From IMG/VR virus record IMGVR_UViG_3300045988_095676, positions 26,969-90,968 of that record: a DNA stretch of 64,000 bases; one strand, 5' to 3'. Positions 1 through 64,000 of this stretch are shown in pieces; the stretch's first letter is position 1, and each line of letters begins with the position of its first letter. The translations under genes and the position numbers were made by a program. The notes beneath the pieces were generated by a model that made no database searches, was not told the origin of the DNA, and saw only the letters and a program-made list of their open reading frames with translations. The stretch is from a virus.

Positions 1-2
1 AA

Positions 3-428
3 GTTACAGGATTTGATGGCAAGAAAAGCCTCGATTATTCAGCTCAAAACAACTTTACTTATCAGAAGATTACTGAATATTCAAACAGGTTCAATGCTTC
101 TATTAAAGACATCAGAGCCGGTATAATGGCTAAATTAGGTTTAGGAGGAAATACTCAGCAAGAGCCGGTAGCTCCTCAGACTTATACCCAGCAGCCGGCC
201 GCGCCTCAACAGGTTCAACAACCCAAGTCTGTTCCGAGTGCTATTCCGTATCAGAATTACCAACAGCCTGCTCAACAGCCTGCTCAGTATCAGGCCCCGG
301 CTCAGCCGGCTGCACCTGCCCCGGCACCTACTACAAGGAGCACCAAGCCTCAGCATCAGACGCAGCCACAGCCGCAAGCACAGATGCCGAACTTCCCTCC
401 TATGGAAGAAGATGACCTTCCATTTTAA
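3..428 (+). CDS. ssb: single-stranded DNA-binding protein, 5' end outside window
   Basis: The frame is open from the window edge into the 126..428 ORF. It has a Gln/Pro/Ala-rich linker and a C-terminal acidic tip EEDDLPF typical of SSB tails. Confidence 0.6.
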   Translation, partial: VTGFDGKKSLDYSAQNNFTYQKITEYSNRFNASIKDIRAGIMAKLGLGGNTQQEPVAPQTYTQQPAAPQQVQQPKSVPSAIPYQNYQQPAQQPAQYQAPAQPAAPAPAPTTRSTKPQHQTQPQPQAQMPNFPPMEEDDLPF

Positions 429-438
429 TATAAACATC

Positions 439-469
439 AGCCCAGGAGAATAACATCTCTTGGGCTTTT
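439..469 (+). terminator. intrinsic terminator after ssb
   Basis: 9-bp stem agcccagga/tcttgggct (one G-T pair), 10-nt loop, then TTT. Confidence 0.5.
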
Positions 470-552
470 AAAGATTGTGTAGAATGATGGTAGAAATAGT
501 TACAAGATTTCCCCTTATTAAACTTCGTAGGAAAGTGACAGAAGAAAGGATT

Positions 553-732
553 ATGGCGAAGCATGGGGATAAATTATGTATGATCTACTCAGAAACCAGA
601 GAAAAATATAAGCAAGGAGATGAGTGGGTCGATGATCCTAATGATGCAGACATAAGTACTTTTCGTGAGTGTTATGAATCAACGAAGGATATAAAAAAAG
701 AAGGTATTGTTTATTGTACTATAAAAATATAA
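553..732 (+). CDS. hypothetical protein (59 aa from the ATG inside the 475..732 ORF)
   Basis: ORF track. The ATG at 553 follows the terminator. No recognisable motif. Confidence 0.4.
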   Translation: MAKHGDKLCMIYSETREKYKQGDEWVDDPNDADISTFRECYESTKDIKKEGIVYCTIKI

Positions 733-734
733 TT

Positions 735-1385
735 ATGGACAAGTTAGAAGATATTGAAAGACTTCTTTCTGAAAAAGAAGATAGCAAGAAGGATACTGTT
801 TCTGAAAAGAACAACAAACATAAAAAAGAAGATAAGGTTGTTAATAAAATACCTGAATCGTATTTGACTCCAGGTTATCAGAAGACTGTGCAGGTAGGTA
901 TTAAGAAGCTGTATCCCGATGTCGTGATACCTGAATACAAGCATGATGGTGATGCATGTTGTGATATTCGTGCATATAGAGTGGTGAAGATGGTGAATGA
1001 CATGGGAGTGGAAATAGATGTTCCTTCCGATTTTGAATCAATCACCTTATATCAAGGTTATTCTGTTAGAATCGGAACAGGATTCAAATTGAATATCCCA
1101 GAAGGATGGTGCGTGAATGTAGAAGGAAGATCAGGATTCTCTTTTGACGAGGGAGTGGTAGTTACTAACGCGCCCGGTAAATGCGAATTTACCTACAAAG
1201 GAGAGTATATGGTTAATCTTACTAAAATCAATAAAAAACCGACCGTAATCCATAAAAACGATCGAATAGCTCAGATGGAAATCGTTCCACAATACAAAAT
1301 GGTATTGGAAGAGGTGACAGATATTGAGGTAGAAGACGGAAATGAACGTGGAGAAAAAGGTCTTGGTAGTTCTGGAGTTAAGTAA
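735..1385 (+). CDS. dut: dUTPase with N-terminal Lys/Glu-rich extension
   Basis: Trimeric dUTPase motifs: GKCEFTYKGEYMVNL (motif 3-like) and C-terminal RGEKGLGSSG (motif 5). ATG at 735 lies within the 714..1385 ORF. Confidence 0.8.
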   Translation: MDKLEDIERLLSEKEDSKKDTVSEKNNKHKKEDKVVNKIPESYLTPGYQKTVQVGIKKLYPDVVIPEYKHDGDACCDIRAYRVVKMVNDMGVEIDVPSDFESITLYQGYSVRIGTGFKLNIPEGWCVNVEGRSGFSFDEGVVVTNAPGKCEFTYKGEYMVNLTKINKKPTVIHKNDRIAQMEIVPQYKMVLEEVTDIEVEDGNERGEKGLGSSGVK

Positions 1386-1403
1386 TGTTTAAATATTTTG
1401 AAA

Positions 1404-2138
1404 ATGAGCATGTTAGGTTTTACATTCATCACAGACAGCAAGCTGTCAATGTACAGGGAGAAAGCTATTAAATCCGAAAATCTTGCAAAAGAAATTGAGG
1501 AAATGCAGGATAAGGCTGATTTTTACAAGGAAAGGCTTTCCGAACTTAAGTCAGATATCGCTTCAAAGGATAAAGAGATTTTATCTATTGGCAAAGATCT
1601 TTCTGAGTCTAAGGAAAAGATTGACGCCTTGAAGGAAAATCAGAAAAAGCTGATAAAAAGCGTCAAGAAGAAAACGGAAGAACTTGATGCGGCCAAGGCT
1701 GATCTTGACAAAGCTAAGTCTGATCTTGATGAGGCTAATTACAAAATCAGTAACTTGGAAGAAAAGAAAAACAGTATATCATTTGAATTAAAAAAGAAAT
1801 CAAATGCATTGATTGAAGCCAGGATCAGAATCGGAGATTTGGAAAACGAGGTTTCGGTTGGGTCCAAAACAATACAAGAGTTAGAATCGAAGCTGAAATT
1901 AATGCAAGTAGAATTAAGAGGCTACCAGATAGGTATAATCGGTAAAGACAAAAACGATTCCGCTGAGCCGGAATTGGATAAAGATGAGGAGTCAGATAAG
2001 GATGTGGCTGAGTCGGAGAAGTCTGATGTTGTTCCTGAGATGGATGTGATTCAGGAAGAAGCCGGTGATATTGTGGAGCCCGAAAACGAAGCTGAACGAG
2101 TAAAAGACACTAAAAAGAAGAAGAAAAAAAAGAAGTAG
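1404..2138 (+). CDS. coiled-coil protein with acidic region and poly-Lys C-terminus
   Basis: ORF track. Heptad-like K/E/L-rich sequence, ends KKKKKKKK. Confidence 0.6.
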   Translation: MSMLGFTFITDSKLSMYREKAIKSENLAKEIEEMQDKADFYKERLSELKSDIASKDKEILSIGKDLSESKEKIDALKENQKKLIKSVKKKTEELDAAKADLDKAKSDLDEANYKISNLEEKKNSISFELKKKSNALIEARIRIGDLENEVSVGSKTIQELESKLKLMQVELRGYQIGIIGKDKNDSAEPELDKDEESDKDVAESEKSDVVPEMDVIQEEAGDIVEPENEAERVKDTKKKKKKKK

Positions 2139-2244
2139 GTATTTTAATCCTTTTTATATTTTAATGTTTGCCATATTATGGGTTAGTACTTAACTTTGCG
2201 TTGAGAGAGTTTTTAGGATAATTATTGGTTAATATTTAGCTGTT

Positions 2245-2276
2245 ATATGCAGGCGTCTGTTAAGGCTCCTGCATAT
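2245..2276 (+). promoter_or_regulatory. conserved-loop hairpin A (terminator-like, followed by TTTT)
   Basis: 9-bp stem atatgcagg/cctgcatat. The 14-nt loop cgtctgttaaggct shares the CTGYKAAGR core with hairpins B, D and F. Confidence 0.6.
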
Positions 2277-2282
2277 TTTTAA

Positions 2283-2355
2283 GGTCCTGTAGCTTAGTGG
2301 TGAAAGCAGGCGGCTCATAACCGCAAGATCGTGGGTTCAAATCCCTCTGGGACCA
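2283..2355 (+). tRNA. tRNA-Met (or Ile2), anticodon CAT
   Basis: Hand-folded cloverleaf: acceptor ggtcctg/tgggacc, anticodon loop ctCATaa, T-loop ttcaaat. No encoded CCA. Confidence 0.8.
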
Positions 2356-2356
2356 C

Positions 2357-2427
2357 TGTCCAATGGTGTAGTGGTAGCACAACAGATTTTGGTTCTGTTA
2401 GCGGAGGTTCGAATCCTCCTTGGATAA
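2357..2427 (+). tRNA. tRNA-Gln, anticodon TTG
   Basis: Acceptor tgtccaa/ttggata, anticodon stem acaga/tctgt with loop ttTTGgt, T-arm ggagg-ttcgaat-cctcc. No encoded CCA. Confidence 0.8.
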
Positions 2428-2497
2428 CGGTACATATTTTGTGTAAAGTGTTAATTATCTCGGTGTTTGCGGTGTGTGAACATAGCAAACATTAAAT

Positions 2498-2569
2498 AGC
2501 CTGGTAGTTAAACGGATATAACAAAAGTTTCCTAAACTTTAGTTCCGGGTTCGACTCCCGGTTGGGCTA
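2498..2569 (+). tRNA. tRNA-Arg, anticodon CCT
   Basis: Anticodon stem aaagt/acttt with loop ttCCTaa, T-arm ccggg-ttcgact-cccgg. The acceptor has several G-U pairs, so the ends are +/-1 nt. Confidence 0.7.
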
Positions 2570-2572
2570 CAT

Positions 2573-2644
2573 GGCTTGTTGGATGAGTGGTTTAGTCAGG
2601 GATCTGCAAAATCTCGTAGGGCGGTTCGATTCCGCCACAAGCCT
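2573..2644 (+). tRNA. tRNA-Cys, anticodon GCA
   Basis: Acceptor ggcttgt/acaagcc, anticodon loop ctGCAaa, T-arm ggcgg-ttcgatt-ccgcc. No encoded CCA. Confidence 0.8.
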
Positions 2645-2660
2645 CTAAAAAAGTAAGACA

Positions 2661-3353
2661 ATGAACTACCCAGAGCAACAAATGCTTAAGATCCTTAATA
2701 GGGATCTGCTAAGTAATCCGATGTATGTTATTAACAATCTCCATATATATGATTGGGAATCTGACTTCTTGGCCATAACAAGATCATTGTACGCTTATGA
2801 AGTAGAGGTCAAGATGTCTAAACAAGATTTCTTTAACGACTTCAAAAAGGATAAAAAACATAAGGTTCTTAAAGACGGCATTATTAAAGTAGGTGGTGTC
2901 ATAAGCTATCCTCCAAACTATTTCTACTACGCCTGTCCGCCTAATATGATTGACGTAAATGAAGTTCCGTCTTATGCCGGGCTGATTTATGTCGATGTTA
3001 GTAAAAATAGGAAGAACGTCGTTAAGGTCGCACCTTTAATTCATAGACAGAAGTTTGATGTAGTGGGTAGGAAACTGGTGGATAAGTTTTACTACAATAT
3101 GCTTACTTGGAAGAAAAGAGCTATTTCAAACGTGTATGCTGACCCAGCCAAGGAAAGAGAGAAAGGCGTGCGTGCCGGGGCTGAGGCTGTGAGGAAGTCG
3201 GCCTGGGATGCGTTCAGGGCGCAGTGCCCGCACATTGCTTTCCCCTATGGAAAAGAATTTCCGATGTGTGACGATCACGAACAAGATCATCCCATGAGAG
3301 ACTGCATACTTCAGTGTGAAAAAGGTGGAATATTTAAAAACAGATTGAAATGA
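2661..3353 (+). CDS. hypothetical protein, possible PD-(D/E)XK-fold nuclease (MmcB-like)
   Basis: ORF track. D...ExK-type pattern (ESDFLAIT...YAYEVEVK) near the N-terminus. The functional call is weak. Confidence 0.45.
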   Translation: MNYPEQQMLKILNRDLLSNPMYVINNLHIYDWESDFLAITRSLYAYEVEVKMSKQDFFNDFKKDKKHKVLKDGIIKVGGVISYPPNYFYYACPPNMIDVNEVPSYAGLIYVDVSKNRKNVVKVAPLIHRQKFDVVGRKLVDKFYYNMLTWKKRAISNVYADPAKEREKGVRAGAEAVRKSAWDAFRAQCPHIAFPYGKEFPMCDDHEQDHPMRDCILQCEKGGIFKNRLK

Positions 3354-3619
3354 GCACCCCACGTGAATTAAGTAGAATAGCTAATAGGATAGCCGGTAAG
3401 ATGACTGATGATGGATGGGTTAGCCCCGGTAGAAAGAATCTCGTTTCCGATAAGAAGGTTATGGAGTTAATAGATTCGATTTTTAATGAAATTTGGAGAG
3501 AATTAGATGACGGGAAAAGAGTCCATATCAGGAAACAGATGATTTTCAAAAAGATTTTTGTCAGTAGGCAAAAAGATAAATACTATATACAATGCATAGA
3601 AAAAAGGGACGCCAAATAG
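3350..3619 (+). CDS. hypothetical protein
   Basis: ORF track. ATGA start/stop overlap with the upstream gene. Confidence 0.6.
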   Translation: MSTPRELSRIANRIAGKMTDDGWVSPGRKNLVSDKKVMELIDSIFNEIWRELDDGKRVHIRKQMIFKKIFVSRQKDKYYIQCIEKRDAK

Positions 3620-3636
3620 ACGTCCCTTTTTGTTTT
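3601..3636. terminator. bidirectional terminator between convergent genes
   Basis: Perfect 10-bp stem aaaagggacg/cgtccctttt, 9-nt loop, A-run upstream and T-run downstream. Confidence 0.7.
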
Positions 3637-3666
3637 TTATAAGCAATACAGACGTGAATAATCACA

Positions 3667-4323
3667 TCACTTCATTACTGTCCTTACCAACTTAGAAACA
3701 GCTTGTGTGATAGTCCACCTGATGTTAGCATTAACATTGATAGTCTGAGGAGTACCGTTTGCATCCAAGTTGATTACCTCCTTGTCTATTTCCAAGAACG
3801 GATCACCTGCTGTCTGGGTAATAACCGTATTAGCTGTCTGACCACCGGCGGCCGTCACCTTAAGAGTATTTACCAGATCATTTACATCAGCGTTTTCTGG
3901 AATACCGGAGAATACGATACTGAAAGCAAATCCCCCTGTTGCACCAGGGTCGTCGGCAATAACAGCACCGTTATTGGTAGCCTTGCCTGCTGCCTGATAG
4001 GAGGCTGGTATTTCCAGCGTCAGAGGATGAGACTCGTCTGGAGTTAAGGAGAACGTTAATTTAGTTGAGTTACTTGTGCCGTTGATTGTTACAGTACCAC
4101 CTTCTTTCCCTACAGATGCAGTAGGATCTATTTTTACGAACTCAGCTACCGGAGCTTGGTTTATGGTAGCACTTTTCTTAACATCCCCGGATTCGGCACC
4201 AAATTCTACTTGTAACGTACGCTGTACACGACCTTCGTATTTTTCACCTGATACGGTAACTGCCTGATCACCGTCACCTGATCCCGGATTGAAGGTTACA
4301 AAACCTATTTTCATTTCTGCCAT
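3667..4323 (-). CDS. Ig-like (BACON/Big-like) repeat surface or virion-decoration protein
   Basis: Thr/Gly/Asn-rich beta-strand repeats (GDQAVTVSG, GGTVTINGTSN, GTPQTINVNANIRWTI) resemble Bacteroidetes BACON/Ig modules. It is the only - strand gene in the first 54 kb. Confidence 0.45.
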   Translation of the reverse strand: MAEMKIGFVTFNPGSGDGDQAVTVSGEKYEGRVQRTLQVEFGAESGDVKKSATINQAPVAEFVKIDPTASVGKEGGTVTINGTSNSTKLTFSLTPDESHPLTLEIPASYQAAGKATNNGAVIADDPGATGGFAFSIVFSGIPENADVNDLVNTLKVTAAGGQTANTVITQTAGDPFLEIDKEVINLDANGTPQTINVNANIRWTITQAVSKLVRTVMK

Positions 4324-4439
4324 GATATAAATGATTTTTTTAGTTAATTAATATCTTGACAAATATAGTTTTATTATACGGAAATCCTATTATTGATCTT
4401 CATAAATTAAAACTATCTTTATCCCAAAATAAGACAATT

Positions 4440-5554
4440 ATGAGAAGAAGATTTTTTAACAAAATAGGGGGGGGTATTTACCTACTGATAATTTTATAGT
4501 TTTTGATAAATCTGTATCAGATCCGGCTAATATAACAATAAGCGAAGACAGTGATTTTTTAAATAGGTTGATTACAAGTGGCTTTTATAGAGTTCTTTGC
4601 AAGAGCGCTATGGGAGGAGGAGAGGTTTTTGTATGTAGGTTGAAGGAAGACAACAGCAATTTGTATCTTGATGGTAGTCAGGCTAATCTTACCGGACCAG
4701 AAGGTGATGTGATGGTCGTTTTCTTAGAATTTTGGTATAAATGGTATAAGGTGGATGATAATAGATTTCTTTATCATTTTGCTGATCATGATATTGACGG
4801 CACTTACATCCATGTCCCGGAATCTCTTGTTGGAGCATATAAAGGATATGTATCTTTGAATGGATTATATAGCTGGAGTGGTGTTAGTCCTACAACTTCA
4901 AAATCATTCAACGATTTTGAAGGTTATGCGAAAGCGCGTGGTACCGGGTTTCAGATGATAGATTTTCAACAACATTGCGTGATTGCTATGATGTTGTATG
5001 CTAAGTACAAAACACGTAATATTCAATCTGTATTAGGATTAGGTGGCGCAAATAATAATCCGGCTACAACAACGGGAAGCAGCAACGCAACCGGCGGTGC
5101 GGATACCAAAAACGAAAGTTCAAAGTACGTTTGCGGCTTAGGTTTGGAAGGGGTTTTTGGTGGTATCTATGAATGGGTTGAAGGTGTAGAAATCAACAAC
5201 CGAGTTTGGAAAATCACCGACCCAGACGGATCGACTCGCAATGTGAACGCCGGAACTTCCAATGGCTGGATAACGAATATCGCAGCGGAAAACGGTCCGT
5301 TTTTCGATGTGGTGCCGACAAATGTTGGCGGTAACGATTCCATGCATTATTCAGATTACTATAGTCAGACATCGAGCAACTCCATTGTTTTGGCGCGCTC
5401 CTATAGCGGCTCGGATACGAGTAGTGGCGTGGCGTATGCGTATGCGTCTCGCAACGCGTTGAGCGCGAGTTCGTACTTCGGTTCGCGTCTTGCTTTCCGT
5501 GGAATCATATCCGAGGTGGCTCCAGAGCAGTTCAAAAAATTACCTGTATTATAA
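4440..5554 (+). CDS. fibre/receptor-binding-like protein with C-terminal FGE/C-type-lectin-like fold, interrupted at a G8 run (needs -1 shift)
   Basis: ATG 4440 encodes MRRRFFNKIGGG. The frame of ORF 4568..5554 is open back to 4460 through G8 at 4467-4474. GLGLEGVFGGIYEWVEG and the terminal ...GSRLAFRG resemble the GNVWEW / GFR motifs of FGE-type lectin folds. Confidence 0.5.
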
Positions 5555-5600
5555 TATCATATTTTAATTGTTTTTAAATTGTATTGTTTATATTATTGCG

Positions 5601-5608
5601 TATATTTG
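5601..5608 (+). promoter_or_regulatory. Bacteroidota-type -7 promoter box TATATTTG
   Basis: Matches TAnnTTTG, 26 nt upstream of ATG 5634. Confidence 0.45.
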
Positions 5609-5633
5609 CGATACAATTTAAAAACATTATATC

Positions 5634-6056
5634 ATGAAGATAAACTTTTTAAGCAGTAAAACCTATGTAGGTTCTAAGACAAAAGAAGCTAAAATCAGAA
5701 AGCTTTCTATTAGCAAAGATCGGATTATGACCATATCGGTGGACAATCTGAAATGGATGGGTATCGAAGATGCGGTTATTATTGGTATGGAAGAAGGAGC
5801 TGAGTTTAAAGGGGTGTTGGATTCTAATTTGTATATAGCTCCTTCTAAGGTAGAAGACGAGAGATCGTTTTTATTAAATAAACAAGGTGAGAAATATAGA
5901 CGTATTTACCTCCGTGATGTACTGTCTTCGTTAGGTTGGGATATCGGTGATAATCAGTATGCGGTTTATGATATTGTGAAGGTTAAGGACGAAGATGGTG
6001 TGTTCTGCCTGGTTCCGAGAGAGATTAAGAAAAGTAAGTTTGAGAAAGGAGAATGA
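5634..6056 (+). CDS. hypothetical protein
   Basis: ORF track. Promoter-like box upstream. Confidence 0.65.
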   Translation: MKINFLSSKTYVGSKTKEAKIRKLSISKDRIMTISVDNLKWMGIEDAVIIGMEEGAEFKGVLDSNLYIAPSKVEDERSFLLNKQGEKYRRIYLRDVLSSLGWDIGDNQYAVYDIVKVKDEDGVFCLVPREIKKSKFEKGE

Positions 6057-6057
6057 T

Positions 6058-6936
6058 ATGGTACAAGATATTGATATAAAATCCAAACGAATATTATTGT
6101 TTGATTTTGATGGAACGCTTATAGAAACCGCTTCTGGGAATACGTTCGCTACAGACTTGACAGATATGAGGATTAAGATGGATGTGGTGAATAAGGCTCT
6201 TGACCTCATGCAGGAGAACGGTGTTAAGGTATTTGCTATCGTAAGCAATCAAGGAGGAGTAGAAGCTGGGTTTGTTTCTGGAGCTGATATTGAAGCTAAG
6301 ATAGAATACGTACTGAGGTCCGTACATGATCTGGCGGTAAAGAGAGGTATAAGAGGCGTCCTATATGAAAAAAGGTTGTGTTATTCAAATGACGAACAAA
6401 ATCCGATGAGGAAGCCTAATACGGGCATGATTGATGATATTCTTATGAAGTGTAAAGACACGGTAATGCGCGGTATGAACTTCAGTCAACTTAAGGGATG
6501 TTCGTTGATGGTCGGGGACGCCAGTGGTCTGCCAGGGCAGTTCTCTGATTCGGATAAGGTATGTGCCTATAATTCCGGTATTAACTATATGGATATTACT
6601 ACATTTTTGGATAAAGATCTTGATTTAGAATATGTATTGTCCAAAGAACATACAAGTGAAGGAATAGTTATTCTAAACAACGATCATATATATATCCTTG
6701 AAAATCCATATGGGGTTGGTCTTAATATAAAAATCACTTTAAAAGATTTTTATAAGATTGAAACCGATGATGGAAAAACTGCAACCGTAGATGATGTGCT
6801 GAATATAAGGATTGATAAAGATCAGAATTTTAATTCATATAGTGATGTTATAAAAATAGAAACATTAAAAGACGGTAGTATCAAATATACAAGCTTATAT
6901 CATGAAAGTAAAGAAAACAGCGATAGTTTATCATAA
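6058..6936 (+). CDS. HAD-superfamily phosphatase (polynucleotide 3'-phosphatase / GmhB-like) with unknown C-terminal domain
   Basis: HAD motif I LLFDFDGTLIE, motif II VSNQGG, Lys motif MRKPNTGM, motif IV MVGDASG. ATG 6058 lies 1 nt after the upstream stop. No kinase P-loop. Confidence 0.7.
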   Translation: MVQDIDIKSKRILLFDFDGTLIETASGNTFATDLTDMRIKMDVVNKALDLMQENGVKVFAIVSNQGGVEAGFVSGADIEAKIEYVLRSVHDLAVKRGIRGVLYEKRLCYSNDEQNPMRKPNTGMIDDILMKCKDTVMRGMNFSQLKGCSLMVGDASGLPGQFSDSDKVCAYNSGINYMDITTFLDKDLDLEYVLSKEHTSEGIVILNNDHIYILENPYGVGLNIKITLKDFYKIETDDGKTATVDDVLNIRIDKDQNFNSYSDVIKIETLKDGSIKYTSLYHESKENSDSLS

Positions 6937-7858
6937 ATCGGATTTAGATGGCGTTGTATCGGCAGCCATCGCAACCATGTACGAAAACAGTAAAAACAAG
7001 GATGTTGTTTATATCCCGTATTCGTATGAAGATGATGTTAAGAAAGTTGTTGACCAAGTACGTGACTTAGATGTTGTTTATGTTCTTGACGTGTCTTTTG
7101 GAGCCGATTCTAAAACTGTTTTCAAAAAGTGGCTTGATGAAGGGAAGAGCCTGATGTGGATAGATCACCACAAGGGAATTATTGAGGACAGTAAGACATG
7201 GGGGTTCGTAGTTCCAGGGTTGAGGAGGGTCGGTGTCGGTGCGTGCGCTCTGGCTTCGGACCTGCTTATGGGGAAGGTGCCGGCGATCGTCCGATGCCTG
7301 TCAGACTACGATGTGTGGAATAAAGAATCTGGCTTAGGCTGGGATACGGTAGTAGCTGTCCAGTATGCCTTGAGATCAAAAATAAGACTCAATGTATTGA
7401 TTGCATTGTCGTATTTATATGATCACTTTAAAGAAAACATGAAAGACAATGAAATTGATCTTATTTTTTATGATCTTGCTAAAGAAGGACGTGCTATAAT
7501 TAATTACATGGCTTGTAAAAACGAAGATGAGGTAAGTAGGTACTCGTTCGAAGCTTACGTCGACGAGGTTAAGGTTATGGCTATGAATACCGCTGAATTT
7601 AGCTCTAAGGTATTTGATTCTCTTACACCGGACTGGTTAGACGGTAGAAAAATTAAAGCCCTGATGCCATTTTGTATCATGCCATGTGGAAAAGTTAGGT
7701 TCTCTCTTTACGAATGCGTAGAAGACAGCGTAGATTGCTGTGAGGTAAGTAAGAGATTCGGTGGTGGAGGACATGCTGGTGCTGCTGGATTCGTTATAGA
7801 CGTATCAAGTGACCAGTTTAAGGACTTCCTTGAAAGTAAAAAACTTTTATCGAAATGA
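6902..7858 (+). CDS. DHH/DHHA1-family phosphoesterase (NrnA/RecJ-like)
   Basis: Motifs HKSDLDGV, DVSF, WIDHHKG (DHH) and GGGGHAGAAGF (DHHA1 GGGH). Confidence 0.8.
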   Translation: MKVKKTAIVYHKSDLDGVVSAAIATMYENSKNKDVVYIPYSYEDDVKKVVDQVRDLDVVYVLDVSFGADSKTVFKKWLDEGKSLMWIDHHKGIIEDSKTWGFVVPGLRRVGVGACALASDLLMGKVPAIVRCLSDYDVWNKESGLGWDTVVAVQYALRSKIRLNVLIALSYLYDHFKENMKDNEIDLIFYDLAKEGRAIINYMACKNEDEVSRYSFEAYVDEVKVMAMNTAEFSSKVFDSLTPDWLDGRKIKALMPFCIMPCGKVRFSLYECVEDSVDCCEVSKRFGGGGHAGAAGFVIDVSSDQFKDFLESKKLLSK

Positions 7859-8226
7859 AGCGTGAATTATATCAGTTCTATCCGGAAGTCTATCCTTTTA
7901 ATCTGTGGATATACGTAGGAAAAGATGTATCTGGCATGGTAGAATGTTTCAATAACGATTTTAGTTACGTAGATAATAGCAAGGCTGTAACTGTATCCGT
8001 TCCATACGGAGGGTGTAAATTAAATCCTAATACGGGATTTTTGATATGGTTTCTTAATAAGAAAATAATTGATTTTGAAACAGTTTGCCATGAAGCATCC
8101 CATGTTTCTACTGAAGCTTTTAATTTCTTAGGAGAAGAAGTAAAAAACTTCAGAACCATTCTCGTATCTCAATGGATGGATAGGGAGAAAGTGCGAGGAA
8201 GTAAAGATCGGAATAGCCGAAGATAA
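7855..8226 (+). CDS. small protein with HExxH motif (possible minimal zinc metallopeptidase)
   Basis: CHEASHVSTEA contains HEASH. ATGA overlap with the DHH gene. The functional call is weak. Confidence 0.4.
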   Translation: MKRELYQFYPEVYPFNLWIYVGKDVSGMVECFNNDFSYVDNSKAVTVSVPYGGCKLNPNTGFLIWFLNKKIIDFETVCHEASHVSTEAFNFLGEEVKNFRTILVSQWMDREKVRGSKDRNSRR

Positions 8227-8267
8227 ACTAATATGGGAAAGTAAATAATTACCGTCGTAAAATAAGT

Positions 8268-8300
8268 ATGGGGAACTTTGGATAGGTTCCCCATATTTTT
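8268..8300 (+). terminator. intrinsic terminator
   Basis: 9-bp stem atggggaac/gttccccat, loop tttggatag, then ATTTTT. Confidence 0.7.
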
Positions 8301-8380
8301 ATGTGATGAGGGAGAGGAATGGTGAAATGTTTATGTGATGGGAGAGATATGAGAAAGAGGTTTATGTGATGGGAGAGAGG
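8299..8380 (+). repeat. three direct repeats TTATGTGATGrGrGAGAG (iteron-like)
   Basis: Copies at 8299-8317, 8331-8347 and 8362-8380, with period 31-32 bp. Confidence 0.8.
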
Positions 8381-8408
8381 GGGTACCTATCACGAACCTC
8401 CCGCCCCC

Positions 8409-8463
8409 GAAACGCGTTTTCTCCCCCGCACCCCCCTTCGCTGGAAAACCGGAAACGCGTTTT
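8409..8463. repeat. two copies of palindromic GAAACGCGTTTT embedded in C-runs
   Basis: Copies at 8409-8420 and 8452-8463. C-runs at 8400-02, 8404-08, 8423-27 and 8431-36. Confidence 0.8.
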
Positions 8464-8474
8464 ACCTCAAACCC

Positions 8475-8520
8475 ACAAACTCTCTGATTATCAATCACTT
8501 ATTTAAATTATTGATAATCA
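8475..8520. repeat. 11-bp perfect inverted repeat TGATTATCAAT / ATTGATAATCA
   Basis: Arms at 8475-8485 and 8510-8520. Related TGATWATCA copies near 8540 and 8623. Confidence 0.8.
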
Positions 8521-8705
8521 ATGTGTTATTATAACATATTGATTATAAGCCACTTAAATAAGCATATATCCTACATATTAATGTACGCGTATAACACTGC
8601 TCTCGTTCGTTTTATAACTTTCTGATAATCAGATAATATAATCGAAATTAATACAAATTAACAAAAAAAAGATATCATATATATTTGTAGTATTGATAAA
8701 TGTCG

Positions 8706-8713
8706 TATATTTG
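8706..8713 (+). promoter_or_regulatory. -7 promoter box TATATTTG (second copy at 8680-8687)
   Basis: Matches TAnnTTTG. It is followed by the hairpin cgtgatc-gagaga-gatcacg. Confidence 0.4.
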
Positions 8714-8858
8714 CGTCGTGATCGAGAGAGATCACGAGTTAACATAGTGAACCTATATAGTGTACCCGTTGGGCTAACTATATATGTATCTGTAATTGCC
8801 TGCGTTGTGGGTCATTAATTTGAATATCATTTGTTTAACAATTAAAATATATTGGGAT

Positions 8859-9398
8859 ATGATTACGAAAAAAAATGTAAACAAACTACAGAATGCCGTT
8901 ATCAAAGAAAATGCTGCAAATTTGGTAGGTGCTGTTAAACTGTACAACGCTCTATTTGCTAATGGAGCTGATCTAAAGGCTATTTGCAAGGCTTTGGAAA
9001 TACCGGCAGAATACGCCGTAAAGGTTGCAGCCCTCGCCAAGGATAAAAAACGCCTGGTAGCCGTGTGTAGCCAAATGTTACCGAAAGTTGATAATACCTT
9101 TGTTAAATTTGCTTTATACTCTAAAGTATATAAGGATACCAATGCGGACAAAGAAAAAGGAATTGAAGCTAAAACGGCTGATTGGTGCGCTGAGAATGTG
9201 GTTTACGGTAGCGAATATAAAGCATTTGGTTTTACTACTGCCGAATCATTGGAGAATAAAAAAAGTACTAAATGGTTGGTAAAAGAAACCGACGAGTACA
9301 AATCTACTTATGTGGCTGTTAAGATCAAATCTTATTCTATTCGCACTGTGGCAAAGTGTGTAAGTGAATACCTCGCACATGAAAGCAACCAGCAGTAA
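8859..9398 (+). CDS. hypothetical protein
   Basis: ATG 8859 inside ORF 8796..9398, preceded by the 19-nt element TGTTTAACAATTAAAATAT. Isolated between two long non-coding regions. Confidence 0.6.
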   Translation: MITKKNVNKLQNAVIKENAANLVGAVKLYNALFANGADLKAICKALEIPAEYAVKVAALAKDKKRLVAVCSQMLPKVDNTFVKFALYSKVYKDTNADKEKGIEAKTADWCAENVVYGSEYKAFGFTTAESLENKKSTKWLVKETDEYKSTYVAVKIKSYSIRTVAKCVSEYLAHESNQQ

Positions 9399-9960
9399 CA
9401 AGGCACGGAGAGCGCCGTTAAGCTCTCCAAAGGTTTGACGCGTACCGTTAAACGCGTCTGTACGCCGTTGTCAGTGGGTGCACGTCCCGCGTATGCTTTA
9501 GACTGAAGCTGACAAAACAGAGAGTTATTTTACATATTGGAGATAGATATACCGGTATCGAGGCCGTTGGCAATTAAAAATACGGTATTGCTGCATGAAC
9601 TGCACTAAATAAGTGTGGTTTATGTTAGGTATGTTAGTACAGTTTGGAAAACATACCGTTGTACGCGGTTTATCTCCAGACCGAAACGTGTCTTACTTGC
9701 CTACACGTAAAATAGGACAAGGCTGTAGATTAAATTACAGGGTATAAACATGTAGCCTACCATGTAGGAGCGTGATATATCAAAGCGCAAGGACACAATC
9801 GCCTTTATTTGTGGCTAAGTTGTGTAGCAGACGGAAAATATAATAACAACATAGTACGAGCCTGTACGCAAGAACTACGTACTAATTACGGGCTGTTGGT
9901 TGTAGCATAAAATCTCTATAGGATAGGAATGCGTGTCCGGTTCGATTCCGGAGCAACCTC
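9399..9960 (+). ncRNA. candidate large structured non-coding RNA ending in a tRNA/tmRNA-like T-arm
   Basis: No ORF. Many local hairpins, five CCGTTR motifs, an 8-bp long-range pairing (9538-45 with 9671-78) and a 3' end tccgg-ttcgatt-ccgga-gcaacc. Confidence 0.35.
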
Positions 9961-9983
9961 TAAATTATAAATAATATAATAGC

Positions 9984-10154
9984 ATGGAAAAGAAAGCAAT
10001 GATCAACGCTTTAATTGAAGCGTTCAATAAATCTAAAAACAGTTGCGTAAAAATAACATTGCGTAACTATATCGAGACGGTGGAAACATTGAGCGAAAGT
10101 GAGTACAAAGAGGCGGAAGGTTTCTATATCGAAGCACTTAACCGCTGGAGTTAA
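9984..10154 (+). CDS. hypothetical protein (56 aa, below the ORF-track cutoff)
   Basis: Hand-translated ATG..TAA ORF MEKKAMINALIEAF...NRWS. Confidence 0.45.
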   Translation: MEKKAMINALIEAFNKSKNSCVKITLRNYIETVETLSESEYKEAEGFYIEALNRWS

Positions 10155-10176
10155 TCATAATTAAAGCATAAAGAAA

Positions 10177-10383
10177 ATGGAAAGGAAATTTAAATCTTAT
10201 ATGGTAGACGTCCGCGGTCTGTCCAGGAAAGAAGCTAAAGAAAAGCGGAAAAGAGCGTATCGGGAATTTATGTTGTATCGTGATCTCAAAGAAGCGTATC
10301 ATGCCGATACAGGAAAGGACAAATGCAAACGTAAAGTCCATACATCACGAACATACGTGAAAGAAAACATAAACAGTATTTAA
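10177..10383 (+). CDS. small basic hypothetical protein
   Basis: ORF track, followed directly by a strong terminator. Confidence 0.55.
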   Translation: MERKFKSYMVDVRGLSRKEAKEKRKRAYREFMLYRDLKEAYHADTGKDKCKRKVHTSRTYVKENINSI

Positions 10384-10391
10384 ATAGGGAT

Positions 10392-10426
10392 AGGGTTGTT
10401 CCGAATATCGGAGCAGCCCTATTTTT
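10392..10426 (+). terminator. intrinsic terminator
   Basis: 12-bp stem agggttgttccg/cggagcagccct (two G-T pairs), 5-nt loop, then ATTTTT. Confidence 0.75.
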
Positions 10427-10488
10427 GTATCCTACTCTTTCTATTTACGGGTAGGATATTCTGAGAGTGAACGGCGGATGTAAGCTAT

Positions 10489-10581
10489 ATTGGTCTAAAA
10501 CGAAACTAAAATATGAGAGTTTGGATACAATGCCGGTATTTTGTCTATATCATGTCGTTGAAATTGGTCTAAAACGAAACT
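10489..10581 (+). repeat. 19-bp perfect direct repeat ATTGGTCTAAAACGAAACT, two copies
   Basis: Copies at 10489-10507 and 10563-10581 (74-bp period). Confidence 0.85.
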
Positions 10582-10583
10582 TT

Positions 10584-10629
10584 AGGCGGTTTTCTGACCC
10601 AAAATAGGGCGTCGGATGCCGCCTTTTTC
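10584..10629 (+). terminator. terminator-like hairpin with internal sub-hairpin
   Basis: aggcgg...ccgcct stem enclosing ccc-aaaata-ggg, followed by TTTTC. Confidence 0.5.
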
Positions 10630-10754
10630 GTCTCTATGGATTGAAAATTAGGCTTATTGTACTTTTCTTAAAAATAAGGTATGCTTGATTATCAATTAGT
10701 TAGGTTTTATGATACCCGTATTTTCGGACACACTTATTGTAAATTTTTTATTTT

Positions 10755-10922
10755 ATGTGGTGGTTTTTATTAGTAGCTGACCTGTATTTTTTATCGGTTG
10801 GAGTAAGGTCTATGTTGGAGTACGGACCGGATCAGTATAATATTGTAATGGTCTTTTGCTTTTCTTTATTGGCTTTGATTATAGGCTTAAATATCTATCT
10901 TGATAGGAGGAGCAGGCGGTAG
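10755..10922 (+). CDS. small membrane protein (55 aa, two hydrophobic helices)
   Basis: Hand-translated MWWFLLVADLYFL...LALIIGLNIYLDRRSRR, TAG stop. Below the ORF-track cutoff. Confidence 0.4.
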   Translation: MWWFLLVADLYFLSVGVRSMLEYGPDQYNIVMVFCFSLLALIIGLNIYLDRRSRR

Positions 10923-11110
10923 GGCGTGGGCTGAAGGCTCTCTATTCTCTCTATGGAATGATATTATCTCTAAATACCCCATACTTCATGCCAGAGTATA
11001 AGCTTGTAGCGCTCTCCGTATGCCGGTAGTGAGGCCGAGAGCGCAGGTTCTATGCGGAAAGCCGGAGGATTAGCCGGGGTTGGAGAGGGGGAGAGGGAGG
11101 GCACTCCCTA

Positions 11111-11250
11111 CCAACAAAATTCAATAGATAAGCGTTTTAAAACAGTGTTCTGTAGATCATTTCCACAAAATTCAATATGATAAGGGTTTAAAACAGCATT
11201 ATATAGGTTCCTTCCAACAGATTAAGGGTTGAGGACTGCATTATGTGAGT
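11111..11250 (+). repeat. three imperfect tandem repeats (core ATWAAGSGTTTAAAACAG..TAG), period about 52 then 42 bp
   Basis: Cores start at 11128, 11180 and 11222. The first two units also share ACAAAATTCAATA. Confidence 0.7.
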
Positions 11251-11285
11251 ATTTTTTTTTAAGCGGGATGTTTAACAATTAAAAT

Positions 11286-11555
11286 ATGGATGGTATGAAC
11301 GTATATGACTTTGCGCCTGACTTAGATTTGAGTAAGGAGGTAGAAGGTTCTATTTTCGGGGTAAAAGGAATAGAAGGCAGTGATGGAATAGTATATGCTA
11401 AGGTAGTTAGCTGTGTAGACGTTAAGGATTACAGTTGTGATAGGTGTATTTTTTATGATTGTTATAAGGATAAATGTTTATTATCGCGTAGTGATAGTTG
11501 TATAGATGGAGATTGGATTTGTAGGTACGAACAGGCTGCCATAGAGGGGGAGTAG
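11286..11555 (+). CDS. Cys-rich hypothetical protein
   Basis: ORF track, preceded by the same 19-nt element as the 8859 gene. Confidence 0.65.
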   Translation: MDGMNVYDFAPDLDLSKEVEGSIFGVKGIEGSDGIVYAKVVSCVDVKDYSCDRCIFYDCYKDKCLLSRSDSCIDGDWICRYEQAAIEGE

Positions 11556-11663
11556 GCGGCGCCTTGGGCTAAGGCCTGCGGTTGTAGGTGGAACGTAGGT
11601 CGGAGCAGAGCCGGAACAGTTTATTGTGGAACTAAAAAAAAATAAAAAGGAGGAGATAGCGAT

Positions 11664-11744
11664 ATGAAAAAGGCATTTAAGATATTTTCTATTATGTTTG
11701 TCATAGAAATAGTGCTGATAGCTATTTTAGATGCTATGGCGTAA
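11664..11744 (+). CDS. 26-aa hydrophobic peptide
   Basis: MKKAFKIFSIMFVIEIVLIAILDAMA, preceded by an unusually strong AAAGGAGGAG Shine-Dalgarno-like sequence. Confidence 0.4.
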   Translation: MKKAFKIFSIMFVIEIVLIAILDAMA

Positions 11745-11787
11745 GTGAGAAAAATTTCTTCATTAATTTTCTTATGCTTTAGACAGA

Positions 11788-11815
11788 ATGCTCCCATCTG
11801 CGAAGATCGGAGCAT
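11788..11815 (+). promoter_or_regulatory. conserved-loop hairpin B
   Basis: 7-bp stem atgctcc/ggagcat, 14-nt loop catctgcgaagatc. Confidence 0.6.
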
Positions 11816-11823
11816 TTGCTTTA

Positions 11824-11868
11824 TGGGATTCATGGTGCAGCAAGTCGGTTCGATTCCGGCGATCTCAC
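11824..11868 (+). ncRNA. tRNA-like acceptor/T-arm minihelix (not a full cloverleaf)
   Basis: Acceptor tgggatt/gatctca (7 bp including G3:U70), 13-nt linker, T-arm gtcgg-ttcgatt-ccggc. No D or anticodon arm. Confidence 0.4.
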
Positions 11869-11891
11869 ACAACATTAAAATAGGGAAGAAC

Positions 11892-12296
11892 ATGTTAAAA
11901 GAAGAATTTGAAGAACTGATTAAAAGGGAGGTAAACGAAAATCAGTATAAAAACATAGAAACGGCATACGAGGCTTTGCCGGAGTATATGGATAAGATGT
12001 ATTTAGCAAGTGCTATTTCAAATGATATTGGGAAAGCTATTAATGTCTTATCGTTTTTAGGATCGCATATAAGCGAGTTAATGGGTTCGATAATAATCGA
12101 AAGGCAAAAGGTGGAATCATGTGCCTATGATTTAATAAACAAATCGCATGAGGAGGATGACTTGAAAGCAAGAGAGATTGCCGTGCGATTAATAGGAGAG
12201 AGGGAAACAGTGGCATACACAGTAAAAGAAGGGCTGCCATTGTGGGAACAAGATAAAAAGTTTATAATAGAATTAATAAAGGAGGATAGAAAATGA
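11892..12296 (+). CDS. hypothetical protein
   Basis: ATG 11892 inside ORF 11745..12296. The upstream part of that ORF overlaps the RNA elements. Confidence 0.65.
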   Translation: MLKEEFEELIKREVNENQYKNIETAYEALPEYMDKMYLASAISNDIGKAINVLSFLGSHISELMGSIIIERQKVESCAYDLINKSHEEDDLKAREIAVRLIGERETVAYTVKEGLPLWEQDKKFIIELIKEDRK

Positions 12297-12622
12297 AAGA
12301 CGGTATTGTATTGCATCCAGAGCATGGGTTGAATCCATCCATAGAACTATGCATAGTATGCGGTGAAGAGATGGGGATTGCTTTATTAGGGAATAACATC
12401 AAAGGGCAGGCGCCGCATCATATATGCACGGGAGAAATATGTGACAATTGCAAAAAGATAATAGATGACGGAGGTTGTTTTATTATCGAAGTTGAGGATG
12501 GATCAGATCAAAAGAATCCGTATCGTACAGGGAGATATTGCGCGATAAAGAAAGAAGCAGCAAAGAAAATACTTGGACAGGAGCATAGTATTGTGTACAT
12601 GGAAAAGTCTGCGTACAGTTAA
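12293..12622 (+). CDS. zinc-ribbon hypothetical protein
   Basis: ORF track, CIVCG...CDNC cysteine pairs, ATGA overlap. Confidence 0.65.
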   Translation: MKDGIVLHPEHGLNPSIELCIVCGEEMGIALLGNNIKGQAPHHICTGEICDNCKKIIDDGGCFIIEVEDGSDQKNPYRTGRYCAIKKEAAKKILGQEHSIVYMEKSAYS

Positions 12623-12648
12623 ATAATACCACAAAAATAAAGAAAGAT

Positions 12649-12963
12649 ATGTTTGCAAAAGAAGAGCGATTATTCATATGGAAAAAGGTATATGAGATGA
12701 TTGATAGGTTAGAGGATGGGGAATACATATGTGTTGCGTTAAGAAATGTAGTGTTTATGTATTTCAAAACACATAAAAATATCTATGAGTTTCGTTCAGA
12801 CGAAATGGTGAGAATATATTTCCCGGAATTGGAAGAGAAGATAAGTATGGCCACAGAACCAGAGGAAACAAGAACGTTTTATGGGTGGTTTGGTTGTCTT
12901 AGTCCAGAAACGAAGGAGGTAAGGCTGAATATTGTGAAAGATATTATAAAAGAATTAGAATAG
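12649..12963 (+). CDS. hypothetical protein
   Basis: ORF track. Confidence 0.6.
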   Translation: MFAKEERLFIWKKVYEMIDRLEDGEYICVALRNVVFMYFKTHKNIYEFRSDEMVRIYFPELEEKISMATEPEETRTFYGWFGCLSPETKEVRLNIVKDIIKELE

Positions 12964-13009
12964 TATTTTTGTTAATCTATTTTATTCATCAAATTAAGTT
13001 TTGGGTTTT

Positions 13010-13039
13010 GGCATGTCGGTTCGTGAGGATAGGCATGCC
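13010..13039 (+). promoter_or_regulatory. conserved-loop hairpin C
   Basis: 6-bp stem ggcatg/catgcc. The 18-nt loop tcggttcgtgaggatagg matches the hairpin E loop at 14 of 18 positions. Confidence 0.6.
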
Positions 13040-13056
13040 TATTTCTGCATCATAGA

Positions 13057-13117
13057 GGGGATGACGCGGCGTGCCGGTGCGTATGTGCCGGTCCTGGTTC
13101 GATTCTGGGCATCTCAC
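13057..13117 (+). ncRNA. tRNA-like acceptor/T-arm element (not a full cloverleaf)
   Basis: ggggatg/catctca pairing (6 bp including G3:U70), 29-nt GC-rich linker with a gtgccggt direct repeat, T-arm cctgg-ttcgatt-ctggg. Confidence 0.35.
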
Positions 13118-13138
13118 AAACAATAAAACAAAAAAGTT

Positions 13139-13372
13139 ATGAGAATATATAAGAATGATATTATAAAGGCGTCAGCAATAAGCACCGGAGCCGACAGAGG
13201 CGTGTTGCTGTGTTCAATAACAGATTCAGGCTTTACGTCTATAGCGGGCGTAATATCGGCTGTTAAGGATAGGTTACCAAACGAAGATCACAAGAAGATG
13301 GTTTTTGAAATCTTGAATGATACGAAAAAAGAGTACGGAAGATATAATAATTGCGGAACAAAAGTATTGTAA
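13139..13372 (+). CDS. hypothetical protein
   Basis: ORF track. Confidence 0.6.
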   Translation: MRIYKNDIIKASAISTGADRGVLLCSITDSGFTSIAGVISAVKDRLPNEDHKKMVFEILNDTKKEYGRYNNCGTKVL

Positions 13373-13426
13373 TAAAGAGTAGAAAACAATATGTTTATGT
13401 AATATTAGTTTTTTCATTTTTATTGA

Positions 13427-13460
13427 AAGGAGCGCCGGCCTGTGAAGGTATGCGCTCTTT
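13427..13460 (+). promoter_or_regulatory. conserved-loop hairpin D
   Basis: 9-bp stem aaggagcgc/gcgctcttt (one G-T pair), 16-nt loop cggcctgtgaaggtat. Confidence 0.6.
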
Positions 13461-13491
13461 GTATTTGTATAATGCATAAAACAATAATAAT

Positions 13492-13746
13492 ATGACAGAG
13501 AATAGTATATACGTAAATATCGTACCTGTAAAGAATGGTATGAAACGTGTTGTGGTATCATATTACCATTATTCACGCAAGGAGAAAGATCGCATGAGTT
13601 CCCAAACGGATTACGTTTGGGAAACAAAGAATGAAGAAATGTTTAAATACTTTGAGGCCAGGAGGACAAAAGTATTTTATAGTCAGATTCGTGCCATGTG
13701 TAGATTCTATGGCAAGAAAAATGTACGTAAATACAAAAAGTTATGA
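13492..13746 (+). CDS. hypothetical protein
   Basis: ORF track. Confidence 0.6.
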   Translation: MTENSIYVNIVPVKNGMKRVVVSYYHYSRKEKDRMSSQTDYVWETKNEEMFKYFEARRTKVFYSQIRAMCRFYGKKNVRKYKKL

Positions 13747-14552
13747 TATTAAAAACGACAACCAACGAGTTTTGTTTCATTAACGTAAGTTTCTACGAAA
13801 CAATAGCAGATCCTCGTCATTTCTTTGAACAGGATTATGAAGAGATGCCAGAATATGAGGAGGAATCGGATTTTGATTTTGATTCTTATTACAATAAGTT
13901 TATTCCTTTTGTACAGGAATGGGCGAATGAGGTAAGTGAACGCCTTTACGGATATGGCGTGAATAGTATAAAGGTAACATCGGTCGGATATCCGAAAGAA
14001 TATAATTATGGTACTGATTGGATGAACGTAGAGGTAGAGTTTTGTGATGAATGGAGGCAAAAGATGTTATCTAACATTAGTAAGATTGTCAATGATGATA
14101 AATGCAAGAAGTATGCGGAGACTAATTACCGGTCGGTATCAGGATACATCTTTTTAGGACCTGAAGATTTAAAGGAATTTGAAAAGGAAATAATAGAAAG
14201 AAAGTCGGATTCCGGATATGATGTAACAATATTATTAAATATGTATCTAACTTTGGCTTTTGTAAAAGAATTTGGATTTAAAGCCGGAGAAGCATGGAGT
14301 GAAATAACAGAATATGCTTACGGATGTTTATCGTATTCCGATTTTGCAACAACAGAGATGCTTATACCGGAAGGTTCGGAGCATTTATTCAAAGACATTT
14401 ACACGGCAAAGGCCGACGAATTATATCATCATGTCCTGGATAAATTCGGATGGGCGTGGCGTGATCCGAAATATAAGTCAGAAACAGAATTATGCGCGAT
14501 GCTAAAGTGGGCAAAAGAAAAAGGCTTGACCATTGAAGAGTTAAGTATTTAA
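13743..14552 (+). CDS. acidic hypothetical protein
   Basis: ORF track, ATGA overlap. Confidence 0.7.
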   Translation: MILKTTTNEFCFINVSFYETIADPRHFFEQDYEEMPEYEEESDFDFDSYYNKFIPFVQEWANEVSERLYGYGVNSIKVTSVGYPKEYNYGTDWMNVEVEFCDEWRQKMLSNISKIVNDDKCKKYAETNYRSVSGYIFLGPEDLKEFEKEIIERKSDSGYDVTILLNMYLTLAFVKEFGFKAGEAWSEITEYAYGCLSYSDFATTEMLIPEGSEHLFKDIYTAKADELYHHVLDKFGWAWRDPKYKSETELCAMLKWAKEKGLTIEELSI

Positions 14553-14565
14553 TTGTTAAACATAA

Positions 14566-14597
14566 GGCAGTAGTGGTGCGTGAGTATAGGTGCTGCC
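14566..14597 (+). promoter_or_regulatory. conserved-loop hairpin E
   Basis: 7-bp stem ggcagta/tgctgcc, 18-nt loop gtggtgcgtgagtatagg. Confidence 0.6.
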
Positions 14598-14615
14598 GTT
14601 AAAATATTTTATAAG

Positions 14616-14864
14616 ATGAAAAAAGAAGAGATTCAAACTATTTTATACACAATCAAAGAAGGAGACAGTATTAAAATCAAAGTACAAGACAAAAGTGAAG
14701 AGATAAGACTGCGGGATCATGTAAGAAGAGTACAGAAATACGGATACAGGTTTTGTTTGTCTCATTTACATGATGGAATTTTCTATCTGGAGAAGTTGAA
14801 AGAAGGGGATAAGGATAAATACTATAGAGTAATAAACAGAGGAAATGGAAAGACCGGAGTATAA
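14616..14864 (+). CDS. hypothetical protein
   Basis: ATG 14616 inside ORF 14580..14864, downstream of hairpin E. Confidence 0.55.
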   Translation: MKKEEIQTILYTIKEGDSIKIKVQDKSEEIRLRDHVRRVQKYGYRFCLSHLHDGIFYLEKLKEGDKDKYYRVINRGNGKTGV

Positions 14865-15138
14865 TAAGCTACGCAAAATGGCTAAGACTACTCCAGGTCT
14901 GATAGTGGACGAGGTGCAAAACATGATGCGTGTATCGCTATACGATAATGGGGAACTTAAGAAGGTGGTAGTAGTAATGAAATGCGATTCTTTTTTACAG
15001 TCAAAAAGTAACATAGAAAAGATAATGTTATTATCATCTTCTATAGAAGATAGAAAAAACAAAGAAAAAAATAAAACAAAATCAGAAAATGAACAGAATA
15101 ACAAAAATAAGAGAAGAAATAGGAGGAAAACAGGTTGA
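14845..15138 (+). CDS. hypothetical protein with Lys/Asn/Arg-rich tail
   Basis: ORF track. Confidence 0.5.
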   Translation: MERPEYNKLRKMAKTTPGLIVDEVQNMMRVSLYDNGELKKVVVVMKCDSFLQSKSNIEKIMLLSSSIEDRKNKEKNKTKSENEQNNKNKRRNRRKTG

Positions 15139-15472
15139 TTTGACCTTTTACGGGCGCTTTTGCAGCCTTATCGAAGGTGATAGGAAGATAATACTAAGGG
15201 CAATAAAAAACGGTCGTAAAAAAGGCGTAATCGGGGCCATTCAGCCTGGGAGACATGACAGAATTTGGACCACATGGTCTATTGCTTTTGATGATCTGAG
15301 GGTAGGGGATACGGTAGAGTTCAGTACATCTGGAAAATACAATCCCGGATTTCATGCTACGGAAAAGTATGTAGGGTGTGTAGAATGGATAAGGGGATCG
15401 GAATGTGCGATAAAAACCGGCAATGGAATAGCAGTAGTATTAATTAAACATGTAGAAAGGGTGGTAAAATAA
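15089..15472 (+). CDS. hypothetical protein
   Basis: ORF track. Confidence 0.6.
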   Translation: MNRITKIREEIGGKQVDLTFYGRFCSLIEGDRKIILRAIKNGRKKGVIGAIQPGRHDRIWTTWSIAFDDLRVGDTVEFSTSGKYNPGFHATEKYVGCVEWIRGSECAIKTGNGIAVVLIKHVERVVK

Positions 15473-15753
15473 TGGATTTAAGGATGTTTATAGACCTATT
15501 TCAGGAGATTGAGGTAGAGAACTTGTTTAAAGCGTTAGATTTATGTATGGAATATGTAAGATTAGATTTACATGTGTTTAATGTAGGAGCTTATGTAACG
15601 TGTTCATACAGTAATGATCTTGAATCTCTTTCACAGGCAGAAGGTTGTAATGTGAATATGATAATAGAGGTACCCCACTTATTCGAAGCATTCATGGAAT
15701 ATGCTTCACCGGAAATGAAGTTGTATTATGAAAAACTAACAGAGATAGTATAA
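15472..15753 (+). CDS. hypothetical protein
   Basis: ORF track. Confidence 0.6.
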   Translation: MDLRMFIDLFQEIEVENLFKALDLCMEYVRLDLHVFNVGAYVTCSYSNDLESLSQAEGCNVNMIIEVPHLFEAFMEYASPEMKLYYEKLTEIV

Positions 15754-15754
15754 T

Positions 15755-16228
15755 ATGAAAGAAGAAGTAGAACGGATAAAGAAGTTGGTAGGCATAGATC
15801 ATAACAGATGGGAGCAACCTTGTACATGTGATAAATGCAAGAACATGTGTAAGGTTCCTTGTATTGGTACGCCAAAAGACATAGAGGCTATCATAGATGC
15901 CGGATACGCTGACAGGTTAAAAGAAACAATGTGGATGGTAGGGTATCTTGCAGTGAAAGAAAAACCAATAGCGATGATCCAGCCAACAGAGAAAGACGGG
16001 TGGTGCGCATTCCGCCGGCCGGACGGTCTATGCGAGCTGCATGACCGTGGACTAAAGCCGACTGAAGGAGTTCTGGCTTCTTGTAAGGTGGTTAAAGAAG
16101 ACAATGTCCCAACATATGAAACGTCTGTACTTAGAGCAGTAGCTCATGAGTGGGTTAAGGTAGAGAACTTCGCAACTATAATGAGGGTCGTTTTTAAATT
16201 TTTGCATGAAAATGAACGTAGAAAATAA
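15755..16228 (+). CDS. Cys-rich metal-binding protein (YkgJ/CxxCxxCC-like)
   Basis: CTCDKCKNMCKVPC plus DGWCAF...DGLCELH resemble the zinc/iron-chelating UPF0153 pattern. Confidence 0.45.
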   Translation: MKEEVERIKKLVGIDHNRWEQPCTCDKCKNMCKVPCIGTPKDIEAIIDAGYADRLKETMWMVGYLAVKEKPIAMIQPTEKDGWCAFRRPDGLCELHDRGLKPTEGVLASCKVVKEDNVPTYETSVLRAVAHEWVKVENFATIMRVVFKFLHENERRK

Positions 16229-16616
16229 ATTAGATAAAGTGGTTAATATCCTAAAAGAAAAAGGATTTGTAGTATATAGAAAGGGCGGGAAGGAGCCAGG
16301 TGTGTTTTACGCTAAAGAAGGTGACAGCCGGATAGGATTCGTTTATCCCAACAACGGATATATATATGATAGAATAAAAATGTGGTCTTTTTCAAGGATA
16401 TATAAACCACATAAGAAAACCGGGTCTTCGTGTTTAATGAGCGTCAGCGACGAATTTACGATAGAGAATGCGATTAAGAACATAGAGGATAGACTGTGGG
16501 TGAATTATATAAAAGATGGTAACAGAAAACGACCAGAAGAATATAAAAATATAAGAGAATTTGTTGGTAGCTTCACTAAATTCTACAGCTCTGTAGAATT
16601 AGTTGAGGTTAAGTAG
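16206..16616 (+). CDS. hypothetical protein
   Basis: ORF track. Confidence 0.6.
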   Translation: MKMNVENKLDKVVNILKEKGFVVYRKGGKEPGVFYAKEGDSRIGFVYPNNGYIYDRIKMWSFSRIYKPHKKTGSSCLMSVSDEFTIENAIKNIEDRLWVNYIKDGNRKRPEEYKNIREFVGSFTKFYSSVELVEVK

Positions 16617-16637
16617 TTTTCCATGTAAGTTAGTTAC

Positions 16638-16672
16638 CGGCACTGGTCTGCGAAGATAGGCGCCGTTTTTTT
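16638..16672 (+). terminator. conserved-loop hairpin F with T7 run (terminator)
   Basis: Stem cggc(a)c / g(c)gccg. The 14-nt loop ggtctgcgaagata shares TCTGCGAAGAT with hairpin B. Followed by TTTTTTT. Confidence 0.6.
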
Positions 16673-16693
16673 ATTCAAGGAAGGAGGACAAAG

Positions 16694-16945
16694 ATGGGAA
16701 AAAGAGACAAGGAGATACCTTATGAGGTAGTCATACAGGAAAGAAAAAGAGTGGATTTATATGGTAACGTAGTGTATTATATCTATTGGTTTGATAAATA
16801 TGGGTACAATATCACAAACGAATGGAAATTCTGGAGCAAGGGTCCGAAAAAGAAATACGATAGAGTTAATCGTTATCTAACGGATAGTTGGCTGAAGGAA
16901 TACTGTGGGAATAACAATTTAAAGATAAGGAGAATAAAGGAATGA
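16694..16945 (+). CDS. hypothetical protein
   Basis: ORF track. Confidence 0.6.
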   Translation: MGKRDKEIPYEVVIQERKRVDLYGNVVYYIYWFDKYGYNITNEWKFWSKGPKKKYDRVNRYLTDSWLKEYCGNNNLKIRRIKE

Positions 16946-17032
16946 AGCCGGGAAAGTATGTTATGGTAACAAACGAGTGCGGTGCTTTGGATATTATAAA
17001 AGAAAAATTTGACAATATAAATATAGTGGAAT

Positions 17033-17394
17033 ATGGATCTGAATGAATTGTACAAAGAAATAGAAAAAGCAGAGATTGATCTGAATGCAAAAAGATTAAA
17101 GTACATCAAAGAGGCATTAGTGGAGAATGGTGGAAGTATAAAGCTAAAATTTAAAAAATGGGGAGAAGATAATAATGCGTTTGACTTTGATGATCAGTTT
17201 CCGGTGATAATAGAAATTGCTGGGATTCCTATGTTTTTAACGGAGGTGTATGTCAAAAAAAAACGATTTTCGTATGGTTCTGCTGGACTATGATGATATG
17301 ACTTTAGGTGATTTTGATAATACAGGGGAAAATGAACAGGTTGCTTATTTTATTAACTATTGCTTAAATCAAGACAAAGATGGGAAAGAGTAGA
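17033..17394 (+). CDS. hypothetical acidic protein interrupted at an A9 run
   Basis: ORF 17033..17293 passes through A9 (17255-17263). With A8 the reading continues ...VKKNDFRMVLLDYDDMTLGDFDNTGENEQVAYFINYCLNQDKDGKE to the TAG at 17392-94. Confidence 0.4.
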
Positions 17395-17568
17395 AAAGAT
17401 TATGAGAAGTTTCTTAACTCCATATCTCCAGATAGAGACGATGAGGCATGGATCATTGGAGGAAAGAACAGGTATTGCGGTAGAGAGAATTATGGTACTA
17501 TGATCAAAAGGTATGATCCTATTGGTTTTAACGTAGGATACAGGGAGTGGGCAGAGCAGCCAGGGTAA
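17380..17568 (+). CDS. hypothetical protein
   Basis: ORF track. Confidence 0.5.
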   Translation: MGKSRKDYEKFLNSISPDRDDEAWIIGGKNRYCGRENYGTMIKRYDPIGFNVGYREWAEQPG

Positions 17569-17813
17569 GGAGGCGCCCGTCCTGCCATGAGGCCAGCCTG
17601 GCTGTTCGTGGCCAGGGCCATACATTAATCAGATAGTGAACGGCGAAAACAATACATAAAATGGGAAACGAATTAAAACTTAACAGCGCAGAAGAAGCAG
17701 AAGTAATTTTAAGAAATGGTGGCTGATTATAAAGGTCGCATATATGAATATTACGAGTTCAAGAGAGAGGTCATTGATAAGATAAGATAATTATATACCT
17801 AAAATAATAGTTT

Positions 17814-18128
17814 ATGACATTCAAAGAATTTATGAAAGAAGTGGGCTATAACCTACTGACTACCTTTTGGGAAGATTTTAGTATAGCCGACAAGTATGGT
17901 ATAGTAGGTGTCAAAGATACCTACAGACGTGCGTTCAATGAATGGAAAGACGATTATAAGTTCTTCACGGAATTAACGCTCGTATTGAATCATAAAATCT
18001 GGCAGCATTATGAAAGCAATCGTGAACTGGCTGCATTGTATGACCGGTTGTGGCGAGAAGCTGACGAGTATGCCATGAGCAACTTTAAGGGAGAAGAACT
18101 TGATTATTATTACAGAATAACCGATTAG
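17814..18128 (+). CDS. hypothetical protein
   Basis: ORF track. Confidence 0.65.
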   Translation: MTFKEFMKEVGYNLLTTFWEDFSIADKYGIVGVKDTYRRAFNEWKDDYKFFTELTLVLNHKIWQHYESNRELAALYDRLWREADEYAMSNFKGEELDYYYRITD

Positions 18129-18130
18129 CT

Positions 18131-18307
18131 ATGTTATACCCGTTTTCATTGACGCTTGACTTATATATACAAGCCGAATCGTTTGAAGAAGCCAAGAAAT
18201 TAGCAGAAGCATACGTACAAGATGCTTCGTTAGATACAACTGACTATCCGGAAATAGTACAGGATGTGTTGGAAGTGGCAGAGTATGGAATAATTGATGT
18301 AGAATAA
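18131..18307 (+). CDS. acidic hypothetical protein (58 aa)
   Basis: Hand-translated ATG..TAA ORF MLYPFSLTLDLYIQAESFEEAKK..., below the ORF-track cutoff. Confidence 0.45.
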   Translation: MLYPFSLTLDLYIQAESFEEAKKLAEAYVQDASLDTTDYPEIVQDVLEVAEYGIIDVE

Positions 18308-18319
18308 TAAATTAATATT

Positions 18320-18595
18320 ATGACAGCAGCAGAAAAATTGCGTATGGAAATAGCGCAAGAAGCACCATTTAGTAAGGACGAATTTATTAGTAAAATCTCT
18401 CGTCTAATTAAGGCGTATGGATATGCAAGTTTTATTTGCGACAAGCATATTCGAGAAACCGATGTATCGCCTAACGGTAACACGATTCGTATGGTACATG
18501 AACAGATAGCAATTGATTTTGCTCGTTATGAGGGTTTCTTAGTATCATACAAACATAACAGTTATGGTGTTAGATATATAGTATTCACTCTTTGA
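18320..18595 (+). CDS. hypothetical protein
   Basis: ORF track. Confidence 0.6.
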   Translation: MTAAEKLRMEIAQEAPFSKDEFISKISRLIKAYGYASFICDKHIRETDVSPNGNTIRMVHEQIAIDFARYEGFLVSYKHNSYGVRYIVFTL

Positions 18596-18781
18596 CATAC
18601 TCCCATAGCTAAAGCAAACGGGATTAAAAGAATGTAGCAGGGAAGAGGCATTTGACATCATTCAAGGGTGGGCTAAAGAGTTTGCAGAGGAATATGGGAA
18701 TTGTGATTTTGATGGATCATACTATGATGAAATAGATGCATTTATCGAAGAAAAATTAAGAACTATTTAAAATATAAAGAC

Positions 18782-19591
18782 ATGGAAGACGATCTTATTA
18801 CAACAAAAGAAGTAGGCGATTATCGCATTAAAGTGTATTATTGCCGTGATTCAGAATGTCCTATAACTAATTGGGGTTTGTTTGGGTCATTCTTTTTTGA
18901 ATACTCAGATACACATCGATTACATGATGAATGCAATTGGAAAACTTTCTTCTACGATAACAAGCATGATCTTAGAGATGTTATTGATGCTATTGTAATG
19001 AAGCATATAGAACAGAAAGACATTGTAAAATATTTAAAGAAAGGGGAAGCGAATGGGATCTCATTCACATACAACAGAGGTGGCAATGTATGGGAGTTGA
19101 AACATAAGACAAGTCTATATATAGGTCAAGAGTTTTCACCAGGTGATTTGAAGGACTTTGATTGCAGAGGAGAATTAATAGAGGATCTGGATGATGAAGA
19201 CCTGTTAGATATCATATCCAAATATGGAAAAGATGTGGTAGCTATAGAGTGGTCGACAAGGGGTTATAATCAAGGTGATTATATAAAAGGGATAGCATAC
19301 GTTACAAAAGAAAAATATGATAATGAAGTCTGCAACAAAGAAGGAGACTGGAAAGAAGATTGTGCCAAAATTATAGATAATGAAGTAAAGTCCATAGGTA
19401 TGTGGATGTGGGGAGATGTAAAAGGGTACGTTCTTGAAAAGAAGGTAGCATTTACCAAGAAATACAAAGACGAATCAAGAGAGGATGAAGATTGCGAAGA
19501 ATGGGAAGAGGTTGATTCTTGCTGGGGATGTTACGAGGAGACAGATGAATTGATAAAGGAAGTCATGATAGAGAATGGCTTAGAAGAATAG
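18782..19591 (+). CDS. acidic hypothetical protein
   Basis: ORF track. Confidence 0.7.
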   Translation: MEDDLITTKEVGDYRIKVYYCRDSECPITNWGLFGSFFFEYSDTHRLHDECNWKTFFYDNKHDLRDVIDAIVMKHIEQKDIVKYLKKGEANGISFTYNRGGNVWELKHKTSLYIGQEFSPGDLKDFDCRGELIEDLDDEDLLDIISKYGKDVVAIEWSTRGYNQGDYIKGIAYVTKEKYDNEVCNKEGDWKEDCAKIIDNEVKSIGMWMWGDVKGYVLEKKVAFTKKYKDESREDEDCEEWEEVDSCWGCYEETDELIKEVMIENGLEE

Positions 19592-19735
19592 GTTGTAATG
19601 GCTGATAGTGACGGACGCCGCAGGAGACAGGTGGGTAAAGCGCGAAGAGTTCCGGTTCAGAGGAGACGCGGCCTGCTCTGCGTGGCGTAATGCTACAGTA
19701 GATGAAATTGTTGAACATTTTAAAAACAGATAATT

Positions 19736-20149
19736 ATGGGATATATATGTACAAGATGTGGTGGAACAAATGTTGCCTGTGAAGCCATAGTAAATCCGAA
19801 TACCGGAAAAATAATAGATTATTTTGATGGATCTTTCATGCATGCTATTTGCTCGAATTGTGAAAACGAGGTGATAATATCCAACATTGAAGAAGTCAAA
19901 CATGAAATTGATTTAAGATTTCATGAATTTGTAGAAAGAACAGGGAAGGAGCCTGAATACGTAGAATGTCAGATTGTACGGAAAGAGACAGGAGATGAAC
20001 AAAGAAAGACAATAAAACTATCATTGAGCATCAACGATGATGACAATGATGATGTTTTTTGTGATTGCAATGGGATAGAATCGTTTAAGCAACTTGCTGA
20101 ATACGGAGTGGGAGGATTTATCGTAACATTTTGTTGGAGTTTCTTTTAA
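19736..20149 (+). CDS. zinc-ribbon hypothetical protein
   Basis: ORF track, CTRCG...CSNC pairs. Confidence 0.65.
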   Translation: MGYICTRCGGTNVACEAIVNPNTGKIIDYFDGSFMHAICSNCENEVIISNIEEVKHEIDLRFHEFVERTGKEPEYVECQIVRKETGDEQRKTIKLSLSINDDDNDDVFCDCNGIESFKQLAEYGVGGFIVTFCWSFF

Positions 20150-20162
20150 AACCTATACAGAT

Positions 20163-20528
20163 ATGAAAATAATAAAAATTCCTATTACAGAGCAAAACAG
20201 AGAAGTCTATTGGTCTAGAAACAAAGATAAGAAGGCTTGGGAGAAGTTAATGAGTGAGTGCCCATCCATGACATCAAAAGAGTTTTGGAATAATGAATGG
20301 GAAGAATTTGATAAAGAAGAGATTTCGACGCATTGGTATTTCATTGTTGGCAAACCGGAATCGATAATAGATGAGTTGATTAATTTGGAGATAGGGGACA
20401 CAAACGTATTCTATCCACATATAAAGGAGAATAGACCTTGGGATATTGAAGAAATGGACTGGTATGATCTTAGAGAACATGCCAATACCATGAGTGATTT
20501 TATTCAGAAGTTATATAACTACATTTAA
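20163..20528 (+). CDS. hypothetical protein
   Basis: ORF track. Confidence 0.65.
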   Translation: MKIIKIPITEQNREVYWSRNKDKKAWEKLMSECPSMTSKEFWNNEWEEFDKEEISTHWYFIVGKPESIIDELINLEIGDTNVFYPHIKENRPWDIEEMDWYDLREHANTMSDFIQKLYNYI

Positions 20529-20538
20529 AAAATGCTTT

Positions 20539-21012
20539 ATGAATGGAATAATATTTGAATTAGAAGAAAAGTCGAAATATACAGGGAGATACATGGATGG
20601 GGAAATCTCCTATAATAACACATCTATAGATTACACGAAAGAAATACGAGAATGTGACAGAAAGAGTGAGATCAAGGATTTATTAAATGACCCTTGTCTT
20701 GGTAAAATATTTGAAAAGGGGGAAGTTGATGATGAAATTATATATAATGGTAATATAGAAGATGTAAAAGAGGAATGGATGCGTGCTATACAAAATGGGG
20801 TAGATAAAATGAATGTTAACAAAGATATGAATGGGCATAATCTTATTTATGTAATAAAATATGGGATTTGCAGATACGCGTATCGTATTTGCATTGATTC
20901 ATATCCGGGATATGTTGTAAAAGATCCAATAACACTAATAGAATGGGTTCAAGGTTTAAAGCCTGGAACCGTCATTAAAATAAGAGGAATATTCATTTAT
21001 CATTTTTTATAA
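20539..21012 (+). CDS. hypothetical protein
   Basis: ATG 20539 inside ORF 20494..21012, after the upstream stop. Confidence 0.6.
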   Translation: MNGIIFELEEKSKYTGRYMDGEISYNNTSIDYTKEIRECDRKSEIKDLLNDPCLGKIFEKGEVDDEIIYNGNIEDVKEEWMRAIQNGVDKMNVNKDMNGHNLIYVIKYGICRYAYRICIDSYPGYVVKDPITLIEWVQGLKPGTVIKIRGIFIYHFL

Positions 21013-21020
21013 CATATTTT

Positions 21021-21413
21021 ATGAAAACACAAGAAGAATACGCACTTGAAATTGACGAAATTGTTCGCCGGGATGTGGAGAGTTGCCAGAATGACTGGTT
21101 TAGGATTGACAGGGAGATATTTATGCAACCGGAAAACAGGAATAAGATATTTATTCTTGGAACCCGGAAGACCGGATGTGATTTAATAATACTGGGTGGC
21201 ACTAATTGTAATGAAGGCAGTATGGATTGGCTTTTTGGGAGTCTTGGCAATGAAAATTTCTATGTATGTCAGCCGTTATCTTTCCAAAAATCATCGCAGG
21301 AAATCGAGAAAGTGAATCCCTTGTACGCTTTTAAGTTAGCTACTGCTTATTTCAGGGGACAGGGTATGGTTCCGGTATTTGAAGATTGTCATTGCAGACT
21401 GGTGAAACTATGA
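21021..21413 (+). CDS. hypothetical protein
   Basis: ORF track. Confidence 0.65.
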   Translation: MKTQEEYALEIDEIVRRDVESCQNDWFRIDREIFMQPENRNKIFILGTRKTGCDLIILGGTNCNEGSMDWLFGSLGNENFYVCQPLSFQKSSQEIEKVNPLYAFKLATAYFRGQGMVPVFEDCHCRLVKL

Positions 21414-21646
21414 GTGTAGAAGTGATAAGATATAGGCTTCCGGTTTATTGGGCTTGCGCTCTGATAAATGATGATTATACCGGACTGGAAGATAAAGAAT
21501 GCGAGAAAATAAAACGCTTCTTAGAAATAGCAGAAGGTTATCCGGTAGATGTAGATTGGGAAACACAAGGGTTTTACCATTGTAATGACGCAGGAACACT
21601 TCCCGGAGAGTGTGCAGATTTTATTTTTCATAAGTGTAATGATTAA
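21410..21646 (+). CDS. hypothetical protein
   Basis: ATGA overlap at 21410 inside ORF 21386..21646. Confidence 0.6.
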   Translation: MSVEVIRYRLPVYWACALINDDYTGLEDKECEKIKRFLEIAEGYPVDVDWETQGFYHCNDAGTLPGECADFIFHKCND

Positions 21647-21657
21647 ACTAAAATAAT

Positions 21658-22554
21658 ATGGAAACTACAAACAAACTGTTTTATTCAGGTACAAAATTCT
21701 TTACAGAAAATGAAGAAGATTATAGAATAACAGTTAGAATCTCTTTGGATGATGACTGCAAAAATAACATATGCGACTGGAGCATAACAGCCGACGTTGA
21801 CTGGAAAAACAAGCATGGAAAATATGAGGATTACTTAGGAGGCTGCTGCCATGATGAAGTTGCAAAACATTTTCCGGAATTGGCAAAATTCATATCGTTG
21901 CATCTTTGTAACCATTATGGTGCTCCTATGTATCCGGTGGAAAATGGCATATATCACGTTAGAAGAAGCGGTATGTCTGTGGCAATGGAGTATTTGCGTA
22001 TATCAGAACAAGAATGCGTAGAATTATATAAAGCCTCTGAGGATAAGTTGTATTTCAGGTATATGCTTTTCAATCTGGGGATCGTGGATAGATGGAAAAG
22101 AGAATCAGAAGAACTTATTGCGGAACTTGAAAAATTGTGTGGAAAGAAGTGGGTTAATCCATATAAGCCGGAAGAAGAAAGATTTGTTTTAACACTAACG
22201 GACGAGGAACGATCTCTTATTGAAGAGCGTATTAAAGCCGGGCATTATTCCTCAGAAAATATAGAGAAACGCAGAGTGGAAGCCCATAAAGCAAAGATGG
22301 CGGCAAAACGTGCTGAAATTTGTGAGCGATACGATAAAAAAATCAGACAAGCAGAAGCAGAAAAGAAGATAATACTCTGTGTGTTTGATTATGGATTGCC
22401 AATTAATAATGTTATATATTATCCTCACACGAACACTTTATCTTTCAACTGGAACGATTATGGAGGAAAAATCACACAGGAAGAGTTTGATGATTTTGTG
22501 AATAACGTAGACCGCTCTCAGTTGCCGGAAGGCATCAAGTTTGAACTTAAATAA
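21658..22554 (+). CDS. hypothetical protein
   Basis: ORF track. Confidence 0.7.
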   Translation: METTNKLFYSGTKFFTENEEDYRITVRISLDDDCKNNICDWSITADVDWKNKHGKYEDYLGGCCHDEVAKHFPELAKFISLHLCNHYGAPMYPVENGIYHVRRSGMSVAMEYLRISEQECVELYKASEDKLYFRYMLFNLGIVDRWKRESEELIAELEKLCGKKWVNPYKPEEERFVLTLTDEERSLIEERIKAGHYSSENIEKRRVEAHKAKMAAKRAEICERYDKKIRQAEAEKKIILCVFDYGLPINNVIYYPHTNTLSFNWNDYGGKITQEEFDDFVNNVDRSQLPEGIKFELK

Positions 22555-22562
22555 TACAGGAT

Positions 22563-22853
22563 ATGGAAAGGTTGGATTTTGAAACGTTACTTCGTGTCGT
22601 AATATGGGATTACAACCGTTGTTTTAAAGATGAATCGTTGGACAAGGATTTGTTCATAGAAAAATACGGGAAAGTTATGGGAGAACATTATTACAATAAG
22701 TTTGTCCATGAGTTTAACGGGAATATCCTGAAGATGATCGGTTACTTCAGAGGTTCCGAAAAAGATGGGCAAGTCTTCTGCGATATGATAATCGAACGTA
22801 TTGAAAAATACGAAAAAAGAATGTCATATGATAAAGGTAAGTTAAACAATTAA
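22563..22853 (+). CDS. hypothetical protein
   Basis: ORF track. Confidence 0.65.
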   Translation: MERLDFETLLRVVIWDYNRCFKDESLDKDLFIEKYGKVMGEHYYNKFVHEFNGNILKMIGYFRGSEKDGQVFCDMIIERIEKYEKRMSYDKGKLNN

Positions 22854-22865
22854 AAAGATATTTAT

Positions 22866-23930
22866 ATGAACAATTCAATGGTCGCTCACTTGTGGGCAAA
22901 CGAAAAGCAAGAATCTGCAAATGGTAGTAATTTCTATTTTGAAGGTGAAAGTATTTACTCCTATGGAAGACATTTTGAGGTCGGAAGAATCGTGCGAAAC
23001 AAGCGTGGAGAAAAGGCGTATTTGATTAATGATACATACTATTCTTCTACTACAAGCAAGCATCAATATTATGTTCGTGAAGCAATACCAACTGGCTCAA
23101 AGGTGTTCTATGTTGAATGTAATATATCATATTGTATCGGTAACATGCTCTTTGTTACCAATATGTTGGAATGTATTAAAGATGCTATTGAAAAATACAA
23201 GAAAGCCAGAACCGAATTGTCTTATCGGGATGTTTGGGGGAATTTTAAAAATCTGATGGATTATATTGAGTTCTTCGATATGGGGACTCCCCGGCGTCTT
23301 CTTAAAAAGAGCGCAAACGAATGGCTTGGAACTAACCATGAATTATCATGGAAATCAGATAAGATTAAACGTGAACATGTCCGTGAGTTGAAACGTGTTT
23401 TCCAGATATTATTGAATCATCAAGCACTGGAAGTCCTTGGAACCGTTATTGTGATTGTAGATGAAGTTTGTGGTGAAGGAACTTGGTTGAAATATCGGGA
23501 AAGAGTTGAAAAATATAGAATAAATATAGAAGCAAAACAGGAAAAAAAGCGAAGGGCAAGGGAAGAAGAATTAGACAAATTTCGTAAGGATTTTTATGAA
23601 AAATTAGAAAAATGGAAGTCGGGAGAACTTAATTTCTTGCATTCATATTATTTTATTGATTGTGCTGACGTAAATGCTTGGATGCGCATAAAAGGGGGAA
23701 TTATTGAAACGAGCAAACAAATAAAAATCGGGATAGAAGAAGCCAGAAGGATGTGGCAGATGGTGTCACTGTTGCACCGGGGAGGCCAGTTCCGGCATGG
23801 CCTGGTAGAGGACGTGGGTGGCAATAAGTGGAGCATAAACCGGTATGAAAACGATATACTGACAGCCGGATGTCATCGTATTGCGTATAGTGAGATGGAA
23901 AGTATTGCAAAGCAACTGGGATGGGCGTAA
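22866..23930 (+). CDS. hypothetical protein
   Basis: ORF track (354 aa). Confidence 0.7.
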   Translation: MNNSMVAHLWANEKQESANGSNFYFEGESIYSYGRHFEVGRIVRNKRGEKAYLINDTYYSSTTSKHQYYVREAIPTGSKVFYVECNISYCIGNMLFVTNMLECIKDAIEKYKKARTELSYRDVWGNFKNLMDYIEFFDMGTPRRLLKKSANEWLGTNHELSWKSDKIKREHVRELKRVFQILLNHQALEVLGTVIVIVDEVCGEGTWLKYRERVEKYRINIEAKQEKKRRAREEELDKFRKDFYEKLEKWKSGELNFLHSYYFIDCADVNAWMRIKGGIIETSKQIKIGIEEARRMWQMVSLLHRGGQFRHGLVEDVGGNKWSINRYENDILTAGCHRIAYSEMESIAKQLGWA

Positions 23931-23971
23931 GTAACCCATCTTATTTTATAACAACTAAAAACAAGAAAAAT

Positions 23972-24712
23972 ATGGAAAATGCAATTATTATTCCGTTTGA
24001 TTTAAATACGGCGAGAAAAATTAAAAGCGGAGAAATAGAAGGTTCGGTATTAATTGATAATATTGAAATAGAATTTGTATATGAGTCGAAAGACTGTGCA
24101 GGTCCTTATAATTTGCTTTTTGTAAAAAAAGATGGATATGGGATAAGTGCTATATATGCCAACACGGAAGGTTGTATTATTGGCGGCACCACTCTGGAAT
24201 TGAGGGTAGAGGCTGGAGCGTATTTTAAGAAAGGAGATGTATTAACAAGCACTAAAGGATGTCAATTTATATATGATGGACTTATTACCAAAGGGGTAAT
24301 GGGAAGTATATGTGGAATGGTAACATCTGGAGATATTAAGTTTGATCATAGCGGATTATGGACTGATGTGTATGATGAAGATAAAAAACGGCATGTAAGA
24401 AAGGCTATAGAAGAAGAGAAGAAATTTTTAGCAGAAAAGATTATAAAAGCCGAAGACAGTAGAAAAATAGATATAATAAAACGATATTTAAGTGAATATG
24501 AGTATCTATTAGATGAGATGCCGAAACGTGACTTCAAACCATTTGAACGAGTGCTGGTGAGAAGAACTAACCAAGAGAGGTGGAAATTGCATCTATTTTC
24601 CAGAGAATCAGTAGGAGATAATAAATACGAATGCTTAGGAGGGGTAGGATTTAGTCAGTGTATCCCATACGAAGGGAACGAACATCTTTTAGGAACCAAT
24701 AAAAACAAATAA
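23972..24712 (+). CDS. hypothetical protein, paralog 1 of a tandem pair
   Basis: ATG 23972 inside ORF 23921..24712. Shares IPFDL..A.KI and FKPF..VL...W...KYECL.G...CIP.EGNE.LLGT with the next gene. Confidence 0.7.
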   Translation: MENAIIIPFDLNTARKIKSGEIEGSVLIDNIEIEFVYESKDCAGPYNLLFVKKDGYGISAIYANTEGCIIGGTTLELRVEAGAYFKKGDVLTSTKGCQFIYDGLITKGVMGSICGMVTSGDIKFDHSGLWTDVYDEDKKRHVRKAIEEEKKFLAEKIIKAEDSRKIDIIKRYLSEYEYLLDEMPKRDFKPFERVLVRRTNQERWKLHLFSRESVGDNKYECLGGVGFSQCIPYEGNEHLLGTNKNK

Positions 24713-24716
24713 GATT

Positions 24717-25451
24717 ATGGAATATAAAATGGTAACAATCCCGTTTGATTTAGAAACGGCGAAAAAAATAAACATAGGGGAAAGAGTAGGTCAGATTGTG
24801 ACAGAGAAAGGACGAAATAGAGCAGAAATAGTATATGAAGACAATTCGTCAATTTGTCCGTTATTGGTTGTAATTCATTCTATTTCTGTATCGGCAGATT
24901 GGTTTTCTGCTACAGGAAAAGCATTTAGCAGCGAAAATCGCCTCCTTCTTGAAGTCCCGGAATATACTACATTTAAAGATGGAGATGTGTTAAGCAGCAA
25001 AGATGGAAGTTATATTTTTATTTTAAATACGCATGGGAAATATTTAACATCTTTTTATGCGAGTCTTGCAGCGGGAAAAAGTCTTAATATATCGGATAAT
25101 TTGGCTGCACACGAAAACCACATAGAATGTTATAGACTTGCAACAGATTCGGAAAAACAGAAGATGATTAAAGCGTTAAAGAAAAGCAAAAATCCTAAAG
25201 CAAAAGAATATCTAAAACGCTTCTTCGGAATTGAAGAAAGGACGAAATATGAGTTTAAGCCGTTTGACAAAGTGTTAGCAAAATATTATGAGGACGATAA
25301 TTGGGAGGCCAGTTTATTCATAAGAACAATTACAGACGATCAGGATGGGGAGATTAAATATGAATGCTTGAATGGAACAGTGTATGTTTATTGCATTCCT
25401 TTTGAGGGCAATGAATATCTTTTAGGAACTGCTGAAAATCCAGAAAAATGA
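24717..25451 (+). CDS. hypothetical protein, paralog 2 of a tandem pair
   Basis: ORF track. See paralog 1. Confidence 0.7.
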   Translation: MEYKMVTIPFDLETAKKINIGERVGQIVTEKGRNRAEIVYEDNSSICPLLVVIHSISVSADWFSATGKAFSSENRLLLEVPEYTTFKDGDVLSSKDGSYIFILNTHGKYLTSFYASLAAGKSLNISDNLAAHENHIECYRLATDSEKQKMIKALKKSKNPKAKEYLKRFFGIEERTKYEFKPFDKVLAKYYEDDNWEASLFIRTITDDQDGEIKYECLNGTVYVYCIPFEGNEYLLGTAENPEK

Positions 25452-25642
25452 AAACGGTAAAATTATCTGATTTTTCTCCTTATGACAGAAACAAAGGAGG
25501 AATACAAGAATTGCATCATAAAATTGAGCCTAAAACACTTCAGTATTGGGGCGAAGATAGTGGTATTCTGATCGGCATCACTCCGATATATAAGAGACAT
25601 TTGTGGGGCGAAGAAGTAAATGTTATAAATGATAAACAATAA
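25448..25642 (+). CDS. hypothetical protein
   Basis: ORF track, ATGA overlap. Confidence 0.55.
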   Translation: MKTVKLSDFSPYDRNKGGIQELHHKIEPKTLQYWGEDSGILIGITPIYKRHLWGEEVNVINDKQ

Positions 25643-25644
25643 AT

Positions 25645-25944
25645 ATGAAAACAAGAACATACGAAGGGGTGCAGCATGGAGACTGGGTGAGATGTACTCA
25701 ATGTGGAGTACAAATGCTTCTTCCACGTGGAGCTGACCAATGTCCAGAATGTTATGGATACGACACGTTGGTGTGGGTAGATGAAGATAGGCAAGAAATG
25801 GACACTAAGCATCTGGATTGCCTTGCTCCAATGCGCAAATTGGAGCTACAAGAATATTTGTCTCAAGATGTTTTGGCGATAGAGCATAGCGAATATTATA
25901 AACAATTGATAGGGGAGGATGAATGGTGTGAAGAAGAAATATAA
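25645..25944 (+). CDS. zinc-ribbon hypothetical protein
   Basis: ORF track, CTQCG...CPEC. Confidence 0.6.
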   Translation: MKTRTYEGVQHGDWVRCTQCGVQMLLPRGADQCPECYGYDTLVWVDEDRQEMDTKHLDCLAPMRKLELQEYLSQDVLAIEHSEYYKQLIGEDEWCEEEI

Positions 25945-25978
25945 TAAAGAGTATCATTATTAAAACAATAGAGAAATT

Positions 25979-26233
25979 ATGAACGAGGATATTTTAAGCA
26001 ATATGTTTGGGTGTGATACATATTGCATATGTGACAGTTCTTCAAATAGGTACTGTTTTATTGGGCCTATTGAATGTAACGGGAAGTTAATAGAAGAGTT
26101 TAGGAAGGGAATAATAGTAAAATTGAAACATGTGGAAAAGAGGGTTCTGGATACATTCAAAGAAAATGGGGTTGATCTGGATAACTATACCCACTGTGTT
26201 ATAGTAAAGCGGAATTTTTATCTCGCTTGGTGA
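25979..26233 (+). CDS. hypothetical protein
   Basis: ORF track. Confidence 0.55.
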   Translation: MNEDILSNMFGCDTYCICDSSSNRYCFIGPIECNGKLIEEFRKGIIVKLKHVEKRVLDTFKENGVDLDNYTHCVIVKRNFYLAW

Positions 26234-26251
26234 CAGTAAAATACAAACAAT

Positions 26252-26863
26252 ATGAACAATTTTATAATAGATACTCCAGATAATTTCTGGCAAATAAGAT
26301 GGCTTGACAAATATATGGAAGGTCACAAGGGGTTCATAGCTGGTGGATGTTTTAAGAATATCCTTTCCGGAGAAAAAGTAAAAGATATTGATATTTTCTT
26401 TGAAAGCGAAGACGATTTTCAGGAAGCTGTTGATTTGTTCAATGATGAAAAACATCAGAAAGAAGGATGGAAATTTAAGTACAGGAATGAGAAGGTATGT
26501 GCGTTCCATAAAGAGGGAGAAAGGGTATGGATAGAGTTCATAGAGTCAGAGTTCGGAAAGCCTGAAGAGATTCTCAGGAGCTTCGACTTTACTGTGGCAA
26601 AAATGGCTTACTACAAGGAGCCTAAATACGAAGAAGAGGAAGATGATTATTTTCCATTCTCATCTGCAAGTATAGTAGCATACGAGTACAAACTACTCTA
26701 CCATGAGAAATTCTTTGAACATCTTCATATGAAGAGGCTGGTCATTGATGAAAATATTCCTTTTCCAGTAAGCACATGGGAACGCTCATATCGGTATAAA
26801 GGATATGGTTACAATATGTGCCGGGAGACAAAGAAAAACTTCTACAGGCTCTTAAAGGTGTAA
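26252..26863 (+). CDS. Pol-beta superfamily nucleotidyltransferase, CCA-adding/poly(A)-polymerase head-domain-like
   Basis: IAGGCFKNILSGEKVKDIDIFF fits the GG-x-x-[RK]-[DN]-x-L-x-G...DxD signature of tRNA nucleotidyltransferase/PolyA_pol heads. At 203 aa it is only a minimal enzyme. Confidence 0.55.
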   Translation: MNNFIIDTPDNFWQIRWLDKYMEGHKGFIAGGCFKNILSGEKVKDIDIFFESEDDFQEAVDLFNDEKHQKEGWKFKYRNEKVCAFHKEGERVWIEFIESEFGKPEEILRSFDFTVAKMAYYKEPKYEEEEDDYFPFSSASIVAYEYKLLYHEKFFEHLHMKRLVIDENIPFPVSTWERSYRYKGYGYNMCRETKKNFYRLLKV

Positions 26864-26903
26864 ATGTAGAGGAGGAAGATGTTTCTTTGTATGCTACTGG
26901 AGG

Positions 26904-27371
26904 ATGGGATTAACCTATAAAACAAAATTGCTTATGAAAACATTAGAACAACTTAAAGAATTAACATCAAAATGTTTAGACGGTAGAGATTTTAACAGAC
27001 TGGCTAAATTTGTTCCATATAGCATGATAAAGGATTTCGGTATGGAGCCGAATGAAGAATATGACAACGAGGAAAAGTGGAACAGTACTGTAGTTGAATT
27101 TACCAGAGAAAATGTCCTGAAACAGCTTGAAGAAGACGTAAGATTCGGTTTTGAAAAGGCATTAAATCAGAGAGGAATATCAGCCAGTTTGATGTTTGAA
27201 TGTGTGATGATGTGGAACTACATTCTGGAAGAAGGTCTTGAAGGCTGGGGTGAGGATGATTATGCATTTTATGGACTCCCTCTATTTAAAGCTACGGCTG
27301 TAAAATATGGATGGGACAATCCGATAGGGGAAGACAGCGGGAGAGAAAGAAAATATGATTCACAATATTAA
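26904..27371 (+). CDS. hypothetical protein
   Basis: ORF track. An alternative ATG at 26934 is possible. Confidence 0.6.
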   Translation: MGLTYKTKLLMKTLEQLKELTSKCLDGRDFNRLAKFVPYSMIKDFGMEPNEEYDNEEKWNSTVVEFTRENVLKQLEEDVRFGFEKALNQRGISASLMFECVMMWNYILEEGLEGWGEDDYAFYGLPLFKATAVKYGWDNPIGEDSGRERKYDSQY

Positions 27372-27382
27372 ATCGGTATATT

Positions 27383-28237
27383 ATGAGCACAAGTAAAGAA
27401 TACAAGGCAGTAAGGAACTATATATTAAATGAACTTCACCTTACCAAAGAAGATATAATCAAAAACATAGAGCTGTTATTAGAGAAACACGTAAAACGGT
27501 ACATGGTTAATACATATGGAGGTGACAACCAGATAGAAAACTGGATCAGATGCATGGTGAATGATGAACTCAAACAAAGAGATCATGATTTTGTAAGAAG
27601 AGCATGCGAGAGCGTCATCAGGGATCATGTATTAAATGAGTTGAATATAATCGTAAGATCCAAAAGTGAGAAATGTACATGTGAAAACAGAGTACCATCC
27701 GAAGAGGATAAGAAAGAGTCAACTGACGGACTGTATATAATCTACAAAGATGGACATGCAGAGCCGTTTACCGGCGATAACTCCAAAGATTGTGTACGAT
27801 ACATTGGGTTGAAGCACAGATACATGTCATTTGCAATCTCACTGACGGAACATGATATCGTACAATTGCTTGACGATGATAGCCGTGAAGAATCCGGAAG
27901 TGGGACATATTACGAACGTGAATGTGATGCGCTGTTTGACATTGACGGACGCGGCAATACGGAACGCCTTGTAGCCAGAAATCCAAAATTGAGAAATCTG
28001 CTGGAAGATGGCGAGTATATACCATCTCTTGGTCAATTAAATTTAATGGCCCATTATATGGACGAACTAAACAAAGCATTCACTTATGTTTCGGCATCTC
28101 CCCTCTCCTCGACGTGGTATTGGTCCAGCACTGAGAGCAGCCAGGCCGTCGCGTGGTACGTGGTCTTCTCCAGTGGCCTCACGGGCACCGGCAACAAGCA
28201 CATCGGAGACATGGTTCGGACGGTAATTGATTTTTAA
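27383..28237 (+). CDS. DUF1566 (Lcl C-terminal-like) domain protein
   Basis: C-terminal IPSLGQLNLM...YWSSTESSQAVAWYVVFSSG...VRTV matches the DUF1566 pattern. The last ~125 nt are strikingly GC-rich. Confidence 0.6.
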   Translation: MSTSKEYKAVRNYILNELHLTKEDIIKNIELLLEKHVKRYMVNTYGGDNQIENWIRCMVNDELKQRDHDFVRRACESVIRDHVLNELNIIVRSKSEKCTCENRVPSEEDKKESTDGLYIIYKDGHAEPFTGDNSKDCVRYIGLKHRYMSFAISLTEHDIVQLLDDDSREESGSGTYYERECDALFDIDGRGNTERLVARNPKLRNLLEDGEYIPSLGQLNLMAHYMDELNKAFTYVSASPLSSTWYWSSTESSQAVAWYVVFSSGLTGTGNKHIGDMVRTVIDF

Positions 28238-28248
28238 AAAGGATTACA

Positions 28249-29046
28249 ATGATAACATCAGTAAAAATAAAAGACAATACAAAAACTCCATTTGAATATG
28301 TTTCGGATATAGAAGCATTTGAAAATGGCAGAGAATTTATTTTCAAGTCAGGAGTGAATGTAATTATAGGTAAAAACGGTAGTGGAAAGTCAACTTTGCT
28401 TAACATCATATCAATGTATATGTTATGCGAGAAATCCATGTGCTCTGAAATGCCGACCGAGGCACTGGATTTTCCACCTATATTTGATGACGATGATAAG
28501 GTTTTTGATGGGATTGACATATCATCCGATTATGCAGGGAAAGTATTCCGTTTATTGCCATCGGCGGAGATGAATCGAGATAGCGTATTGAAAAACATCA
28601 GCAATTTCGATTTGTATGTGAATAATATTCGAAGATCTTATGGAGAGAAAGTGGTGTTATCATTGGAATCACTCTTCAATTTAATGTTCGGTCAAAAGGA
28701 TTATACATTTCCAATACAAGATCTTGTAGAATACAAGAAAAAATCAAATGCGTTTTGGATTAAAAGAATTGATAACCTGTTGAAGTATTATGGAAGAAAC
28801 CGCATAACATTAACAGAAAGCAGTTTTGAATACACGGTTCTCATGGATGAGCCAGATAGGAATCTTGACATTGACAACGTAATGCAAATTTATAATGTAT
28901 TGTCATTCCATAAACCACAAACGCAAATTATAGCCATAGTACACAATCCGGCATTGATTTACAAGTTAAGCAAATTAGATTGTGTGAATTTCATAGAGAT
29001 GACAGAAGGATATCTAAACAAAATTAGCATATTTGCATCTAATTAA
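28249..29046 (+). CDS. stand-alone ABC/SMC-type ATPase
   Basis: Walker A GKNGSGKST, signature-like SYGEK, Walker B VLMDEPDRNLD, H-loop IAIVHN. Confidence 0.7.
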   Translation: MITSVKIKDNTKTPFEYVSDIEAFENGREFIFKSGVNVIIGKNGSGKSTLLNIISMYMLCEKSMCSEMPTEALDFPPIFDDDDKVFDGIDISSDYAGKVFRLLPSAEMNRDSVLKNISNFDLYVNNIRRSYGEKVVLSLESLFNLMFGQKDYTFPIQDLVEYKKKSNAFWIKRIDNLLKYYGRNRITLTESSFEYTVLMDEPDRNLDIDNVMQIYNVLSFHKPQTQIIAIVHNPALIYKLSKLDCVNFIEMTEGYLNKISIFASN

Positions 29047-29087
29047 TTGAAGTAATTATATACCATTTTTTTTATAAACTTATCACA

Positions 29088-29471
29088 ATGAGCTATTTTA
29101 TATTAATGGGAAGAAGAATCCCCAAGCAAGCCATAACAGGCTTCAAATTTCAAAATGAAACAGATAACATTCGTCCTTTCTTGTCAATCAGGATAAGGGG
29201 AAAGGACGAAATTATACCTTTCAAAGATAAAAAGGAGATACAGTCTGTAAAAGCGCATCTGTGTTCTATCTTTTCTGGGTTTGTAAAAATAGGTGACTGG
29301 TATCTCAAGATGTCGGAAGTTAAGGAATATAAGCCGGTGACTGCCGAAGACATGAATCCTTACATCTTATTCAAGACATCTAAGTTCGGAAACATAAAAG
29401 TTCGTTTTCCGAAAGATGAAGATATGGATGCCGAATTATTGGTGTTAGATCAGCTTTTTGATGTAGAATAA
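29088..29471 (+). CDS. hypothetical protein
   Basis: ORF track. Confidence 0.6.
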   Translation: MSYFILMGRRIPKQAITGFKFQNETDNIRPFLSIRIRGKDEIIPFKDKKEIQSVKAHLCSIFSGFVKIGDWYLKMSEVKEYKPVTAEDMNPYILFKTSKFGNIKVRFPKDEDMDAELLVLDQLFDVE

Positions 29472-29495
29472 ACTATTAATCATCTTTTGAAAATC

Positions 29496-29747
29496 ATGAC
29501 TTGGAAAGAATTGAAAGACAAAATATCTCTTATGACAGAAGAAGAGCAACGACAAGAAGTTGCAGTATGGGGAGAAAATATGAATCTAATGAAAGATTGT
29601 TCCTTGGAAAAAACAAACGAGGATATGTACTACAACTCTGAATGGGATTATACTCTTGAAGAGAGCGAATTGGAACCGGAAGACAAGAATGACCCTGATG
29701 TACATAAGGTATATGAAGCAGGAATGCATTATATTTATTCGAATTGA
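29496..29747 (+). CDS. acidic hypothetical protein
   Basis: ATG 29496 inside ORF 29487..29747. Confidence 0.6.
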   Translation: MTWKELKDKISLMTEEEQRQEVAVWGENMNLMKDCSLEKTNEDMYYNSEWDYTLEESELEPEDKNDPDVHKVYEAGMHYIYSN

Positions 29748-29767
29748 TATTAAAACAAACTAAAGAT

Positions 29768-30079
29768 ATGAAACCGATATTAAACATAGAAGACATCCAC
29801 AAATTGAAGATGGATGAAAAGTTAATTGAATGTATAGCAGGGAAAGTGAATTATTACAGATTCTTGTGTTTTCATCCGAGAAATTCCAATTTTGTGATTT
29901 TACTAAATCATTGTGAAGAACCTGTACGGTTTTATTATAATAGCCTGATAGACAGATTTTTTACGGATTATACGCAACGTGATATTATCACCTATCGTAA
30001 GGAATACGCCTTAAAGGAAATAAAGGAATTTGAACAAGTATTATCTGAATTAGAAGGTAAGGATAATTTAGAAGATTAA
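29768..30079 (+). CDS. hypothetical protein
   Basis: ATG 29768 inside ORF 29744..30079. Confidence 0.6.
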   Translation: MKPILNIEDIHKLKMDEKLIECIAGKVNYYRFLCFHPRNSNFVILLNHCEEPVRFYYNSLIDRFFTDYTQRDIITYRKEYALKEIKEFEQVLSELEGKDNLED

Positions 30080-30103
30080 ATAACAACTAAAAAGAACTAA
30101 GTC

Positions 30104-30304
30104 ATGGATAACGAGTATGTCTACTACAATAAACTAATACCTAAAGAGCCTATTTTTGTGGATGAAATAGAAGCCAGCCTCCCGATGTGGGAAAATAGAC
30201 CGCCAGCATGTAAAGGTTCTTCTTGCAAATCCGGAAGAAGCGAAAAACAGATCAAGAAAGATCGTAAGAAGAAGAAAATGAATAAACGTAATCGTAAAAA
30301 ATAA
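30104..30304 (+). CDS. small protein with highly basic tail
   Basis: ORF track. Confidence 0.55.
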   Translation: MDNEYVYYNKLIPKEPIFVDEIEASLPMWENRPPACKGSSCKSGRSEKQIKKDRKKKKMNKRNRKK

Positions 30305-30756
30305 GTGAGCTATGACAGCCGAGAAGTTTAAATCTATTTGCAAAGAGAAAAGAGAAAGGAATAACTTGGAATGATCTTGTCCGCATTAGGGTTATCAAAC
30401 CAAAGAAATTTCTCGGATTCTTTAGGCAATTAACAGGTATAACAATCGAAGGTGCATTCAATAGATGTTCTGCTTGTGTTGAAATAATGACTGATGATGA
30501 CAACGGTGTTTCAATGATGCACTATATTGATTACGAAAATATTATAGGAGTTGAATTAATTAAAAATTAAAAATAATTGAGTGAACAGTTTGCAAAAATC
30601 AGTACGAATGCGTTGTTAGGATTATCAACATCCGCCACATAAGAACCATCTAATCCCGTAAATATCGTGATGCGTTGGTAGTATGTGTACAGATAGCAAG
30701 CAGGCGTTGGGATAAAGCATTTGGCAAACATTCACTCTAAATAAGAAATAGTAGAT

Positions 30757-31212
30757 ATGAATACAGAATTTGAAAACATGGCTTTGCTGAATATAGAAGA
30801 CTACAATGAGCTTAAAGCTAAAGCCGAAGCAACAGATGAGCAGATAAAGAAACAAGCCGAAGAAATGGCTAAGCCTGAAGTTGTCACATTGAAAGTGTGC
30901 TTTGACACATATGGATTATTATACAGGCCAAATACTTGTGTTGATGTTGAAATACCATTCTATGATGATGAAAAAATCAGAGATATGCTTAACAAAGCAA
31001 GTGCTGATATAATGAAATGGTGCGACAAAAATATGGTAAAATACAACAAAGAACTCAAAGAATCCAAATCTACAAAAAAACATTGCGAAGGACTAAGAAA
31101 GCATATCGCAAATCTCGAAAGGCGCCTCTTAAAGCATGCATTGGCAAACGTTATTTTATCTATTATATCAGTTGCGGCTATAATTGCTCTTTTCACATTA
31201 ATTCAAAACTAA
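30757..31212 (+). CDS. tail-anchored membrane protein, coiled-coil
   Basis: ORF track. C-terminal hydrophobic helix VILSIISVAAIIALFTLI. Confidence 0.6.
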   Translation: MNTEFENMALLNIEDYNELKAKAEATDEQIKKQAEEMAKPEVVTLKVCFDTYGLLYRPNTCVDVEIPFYDDEKIRDMLNKASADIMKWCDKNMVKYNKELKESKSTKKHCEGLRKHIANLERRLLKHALANVILSIISVAAIIALFTLIQN

Positions 31213-31218
31213 ATAGAC

Positions 31219-31479
31219 ATGGAACAAGAATATGCTATTCCTCTTTTTAAAGCTGGTGCAGAGTGGCGCATTAACAGCGTGTGGCATTCTATAACAGTAA
31301 TTCCAGATTGCCACCGTTTTATTGTGTTTCTCCCTAAGAAATCAACAATAGGATCAAAGAATCCAATTATGGGTATATTGGAAGAGAACAAAACTTTTAT
31401 ATCCAGCCGTCCAGGATGTATTTTATGCAGATTAGATGAAATGGAATCATGGGCTTATTTGGATGATCTATTACCTTAG
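31219..31479 (+). CDS. hypothetical protein
   Basis: ORF track. Confidence 0.6.
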   Translation: MEQEYAIPLFKAGAEWRINSVWHSITVIPDCHRFIVFLPKKSTIGSKNPIMGILEENKTFISSRPGCILCRLDEMESWAYLDDLLP

Positions 31480-31512
31480 GTAATTATATACTCAATTTTA
31501 AAAGTTAGAATT

Positions 31513-31761
31513 ATGAAAAAATATTTAACAGACAAAGAAAAAGAGGAAAGAATGAATTACCTTACCATTCATAAATGTAAAAACGAGGATGAACGTAAAG
31601 AGTTAAAAGAATTATGTGATTGGTATTTTAAGGATACTCCTGTGTTAACTATGTCTTTTTCTTTAACAGAAGAAGATCTTCGGGTAACAATGGAAAGGGA
31701 CGTGGAGTTGTCGGCGGTAGCCGGAGCGGTAAAGAATCAACACCATAAGAAGAAAATTTGA
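31513..31761 (+). CDS. hypothetical protein
   Basis: ORF track. Confidence 0.6.
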   Translation: MKKYLTDKEKEERMNYLTIHKCKNEDERKELKELCDWYFKDTPVLTMSFSLTEEDLRVTMERDVELSAVAGAVKNQHHKKKI

Positions 31762-31767
31762 AAGGTT

Positions 31768-31983
31768 ATGACCGACAGAGAACTTCTTGAAGAAAACAAT
31801 AAGATGTTAAAGGAAATTCTAAGTTTTGTGAGAAAAGTTGATTCTGCTGAATACAGGGATCATCAAGACTTTATGGAATTTCTTAGAAATGTAGCAGCCG
31901 ATATATGGGTGGAATATACGGAGCCCGAACAAAGAGGTAGATTGTTTAATTTAATGAATAAAAGAAATGAAAACAGTTTTTGA
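31768..31983 (+). CDS. hypothetical protein
   Basis: ORF track. Confidence 0.55.
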   Translation: MTDRELLEENNKMLKEILSFVRKVDSAEYRDHQDFMEFLRNVAADIWVEYTEPEQRGRLFNLMNKRNENSF

Positions 31984-32635
31984 TTTAAGCAGAGATGAGA
32001 TTGTGGCATTGACAGACGAAGAGATAAGTCTGTATATAGACAAAGAGCTTGCTGGTAAGGGTATTCCAATTGAAGCTAAAAATTGGAATATAAAGAACGA
32101 AAAGGAAGTTGTGTACCCGGATTGCGGGGTTCCGATATTTGTTATTAAAGACATAGGTGTAGGATTTAGAAAGATAGAGGACGCTACAGAGGTGGTGAAT
32201 TTACTGGTCAGGTCCAGGGCTTTTAAGGTGGGTTCAAAGTATTTAAACCGATCTTATGAGAGGTTAAACGTCATAAACGAGGGCGTCGTGCCGGCAGTAG
32301 AGGGTTGCGTAGGATACACCAATGAAGAATTTGAAAGAGTTAACAAAGAAAACAATGATCCTGAATCAGCAAAAATAGGATCATTTAATAAGACAGTAGA
32401 GGAAGCCAACAACATAAGAAGCCGAGTGTTGAAATACGTGGACAAGATAAAACAGGAGCGTGCGTACAACATCGACCTTTGCATGACTTTCGAGAGATAT
32501 ATTGAGATAGCAGATAAAGATGCGGAGCGGGCTATGGCTTTCTTGAAAGAAGCCTACCCGTTTAATGAAGAAACAGAAGTCTTTATCAGGAAAAGATACA
32601 ATATGTCTATCGATGTTAACCCAGAAGAAAATTAA
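31967..32635 (+). CDS. hypothetical protein
   Basis: ORF track. Confidence 0.65.
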   Translation: MKTVFDLSRDEIVALTDEEISLYIDKELAGKGIPIEAKNWNIKNEKEVVYPDCGVPIFVIKDIGVGFRKIEDATEVVNLLVRSRAFKVGSKYLNRSYERLNVINEGVVPAVEGCVGYTNEEFERVNKENNDPESAKIGSFNKTVEEANNIRSRVLKYVDKIKQERAYNIDLCMTFERYIEIADKDAERAMAFLKEAYPFNEETEVFIRKRYNMSIDVNPEEN

Positions 32636-32703
32636 TTTATATTAAATCATTTTGTTTCTTATTAAGCAACAAAAGACATATCTTTGTCCGAAAAATAAGA
32701 AAC

Positions 32704-32964
32704 ATGAAAGAGGAAGAAGAAAAGATTAAAGAGGCTATGACTGAAGCCCTGATACATTTAGAAGGTTGCAAATATTTTGTGGCCACGATAGTAAACGAAG
32801 AAGAATGTAGGTTTGATATGAGTCAGCGTATGTCTCCTCGTCAACTGGCTTTGGTTATAAAAGGTGTATTATCAAATAATAATATGATGATGATGGATGT
32901 ACTACAATGGTGCTCAGCCAGGCTTCAAACAGAAATAGAAAAAGGAAAGAAATCAACTAATTAA
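32704..32964 (+). CDS. hypothetical protein
   Basis: ORF track. Confidence 0.6.
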   Translation: MKEEEEKIKEAMTEALIHLEGCKYFVATIVNEEECRFDMSQRMSPRQLALVIKGVLSNNNMMMMDVLQWCSARLQTEIEKGKKSTN

Positions 32965-32975
32965 ATATTAATACA

Positions 32976-33446
32976 ATGAATCGCTGGTTTGAAATTACGG
33001 TAAAAGCCGAGATTGATAATATCGAGAACGGCAAAAAAAAGAAAGTAACTGAAAAGTATTTAGTGGATGCCTTGTCTTACACAGAGGCAGAATCAAGATC
33101 GTTGGAGATCTTCAAGGATTTGTACAATTCTTTCGAGGTTGTAAAAATTAATCCTATTAAAGTGTCGGAAATCTTCTTCAACGGAGAAGCTGAGTACTGG
33201 TATAAGTGTAAGGTGAATTACATTACACTGGATGAAAAGAAAGGTAAAGAAAAGAAAACTCCATGCTATATGTATATCCAGGCCGGAAATCCTAAGGATG
33301 CCGAAGCTGTGTTGACTAAAGGTATGCAGGGTACGTTAGGAGACTGGAATTGCGAGTCTATTGTGGAAACGAAAATCATTGAAGTGTTTAAATACGATCT
33401 TCAGAAGGGAGCTGAAAAATTAGGCGAGAAGAAGAGTGAAGAGTAA
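32976..33446 (+). CDS. hypothetical protein
   Basis: ORF track. Confidence 0.65.
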   Translation: MNRWFEITVKAEIDNIENGKKKKVTEKYLVDALSYTEAESRSLEIFKDLYNSFEVVKINPIKVSEIFFNGEAEYWYKCKVNYITLDEKKGKEKKTPCYMYIQAGNPKDAEAVLTKGMQGTLGDWNCESIVETKIIEVFKYDLQKGAEKLGEKKSEE

Positions 33447-33675
33447 GGCTGATGTAGTTTCCAACATAGCGCTTGTTGTGGCGATAATATCATTGCTTTC
33501 AGCAGGCGCTTTCCTTCTGATAGTGATTAAGACAGACGAGGTATCTAAATTATTAATGAACGTACCTTATCTACTGGCTTCAGCGGGATTGTTCTTTTCA
33601 ATAATATCATTATTATTCGAATGGAAAGCAAGGAAAAGAAGCTATACGTCTGCGAACGATGTGGACGAAAAGTGA
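33436..33675 (+). CDS. small membrane protein (two TM helices)
   Basis: ORF track (GTG start). Hydrophobic segments IALVVAIISLLSAGAFLLIVI and LLASAGLFFSIISLLF. Confidence 0.5.
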   Translation: MKSKADVVSNIALVVAIISLLSAGAFLLIVIKTDEVSKLLMNVPYLLASAGLFFSIISLLFEWKARKRSYTSANDVDEK

Positions 33676-34145
33676 TGATAAGAAGTCATGGCTTATGCCA
33701 GGCTTGCAGGAGCAAAGAGTTGACTCCGAAGAAAAAAAACAGAATTACATCCATTAAAAACAGCAGCAAGAAGAAAAAGTTAGAGAACCCGGATTTATCC
33801 GGGTTTTTTCGTCTTATGTTGGAGGAGTTGAGTACTATTCGAATGTCTATGACTGGTAAAGCTATTCATTTTCCTACAGTATGTAACGTCTGTCACATAC
33901 TTCCGAAAAGGTTATATAAGTCGGTTGCCACTTGCAGGGATAATATAGTTTTCCTTCATGAATCAGAGCATACGGTATTCGACATGTATCTTGACCGGAT
34001 GGAATTTGATAAACTTGAAACAGAATTTCCTTTTGTGTGGAAGTATGCGGTAAAGAAGGTGCTGGATATGGAAAGCAGGGGAATGATTAAAGAAAGAGGT
34101 AGATTAATTATTGAAATAATTGACAGATATGAGAAAACTTTATAA
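33621..34145 (+). CDS. zinc-ribbon protein, possible HNH/NinG-like nuclease
   Basis: CERCG...CQAC ribbon plus CNVCHILPKR...N...EH pattern. The functional call is weak. Confidence 0.4.
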   Translation: MESKEKKLYVCERCGRKVMIRSHGLCQACRSKELTPKKKNRITSIKNSSKKKKLENPDLSGFFRLMLEELSTIRMSMTGKAIHFPTVCNVCHILPKRLYKSVATCRDNIVFLHESEHTVFDMYLDRMEFDKLETEFPFVWKYAVKKVLDMESRGMIKERGRLIIEIIDRYEKTL

Positions 34146-34305
34146 AATAAGAATAGAAGCTGACGATGAAACTATCTTTTATGCTCACATACAGAGAGAA
34201 AGTTATGGTAAGGATATAGCTATCGCAGTGAAAGATAGAGATAAAGATGAAGTGGAAACAGTGTTACATTGTATTAAAGAAGAATTGATTAGAGGAAGAT
34301 CATGA
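34120..34305 (+). CDS. hypothetical protein
   Basis: ORF track. Confidence 0.5.
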   Translation: MTDMRKLYKIRIEADDETIFYAHIQRESYGKDIAIAVKDRDKDEVETVLHCIKEELIRGRS

Positions 34306-35618
34306 AAGAGAAAATAAAAATATTGACAGATTTAGGATTTGTCCCTATGGTGGAAGGAGAAGGAAATACGTTGTTTAGAATGAACGATGTTGTGATGTCG
34401 GTGTCAGATCCTAACCAAACACCAGAGCAGTTGAAGAAGGAGGTTATGTCTTTAATAAAGAACAGAGACATAGCAGAAAGAGGCGGACAGGTTCCAGTAG
34501 TTGAAGAGCCGGCGCCTGAGACAGAGCAGGCCCAGAAGGAGGAACCGGAAGCTCCGGCGGAGGAAGCCGCTCCTAACCCTGGAGAAGAGGATTCGAATCC
34601 GTTTACAGAAAATCAGGAAACGTTAGAACCGTTTTATATCTGTGATGAGTTAAAGAAGATTGAGACTCCCAAATTCGTAAGATTGACATTAGACGACAAT
34701 CGTTTTTATGTAAGGAAGATGGATGATGGAACGGCCAAGATATATGCTTCGGTAACAACTTTAATCAAAGATGGGTATGTAGATGATAAGACCGCACTTC
34801 AGGAATGGAAGCAAGAGATGAAGATGCTTGGTCGCAATCCGGAAGAGGTGGCACAGTATGAAGCCGACAGGGGAACGATCATGCACTATCTGTACGGATT
34901 GTACCTAACAGGTAGAGATATGGTCTTAAATCGAAGCTTTGTAGTTAAGACAGTGCAAGAAGGCAAGCTGAAAATATCTAAGAAAAATCTTGATCGGTTT
35001 TTTAACAGTATTGATGATCTTGATGATATGATTGTCAGAATTATGAAGTTTGCCAAATTTTGTTCAGAGTATAAGGTTAAGCCGATGATGATTGAAAGAA
35101 TATTGTCATTAGAAGACTATTTAGTAGCTACGCCGATAGATGCGATGGTTAAAATGACATTCAAATACAAAGAAGAAGGTTATTTTGGAGCCGTGTATCA
35201 AAGGGCTACAGGGCAGTTTAAAAAAGGTGATCCGAAGAAGGAGGTAAGAGACGTGGAGAAGGAAGAAGTGGTTATTCTCGACTTTAAATCAGGGGGAATA
35301 TGGGAATCATACGCATTTCAATTAGAAGCTGAAAGAAGAATGGTTAAAGCATGGTATGGGATTGATGCACGTATTATGAACTTTTCTCCAAAAAGCACGA
35401 GCAGCAAAGGATATACGTTGAAAGAATGGACAGAAGACAGTATAGCACTTGAAAAGGCGGACTGCGTGTTCCAACAAGGTATGTTGAATCACCTTAGAAA
35501 AGATAAGAAGTTCAAAGTGAGAAAAGGAGTGCTGAATATCAATAAGCCGTACAATGAAGAGGATCATACGGTCGTGTATGATATTGCAGAGGAAATGTCT
35601 AAAAGATTCATAATATGA
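34302..35618 (+). CDS. hypothetical protein, possible PD-(D/E)XK exonuclease
   Basis: ATPIDAMVKM...VVILDFKSGG resembles a D...(D/E)xK nuclease core (compare VIDWKSG in the 45520 nuclease). Acidic Pro/Glu linker near the N-terminus. Confidence 0.4.
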   Translation: MKEKIKILTDLGFVPMVEGEGNTLFRMNDVVMSVSDPNQTPEQLKKEVMSLIKNRDIAERGGQVPVVEEPAPETEQAQKEEPEAPAEEAAPNPGEEDSNPFTENQETLEPFYICDELKKIETPKFVRLTLDDNRFYVRKMDDGTAKIYASVTTLIKDGYVDDKTALQEWKQEMKMLGRNPEEVAQYEADRGTIMHYLYGLYLTGRDMVLNRSFVVKTVQEGKLKISKKNLDRFFNSIDDLDDMIVRIMKFAKFCSEYKVKPMMIERILSLEDYLVATPIDAMVKMTFKYKEEGYFGAVYQRATGQFKKGDPKKEVRDVEKEEVVILDFKSGGIWESYAFQLEAERRMVKAWYGIDARIMNFSPKSTSSKGYTLKEWTEDSIALEKADCVFQQGMLNHLRKDKKFKVRKGVLNINKPYNEEDHTVVYDIAEEMSKRFII

Positions 35619-35848
35619 ACGATATTGTTATTCCTGAAGGAGATTATATAGAAATCGTAAAACCGATATGCATCAATCCTTTTGGTGGTTATTTTATTAA
35701 CATCAAAAGGGGTTCGAGATTAAGATTATCGAAAGATTTGAAAATAGGAGATAAATATGCAATATGTGTACTTGCATCTCATAAGAAATATGGCAAGACC
35801 ATCGAAATAATAATGCCTATATTGGTCAGAAATACAAGAAGAGTATGA
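35615..35848 (+). CDS. hypothetical protein
   Basis: ORF track, ATGA overlap. Confidence 0.6.
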   Translation: MNDIVIPEGDYIEIVKPICINPFGGYFINIKRGSRLRLSKDLKIGDKYAICVLASHKKYGKTIEIIMPILVRNTRRV

Positions 35849-36195
35849 AAAGAAAAATTAGAAGAACAGGAGAGATAATAGACGTAATCACTTTCAGTAG
35901 CTCAACTACAAGAAGCGACCATGACAGAATACAGTTCTATGGTGATAATGGGAATGTGATAAGTGAGAGTTTAAATTTTTATCTCGATACCCTTCCTGTA
36001 AATGACGAAAACAAAGATGTAGACTGGGAGCAACGTAGATTCGATCTTATCAAGGCTTATTCTATTGAGTTTGTTAAAGCACAAAATAGAAAAGGTGAAA
36101 TAGATTGCGGAGTATATGTACCAGATGTGGTGTCATGGTCTATAACTATAGCAGATAGAATCATAGAGGCGATGAGAGGAGTTAAAAATGCTTGA
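35845..36195 (+). CDS. hypothetical protein
   Basis: ORF track, ATGA overlap. Confidence 0.6.
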   Translation: MKRKIRRTGEIIDVITFSSSTTRSDHDRIQFYGDNGNVISESLNFYLDTLPVNDENKDVDWEQRRFDLIKAYSIEFVKAQNRKGEIDCGVYVPDVVSWSITIADRIIEAMRGVKNA

Positions 36196-37201
36196 TTTTA
36201 GAAAATACGAAAACGTACCTCGGTTTCAACTTGACCGCAGGCCGGGCAGGAGCCGACTGAAGCTAACCTGCCCAGCTTGCGGGAAAAGCCGGTGCCTCAC
36301 TCCTTATATTGATGTGGCAACAGGTCAGGTTGTTGGCAACGAGTTCGGAAGATGCGATCATGAACGGACTTGCGGTTACGATAAACGACCTACCGGCAAG
36401 GATGTAGGTGACAAAGATCTTTGGATTTCGGGAAACAAGTGTATAAGAGCTTATCGTCCTCCTGTAAATCCTGACGTTGTAAATTACATACCTTTTAGCG
36501 AGTTTGAGAGGACTGTGGTTCCAGACGATAGAAACACCGTATTTAGATTTTTATCGTCTCTATGGGGAAAAGAAAGGGTATCTGATGTGTTCAGAAGGTA
36601 TCATGTCGGAACAATGGACTTATGGGGATGGAAAGGGTGTTGTATATTCTGGCAGATAGACAAAGATTTTGTATGCAGAACCGGCAAGATCATGGACTTT
36701 TGTATAAAGACCGACAGCCAGGGGAATGAGATTGATGTAAAAAGAGTGAAAGAAAAAGACGGTGACAATGAGCGGCCTCATGTTATGTTTTATCACTCGT
36801 TGCATGCAAGGGACTTCTTGTTTAGACAATGCCTGTTCGGGGAGCATCTTCTAAGCCAGTATCCGGATAAGGTGGTTAATCTGGTGGAATCAGAAAAGAC
36901 GGCTATTATATGCGCTGTGAATAAACCGGATGAGTTATTTGTAGCTACCGGTGGGTTGCAGAATCTAAGACCGGAAGTGATAGATGTTTTAAAAGATAGA
37001 AAGACTGTAGCTTTTCCGGACAAAGGACAAGCATTTGAGACATGGAGTAAAAAGATAGATGGGATGATGATGAAGTCAAGGATAAAAGTATCAGACTATC
37101 TTCAAAATGTTGAAAATGTAGGAGACGGAGATGATGTGGCAGATTTGATAATTAGTAACAAAGTAAAAGAGAAATATTATGAGCCTGGACGTTTATATTA
37201 A
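36188..37201 (+). CDS. putative DNA primase (zinc finger + Toprim-like domain)
   Basis: N-terminal CPACG...CDHERTCGY zinc-binding element. C-terminal VNLVESEKTAI...VATGG...AFPDKG resembles the Toprim Glu and DxD-region. Sits next to the replicative helicase. Confidence 0.5.
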   Translation: MLDFRKYENVPRFQLDRRPGRSRLKLTCPACGKSRCLTPYIDVATGQVVGNEFGRCDHERTCGYDKRPTGKDVGDKDLWISGNKCIRAYRPPVNPDVVNYIPFSEFERTVVPDDRNTVFRFLSSLWGKERVSDVFRRYHVGTMDLWGWKGCCIFWQIDKDFVCRTGKIMDFCIKTDSQGNEIDVKRVKEKDGDNERPHVMFYHSLHARDFLFRQCLFGEHLLSQYPDKVVNLVESEKTAIICAVNKPDELFVATGGLQNLRPEVIDVLKDRKTVAFPDKGQAFETWSKKIDGMMMKSRIKVSDYLQNVENVGDGDDVADLIISNKVKEKYYEPGRLY

Positions 37202-37532
37202 GAGCAAGAAGAAAGAAGAGGATCGTAAATGGGTTGCAAACATCACCCACAACATGAACAAGATGGCACAAAAAATATTCGTATCAGAAAACAAAGAAAC
37301 ACTATACGATTATGTTTGGAGACCGGAAGAATTGGGCAGGGAAATAGATACTAAGGAGATGGTGAAGATACTCACAAAAGGTATATATATTATGATCTCC
37401 AAGAGAAAGAGTCTTTTGAGATACGAACCAGAAAACGGATGGGGGTCTTATGATTCATTTCTTAAGTTTCTTATCAAATACAAAGAGGCGTGTGAAGATC
37501 ATCCGGGTTATATAATTGAAGCAAGTAGATAA
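37179..37532 (+). CDS. hypothetical protein
   Basis: ORF track. Confidence 0.6.
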   Translation: MSLDVYIKSKKKEEDRKWVANITHNMNKMAQKIFVSENKETLYDYVWRPEELGREIDTKEMVKILTKGIYIMISKRKSLLRYEPENGWGSYDSFLKFLIKYKEACEDHPGYIIEASR

Positions 37533-37536
37533 CAAC

Positions 37537-37794
37537 ATGGAAAATTATAAAAATACTTTAAATGAGGTAGTGGTGATCGAATCGTCACCAGAAACGTATT
37601 TTGTTTACGCTATTCGTAATGCTATTCGTATCTCTAAATGTGCGTATCCGACAGCCAAGAAAGTAATTTTCAAAAGAGAGGACGTAGAGGTAGAGATCTC
37701 AGAAATGGAAACTGAAAGCAGTTTGTATGAAAAGTTTAAAGAAAAACAAAAGAATAGGGTATGGAACTTAATGAGCGCCAACAACGGGTTTTAA
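37537..37794 (+). CDS. hypothetical protein
   Basis: ATG 37537 inside ORF 37516..37794. Confidence 0.55.
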   Translation: MENYKNTLNEVVVIESSPETYFVYAIRNAIRISKCAYPTAKKVIFKREDVEVEISEMETESSLYEKFKEKQKNRVWNLMSANNGF

Positions 37795-38327
37795 GAGGCG
37801 AAATTTGTCCTTATTGCGGAAGAGAAACTGAGCTGGTAAATGCCGATAAAATATATAGCAGAAAAGGCTTAGGGATGGTTATGATGTGCAAACCATGCAA
37901 CGCTTATGTCGGTGTTCATGAATCAGGGCCGAATAAGGGAAAAGCTAAAGGCCGGCTTGCGGGGCCATCACTGAGGTCTCTTAAGATAAGAGTCCATGCC
38001 GAACTTGACAGATTATGGTCTACGCCGGAGGAACGGGAAAGGATGTATAAAGATTTATCTGAATTTCTATCTATACCGGAAGAGTACACACATATAGGTA
38101 TGTTTGGCGAGAAGACGATGGGAAAAGTCTTTCAGTTCTGTCATGTAAACAAAGAACGATCAGGTTCGAGAATAGAATGGCATAAGCCTGGAGATAAGTG
38201 CCCTAATAAGAACAATCAAATAGTGTCAGGAAGTAGCGCATGTAGAGGATGTCCTGAGTATCTCCATGATGAGAAAGATGGGTATGTCTGGTGTGATCCT
38301 GATATGAGCTACGGCAGGTTGAAATAG
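37761..38327 (+). CDS. zinc-ribbon protein (DUF3268-like)
   Basis: CPYCGRE...CKPCNAYVGVH pattern. Confidence 0.45.
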   Translation: MELNERQQRVLRGEICPYCGRETELVNADKIYSRKGLGMVMMCKPCNAYVGVHESGPNKGKAKGRLAGPSLRSLKIRVHAELDRLWSTPEERERMYKDLSEFLSIPEEYTHIGMFGEKTMGKVFQFCHVNKERSGSRIEWHKPGDKCPNKNNQIVSGSSACRGCPEYLHDEKDGYVWCDPDMSYGRLK

Positions 38328-38379
38328 GGCGCGAATTGCCTATCTTTGTGCTATTATTAATCAAAAAAAATATAAGCAC

Positions 38380-38658
38380 ATGGGCAGATCAACAGAGTAC
38401 TACAGGACTCATCCAGAAGCCAGGAAGAAAAAGGCTAAAAAGGACAAGGAGATAAATGCCAGACCGGAACAGAAAGCCAAACGCCGGGAGCTTGGTCGTA
38501 AAAACTACGAAACGGACAAGAAGAAGGGCAAGGGCTGGAGGAAAGGCAAGGATTGTTCTCATACCAAGAACGGTCTTAGGTATAAATCAGTAAAAGCTAA
38601 TAGGGGATCCAAGTCGGATACGAAAGGTGACAAAAATGCAAGAGGAGATAGCAAATAG
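38380..38658 (+). CDS. highly basic Lys/Arg-rich protein
   Basis: ORF track. About one residue in three is K or R. Confidence 0.55.
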   Translation: MGRSTEYYRTHPEARKKKAKKDKEINARPEQKAKRRELGRKNYETDKKKGKGWRKGKDCSHTKNGLRYKSVKANRGSKSDTKGDKNARGDSK

Positions 38659-39736
38659 GATAGATATAAGAAGGATATTCAAGACCTCTAAACAAGTTAT
38701 GGAAGAGGCGTATGAGAATATCTTGAAATACAGGCGGGGAGAGCTTATCCCCGCTAAAACCGGATACGATTATATTGATGAGGCTTTGCTTGGAGGTATT
38801 TTCCCTCAGCATGCTATTGCCATAGGAGCCCGGCCATCTGTAGGTAAATCGTATGTGGCCCAAAAGATATTGGAAAATGTGATGAATCCGATGATCAACC
38901 CGCAAGCAGAAGATTATTTTCTTGTTAATTGCGAGTTCGAAATGAATCCTCAAGATCTTCTTCTTCGTAGAATGAGCCAGGATATGAAAAAGCGGGCTCC
39001 TGAAATATTAAGAAGGCAAGATTCTAATACAGTAGAAGAGATGAGGATGTTTGAAATCCTTCAAGGTGAAATCAGAAATAATATAATATACATCGATGCT
39101 CCGTGTACGGTAAAAGAGTTTGAGGCGGCTGTGTATCATATAGCTACCAAACATAAAGACAAACGTCTTATAATATTTAAAGTCGATCATATTGCTTTGA
39201 TAAAAAGAATGGGATTAGATCCTAAGTCGGCTATAGATGATTTGGTGGCGGTTATGAATGAGGCTAAATTAGTATATAAAAACATATTTTTCCTCATCAT
39301 ATCCCAATTCAACAGAGAGATAGAAGGAAGGATAAAAAGTCCACAAGAGCAGCCTCCGCGTCTTTCTGATTTTTACCAATCTGATACACTGGGTCAGTTA
39401 TGTACGTTAATGATAGGTTTGCATAATCCTCGTCGGTACGGGCTGGATAAGTATATGATATTTGGGAAAGACTGGTATCAGACTCTTGATCGGTTTAAAA
39501 CTGAAAACAAAACATCATTCAGAACAGCCGGACTGGTGTTTCATCATATACTGAAAGTAAGGCAGGTTAGCATGGAAGAGCTTACTAACACAATCCACCC
39601 AGAGATTCTGCCAGGACATGGATGGATGTACGGGGAGGGCGGGACGAAGTTCGTGAATCCCAACCAGCCGCCGACGCCGCCCAAGCTCTATACTGTGGAA
39701 GACGTTACGGATAATCAAGAACAGTCAGTATATTAA
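38627..39736 (+). CDS. DnaB-like replicative helicase (RecA-like C-terminal domain only)
   Basis: Walker A GARPSVGKS, Walker B-like IFKVDHIALI, SQFNREIE. No DnaB N-terminal domain. Confidence 0.75.
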   Translation: MTKMQEEIANRIDIRRIFKTSKQVMEEAYENILKYRRGELIPAKTGYDYIDEALLGGIFPQHAIAIGARPSVGKSYVAQKILENVMNPMINPQAEDYFLVNCEFEMNPQDLLLRRMSQDMKKRAPEILRRQDSNTVEEMRMFEILQGEIRNNIIYIDAPCTVKEFEAAVYHIATKHKDKRLIIFKVDHIALIKRMGLDPKSAIDDLVAVMNEAKLVYKNIFFLIISQFNREIEGRIKSPQEQPPRLSDFYQSDTLGQLCTLMIGLHNPRRYGLDKYMIFGKDWYQTLDRFKTENKTSFRTAGLVFHHILKVRQVSMEELTNTIHPEILPGHGWMYGEGGTKFVNPNQPPTPPKLYTVEDVTDNQEQSVY

Positions 39737-39742
39737 AAAGGT

Positions 39743-41008
39743 AATAAAATTGAAATTTCAAATAGTAAAATTGATTGATGAGATTGGTTGAAAAACATAT
39801 TATTAAAGATAACAGATTTGAAGATATTTGCCTCAAATCAGGATTGCTATATAATTATGTCTTGTATAATGCGCGTAAAGGTATCTTCAATAAAGAATAT
39901 CTGAATGAATATGAATTTTCAACCAAACTTTGTAGAGAAAATCAATTTGATTTCAGGAATTTGCCCACTTCTGTTTCTCAACAAGTAGTTGGCCAAGTTT
40001 TTAAAAATATAAAATCATGGATTAGACTCAAGAAGGATTTTGAAAACAATCCTTCCAAATACGATAATTGTTGTCCTCATCTACCTTCGTACAAGAAAGG
40101 CAAGAAACAGAACATGGTTGTGTTCACAACTTCTGCTTGTAGGCTAAAGAAGGATGGTTGTATTCATTTTGTTAAAAATATAATTCAACCAATTAAAACT
40201 GAAATAGGAGATAGTAAATTATGTCAGGTTAGAATCATTCCACAATCTACATGCTATGTGGTTGAAGTAATTTATGAAAAGAAAGAACATAATCTAAGTC
40301 TTGATAAGGATAATGTTCTTTCGATTGATTTAGGATTGAATAATTTATGTTCATGTATCAGCAATGCCGGATTGGTTCCTTTCATTGTAAACGGGCGGAT
40401 TATGAAATCTTTTAATCAGTGGTACAATAAGAGGAAAGCTAAGTTAATGTCTTATGTTGGAGGTAAGGGTACTTCTGAAAGACTTAGACAGCTAAATAAT
40501 TATAGGAATTTTTGGATAGAAGACTACATCCACAAGGTTAGTCGATATATTGTCAATTATTGTATTACTAACAACATTGGTAGTATCGTAATAGGTTTAA
40601 ATAAAGGATGGAAACAAAAGATTAATCTTGGAAAGAAGATTAATCAAAAGTTTGTTGAAATACCTTTTTCAAGACTTATAGACAAAATATCCTATAAATG
40701 TAAGTTGGTAGGTATCAGCTTTCAAATTAATGAAGAATCCTATACATCAAAGGTTGATCATTTAGCTTTTGAGAAATTAGGGAAGCATGATGTTTACTTA
40801 GGCAAAAGAAAGAAACGTGGATTATTCCAAAGCTCAGTTGGAAAGTTGTTAAATGCGGATATCAATGGAGCTATTGGGATAGGTAGAAAAGTATTCGGTG
40901 ATTCATTTGTAAACATGATAATCGATAGTGGGTTTGCGTTTAACCCGATTAGAGTAAACATTTTGTAATATAGATGTGAATTTAATGAATAAAATTTAAA
41001 ATTTTAAT
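39743..41008 (+). mobile_element. solo tnpB insertion (IS200/IS605-family remnant without tnpA)
   Basis: The tnpB gene is bracketed by imperfect AT-rich direct repeats AATAAAATTgAAAtTT (39743-39763) and AATAAAATTtAAAaTT (40988-41008). It is lower in GC than its neighbours, and there is a palindrome ttgaaatttcaa at the left edge. Confidence 0.5.
39778..40968 (+). CDS. tnpB: TnpB-like RNA-guided-nuclease family protein (OrfB), RuvC triad present, zinc finger absent
   Basis: RuvC-I SIDLGLNN, RuvC-II EESYTSK, RuvC-III NADINGAIGI. There are no CxxC pairs between II and III. Confidence 0.8.
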   Translation: MRLVEKHIIKDNRFEDICLKSGLLYNYVLYNARKGIFNKEYLNEYEFSTKLCRENQFDFRNLPTSVSQQVVGQVFKNIKSWIRLKKDFENNPSKYDNCCPHLPSYKKGKKQNMVVFTTSACRLKKDGCIHFVKNIIQPIKTEIGDSKLCQVRIIPQSTCYVVEVIYEKKEHNLSLDKDNVLSIDLGLNNLCSCISNAGLVPFIVNGRIMKSFNQWYNKRKAKLMSYVGGKGTSERLRQLNNYRNFWIEDYIHKVSRYIVNYCITNNIGSIVIGLNKGWKQKINLGKKINQKFVEIPFSRLIDKISYKCKLVGISFQINEESYTSKVDHLAFEKLGKHDVYLGKRKKRGLFQSSVGKLLNADINGAIGIGRKVFGDSFVNMIIDSGFAFNPIRVNIL

Positions 41009-41011
41009 AAC

Positions 41012-41614
41012 GTGAGACTTACAGTAGAAGAAAACGAATACCTGATAAGTAAGTTCCTTTTGGTTCTTACTGAGTTTGCAGGGGATGAAAGAGAGATGTT
41101 TTTAATCAACTCCATACATGATAAGGCGGTGGCGGATATGAATTATCGTCTTCCGTCTTTAATAAGCAGAGAACGTAAAAGACGAGTTATTGAACTCCTT
41201 AAAGAAGGAACCAGAATAATCAAGGACTTTTCCGGCTATGCAGGTGATATGGGTATGATTAACGAATACGATCGCCTAAAGAAAGAAATAGGAACCGTCC
41301 AAGATCAGCTTGGCGACGTAGAAGGTCAACTTCGGGCAGCAGGAGAAGTCATAAAAAAAGAACTTGATATGATTGCTGACCGAATCAAAGAAGATCTTCT
41401 TGACCGAGAGCTGGCTAAGAGTAATGCCGAGGCCGAAAGAAAAGCCAAAGTAGATCCGAGATATGAAGTAGCTTTAGGTGATTACAAGGAGATGCTGGAA
41501 GTGATTTTTACAACCAGAAACAAGTATTCTACGGTAGATTCTGTACATGACGATCTTCGACAGTCGGTATCTACCGGTAGAAATTCGATTATCAAAGAAG
41601 GGTACAACAGTTAA
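41012..41614 (+). CDS. coiled-coil hypothetical protein
   Basis: ORF track (GTG start). Confidence 0.6.
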   Translation: MRLTVEENEYLISKFLLVLTEFAGDEREMFLINSIHDKAVADMNYRLPSLISRERKRRVIELLKEGTRIIKDFSGYAGDMGMINEYDRLKKEIGTVQDQLGDVEGQLRAAGEVIKKELDMIADRIKEDLLDRELAKSNAEAERKAKVDPRYEVALGDYKEMLEVIFTTRNKYSTVDSVHDDLRQSVSTGRNSIIKEGYNS

Positions 41615-41629
41615 AAACAAGGAGGAAAT

Positions 41630-41839
41630 ATGGAAAAGAAGGAATTTAAAGTAGGAGAAGTGTTTGATGCCGGACTTGTGAGATTAAAATGTGTGGATGC
41701 TCCAGAGCCAGACTTAGGATGTGAAGGATGTATATTTAATGACCACATTACATGCGGGTCGGTAGATGTAGTCGCAGGCCCGTGTAATCACGTAGAGAGG
41801 GAGGATGGTAAGGATGTTATTTTTATTAAAGCTGATTAG
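41630..41839 (+). CDS. small Cys-containing hypothetical protein
   Basis: ORF track, GGAGG-like SD upstream. Confidence 0.6.
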   Translation: MEKKEFKVGEVFDAGLVRLKCVDAPEPDLGCEGCIFNDHITCGSVDVVAGPCNHVEREDGKDVIFIKAD

Positions 41840-41841
41840 GC

Positions 41842-42555
41842 ATGTACATCAATTTCAGACAACTTGCAGCATCAGACATGACTCCTAATGATCTGGCTAA
41901 TCTTCTTGCTATAAGACAGAAGGATACGGTTATGATCGAAGCCATGCTGGAAAAAGATGCTGGGAGGTATATAGAGCTTGGCCTGGTTGAGAAATTAAAA
42001 TCAGGCGTGATGAGATTGACCAACAAAGGAACGTCTTTTGTGAATTATATAGAGACACCGGAGATGACAGACGAGGTTCTGGAAACGTTGAAGATTATGA
42101 TAGGAATGTACGAATCGTATTCAAAAGACATAGGTGTCAGCAGAAAAGAAGCGGAATCCAGGTTGTGTTGGTTTATGGGTAACACCTCATTCAAGAAAGA
42201 GGTCATACTTCAGGTAACGGAATCTTATATAGCAGAGTCAGGAGATTATACAATGAGCTTATGTAACTTCATATGGAAACCGCCTTCTCAGGCCTTTTCG
42301 GTCCATATGAACCTTAAAAATTCAAAGCTCTTTGACTTAATAGCTGAAAAATTTAAGATCGCTACCGAGCCTTATTTGGAGTCTAAGAAGAATAAGGAAA
42401 TGGATTGGTTGTTTGCCGTATCTAAATTGCCTACGCCGCCGGCTAAAGGCAATCCGGATTATTTGTTTACCGGAAGTTCTGAAACAGACAAAGAGCGATT
42501 GAAAAACATAAAAACGTATTTATTTAACAAAATTAGAAAGCAATGGAAAAAGTAA
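41842..42555 (+). CDS. hypothetical protein
   Basis: ORF track. Confidence 0.65.
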   Translation: MYINFRQLAASDMTPNDLANLLAIRQKDTVMIEAMLEKDAGRYIELGLVEKLKSGVMRLTNKGTSFVNYIETPEMTDEVLETLKIMIGMYESYSKDIGVSRKEAESRLCWFMGNTSFKKEVILQVTESYIAESGDYTMSLCNFIWKPPSQAFSVHMNLKNSKLFDLIAEKFKIATEPYLESKKNKEMDWLFAVSKLPTPPAKGNPDYLFTGSSETDKERLKNIKTYLFNKIRKQWKK

Positions 42556-42794
42556 GAATCAGAAAGATAATAGAGGATATAATTATTACTCAGTTTCTTA
42601 ATTCGGAAATAGATATAGTTCATGAAGAAGATGTGACGTTTAAAGAACTTGGATTAGATTCTATCGATCAAATTGAACTGGAAGTGATGGTGGAACAAAA
42701 ATTCAATATTGTTATTAATGATTATGATATGGAGACCATCAAAGATATGACTGATCTTGTTTACAAAATAATAACAGAAGGATATGGGAAGTGA
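42543..42794 (+). CDS. acyl carrier protein-like
   Basis: 83 aa, acidic. LGLDSIDQIEL matches the phosphopantetheine attachment DSL/DSI motif. Confidence 0.6.
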   Translation: MEKVRIRKIIEDIIITQFLNSEIDIVHEEDVTFKELGLDSIDQIELEVMVEQKFNIVINDYDMETIKDMTDLVYKIITEGYGK

Positions 42795-43278
42795 CATAAT
42801 TTTATGCATGGCTTTAATAGCGTCATTTGCTTTTGTTATACAGTTTTTGTTGTCGATATTAGGATCTGATCTGGATACGGATATTGATATTGATGATGCT
42901 TCTGATTTAAGTATGTCTTTGTCGGACATCATATCATTCAAGGGCATAACACATTTTATTCTTGGATATAGCTGGACTACCTACTTTTCGGGTTCCCATT
43001 TAGTAGGGGTTGTGATAGGGTCGTTTTTCTTTATCGTTTTGTTTTACGTATATAAGTTACTTCTTAAGTTAAAGCAAGAAATGGTGTACGAATGTCCGGA
43101 AGATTTAAATGGCAGAGAGGTGGAGATAGTGTTTAGATCAGGGAAGAATCATTATATGGTAAATATTTCGAAAAATGGAAGACAGGAGCAAATGAGAGTA
43201 AGATGCTTGTCTGGAAAAACTTACAAAAACGGTGACAAGGTGAATATAAAATACGAAGAAGGAGAATTAATTATCTAA
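42784..43278 (+). CDS. NfeD-like membrane protein
   Basis: N-terminal TM helices plus a C-terminal beta-rich soluble domain. It sits immediately upstream of an SPFH gene, as in bacterial nfeD-SPFH operons. Confidence 0.55.
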   Translation: MGSDIILCMALIASFAFVIQFLLSILGSDLDTDIDIDDASDLSMSLSDIISFKGITHFILGYSWTTYFSGSHLVGVVIGSFFFIVLFYVYKLLLKLKQEMVYECPEDLNGREVEIVFRSGKNHYMVNISKNGRQEQMRVRCLSGKTYKNGDKVNIKYEEGELII

Positions 43279-43309
43279 TTTTTTTATCAACAATTAAATT
43301 TTAAAAGTT

Positions 43310-45010
43310 ATGACAACAATTATGTACGTGTCAGCCATCTTAGCTGTAGTGATTATTTTGACAATCATCGGAGTCTTATCAAGGTATCGTAGATGTAAGC
43401 CTAATCAGGTCTTGGTCGTTTACGGTAAGACAGGTGGGGAAAAGAAGTCGGCAAAATTATATCATGGTGGAGCGGCATTTGTCTTGCCTATTATTCAAAG
43501 CTATGATGTTTTGTCTATGGAGCCTATGCAAATAGATTGTAGGCTTACCGGTGCTTTGTCATCTCAGAATATTAGAGTAGATGTGCCTACAACTATTACA
43601 GTAGCTATCAGTACAAATCCTGAAATCATGCAAAATGCAGCAGAAAGACTTTTGGGGATGGATACCGAATCTACTGAAAATCTTATTACAGACATCGTTT
43701 ACGGTCAGATGCGTTTGATTATTGCCGAAATGACAATCGAAAAACTTAATTCTGATAGGGATGAGTTTTTGGATAAGGCAAGAAAAAACATTGATAACGA
43801 ACTTAATAAATTGGGTCTTTATCTTTTGAACATTAACATCAGTGACATCAGAGATGAAGCCGGCTACATCATGAATCTTGGTAAAGAGGCTGAAAGCAAG
43901 GCTCTGAACGAAGCACAGGCTAATATCGAAGAACAGGAAAAGCTGGGTGCTATTAAGATTGCTGTACAACAGAAGGAAAAAGAAACGGCTGTAGCTAATA
44001 CCCAAAAAGAGCAAGAGATTCAAATTGCCTATACTGAAAAAGAAAAAGAAACGGTAGTAGCTGAAACAAAGAAAGAAAAAGAAGTAGCTTTGGCTTTAAC
44101 CGATAAAGAAAAACAGATCGGTGTAGCTCAAGCCGATAGAGATAGGGCTGCGGCTATAGCAAAGACTTTGGCTGACAAGGAATCAGCGATTGCAAGATCT
44201 AAGGCGGAACTTGAAGTAAACAAAGCTGAAGCCGAAAGAATGGAAGAAGTTGGAAAGAATAAAGCTGAAGCTGACAAACAAGCAGCTATAGCAATACAAG
44301 ACTCTGAAGCTCAGATTAAGAAAGCTGAGGCTGAGAAAAATGCTTCTGTAGGCTACAACAATGCCCAGAAAGAGGTTGCTGTATCAGAATCAGAATTGCA
44401 GGTTATCAAAGCTCAATCAGAAAAGAAAGCCGGAGAAGAGAAAGTTAAATCGGAAGCGGCTGTGAAAACGGCAAAAGAGCTTGCTGATAAAGAAGTGGAA
44501 GAAGCTAAAGCTAAGAAGGTTCAAGCTGCGCTTAAAGCTGAAAAGATTGTGCCGGCTGAAATTCAGAAGCAGGAGGCTATGTTGCAAGCTGATGCCGAGG
44601 CCGAGAAGATCAAACGCCGGGCCGATGCTGAAGCAGCAGCACATTTGGCAAAAGCAGAGGCGGAAGCAAAAGCTATTCAGATGAAGCTGGAAGCGGAAGC
44701 CGAAGGTAAGAAAAAGTCGTTGATGGCAGAAGCCGACGGATTTAAGGCTATGGTGGAAGCAGCAGAATCCAATCCTCAGATCGCCATCCAGTACAAGATG
44801 GTTAATCAGTGGAAAGAAATTGCCGGAGAACAGGTTAAGGCATTTGAGCACATTAACCTCGGAAATATCACGGTATTTGACGGCGGTCAGAACAGTACCG
44901 GTAATTTCCTTAACAATGTTGTTAAGACCGTCGCTCCGGCATTGGGAGTCATTGATCAGCTTCCGATTGCAGATACTTTAAAGAAGCTAAAAGGAGATGA
45001 CAAAAAATAA
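43310..45010 (+). CDS. flotillin/YqiK-like SPFH (band 7) domain protein
   Basis: N-terminal TM helix, SPFH-like core (VVYGKTGG...AAFVLPIIQSYDVLSMEP), then a ~250-aa Ala/Glu/Lys-rich coiled coil typical of flotillins. Confidence 0.75.
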   Translation: MTTIMYVSAILAVVIILTIIGVLSRYRRCKPNQVLVVYGKTGGEKKSAKLYHGGAAFVLPIIQSYDVLSMEPMQIDCRLTGALSSQNIRVDVPTTITVAISTNPEIMQNAAERLLGMDTESTENLITDIVYGQMRLIIAEMTIEKLNSDRDEFLDKARKNIDNELNKLGLYLLNINISDIRDEAGYIMNLGKEAESKALNEAQANIEEQEKLGAIKIAVQQKEKETAVANTQKEQEIQIAYTEKEKETVVAETKKEKEVALALTDKEKQIGVAQADRDRAAAIAKTLADKESAIARSKAELEVNKAEAERMEEVGKNKAEADKQAAIAIQDSEAQIKKAEAEKNASVGYNNAQKEVAVSESELQVIKAQSEKKAGEEKVKSEAAVKTAKELADKEVEEAKAKKVQAALKAEKIVPAEIQKQEAMLQADAEAEKIKRRADAEAAAHLAKAEAEAKAIQMKLEAEAEGKKKSLMAEADGFKAMVEAAESNPQIAIQYKMVNQWKEIAGEQVKAFEHINLGNITVFDGGQNSTGNFLNNVVKTVAPALGVIDQLPIADTLKKLKGDDKK

Positions 45011-45117
45011 ATACAATGGCCCAGGGTTACACTTGGGCCTAATTGAAGAAATAAAAGCAGCATTCATAGATTTCCTGCCGGCAGGAACAGTGCTTTACTA
45101 ATTACGATATTTTTAAC

Positions 45118-45225
45118 ATGGATTTTGGACAAGATTTAGAACCAGAAGAACTGACCAAGCATTATGATCAGTATTATGGAATTGATTTTGAAACAGAAGA
45201 AGAGGAGGATGAAGAGTATGACTGA
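45118..45225 (+). CDS. 35-aa acidic peptide
   Basis: Hand-translated MDFGQDLEPEELTKHYDQYYGIDFETEEEEDEEYD. Confidence 0.35.
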   Translation: MDFGQDLEPEELTKHYDQYYGIDFETEEEEDEEYD

Positions 45226-45523
45226 CGAGGAATTTGTATTGGATAATAAGAAAAGGGTTGTTGTAAGAAAAAGAATATCTTATTTAAGCAAAGGGGATAA
45301 AGTGTGGATTGTGTCTTCCGACGGGTATCTGCTACACACGGACGTGGTTAGAGCCGACCGCGGCCGATCTTATGTGGATATAGACGGTATCCTGTATTGG
45401 AAACGAGGATTGGATGGCAAGCATCGTAATCGTAATAACTACATGCAGTTTGCCATGACACCAGAAGACGGTAAGAAGTATGTCGTATATTACCCGGAAG
45501 GATTTAAAGACAATGACTTATGA
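45218..45523 (+). CDS. hypothetical protein
   Basis: ATG 45218 inside ORF 45164..45523. Confidence 0.55.
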   Translation: MTDEEFVLDNKKRVVVRKRISYLSKGDKVWIVSSDGYLLHTDVVRADRGRSYVDIDGILYWKRGLDGKHRNRNNYMQFAMTPEDGKKYVVYYPEGFKDNDL

Positions 45524-46539
45524 TGGTCCCGGAAACGCATTTGCTATATAAGGAGTTTAATGGTGTGAAACGTCTTGCCATATCTTATTCCCAGATAGAT
45601 ACGTTTCTTACTTGTCCAATGAAATGGTATAAAACTTACGTGGAGGGCAAAAGGTCTACGGAAAAACAAGAAGCTACGTCTTATGGTACGGTTATTCATA
45701 AGACACTGGAATACTTCTTCAAGAACGGAAGACAGCCTTCTGGCAAAGACCTGGGGGAAGCTATAAGTTACTATGCTTACCAAGAAGACATACCTTGGCA
45801 ATCACCGGAAAATATGATGATAGCCATGAAGCAATCTGGAGAGCTTCTTGCTTGGATTGTGGATCTGTTCAAAAAAGACGGCAATAGGTTTATGATAGCT
45901 GATAGTGATCTTAATCCCTGCGAGAAACTTATCAGACACGGCGCTATAGTTGGAGTCGAAGAAGATTTTGTGCTGCCGTACCGTCTTCCTAAGCCTGTTA
46001 ACATAAATGGAGTAATTCATACTCATGTGTACATAGTAGGATCGGTAGACCTTCATCTGGCTATAAAAAGCAAGAACGTAGTTCACCATTATGTCATAGA
46101 TTGGAAATCAGGTAATAAGGTTTTTGATTCTAAGAAGTTGGAAACGAATTTACAGCATCCTATATATTCGTTTTACATCTATAGAAAATATGGTGGAGTT
46201 CTGCCAGATATGAACATCTATTTCTTTACCAGGACCAGACAATACCAAAAGGTTAAGGTGGATGAGGAACGTAAAACAAAATCTATAGAGATGCTAAATG
46301 ACACTTTGTCTAAAATGTATGATTTTGAAGATAATAGTGTAAAAACATTTCAGGCATACATCCAGGGAGCAGAAGGAGCCAGGTATAGCAAGCGGCGTGC
46401 CACCCTAAGCCAGCCTGTTCCGCAAAACAAGCTACCCTGCCCGTCAGCACTGTGTTACTATTGTGACTTTGGATTACATAACAAAAACGAATGCCCTTTC
46501 TCTTCGGATTGGGATCCGTCTAAAAAGATAAAACGATGA
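45520..46539 (+). CDS. Cas4/RecB-like PD-(D/E)XK nuclease with Fe-S cysteines
   Basis: N-terminal Cys (FLTCPMKWY), core GSVDLHL...VIDWKSG, and a C-terminal CPSALCYYC...C cluster. Confidence 0.7.
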   Translation: MMVPETHLLYKEFNGVKRLAISYSQIDTFLTCPMKWYKTYVEGKRSTEKQEATSYGTVIHKTLEYFFKNGRQPSGKDLGEAISYYAYQEDIPWQSPENMMIAMKQSGELLAWIVDLFKKDGNRFMIADSDLNPCEKLIRHGAIVGVEEDFVLPYRLPKPVNINGVIHTHVYIVGSVDLHLAIKSKNVVHHYVIDWKSGNKVFDSKKLETNLQHPIYSFYIYRKYGGVLPDMNIYFFTRTRQYQKVKVDEERKTKSIEMLNDTLSKMYDFEDNSVKTFQAYIQGAEGARYSKRRATLSQPVPQNKLPCPSALCYYCDFGLHNKNECPFSSDWDPSKKIKR

Positions 46540-46709
46540 AATACGAGGACGTTCAAAAGTTAAGAACAAAATACCGGCAAGATCCGGAAGTTATAAACGT
46601 AGAATACATGAGAGACGTTGCTGTAAGATGTGGGAATTTCAAGAAAGCATTTGAACTTCAGGAGAAGCTGGAGGATATATGGTTTAACTACTTAAAGGGA
46701 GTCCAATGA
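46536..46709 (+). CDS. hypothetical protein (57 aa)
   Basis: Hand-translated ORF with ATGA overlaps at both ends. Confidence 0.45.
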   Translation: MKYEDVQKLRTKYRQDPEVINVEYMRDVAVRCGNFKKAFELQEKLEDIWFNYLKGVQ

Positions 46710-47035
46710 AAGAAGATCTAATATGTGGAGTAGCGATCCTTTTGTATTTAGTTTTATTATACTTGCTCACGACAGCTTTCATAAAAACAGGTAGAGCAGT
46801 AGATCGTTATAAGATGAAGAAGAAAACTGACAAAATCAAAGTAGGTCAAAGATACGAACATAAGAACTACTTTGAGGATCCATTTGAAAGAGGCAAGCAT
46901 GTGATTAAGATATTAGACATAAAAGAAGGGTACGTTCTATATGAGTACGAAGAAAAACCATATATACGTTCTTCTGTGAGTCTTGAAGATATTGTTAAAA
47001 AATACATTTTAATTACTGATGTTAAACACAAGTAA
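46706..47035 (+). CDS. membrane-anchored hypothetical protein
   Basis: ORF track, N-terminal hydrophobic helix. Confidence 0.6.
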   Translation: MKEDLICGVAILLYLVLLYLLTTAFIKTGRAVDRYKMKKKTDKIKVGQRYEHKNYFEDPFERGKHVIKILDIKEGYVLYEYEEKPYIRSSVSLEDIVKKYILITDVKHK

Positions 47036-47038
47036 GTC

Positions 47039-47416
47039 ATGAAAAAAGAAGTCACAATCAAGGAAGATATGGCTGTGTTTTATAAAAATACAGGAAAAGA
47101 ACTATGGATTTATAACGGACTTTTCAGAAACAAGGTGTTGTCTATAAAAAAAGATAAAGCCATTATCATGTGTGAAACTGATGCTGAATATGCTGTACTG
47201 ATAGAAGATAATCAGTTTATTGCCGTAGCAAAAAACATGGATTATGATTACTGCTGCGCATTCACATTAGGTAATGCCGAGGCTTATGGGGATCGTATGG
47301 GCATATCGTGCAGTGTATGCTTGCTTGAAGATAACGAAGATAAAGCAAGGGAGATGTTGAAAGAGGCGATAATAGAACTTTCAAAAAACAGTAAAATAGA
47401 TTGCGATGGGCTTTGA
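47039..47416 (+). CDS. hypothetical protein
   Basis: ORF track. Confidence 0.6.
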   Translation: MKKEVTIKEDMAVFYKNTGKELWIYNGLFRNKVLSIKKDKAIIMCETDAEYAVLIEDNQFIAVAKNMDYDYCCAFTLGNAEAYGDRMGISCSVCLLEDNEDKAREMLKEAIIELSKNSKIDCDGL

Positions 47417-48827
47417 ACTTAGACCTTACCAAAAAGAGGCAGTAGATGCCGGGCTTAAGTTCCTTACAGGAAGATCTAAGAAGCCTGGCATAGAAGTCTT
47501 GCCGTGTGCAGCGGGGAAGTCTTTGATAATTAGCAAGATAGCTCATGAATTAAAAAGACCTATCCTTGTATTACAGCCATCTAAAGAGATTCTGGAGCAG
47601 AATTATGCGAAGGCTGTATCATTCGGTTCTAAACCTACCATATATTCTGCTTCATGTAAAAAAAAAGAGTTATCGGCTATGACTTATGCTACACTTAAAA
47701 GCATAAAGAAAGACGTAGCAAGGTTGAAAGATATAGGGATAGACACATTATTGATAGATGAGGTGCATAGCGGGTATTCTCCTGAAGAAGGTTCTGAATT
47801 TATGGAGTTTATGAACAGGTTCCCAGAGGCGAAGGTGCTGGGCTTCACCGCCACGCCCTGCCGCCTCCGGACCTACAGCTCCATGCTGGAAGGAAACTAC
47901 AGCAAACTTAATATGCTGACGAAAGACGAGCATAATTTCTTTAAGAAGATAGTTCATGTGACTCAAATACAAGAGCTAACTTCTCAGGGATTTTGGTGCC
48001 CTCTTAAGTACGAACGATGGTCGTTTGATGAATCGGCTCTGATATTAAACAGTACCGGAGCCGAATATACCAACGAATCTATTAAAGAAAGCATCGTACG
48101 AAACGGCTTAAACAACTCTATCTACAAGCGCCTTCTTCAACTTATGAACGAGCGTAAAGCTATTTTGGTTTGCATGGATTCTATCGAATCATGTAATAGA
48201 ATATCAGAGTTCATGAATGCCAGGATGGGAGCCATAACCGGTGTCGTAACATCGCTAACAACCAAAAAGAAAAGAGAGCAAATCATATCCGATTTCAAAG
48301 AAGGTAAGTTGAAGGTGGTTTTTAATTATTCAACGCTTGCTACCGGATTTGATTTTCCCGAACTTGATTGTGTGATGTTTGGACGACCAACATTCTCATA
48401 TTCAACATATTACCAGGTGCTCGGCAGGTGCGTCCGCATCCATCCTGACAAGAAAGAGGCGCTGATAGTTGACTGCTGCGACAACATGAGGCGCTTTGGT
48501 CGGATAGAAGACCTGACAATCGAGCAATTCCCTTCTAAGGGCTGGTGTATGTTTGCCGGCGATCAACTTCTGTCTAATATAAGGATGGGTGATATTATTA
48601 CCAAAGACGAGATCCTTCGTCGGGCAGCCTCGATTAAATCTGTGAATGGAGATGGTAGGAGAGAAGACGATCTTGACAGTATAATAATGTGGTTTGGAAA
48701 ATATGAAGGAATTAGATTCAAGGACATACCGGTGTCGTATTTTAGGTTCTTGGCTGAGAATATGGCGGTAAAACCGGGAGATAGGAAAGAAAAGATTATC
48801 GAATATTATAATAGGATAAAAGCATGA
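47406..48827 (+). CDS. SF2 DEAD/DEAH-type helicase with C-terminal DUF3820-like tail
   Basis: RPYQKEAV, Walker A AAGKS, DEVH box, motif III GFTATP, motif VI QVLGRCVR. C-terminal WFGKYEGIRFKDIP..YFRFL. Confidence 0.8.
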   Translation: MGFELRPYQKEAVDAGLKFLTGRSKKPGIEVLPCAAGKSLIISKIAHELKRPILVLQPSKEILEQNYAKAVSFGSKPTIYSASCKKKELSAMTYATLKSIKKDVARLKDIGIDTLLIDEVHSGYSPEEGSEFMEFMNRFPEAKVLGFTATPCRLRTYSSMLEGNYSKLNMLTKDEHNFFKKIVHVTQIQELTSQGFWCPLKYERWSFDESALILNSTGAEYTNESIKESIVRNGLNNSIYKRLLQLMNERKAILVCMDSIESCNRISEFMNARMGAITGVVTSLTTKKKREQIISDFKEGKLKVVFNYSTLATGFDFPELDCVMFGRPTFSYSTYYQVLGRCVRIHPDKKEALIVDCCDNMRRFGRIEDLTIEQFPSKGWCMFAGDQLLSNIRMGDIITKDEILRRAASIKSVNGDGRREDDLDSIIMWFGKYEGIRFKDIPVSYFRFLAENMAVKPGDRKEKIIEYYNRIKA

Positions 48828-49186
48828 ACAGCAAAAGACGTAAGAAAATAGAGGATATTATTTCCAATTTGGAAAAGCATAAAACAGATCTTGAGTTTAT
48901 CAAATCAAAGCTGTTAGAGGTCAGGCATAATTTGGATTCAGCCAAGGATGATGTTGATATGATTTTAGACGAGGAGACAGAAGCAAGAGACAATATGCCG
49001 GAGTCATTACAAGATACAGAAAGATATTATCAATCAGATGAGGCTGTAGCTAATATGGAGGCGGTTGTTGATGATATGGAAAGTATTGTAGGGGATTTAG
49101 AGAATGCGGTTTCAACCATTGATGATAAAATCGATGACATAGAAACTGGTATTATAGGGAATTTAGAGGCAGCGATAGGCGCATAG
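48824..49186 (+). CDS. acidic coiled-coil protein
   Basis: ORF track, ATGA overlap. Confidence 0.6.
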   Translation: MNSKRRKKIEDIISNLEKHKTDLEFIKSKLLEVRHNLDSAKDDVDMILDEETEARDNMPESLQDTERYYQSDEAVANMEAVVDDMESIVGDLENAVSTIDDKIDDIETGIIGNLEAAIGA

Positions 49187-49218
49187 TATAAAAAATACAA
49201 TAATAAAATTTAACACAG

Positions 49219-49226
49219 TATATTTG
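49219..49226 (+). promoter_or_regulatory. -7 promoter box TATATTTG followed by a 9-bp leader hairpin
   Basis: Matches TAnnTTTG. The hairpin atacgatac...gtatcgtat lies downstream. Confidence 0.45.
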
Positions 49227-49284
49227 TATAAGTATAATACGATACATATTTTTGTATCGTATTATTTTTTATGTGTTATATTTT

Positions 49285-50019
49285 ATGAAAACAAATGTTA
49301 CAATGGTATCAAAAGACCGAGAATTATTTGGCGTAATAATTAAGCAGGACACTAAAACTTCGTTTATGTCCTTAACAGACCTTCAGGAAGCCTATACGAA
49401 GAAGAGGGTTGAGATGGGGTGGAATGAAAAGAGAATAGAGAATATCCTATCTAATAAGGAGAGTGCGGAACGTGTTTACTATATCCTTGAAAAACAAGGA
49501 TATAAGATAGAATCAGGATTTCCTGGTTTTATACAATCTGTTGAAAAAGAGTCACTTATAAAAGTGATGAAAAAAATGGGAGCTTATAAGACAATGGGTA
49601 GAGGAGAGAATAGGAGAACTATGTGTAATCCATATATATGGGTGCTTGTAGCTATGGAACTAAACCCTATGTTGTATGCTGAGGTTGTTACGTGGTTAAC
49701 AGATAAGCTTATCTTAAACCGAATAGAGGCAGGTGATAAATACAATGTCCTATCAAGAGCTATATCAAGATTTCCGGATGCCGATTACTCCAAGATGGCT
49801 AAAGGCTTAAATTGGATTGTATTTAATGAGCATGAAAGCATGATAAGAAATAGGGCTACACAGGAGCAGTTGAAAGAACTTGAAACCCTACAGTCTAATC
49901 TTGCATTCTGCATAGAGATGGGAACCATCTCTTCTTTCTCTAATTTAATGAACATGATGAGATCTATATATGTAAAGAAATGGGGAGAAGAGGCTGTAAC
50001 TTCTAAAAACGTAAAATAA
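49285..50019 (+). CDS. hypothetical protein, possible KilA-N-like DNA-binding domain
   Basis: ATG 49285 inside ORF 49252..50019. The N-terminal region loosely resembles KilA-N, so the call is weak. Confidence 0.4.
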   Translation: MKTNVTMVSKDRELFGVIIKQDTKTSFMSLTDLQEAYTKKRVEMGWNEKRIENILSNKESAERVYYILEKQGYKIESGFPGFIQSVEKESLIKVMKKMGAYKTMGRGENRRTMCNPYIWVLVAMELNPMLYAEVVTWLTDKLILNRIEAGDKYNVLSRAISRFPDADYSKMAKGLNWIVFNEHESMIRNRATQEQLKELETLQSNLAFCIEMGTISSFSNLMNMMRSIYVKKWGEEAVTSKNVK

Positions 50020-50020
50020 T

Positions 50021-50308
50021 ATGGGAGTAAAAGAAATAAGAGAACTACTTAGACTCTACAATCTCGAACATAGTGTCGTCCAGAACAAAAACTCTGGGCG
50101 GTATTCTATTATTCTCCATAACAACATCATAGGAACGAACGTAGATGGAGAGAAGGTAGTTGTGTTCAGAACCATTCCGGATGGAAGCAATACGTTCTCT
50201 ATGGAGCGAAATAGATTCTATGAGGGGTTTGTAGAGGCTTTTGATGACGATAAGGCGATTGAAGCCGTAAAACAGTATTTTGAGAAAAACAGAAATGATA
50301 GGGTATAA
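50021..50308 (+). CDS. hypothetical protein
   Basis: ORF track. Confidence 0.6.
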   Translation: MGVKEIRELLRLYNLEHSVVQNKNSGRYSIILHNNIIGTNVDGEKVVVFRTIPDGSNTFSMERNRFYEGFVEAFDDDKAIEAVKQYFEKNRNDRV

Positions 50309-50360
50309 GACGAAGATGGATTATATTGCTATCGAAATGAGGTAAAACAACGATAAAGCA

Positions 50361-50918
50361 ATGGAAAAGATGGATGATAATACTAAAAATATCCTTTATC
50401 CAAAAGGATCTATTTTTCGCATATTAAAAGATGATATAATCAGTGCCGAATTTAAAATCGTCAAAGGAGCTATAGCGGAGGCAGTATCAGACATAGAAGT
50501 AAATGATAAATATGCTGAGGTTTGTTGCAATGGGGAGACGTTCGTCATAGAAACGGATATTATGGATATTATTCTTACCAAAGACCCCATAGAAAACAAA
50601 TCGGTGAAAAATGACATCATTGACGACAAACTACGATGGGATTTGCTTCCAATGAAAGAGATTGAGGATATTGTAAGAGTCTATCATGCTGGTGCAAAGA
50701 AGTACGGACCCAATAAATGGCAGAACCTTGACAACGGGTTTGAACGGTATCGTGCTGCGGCTGCCAGACACCTAATGGAATACATGAAAGGGGAAAGAGT
50801 GGATTCCGATACAGGATGTTTTCATCTTGCACAATGTGCATGGAACTGTATAGCTATGCTGTGGTATGATAAGCATGGAAAAGGGTTGATACCATTAAAC
50901 AAGGAGGAAAAGAAATGA
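50361..50918 (+). CDS. possible dATP/dGTP diphosphohydrolase-like (DUF5664-like) protein
   Basis: The C-terminal half LRWDLLP...VYHAGAKKYGPNKW...HLAQCAWN resembles the phage dNTP pyrophosphohydrolase N-domain from memory. Not verified. Confidence 0.4.
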   Translation: MEKMDDNTKNILYPKGSIFRILKDDIISAEFKIVKGAIAEAVSDIEVNDKYAEVCCNGETFVIETDIMDIILTKDPIENKSVKNDIIDDKLRWDLLPMKEIEDIVRVYHAGAKKYGPNKWQNLDNGFERYRAAAARHLMEYMKGERVDSDTGCFHLAQCAWNCIAMLWYDKHGKGLIPLNKEEKK

Positions 50919-51223
50919 CAATAGAACAACTAAATTATTTATTAAGAAACGAGCTTTATGCTATAAAAAATCATAAAGACAATATTGATAGAATCAAAAA
51001 AGAATACTTTGATTCCAATTATGGGTTAAAAGAAGGAGATAAGATCCGTATTTTACACGAAACAGGAGATGAAATGATAGGCTTCTTGAAAAAAGTTGAA
51101 GTATGTGAAGACGGAGATCTGTACTTGACAATCCAAAAACAAAACGAAAAAGGTGACAGAGGCAGAGGAAAATGGAATATGTATCTATCATCAAAATCAA
51201 TTAAAATTGAAAAATGTGTATAA
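50915..51223 (+). CDS. hypothetical protein
   Basis: ORF track. Confidence 0.6.
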   Translation: MTIEQLNYLLRNELYAIKNHKDNIDRIKKEYFDSNYGLKEGDKIRILHETGDEMIGFLKKVEVCEDGDLYLTIQKQNEKGDRGRGKWNMYLSSKSIKIEKCV

Positions 51224-51227
51224 TGCC

Positions 51228-52304
51228 ATGAGAGTGTTAAGTTTATTTGACGGAATGTCATGTGGTCAAATAGCGCTAAAAGAAATAGGGATCACACCTG
51301 AAGTATATTATGCTTCCGAGATAGACAAGTTTGCTATTAAACAAACTCAACTAAATTTCCCGAATACAATACAGGTGGGAGATGTTAGGAAAGTAAATGT
51401 ATTGGATTTACAACCCATTGATTTATTAATAGGAGGGTCGCCATGTACCAACCTATCTTCCATAGGGTCAAGAAAAGGTCTTTGCACAAAAGAAAATATT
51501 GAAATCCTATCGCTCGATCAATACATTGAACTAAAAGAACAAGGCTTTGAATTTGAAGGGCAATCCTATTTATTTTGGGAGTACATGAGAATACTTACAG
51601 AAATAAGAGAATACAACCCCAATATATTGTTTCTATTGGAAAATGTAGAAATGGGAAAGAAATGGGAGTCTGTTTTTAATAAAGCCATTGGAACGCAAGG
51701 AATCCATATTAATTCATCTCTTGTATCTGCTCAAAGCAGGAAAAGGATATATTGGACGAACATAAATGGCGGAAACATTCCGCAACCTAAAGATGAAGGA
51801 TTGTTTTTAAGAGATATATTGGAAGATGAAGTGGATGAACACTTCTTTCTTTCTGAAAAGGCTCTTAAAGGGATCGAACTTCACAAAGAAAGAAACAAAG
51901 AAAAGAAAAACGGGTTCGGTGCAGACATAAGAAAACCTTCTGACAAATTCCAAACCATACGAGTAGGTGGAAAAGGCGTATATGATTTGGTAAGTATTCC
52001 TTCAAGAAAAGTAATCCAGTTGAACAAAACAAATGAATTTGGGAAACAACCAAGACAACAGAACAGGATATATGATCCACAAGGAATATCCCCTGCGGTT
52101 TTGGCAAACATGAGTTGCGGAAGCCATGCTATATTAGATAATTTCCGCATACGAAGACTTACTCCTACTGAATGTGCAAAATTGCAAACCATTCCTGAGT
52201 GGTACAAATGGCAATGCAGCAACACTCAACAGTACAAGATGTTGGGAAACGGGTGGACTATTAAAGTGATTGAACATATACTTAAAAGAATAAAAGAATC
52301 ATGA
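51228..52304 (+). CDS. DNA (cytosine-5)-methyltransferase, orphan
   Basis: Motif I SLFDGMSCG, motif IV GGSPCT, motif VI LLENV, motif VIII QSRKRIYW, motif X GNGWTI. ATG 51228 inside ORF 51153..52304. No restriction partner is evident. Confidence 0.85.
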   Translation: MRVLSLFDGMSCGQIALKEIGITPEVYYASEIDKFAIKQTQLNFPNTIQVGDVRKVNVLDLQPIDLLIGGSPCTNLSSIGSRKGLCTKENIEILSLDQYIELKEQGFEFEGQSYLFWEYMRILTEIREYNPNILFLLENVEMGKKWESVFNKAIGTQGIHINSSLVSAQSRKRIYWTNINGGNIPQPKDEGLFLRDILEDEVDEHFFLSEKALKGIELHKERNKEKKNGFGADIRKPSDKFQTIRVGGKGVYDLVSIPSRKVIQLNKTNEFGKQPRQQNRIYDPQGISPAVLANMSCGSHAILDNFRIRRLTPTECAKLQTIPEWYKWQCSNTQQYKMLGNGWTIKVIEHILKRIKES

Positions 52305-52843
52305 TTAAAGCAAGATTTTACATTAAAAAATCCGATTGCGGTAACGACTACCGTCCAGTCAAATGGCCTATAAAATATCCATATTGGTGTAGTGGTGAAT
52401 CCGATGATTCATTCATACTTGTAGTGTATGCCGAAGACGAAGACAGCATAAAAGAGCTGTGGCCGGAAGCATACGATATTAATGTCTTAGAAAAAGATAC
52501 TGAGGTTAAATTCACATTAAGATTTCCTAAGCCTAAATGGTATGAATTGCAAGAAGAGAGATTAGAAGAGTATGATAAATTATATGGTAAATTCGTATGG
52601 GTTACGGACATGTGTCTAAAAGATGGGAAAATAAGAAAGGTAAAAGCCAGAATAGAAGATTGTGGTGGTCTTTTATTAGCCGACACTCCTGGTCGTTACA
52701 CCCCTTATCAGATAGGGGATTGTGCTTTTGAAAGCAAGGAAGAGGCTTTAAAACATGCAGAGGAACAGAGAACGGATTTAATTAAGTCTCTTAGGTTACA
52801 AATACTCGAACTTGAAAATCTAAAATTTGAATGCGATGATTAA
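52301..52843 (+). CDS. hypothetical protein
   Basis: ORF track, ATGA overlap. Confidence 0.65.
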   Translation: MIKARFYIKKSDCGNDYRPVKWPIKYPYWCSGESDDSFILVVYAEDEDSIKELWPEAYDINVLEKDTEVKFTLRFPKPKWYELQEERLEEYDKLYGKFVWVTDMCLKDGKIRKVKARIEDCGGLLLADTPGRYTPYQIGDCAFESKEEALKHAEEQRTDLIKSLRLQILELENLKFECDD

Positions 52844-53549
52844 TTACGCGGCAAAAGCCAGAAAAGCTTATTTGATAAACAATTTCGATAAGATTCTTAA
52901 CAGTCTTAACACGCTTCATTCAACGGTTGAGACCATGACGTTGTTCGTAAACGACCAGGCTTATAATTACATTCTTAAGCTAAAGGAAGTAATTAAAACC
53001 AGTCCTATGTATAAGCACAATATCAAGCGTCTTTTAAATGACATGGACAAAGAGATAAAGAGGTACAATGCTTCTATCTACTACATAAATAAAGAGCGTA
53101 GTGAGGTTATAGCTGATATAACACAAGCGATGGAGGATTGCCTCATGCCATACATAGACGACCTGGCCGGCGCTATAAGGGCAGCCGTGTGGTCGAGGGG
53201 TGTGTCCGAGGAGCGGACGGAAGCGGCGGTACTGTCCCTAATCGTATCCTCCTTGGCCACGACATCAGGCAGACTTATCTCAGGTGGATATCAGATCATG
53301 AAAGAAATGGGTGGTGGCTGGGGTGGTAATCCATTTACGTTTATGAGCATTGATAAGATAAGACACTTATCTACATCATTATCTGATGCTATTACCGGTG
53401 GGGAAATAGCTCTTGAAGAAAAAGAAGCCAATGATATAACTAAGGCAATGGATGTTTTTATTGAGAAAATGTCTGATTCGGATATTGTCGATAAGGTAAT
53501 TAGCATACTCGAAGAGGCAGAATCTAAAAATAAGGAGGAACGATCATGA
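52827..53549 (+). CDS. hypothetical protein
   Basis: ORF track. Confidence 0.65.
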   Translation: MNAMINYAAKARKAYLINNFDKILNSLNTLHSTVETMTLFVNDQAYNYILKLKEVIKTSPMYKHNIKRLLNDMDKEIKRYNASIYYINKERSEVIADITQAMEDCLMPYIDDLAGAIRAAVWSRGVSEERTEAAVLSLIVSSLATTSGRLISGGYQIMKEMGGGWGGNPFTFMSIDKIRHLSTSLSDAITGGEIALEEKEANDITKAMDVFIEKMSDSDIVDKVISILEEAESKNKEERS

Positions 53550-53737
53550 ATTACTTAGATGGGTACGTAGAAGAGGTTCTTTCCGAGCCGTACTATGATG
53601 ATTACGGTTCTGGTATTTTTAGGTGGTGGGTGAAAGTGTCTTACATTTGCGAAGGCATAGGAGCTGTCACTACCTTAATGTTTGATACGAGAGAAGAAGC
53701 AGAGGCAGTAAAACCAGGTTACAAATTTTTATGTTGA
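53546..53737 (+). CDS. hypothetical protein
   Basis: ORF track, ATGA overlap. Confidence 0.55.
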   Translation: MNYLDGYVEEVLSEPYYDDYGSGIFRWWVKVSYICEGIGAVTTLMFDTREEAEAVKPGYKFLC

Positions 53738-53744
53738 AAATAAT

Positions 53745-53978
53745 ATGAAGTATTTTATTTTATTGATGACATTAGTATTATCATCATGTTCAAATAATCA
53801 TCAGGTTAATGACGGATGGGTTATATATGATCTACGTCCTTTACAGGGTGGACGTGTGATGTATTATGCTGAAGACGAAAGAATTTCAATATTTAAACAT
53901 AATAGAATCATAAAATTCGTTGGATACCAAGGAGAATACAATATCGGAGATTCTATTAAGATCGTAAAAGTTAAATAA
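53745..53978 (+). CDS. small lipoprotein
   Basis: Signal peptide plus lipobox MKYFILLMTLVLSSC. Confidence 0.55.
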   Translation: MKYFILLMTLVLSSCSNNHQVNDGWVIYDLRPLQGGRVMYYAEDERISIFKHNRIIKFVGYQGEYNIGDSIKIVKVK

Positions 53979-53979
53979 T

Positions 53980-54468
53980 ATGGAAAAGAATTTAAAACTC
54001 ATATGTCCAAAATGTGGCACCCCTCACCAGCCTCATTCTCCGCACACGATGGATGCAGATGGATTTGAAAGGAGTGAGATAAGAACTGTCATGGAAGACA
54101 GGGGATGGTGCTACGAATGCTCTTTTTGGCAAAACTTGTACGACAAGCACAAAGACGATCCTGGATGGGTTAGGATAGACGGTGTAAGCTGGGTGCTTAA
54201 GCCTATGGTGGAAAACGTACCGAGCGGATGGAACAGCCTTGGATGTGGTGGAAGAAAAATGTATATCAATATCGAAGGGAAAGGCATTGTTACATCAAAT
54301 AACTGCTGGTGTCAAGGTGATGTTTCGGGCGCATTCAAGGATCTTATGCCTGATAATGCTACTTGGGCTACGAAGGAGGAATTTGACAAAGCTCCTGTAG
54401 TAGGACATATCATAGAAGGTATTGGTTTAGTTTTCACAGATAGGGGAGGTCATGAAGTTAATGCTTAG
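53980..54468 (+). CDS. zinc-ribbon hypothetical protein
   Basis: ORF track, CPKCG...CYEC. Confidence 0.65.
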   Translation: MEKNLKLICPKCGTPHQPHSPHTMDADGFERSEIRTVMEDRGWCYECSFWQNLYDKHKDDPGWVRIDGVSWVLKPMVENVPSGWNSLGCGGRKMYINIEGKGIVTSNNCWCQGDVSGAFKDLMPDNATWATKEEFDKAPVVGHIIEGIGLVFTDRGGHEVNA

Positions 54469-54511
54469 AAACTTATTTCATGTTCTGCTTATACAAGAAA
54501 AGATGGTAACT

Positions 54512-54558
54512 ACAACAATCCCCAACCATACAATAGGCGTACGGTTGGGGATTGTTGT
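54512..54558. terminator. bidirectional terminator at the convergence of + and - strand blocks
   Basis: Perfect 16-bp stem acaacaatccccaacc/ggttggggattgttgt with a 15-nt loop. Confidence 0.75.
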
Positions 54559-55293
54559 CATATCGTAAAATTAAGTGTTTTTTCTAATATCAGATATTCA
54601 GTATGAACTTTACTTCCGCCATCATTTATCAAGTCCAAATTAATATAAGCTGTATATGATACATGATGATCACCAGGAGCAAGACGTTTCATATCTGATA
54701 AGAACATAGAATTTAAACCTTGGCCAGACCATGATTCTGGATATGGCAAAGGTTTAAAGTCGGCGTCTGTACATCTTACAACCCAAGTAAGATTAGGATC
54801 TGCCCTAACTATTCTATCATGAGGTCCATCAATTACAAGATCTGGCATCTCATATTGGTAACTATCATAATTAAGGACAATAGGATCACCAAAGTTTACA
54901 CCGTATATAGCAGCAGGTGGAGTAAAGCTTGTTATTAAAAAGGTTCTATTAATCCTATTGGTTGTTCTTAGCGTAAACTCATCAGGTGCTATCACACTTA
55001 CTCTAAATCCATAATAAGGAGAGGTTGTTAAAGCAATAGCAAGAACCACCGAATCCTGTTCAAGCAATTCCTCTGTCGTATCAACCTGACTATCGATCTC
55101 TTGCCTATCTTCCATTGGAACACCGCCTTGGACACTTATGGAATCCAGCCGTTCTTTTTTAGACAGAAAGATAAATTGCCCGCCCTGTGGAATGGTGCCT
55201 ACTTTCTTTCCTTCTACGATTACCCCCCCCTATACAATCGCTAACTATCTTATACTCATATAGTTTAGCATTATTTTCAAATCTTCTTCTCAT
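54558..55293 (-). CDS. MRRRF-family fibre-like protein interrupted at a G8 run (needs +1 shift)
   Basis: ATG at 55293 encodes MRRRFENNAKLYEYKIVSDCIGGG. The coding-strand G8 is plus-strand C8 at 55223-55230. The frame of ORF 54558..55115 is open up to 55229. Confidence 0.5.
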
Positions 55294-55297
55294 AATT

Positions 55298-55916
55298 TCA
55301 TAAAATTAATTCGGTAAAGGGGCGGACATAACGTGGATTACTCCTTGTACTTGTATCCAAATGATCTCCTTGGATGTTTATATCATAATACCACGAATAG
55401 GTAAATTGTGTAGATTGAGTGGATGTCCACATTTTATTACTCATTATCGTACCTCCTACCATTAAAAGGCATTCGTTTATTTCATTCGCATACAATGATA
55501 TCAAAAAAAAACTCTCCGGCGCCACCTACATATCCATTTTGACCATTTTTAAATAAATAGCTATTAGCTTTATTAAAAGCGTAATTTTCATTACTGGTAT
55601 CATATTCAAGATACGCATTCTGATTTTCACGCCCCCAATAATCCTTTTTAACGGTCTTCATATAAGAACTATTTTGTGCAAATACATTGTCTACTCTTCC
55701 ATCCTTACCCCAACTAAATGTGCCAATATATTCGGTGGCTATAACAAAACACACTTTATCTACAAGAGCTATTCCATTGCATAGATCATTGGAATATCCT
55801 TTATTAGACCAATTTTCTTTTGTATATAATCCTCCATCTACATGTTGGATGTATATGCCTTTATTGATTATAAGCGAGGGATTTACCCCCATCCCTATTT
55901 GAAATCTTCGTCTCAT
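55298..55916 (-). CDS. MRRRF-family fibre-like protein with C-terminal DUF1566 domain, interrupted at a T9 run (needs +1 shift)
   Basis: ATG at 55916 encodes MRRRFQIGMGV. ORFs 55482..56003 and 55298..55525 join across plus-strand A9 at 55503-55511 to give ...GAGEFFLISLYANEINECL...MWTSTQSTQ...YVRPF, a contiguous DUF1566 pattern. Confidence 0.5.
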
Positions 55917-56130
55917 GATTTTTGTTTGCAAGATAGCAATAATTGACAACATAAAAGAAACCGGTTCTCTATCATCTCTGACTGAGAACCGGTAAGAAAA
56001 CAATTTCAGAAAAAATTAAACCTACATAATCTTTCAAGTAAGAACAAAAAAACGTACAATCTACTCTTTGACGATGCTAATATAACATATTGGAATCATA
56101 CAAAAACAATGCAAGTCCGATATTCTTCGT

Positions 56131-59100
56131 CTATTTGTAACTAACGTCATCGTCTCCTTCCGAATCAGGAGTAGCGCCGATGAAGAACATCATTGACTTG
56201 TTGTTCGTCTGCTGCCACCAATTATAGGCGCGCGCTACGTCTTCCGGCGTCTTGATATTATACCATTGTTTGATAAACGTCTGTTTGGCGAGTTGCCTAA
56301 ATAACTTAGACTCTCCCTTGTATGTACCGGATGTTACTTTATCAAGTGAATAATTCCTAAGATCGGTAAGATCCTTCAGTTTTCGCCCCATAACAAACGG
56401 ATCGTTAATGATATCTACCACGTTAAGCTCCATAATAAACGGCATCTGTGAAGCTATTTCGTTTATGGTTCTGAATCCGACATAGGATCCAAATTGAGTA
56501 AGCCAACTTTCTTCGTTTTCATCATCATCACGCCATCCGGCAAGAAGCATAGATACGGCCTGCATGATAAGGAACGTGCCGGCATAGACACTGAGGCGTT
56601 TGAGATTAGTTTTTTCTACCTCATTCATATTGTCTTTATTTTCGTTCCAGGCATCTATGATGTTTTTCATACCAGACTCGGAAGCCAGGCTAAATGTTTT
56701 GGCTATCATATTCTTTAACGTAATTGACAACCCTTCCTCTTCTTGCATTGTCTGGAAATTGAAGCCACGTCTTTTCCACAGACGTTGAGCTGCCAGCACC
56801 AGCCAGCCTCGGTGGGCGGTCATGAACCTGGCTATCCAGTTGCGCGATGCGGCAGTTCGGTTTTCTTCATTCAAAGATCCGTTACATATCTGCGACAAGC
56901 TACGGACTTGATTCCTGGTTATAGCCATCTGGGTTTCAACTTCCTCAACAGTAACACCCGATCCCGGCTTTACAACCACCTTTCCATCCACGACGTCTAC
57001 CATACTCCATAAAGTACGATCTTTTAATGCGTTCCATTCTCTTTTTATGGTACTCTGTTCTTTATTGCGTTCTTTTTCCATCTTGAAATCTTGGAACGTG
57101 TAGAACCGGCCTTTGTAATAACGAACATTGTCCATAGTAGCAATCATAACCTGCGGATCAAGAGGGTAGTTCAGGATTTCCATAAAAGCATACATAGGCG
57201 AACGCATTAAGGTCCTGGCCGCTCTATTGTATCCGGCACCATACATACGATTTCGGATATTGAATATCCCCATTCTCTCACCTATGACATATAATTTGCT
57301 TTTCCTATCTATGTCTCCGGTTTCTGCTATACAAGATGGCGCAAGACGGGAAAACTCAGCCGATGCGTATTTAAGGGAATCTTTGCTTATATACTGTCCT
57401 ACGGCTGATTCCATGATGAGGTTGATATGGCCTGTCAGGGCGCCGGTAGCTGCCACAAACGGAGACAGTGCCAAGTTCATAACCGACATAAATCTTTCAA
57501 CAGCCATCATAATTCTTGTAAGGTCTACCGTATATCCTCCGATGTTCACCGTAAGTTTTTTGGTGTTCATCCTAATGCCATAATAATGATCGTTGAAGAA
57601 GTCCCTGAACATCTGATATGCTTGGGTTGCTTCAGCCTTTTTACCACCTTCAAATTGTTTATTTAGTAACATCTGCTCCAGTCCTTGGGCAAGCTCTATA
57701 GACTTCTGCTTTTCGTTGTATAACGATGATTGCATCATAAGCATCGAATAAGAGTAGCCAAAATCGTGAGATACATCATCTTGGTTCTCCAATTCATATA
57801 TGTAGTATTTAGGTATAGACCTAAGCCTGTCTTCTGGATCATACACTTCTCCTTGCCTGGTCTTACCATATAGAGAATCGTCTACTCTGTCCAGGCACAG
57901 ATCTGATACAAAATTACGAACCGTATTTTTGAAGTTAATACCCAATCCTTCTACACGTTCTATATCTTGTTTGGATATCTGTGGAATAGCATACAGGTTC
58001 GGGCTCTGCTCTTTGTATAGATCAAGGGATTGTCTTTTTATTTCCTTGAGTTTTTGAATCATATTCCACTGCTCTACGTTTTTAGTAGCAACCTCATTAC
58101 CGTCAGCATCATACTTGATACCAAAGTCATTGAAATACGATTCGTCACGATACAGGCTTTTCTTAGGCATTCGATGACCATACCCATGATCTTTTACATA
58201 ATCAGGATTACGACCGCTATTTTCGGCTTCAGATTCAGCCACCCATGCCCTTGCAGGGTCGAAAGACAAGTACGATATGTCCATGCCATAATCTTGGGTG
58301 GATGTACCGTTTTGTACGTCCTTAACCATTTGCGCCACATCTATCTCACCTCGACCGATTTTGTCGATCATAGCTGCATATCCGGTAGGCGCCATGCGTT
58401 TATAGTACGAAAAAACCTGGCTTCTGGCAAATTCATTAACAATAGCATTAGCTTCTTCTACGCCCTCTTCTCTTGTATTATTTAAAAATAAGCTGGCCAT
58501 CTTAGCATTAACAGCATTCCTGAAATCTCTACCGTCTAATTCTTTGCTTATACCAAGCTTTTCTGACAGGTAGTTGGTTTCAGATACGGTAAACAGATAT
58601 CGGTTATCAGCAGCCTTAAACAGCTTATCCCTTAAAGCCTGAATCCTTTTTGCTTTCTTCGCCGTAGTATGACGTTGTACGAACTTCCATTCCACTTCCT
58701 TGGAGTCAGCAAGAGCATTTAAATAAGACTGATTTACTTCGTTTTCAGCCTTACTGCTTTTAGTAAGGTACTTATCAATATCTTCAAGACCCACCATCTT
58801 AGCATAATCTATCAAAATAGCGTAATCGGCTTCAATAGCTTCAGATGCGGCCCTAAAAGCATCTCTTTCGGATGAGGTAAATGTCGCTTCGTTAATTTCT
58901 CCGATATCAGCCACATCGCGATTGTTTCCGATTATTTCCTTGATAATAGCCTTATTTTTTTCTATATCTTTCACAATAGAATCCACGTCAGTCGCATCTC
59001 TATCACTTGTCGTAGAACTAATGATATCATGCGCCATTTTAAGATACGAAGCCTTGTTATTTGATTCGGTACGTGCCGACTGTTCTGATTCTACATCATT

Positions 59101-62100
59101 CCAAAACCGATCGTTGAATGACAGGTGACCTCCCAACATAAGTGTCTTCAGCGCAGCTTCTCCTCCAGACTCGCTCTGAATCGTTCTTAATTTTTGCAAA
59201 AACGATTCTGATACGGCATTAGTGGCATTATTTGATTCCTTTCTCCAAACTTCATTTATAGCTTGTATTTCTTTGGCCATCTTAAGTTGGTCGCCGGTTT
59301 TTTCCACTCTCCTGGTTCCTACATATATGTATTCTGAAGCTGCTTCCTTACGTTGTTTACGAAGCAGTCCTTCTTCTTCGTAATTGCTGCTTTTAAAATA
59401 GGCAACCTCATCAAAATTACCACCGCTATCAATAAAAGGCTGCCTCAATATCCGTTTTTGCCGGGATAGGGCATTAAGATATTCTTTGGTTGTTTGAGAA
59501 ACCGGATACCCTAATTCTTCTTCAGCCTTTTTGTATATGGATTCCATTCTTGTGGCATAACTTTCGCTAAATTCCAATTCCGAATTTTCAGCATCCCACT
59601 TTTCCATCTGCTCTGTATAGATCTTTTCCTGCTCGATGGTAAAAATATCGGTATTAACCCTATCAGACGATGGTTTGAATTTAGCGTTTTCAGTAACCGT
59701 ATTTCCATCCTTGTCAACTACTTCTCTTTTAAATACGTAATTACGGTTATTGTCAACCACATCACCAATTTCTTCTTCTGATATCTCTATGTTCATGGCA
59801 GTCGCAAACGCTCGCATCTGCGCCAGCTTCTTATTACGATCGTATTTAGCCATATCAAGAGCACTACGAAGGTAATTAGAAGTTTTGCCGTCTACTTTCT
59901 GAAGCAGTTTTTCAAATTCAGATTTGTTAAAACCATGCTTTTTCGCATATGCCAGGAAATCGGATATGGCGGGCTGGGCATTCACCATCGCATTGTAATT
60001 GTCTTTGGCAATCATAGCTCCAAGAGCGTTATTGAACGGACTGGAAGAATGCTCTAATATACCGAACCACCTACTTATCCAAGAAACATCGTGTTGAACC
60101 TTGTCGAAAAATTCTTTTACTCTCTTTACCTTATCTGCCGGCACATGAAGTTCGTTCATTAACTTATCAAGCAACGTACTTTCATCAAGGTCTTGTACTG
60201 ATTTAATATCAGACTGAATACCATTGATGTCGGCAATGACGGTATTGATCCTATTTGTATAATCCTGCTTTTCACGTTCATCAAATTCGGTACTTCTGTT
60301 ACGGATATATCCTCGAAGATCGTTCATGATCGGAAGAACCTGATTGTTGATAATATCTACGTTCTTTCGATCATTGGTATTGAAGTGAAGCTTACCGTCT
60401 TTGGTATCACCATGAAGGATGGTGTTCACCACATTGCTTAAGTATCTGACCTGAGCTTCGGCTGTAGAGATCATGCTGTTCATGGCAGCCGCCATCTCAT
60501 TCTTGTCTATTTCGGTCTCTACCTTATTTATCTTATCTTCTATGGTCTTAAGCTGAGCAAGGGTCATAGACGTAGTTACAGCCCTATCAGAGCTTATCTG
60601 ACGTAAGTCTCTTAATGTTTTCCTTAATGCCAGGATCTTAGACTCAAGAAACTTGTTCTTGTTCATAGAAGAAAGGGAGTATAATGTAAAGTCATTATCC
60701 TTTAACAGAGAGGTGTCAAATCCTTTATCTATGTCAGTAATGGCAAGATCACGAATGTTTTTAATAACGTTATTCAAATCTTGTCTTTGGGTTGATAAAG
60801 CTGATTTAAGCCAGCTTACGATTCCAGAGAAAAGCTGCCGGACGCGCCCCAGGAAGGAGGTGGGCTCTACCGGCGCCTGTGCTGTGCCGGTCTGCATCTC
60901 CCTGGCGAGGATCTTTCCAAGAATTTCTCTCCTAACAGCATTATCAAGCTCAGCTCCTTCATATACTTTACCGTATGTATTATAATACTGACCTGCATAT
61001 TGGTTCCACTCTTCCGTACCTTCCACATCTTGCAGAACAGCCTCAACAGCATTCTGATCTCTGTATGCCTCTACAAGGAAGTGGGCTGTTTCTTCTACTA
61101 AATCAGATAAAGTAGCATCTTCACCAACTGCTATTACGTTATTGGCAATATCCGCCAATGCCTTAGCAGAAGGTTCGTGCCCGTATTTGGTTTGGTACTT
61201 CTCTATATAATCGGTCATACCTATGACACTAACGCCAAGAGTTTTCAGTATCTCGACAATAGAATTTCGTTGGTCACGTTCCTGCCTGCTATAATCTGAT
61301 ACGATCTTAGCTTTAGTATCAGCATAAAGATCGTTGTCTTCTAATATGAATGAAACTACAAGCGCATCAAAATGATCGTACTTGGCGTCCAATTCATTGT
61401 ATCTTCCTGACTTGAGATCGTTCTTTATCTGTTCCCTACTAATCCTTTCCGTTCCTCCGGTGGCGAGTCTCATAGTTACCTTACTGTTATCCAACGAGCT
61501 TATGGTTATCATACCTTGGTCGTTCATGGAAACATCGGAACCAAAATGATTACGGAGCTCGGTGTAGGATAAGGCTGAATTGAAAAGTCTAATTTGTCCT
61601 GTATGACCTTCTCCTGTAAGATAATAGCTTCTTGTTTCAGGATCGAATATCTTAGATCCGGACAAAAGACCTTTCTTTATAAGGTAGTTAATTATACCAC
61701 CTTTTGTTGATAAAGAAGTAGAAGCAGAAGCGGTCATGACCGGTATAAAAGATTTGGGATTATTAAGAACATACTTTCCAGCCTTGTAAGTAATGTCTGC
61801 CACGCCATCCACGGCAGATTCTTGAACGGTGCCGGATAAGAATCCTATTCTAATATCATTCCCGCCAGAGCGAAGAGCTTCTCCGTAATCTTCAAATAAT
61901 TGATTACGATCATTCATGAAAAACAAACGAGGCTCTCCGGTCTGATACGTTACACCCACAGGATTAGAATCTGTCTGTGGTAACTCCTCTGGGCTAAATA
62001 TCTTAAGACCGTCTTTTATAACCATATAATTAACACCCTTATCCTGTACCATAGATACGGGAGTAAAGTCCGAAGATATAGCATCTTGTAGATACTGCCC

Positions 62101-62553
62101 GGCGTCTATTCCCGGTCCTTCCGGTACGGAAATACTTGACGGGACCATAGCATCTACCAACATAATATTATCACCCAGATCTTGGCTGTAGAATCCAAAG
62201 CCTGATTCTTGGATTTCATAAGGTGCATCTGATTTTGACACAAGAACAGGGTTACTCATCTTAGAAGCCTTATCCAGCACCCTTTCTCTATAGGCTTCCG
62301 GAATAAGATCGATGTTGGATTTCACCTTATTGTAGGCCGGTTTATTAACAGGTACATTCCTTCTCCAGTCGCCAAAAGCCTTCAAGAACTTATTAGAAAA
62401 TACGGTTTTAAAAACAGTAGTAGCCCGTTCCCTGTTCTCCATAAGAGGAATAGATGCTATCTTATCAAACAACATAGACCTGTCCCCTGATCTGGTAGAG
62501 ACAGAAACAACTTTCTTTTTATTATCTCTTTTAATAATACACGTTGATGTCAT
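56131..62553 (-). CDS. giant (2140 aa) virion-associated protein of unknown function
   Basis: Single uninterrupted ORF. Long coiled-coil-like central part, hydrophobic segments near the C-terminus (ALSPFVAATGALTG, TFLIMQAVSMLLAG). Located in the structural block next to fibre-like genes. Confidence 0.75.
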   Translation of the reverse strand: MTSTCIIKRDNKKKVVSVSTRSGDRSMLFDKIASIPLMENRERATTVFKTVFSNKFLKAFGDWRRNVPVNKPAYNKVKSNIDLIPEAYRERVLDKASKMSNPVLVSKSDAPYEIQESGFGFYSQDLGDNIMLVDAMVPSSISVPEGPGIDAGQYLQDAISSDFTPVSMVQDKGVNYMVIKDGLKIFSPEELPQTDSNPVGVTYQTGEPRLFFMNDRNQLFEDYGEALRSGGNDIRIGFLSGTVQESAVDGVADITYKAGKYVLNNPKSFIPVMTASASTSLSTKGGIINYLIKKGLLSGSKIFDPETRSYYLTGEGHTGQIRLFNSALSYTELRNHFGSDVSMNDQGMITISSLDNSKVTMRLATGGTERISREQIKNDLKSGRYNELDAKYDHFDALVVSFILEDNDLYADTKAKIVSDYSRQERDQRNSIVEILKTLGVSVIGMTDYIEKYQTKYGHEPSAKALADIANNVIAVGEDATLSDLVEETAHFLVEAYRDQNAVEAVLQDVEGTEEWNQYAGQYYNTYGKVYEGAELDNAVRREILGKILAREMQTGTAQAPVEPTSFLGRVRQLFSGIVSWLKSALSTQRQDLNNVIKNIRDLAITDIDKGFDTSLLKDNDFTLYSLSSMNKNKFLESKILALRKTLRDLRQISSDRAVTTSMTLAQLKTIEDKINKVETEIDKNEMAAAMNSMISTAEAQVRYLSNVVNTILHGDTKDGKLHFNTNDRKNVDIINNQVLPIMNDLRGYIRNRSTEFDEREKQDYTNRINTVIADINGIQSDIKSVQDLDESTLLDKLMNELHVPADKVKRVKEFFDKVQHDVSWISRWFGILEHSSSPFNNALGAMIAKDNYNAMVNAQPAISDFLAYAKKHGFNKSEFEKLLQKVDGKTSNYLRSALDMAKYDRNKKLAQMRAFATAMNIEISEEEIGDVVDNNRNYVFKREVVDKDGNTVTENAKFKPSSDRVNTDIFTIEQEKIYTEQMEKWDAENSELEFSESYATRMESIYKKAEEELGYPVSQTTKEYLNALSRQKRILRQPFIDSGGNFDEVAYFKSSNYEEEGLLRKQRKEAASEYIYVGTRRVEKTGDQLKMAKEIQAINEVWRKESNNATNAVSESFLQKLRTIQSESGGEAALKTLMLGGHLSFNDRFWNDVESEQSARTESNNKASYLKMAHDIISSTTSDRDATDVDSIVKDIEKNKAIIKEIIGNNRDVADIGEINEATFTSSERDAFRAASEAIEADYAILIDYAKMVGLEDIDKYLTKSSKAENEVNQSYLNALADSKEVEWKFVQRHTTAKKAKRIQALRDKLFKAADNRYLFTVSETNYLSEKLGISKELDGRDFRNAVNAKMASLFLNNTREEGVEEANAIVNEFARSQVFSYYKRMAPTGYAAMIDKIGRGEIDVAQMVKDVQNGTSTQDYGMDISYLSFDPARAWVAESEAENSGRNPDYVKDHGYGHRMPKKSLYRDESYFNDFGIKYDADGNEVATKNVEQWNMIQKLKEIKRQSLDLYKEQSPNLYAIPQISKQDIERVEGLGINFKNTVRNFVSDLCLDRVDDSLYGKTRQGEVYDPEDRLRSIPKYYIYELENQDDVSHDFGYSYSMLMMQSSLYNEKQKSIELAQGLEQMLLNKQFEGGKKAEATQAYQMFRDFFNDHYYGIRMNTKKLTVNIGGYTVDLTRIMMAVERFMSVMNLALSPFVAATGALTGHINLIMESAVGQYISKDSLKYASAEFSRLAPSCIAETGDIDRKSKLYVIGERMGIFNIRNRMYGAGYNRAARTLMRSPMYAFMEILNYPLDPQVMIATMDNVRYYKGRFYTFQDFKMEKERNKEQSTIKREWNALKDRTLWSMVDVVDGKVVVKPGSGVTVEEVETQMAITRNQVRSLSQICNGSLNEENRTAASRNWIARFMTAHRGWLVLAAQRLWKRRGFNFQTMQEEEGLSITLKNMIAKTFSLASESGMKNIIDAWNENKDNMNEVEKTNLKRLSVYAGTFLIMQAVSMLLAGWRDDDENEESWLTQFGSYVGFRTINEIASQMPFIMELNVVDIINDPFVMGRKLKDLTDLRNYSLDKVTSGTYKGESKLFRQLAKQTFIKQWYNIKTPEDVARAYNWWQQTNNKSMMFFIGATPDSEGDDDVSYK

Positions 62554-62576
62554 AGTAAAACATTTTTGTTATGAGA

Positions 62577-62584
62577 CAAAGGTA
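62577..62584 (-). promoter_or_regulatory. -7 promoter box TACCTTTG upstream of the giant gene
   Basis: The reverse complement of caaaggta matches TAnnTTTG, about 25 nt upstream of the ATG at 62553. Confidence 0.4.
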
Positions 62585-62613
62585 GTTAAAAATCAAGCAT
62601 ATCATAGAAAATA

Positions 62614-62643
62614 AAGCCATCTAACTTCTCAGTCTGATGGCTT
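62614..62643 (-). terminator. intrinsic terminator after the 62696..63019 gene
   Basis: 8-bp stem aagccatc/gatggctt, with a T-rich tract following on the - strand. Confidence 0.55.
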
Positions 62644-62695
62644 AAAAATAATATGAAAAAAAATTATAATCTGACGAAAAATCGTCAAGTTCAGC

Positions 62696-63019
62696 TTATA
62701 TGTAATGCATGTACCCATCTCGGTGTATAAACCTTCCCGATTCAAAGCGCTCAATATCTTCAGGGCAAATAGAGCCTGAATCTTCTCTCCTGGCTTCAAA
62801 CCAAAGCCCTGGCTTGCGAAGTCGGCAAGTTATGATATAATTGAAGCAATTGTGCGTAAAATGGAAAACAGATCCTACAGGGAAATACCTATCAGCTTGA
62901 AATACGATTCTTTTTCGTTTAGTATCAAACGTGATATCCCCTACTATCTTAGCCACGTAATAGCTTCTGCCATTTAACGTTTCATCTGTTTGTGGTATCC
63001 AATAATAACCTCTTGCCAT
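62696..63019 (-). CDS. hypothetical protein
   Basis: ATG at 63019 (MARGYYW...) inside ORF 62696..63088. The longer ORF would run through a terminator and promoter. Confidence 0.6.
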   Translation of the reverse strand: MARGYYWIPQTDETLNGRSYYVAKIVGDITFDTKRKRIVFQADRYFPVGSVFHFTHNCFNYIITCRLRKPGLWFEARREDSGSICPEDIERFESGRFIHRDGYMHYI

Positions 63020-63023
63020 GCCA

Positions 63024-63031
63024 CAAATATA
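63024..63031 (-). promoter_or_regulatory. -7 promoter box TATATTTG only 5 nt upstream of the ATG (near-leaderless)
   Basis: The reverse complement of caaatata matches TAnnTTTG. Confidence 0.4.
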
Positions 63032-63032
63032 T

Positions 63033-63070
63033 AAAAAAAAGTCGGACAAGATACATGTCCGACTTTTTTT
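63033..63070. terminator. bidirectional terminator
   Basis: 8-bp stem gtcggaca/tgtccgac flanked by A8 and T7. Confidence 0.7.
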
Positions 63071-63239
63071 ACTTTGATTCGTTTTCAAACCGCTTTATAA
63101 GAGAAGCAATATCATCACCACAAACAAACATCATTCGACGTTCTTCTTTTGGTTTATGAGACACTGGGATGGTTTTGTTTATCTTAATCTGATTCGCCAG
63201 ACCTCTGCCTAAACGAATATCAACTTTTTTACCTTTCAT
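63069..63239 (-). CDS. hypothetical protein (56 aa)
   Basis: Hand-translated MKGKKVDIRLGRGLANQIK...FENESK. The start overlaps the upstream gene's stop. Confidence 0.45.
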   Translation of the reverse strand: MKGKKVDIRLGRGLANQIKINKTIPVSHKPKEERRMMFVCGDDIASLIKRFENESK

Positions 63240-63546
63240 GAATTATTTGTTTAAAAAGACCAATTCCATCTATTATAATATGACCGCTTTGCATACGACC
63301 ATTATTAGGATTGTGTAGAAAATTGAAACCACTTTCTTTTTCCTGTCTTTCAAAAGAACTGATATCCTTTCCTCTACGGGCTCTTTCAAAAGCTTTCTTG
63401 AACAACTTGCCTCTAAAGGTCTTGACGAGGATCTTGGTAGCGTTATTGCCGACTCTTACTATTGCTTTCCTTGCCTGGTCCTCCGAGACAAAACTGCTTC
63501 GGAAAATATACGATGCTGCTGCTTGTATATCTTGTTTAGTAATCAT
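63229..63546 (-). CDS. hypothetical protein
   Basis: ORF track. Confidence 0.6.
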   Translation of the reverse strand: MITKQDIQAAASYIFRSSFVSEDQARKAIVRVGNNATKILVKTFRGKLFKKAFERARRGKDISSFERQEKESGFNFLHNPNNGRMQSGHIIIDGIGLFKQIIHER

Positions 63547-63893
63547 ATGACAAACATTTCTTTCAAGATACTATTTTGTATGCTATATATCAATTTCATC
63601 CCATCTCTATCATATACGTCAAAAAAGGATTCACTTAAGTTCTTTGGATTTACATTCAGTTGAATTATGCAATTACCGGTATAAACCTTAATTCCGTAAT
63701 TATCAGAGTATATATCTTGCATAGTCTCAAATGTCTCAATTAAATTTTCAACAAGGACTCTGTTAAATGAAAAAGGTTCTTTACCATTACCTTTAAATGT
63801 GATATGATCTAAATTTATGTTGTCAAATTCATACTCTAACTGATTGCCGTCCATCATATTATAAATGATTGACTTTCTGATTATAAATCCCAT
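63543..63893 (-). CDS. hypothetical protein
   Basis: ORF track, ATGA-type overlap. Confidence 0.6.
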   Translation of the reverse strand: MGFIIRKSIIYNMMDGNQLEYEFDNINLDHITFKGNGKEPFSFNRVLVENLIETFETMQDIYSDNYGIKVYTGNCIIQLNVNPKNLSESFFDVYDRDGMKLIYSIQNSILKEMFVI

Positions 63894-63910
63894 ATTGTTT
63901 TATTTTTTAG

Positions 63911-64000
63911 TTAATACAAATCTTCTGAATACAACTGTTCTCTAATGGCATTCCTATCTACCACCATCTCCTGATTATTGTTTCTAACAAGTTCAGACGC
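63911..64000 (-). CDS. 3' end of a gene whose start lies beyond the window
   Basis: Frame open from the window edge to a TAA (plus-strand tta at 63911-13). Confidence 0.4.
   Translation of the reverse strand, partial: ASELVRNNNQEMVVDRNAIREQLYSEDLY

Follow-up and report, generated by a model that had tools for sequence, protein, structure and literature searches.

The window, by which we mean the whole stretch of 64,000 nucleotides (64 kb) analysed here, carries on its minus strand a gene, locus A, whose start codon and conserved 15-nt leader are separated from an intact body of 221 codons by a shift of frame at a run of eight G residues. By its sequence, the window is that of an epsilon crAss-like phage; the region shares 94% identity with csAssE-Sib (OR575929.1, 151 kb, human gut), which has been placed in the proposed genus Epsilonunovirus of the epsilon crAss-like phages (PMC11054128). 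Locus A is one of three genes in the window that begin with MRRRF (Table 1). Around it, MRRRF genes close a long structural, late-oriented arm, where they adjoin the gene of a 2140-aa virion protein and converge on the replication module. A perfect inverted repeat lies immediately 3' of the locus A stop codon, between the convergent transcription units, and is a likely candidate for a bidirectional terminator. This repeat was not scored by the terminator scan, and the promoter and terminator scan as a whole stayed at or below shuffle expectation. A search for a promoter or upstream motif shared by the three MRRRF genes found only about 20 nt around the ATG in common.

Table 1. Features of the MRRRF loci and their surroundings, in positions of the window
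Feature	Position	Strand	Remarks
Locus B, paralogue, MRRRFFNKIGGG, G8 at 4467-4474, body in -1 frame	4440..5554	+	C-type-lectin-/tail-protein-like body
Locus A, start codon and conserved 15-nt leader ATGAGAAGAAGATTT (MRRRF)	55279..55293	-	common to the 4440 gene; one mismatch in the 55916 gene
Locus A, poly-G tract, G8 (plus-strand C8)	55223..55230	-	encodes GG(G) of S-[ND]-C-x-G-G
Locus A, truncated 44-aa OFF (G8) product	55159..55293	-	MRRRFENNAKLYEYKIVSDCIGGG, 20 out-of-frame residues and TAA
Locus A, gene body, 221 codons from GTA and stop, intact	54558..55229	-	+1 frame
Gene 3, tandem paralogue, MRRRFQIGMG..., interrupted tract GGGATGGGGG (55886-55895)	55298..55916	-	ATG 55916
Virion structural protein, 2140 aa, upstream neighbour	56131..62553	-	structural arm
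Perfect 15-bp inverted repeat CAACAATCCCCAACC ... GGTTGGGGATTGTTG, 15-nt loop	54513..54557		read from sequence
Intergenic A/T runs of 7-8, length-variable	38363-38370; 43279-43285; 56046-56052		related contigs

From its ATG at 55293-55291 on the minus strand, locus A reads MRRRFENNAKLYEYKIVSDCIGGGNRRRKESRHHSTGRAIYLSV and stops at the TAA at 55161-55159, the tract beginning 63 nt into the coding sequence. The frame of the body reads GGVIVEGKKVGTIPQGG... and is shut upstream by a TAG at 55232-55230. An earlier note on this DNA, made from the letters alone, had placed the ATG at 55293, the C8 at 55223-55230, the TAA at 55159-61 and the limit of the open body frame at 55229, all of which are correct. 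Leader and body join if the tract loses one G or gains two, and the gene is in frame at G7, G10 and G13, with a full product of 245 aa; out of frame, the product is cut to 24 aa at G9 and to 44 aa at G8. With its tract of G8 as assembled, locus A is OFF in the window. The earlier proposal that a +1 shift, or G7, joins the two parts holds as frame arithmetic, but G7 is not the natural ON length: this is G10, in which IGGG runs on into VIVEGKK, and the window is two G short of it.

The partner gene at 4440, locus B, is as it had been described, with an ATG at 4440, a G8 run at 4467-4474 and a downstream frame that needs one more G. In the sequence context of the window, the in-frame allele of locus B is G9 (or G6), which leaves the window one G short, and the commonest length in that same context is the OFF length G8. 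Across four sequence contexts the tract ranges from G5 to G11, with deviations in both directions. The body of locus B matches phrog_5302 (tail protein) and PDB 5VF4, the C-type-lectin variable protein TaqVP of a retroelement. The gene is missing altogether from csAssE-Sib, and alignment with csAssE-Sib 4819-5004 shows it as about 1.1 kb of inserted DNA.

Gene 3 is an MRRRF paralogue beyond the two that the note had recognized. A T9 run (plus-strand A9, 55503-55511) breaks its frame in the window, at a point that is T8 in the closest relative; the T8 form is in frame in 42-46 relatives, and T7 or T9 is found in about ten. Its G5 (55886-55890) also varies, with G4, G6, G8 and G9 among the relatives. 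All three MRRRF genes of the window are therefore out of frame.

The G8 runs of loci A and B are the sole G/C runs of at least 7 in the 64-kb window. Their number is not significant alone, as 13 of 100 dinucleotide shuffles reach two. Both lie no more than 70 nt from the identical 15-nt start, which has three close copies in the window, and the four matches observed were reached in none of 100 shuffles; the placement of both runs after this start is significant beyond chance. The two paralogous N-termini place the run at the same IGGG position, as the note had it, both reading ATA-GGG-GGG-GG. GGG makes up 15% of the glycine codons in the long ORFs of the window, and the use of GGG by both tracts is likewise beyond chance at a significant level. 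In 1.63 Mb of related DNA, examined as genome slices of about 21 kb, 38 of the 44 G runs of at least 7 are tracts of MRRR genes, 37 of them within 90 nt after the MRRR start and one at a contig end.

We compared the tract of locus A over about 90 public contigs, made up of 74 IMG/VR loci and 20 independent ENA contigs, the latter mostly SPAdes assemblies and every one from a different assembly. The G run is preserved at the IGGG position in homologues, and near-identical genomes differ in how long it is, in line with the note. The IMG/VR tracts are mostly G9 (27), G10 (21) and G8 (16), with G7 found twice and G6 and G11 once each; the frame is intact in 26 of these loci and shifted in 36. In the ENA set the lengths are G9 (7), G10 (5), G8 (4), G7AGG (2), G12 (1) and G9AGG (1), and out-of-frame alleles are found in Illumina/SPAdes contigs of high coverage (G9 at 39x, G9AGG at 150x). 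Assemblies of high coverage with the gene include ERZ826146 NODE_38 (150x), ERZ827150 NODE_106 (39x) and ERZ779874 NODE_535 (36x). In total, locus A is in frame in about 40% of the contigs. Contig pairs that differ at 1-15 of 1400 flanking bases carry different tract lengths. Fitch parsimony on a neighbour-joining gene tree of 49 taxa requires 21 length changes, against a mean of 20.9 for shuffled labels, and tract length is without phylogenetic signal. Interrupted 10-nt tracts (GGGGGTGGGG, GGGGGAGGGG, G7AGG, G9A) are in frame without exception.

Several side observations concern these alleles. Many public contigs are annotated with an identical short ORF of 44-45 aa. The contig L215 (IMGVR_UViG_3300045988_109117) terminates inside the poly-G tract, at G11, which is compatible with an assembly that broke off because the site is heterogeneous or of low quality. 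When the tract is G9 or G12, the body frame is open from a TTG two codons 5' of it (window 55231-55240), and the products of 226-227 aa that gene callers list for these alleles start with MYRGG(G)V (e.g., P0070); a leaderless protein may be made from the -1 state. In the G8 state of the window, the TAG blocks the TTG-started body frame.

Given that length modulo 3 sets the frame of locus A and that near-identical genomes differ in tract length, as in contingency loci, we contend that locus A is probably a slipped-strand contingency (phase-variable) locus of an epsilon crAss-like gut phage, and one of a family of genes that share the MRRR leader. Slipped-strand mispairing during phage DNA replication would add or remove G residues, with G7, G10 and G13 giving the full 245-aa protein (ON) and G8, G9, G11 and G12 ending translation after 24-44 residues (OFF). 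The change would be reversible within a population, and a family of at least five MRRR[FY] cassettes at variable spots of the genome would switch independently. The phage would likely gain by hedging its bets over an accessory protein of the virion surface, of adhesion or of host interaction.

The earlier note had pictured loci A and B as independently switchable fibre genes and had asked whether their run lengths segregate independently. Among 17 contigs that hold both loci, seven are OFF/OFF, four OFF/ON, three ON/OFF and three ON/ON. As all four combinations occur, loci A and B behave as independent switches, and this half of the proposal is borne out. The fibre half is not, as there is no direct match to such a protein and the data give hints only, namely an N-terminal domain linked to BACON proteins, the position at the end of the structural arm, the tail-protein match of locus B and a high pN/pS in the C-terminal half. 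These hints, together with the swapping of cassettes, suggest that locus A may encode an accessory surface or adhesion protein.

What the protein itself reveals is as follows. A profile search of 1.84 billion representatives delimits a domain at residues of about 8-80 of locus A (some 60 residues, beta), which is present two to four times within proteins of 650-1270 aa, several of them starting with MRRR. Those proteins carry BACON domains above the Pfam cut-off, so locus A shares its N-terminal domain with BACON-domain proteins (PF13004), a class known from crAss-like phages and Bacteroidales, whereas the 245-aa protein itself has no BACON domain. PEGA (PF08308) matches cover the strand-turn-strand that holds the tract in the relatives P0146 (19.7 bits) and P0163 (14.2 bits), both below the cut-off of 20.8; the 245-aa protein has no PEGA match. 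The tract encodes the GG of a conserved S-N/D-C-x-G-G-x-V motif and so cannot be taken for a free linker. For the fused protein, Pfam and PHROG scans gave no match and a profile search of PDB gave none that is meaningful. An AlphaFold2 model from a 27-sequence alignment is all-beta (pLDDT 63.5, pTM 0.42), and Foldseek with this model against BFVD returned a close sequence homologue only. Given this low confidence and the lack of a useful Foldseek match, no fold is assigned. A profile of the N-terminal domain, run against a set of 5.8 billion proteins, retrieved almost solely truncated OFF-state fragments and no deeper alignment.

The same switch could also serve another purpose. The internal-protein cassettes of T4 share an N-terminal targeting sequence, and by analogy the MRRR leader might be a tag for virion incorporation or capsid targeting, with the bodies behind it being ejected cargo or anti-defence proteins. 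Small unrelated bodies do follow one short conserved N-terminus, the genes lie directly 3' of that of the 2140-aa virion protein, and the body of locus A is without receptor-binding-protein homology. However, the conserved part of locus A is a domain of about 60 aa that is also found internally in BACON-domain proteins, and the body of locus B matches the C-termini of tail proteins, so we regard such a role as unlikely, and as a less favoured assignment than that of a surface or adhesion protein.

A different concern is whether the length differences are real. The tract might always be G10 (G9 at locus B), with long G runs miscalled in the window and in many public assemblies. The note had argued that no single systematic miscall explains both loci, one lacking a G and the other seeming to hold one too many. 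This argument fails for the window: measured against the natural ON lengths, both tracts are short (G10 to G8 at locus A, G9 to G8 at locus B), and under-calling could in principle explain both. Also, a homopolymer (T9) is what breaks gene 3, and none of the three MRRRF genes of the window is in frame, as an assembly poor at homopolymers would be expected to yield; most of the deviations delete G residues (G9, G8), and one contig stops exactly in the tract. The case against an artefact therefore rests on population data and on control homopolymers. A coding A9 run in a helicase gene is constant in 15 of 15 of the same contigs, and the length of three coding A7 runs is unchanged in 29 of 29, 26 of 26 and 8 of 8 contigs, whereas at intergenic A8 and T7 runs about half of the contigs differ in length. 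This contrast indicates that the assemblies resolve such runs and that length changes are purged where they are harmful; homopolymer slippage seems to be generally frequent in this phage lineage. Furthermore, out-of-frame lengths are found in SPAdes contigs at 39x and 150x, the longer G11 and G12 exist as well, the commonest length of locus B in one context is an OFF length with deviations both ways, and a consensus error would require the majority of reads to be wrong. Differences in consensus length could in principle be fixed mutations or a poly-G-specific assembly error. On balance, miscalling as the cause of the whole pattern is improbable, and we retain the reading of locus A as a contingency locus.

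Slippage may also be real in genes that are dispensable and being lost, in which case the polymorphism would be neutral pseudogenisation. About 58% of the contigs are OFF, pN/pS is about 1 among OFF alleles, and in csAssE-Sib the gene is replaced or absent: the gene at the position of locus A keeps MRRRFEN and then continues with an unrelated cassette without a G run. Two ENA alleles bear an extra truncation at codon 95, which shows that some decay occurs. The spread of G-tract lengths, with about half non-modal, resembles that of the neutral intergenic A8 run and fits relaxed as well as fluctuating selection. Against decay, the 64 alleles with a 221-codon body hold at least 248 mutations and no stop codon where 10.3 were expected (Poisson P ~3e-5), and no second frameshift was found among them. 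The body of locus A is under selection to stay open, a result weakened by pN/pS near or above 1. The pN/pS ratio between divergent allele groups is about 0.5 over the N-terminal half but reaches at least 1 over the C-terminal half, and it is about 1-2 among close alleles, which would agree with diversifying or relaxed selection acting on the distal part. The tract is retained in several paralogues and between allele groups whose adjacent codons have a pS of 0.72. Distant relatives encode the same Gly-Gly as GGC GGT or GGA GGT, without a homopolymer; given these codons and the rarity of GGG, the homopolymer is not imposed by the protein. The interrupted 10-nt tracts, moreover, are locked ON and never OFF. 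We consider decay quite improbable as the general explanation of what is seen at locus A, and continue with phase variation.

It is most improbable that ribosomal frameshifting or RNA-polymerase slippage expresses the out-of-frame alleles, with DNA length tuning the yield, since the required shift differs by allele (+1, -1), in-frame alleles are common and recoding is superfluous for explaining the data, even though transcriptional slippage is possible at long homopolymers, OFF alleles keep the body open, and the upstream TTG opens the body frame in G9/G12, from which the MYRGG products are called. A programmed frameshift or transcriptional slippage site had also been considered as a candidate and was rejected, with in-frame G10 being common, OFF alleles needing different shifts and no single direction being conserved.

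If phase variation is accepted for locus A, its relation to the other genes with the same start deserves consideration. Across the fetched loci, at least five unrelated bodies stand behind an MRRR[FY] start, and most of these genes have a G tract shortly after it; some have none, such as the csAssE-Sib cassette. Cassettes have been exchanged after the leader in csAssE-Sib and in the loci L066-L073. The gene at 3001-3693 of L037 (IMGVR_UViG_3300045988_129625) is a hybrid in which the gene-3 leader MRRRFQIGMG is fused to the locus A body VIVEGKK..., the body of gene 3 being deleted, which points to recombination of the tandem paralogues at their leaders or tracts. In another lineage, on the contig IMGVR_UViG_3300007797_000006, two further MRRRF genes (L245, 897-928; L377, 1458-1620) have G8 at other codon positions (MRRRFMSH-G8 and ...ESNR-G8-AKQV), and both are out of frame.

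Few viruses of the human gut are as abundant as the crAss-like phages, which persist for years beside hosts with phase-variable capsules. It can be speculated, tentatively and with odds that we would put at less than even, that epsilon crAss-like phages possess a dedicated modular phase-variation system, in which surface or adhesin cassettes combine an MRRR leader with an independently flipping poly-G tract, the leader and tract double as short homology for swapping or deleting cassettes, and the whole counters the phase-variable capsules of Bacteroidales. The part ascribed to leader and tract draws on the hybrid in L037 and on cassette boundaries directly after the leader or tract. If this is true, n cassettes per genome would give 2^n phasotypes, and the system might be the first of contingency loci in Crassvirales; our literature search turned up no account of poly-G, homopolymer or contingency loci in that group, and the published analysis of the csAssE-Sib genome does not mention homopolymers or frameshifts (PMC11054128). 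The contingency mechanism is already known in phages, and what is particular here is the architecture, a family of cassettes with a leader in common and a tract.

The closest known case is that of Campylobacter phages, for which hypermutable polyG tracts in receptor-binding-protein genes have been described (Sorensen et al., 2021, Cell Rep 35:109214, as cited in PMC10579305 and PMC12823448). As far as these citing papers describe them, both systems have G homopolymers in genes of a structural or host-recognition region, a frame set by length and several tracts per genome; the Campylobacter phages are characterized there by mixed ON/OFF subpopulations, whereas the crAss-like case is known from consensus variation between assemblies. 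Unlike in those phages, the crAss-like tracts lie just after the shared MRRR start of a cassette family, there is no sequence relationship and no homology to their receptor-binding proteins, and the lineages differ, a Bacteroidales-associated crAss-like podovirus here and a Campylobacter myovirus there. In T2 and T4, simple-sequence-repeat contingency loci with polymerase slippage, reversible frameshifts and bet-hedging have been reported, the repeats being enriched in non-essential or hypothetical genes and under-represented in tail-fibre genes (Gomez, Barrick and Waters, 2025, bioRxiv 10.1101/2025.10.21.683753). Those are mostly short A/T runs of at least 6 with experimental evidence, whereas the crAss-like loci have G tracts of 8-12 at one codon position across the family, with comparative evidence. 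Bacterial contingency loci with polyG/polyC tracts are known in Campylobacter jejuni, Neisseria and Haemophilus (PMC4965091, PMC5084427). They share with the crAss-like loci a G tract of at least 7 near the 5' end of the ORF, dependence on length modulo 3, independent switching and combinatorial phasotypes; the crAss-like tracts differ in being virus-borne and replicated by the phage replisome.

Other switches of tropism are the diversity-generating retroelement of BPP-1 and the invertible tail-fibre segments of Mu and P1. In csAssE-Sib and the Epsilonunoviruses, likewise, a diversity-generating retroelement targets a C-type-lectin receptor-binding protein (PMC11054128). The goal, rapid diversification of host-interaction proteins, would be the same for the poly-G loci, and the body of locus B is related to the 5VF4 fold class. 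Unlike in the retroelements of BPP-1 and csAssE-Sib, there is no template repeat or reverse transcriptase beside locus A (checked around 55 kb in the ORF list only) or locus B, and unlike in Mu and P1 there are no invertible repeats at the poly-G loci. Locus B was considered as a retroelement target and rejected, with no direct repeat of at least 40 nt in 4300-8300 and no reverse-transcriptase domain in its neighbours. Independently switching poly-G genes, if real, would be a third diversification device beside retroelements and cassette exchange. There is also a practical consequence, in that annotation pipelines split or drop such genes, and databases hold many fragments of locus A of 24-45 aa and 221-227 aa.

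In the remainder of the alignment between the window and csAssE-Sib, most gaps of 1-2 nt that would count as other frameshifts are alignment noise in divergent or intergenic DNA. A separate observation is a transposase-like ORF of 397 aa at 39775-40968 on the plus strand (phrog_506), which is an insertion in relation to csAssE-Sib, with the alignment gap around it at 39723-40994 of the window. This ORF is probably of the TnpB type, and TnpB genes are variably present among Epsilonunoviruses (PMC11054128).
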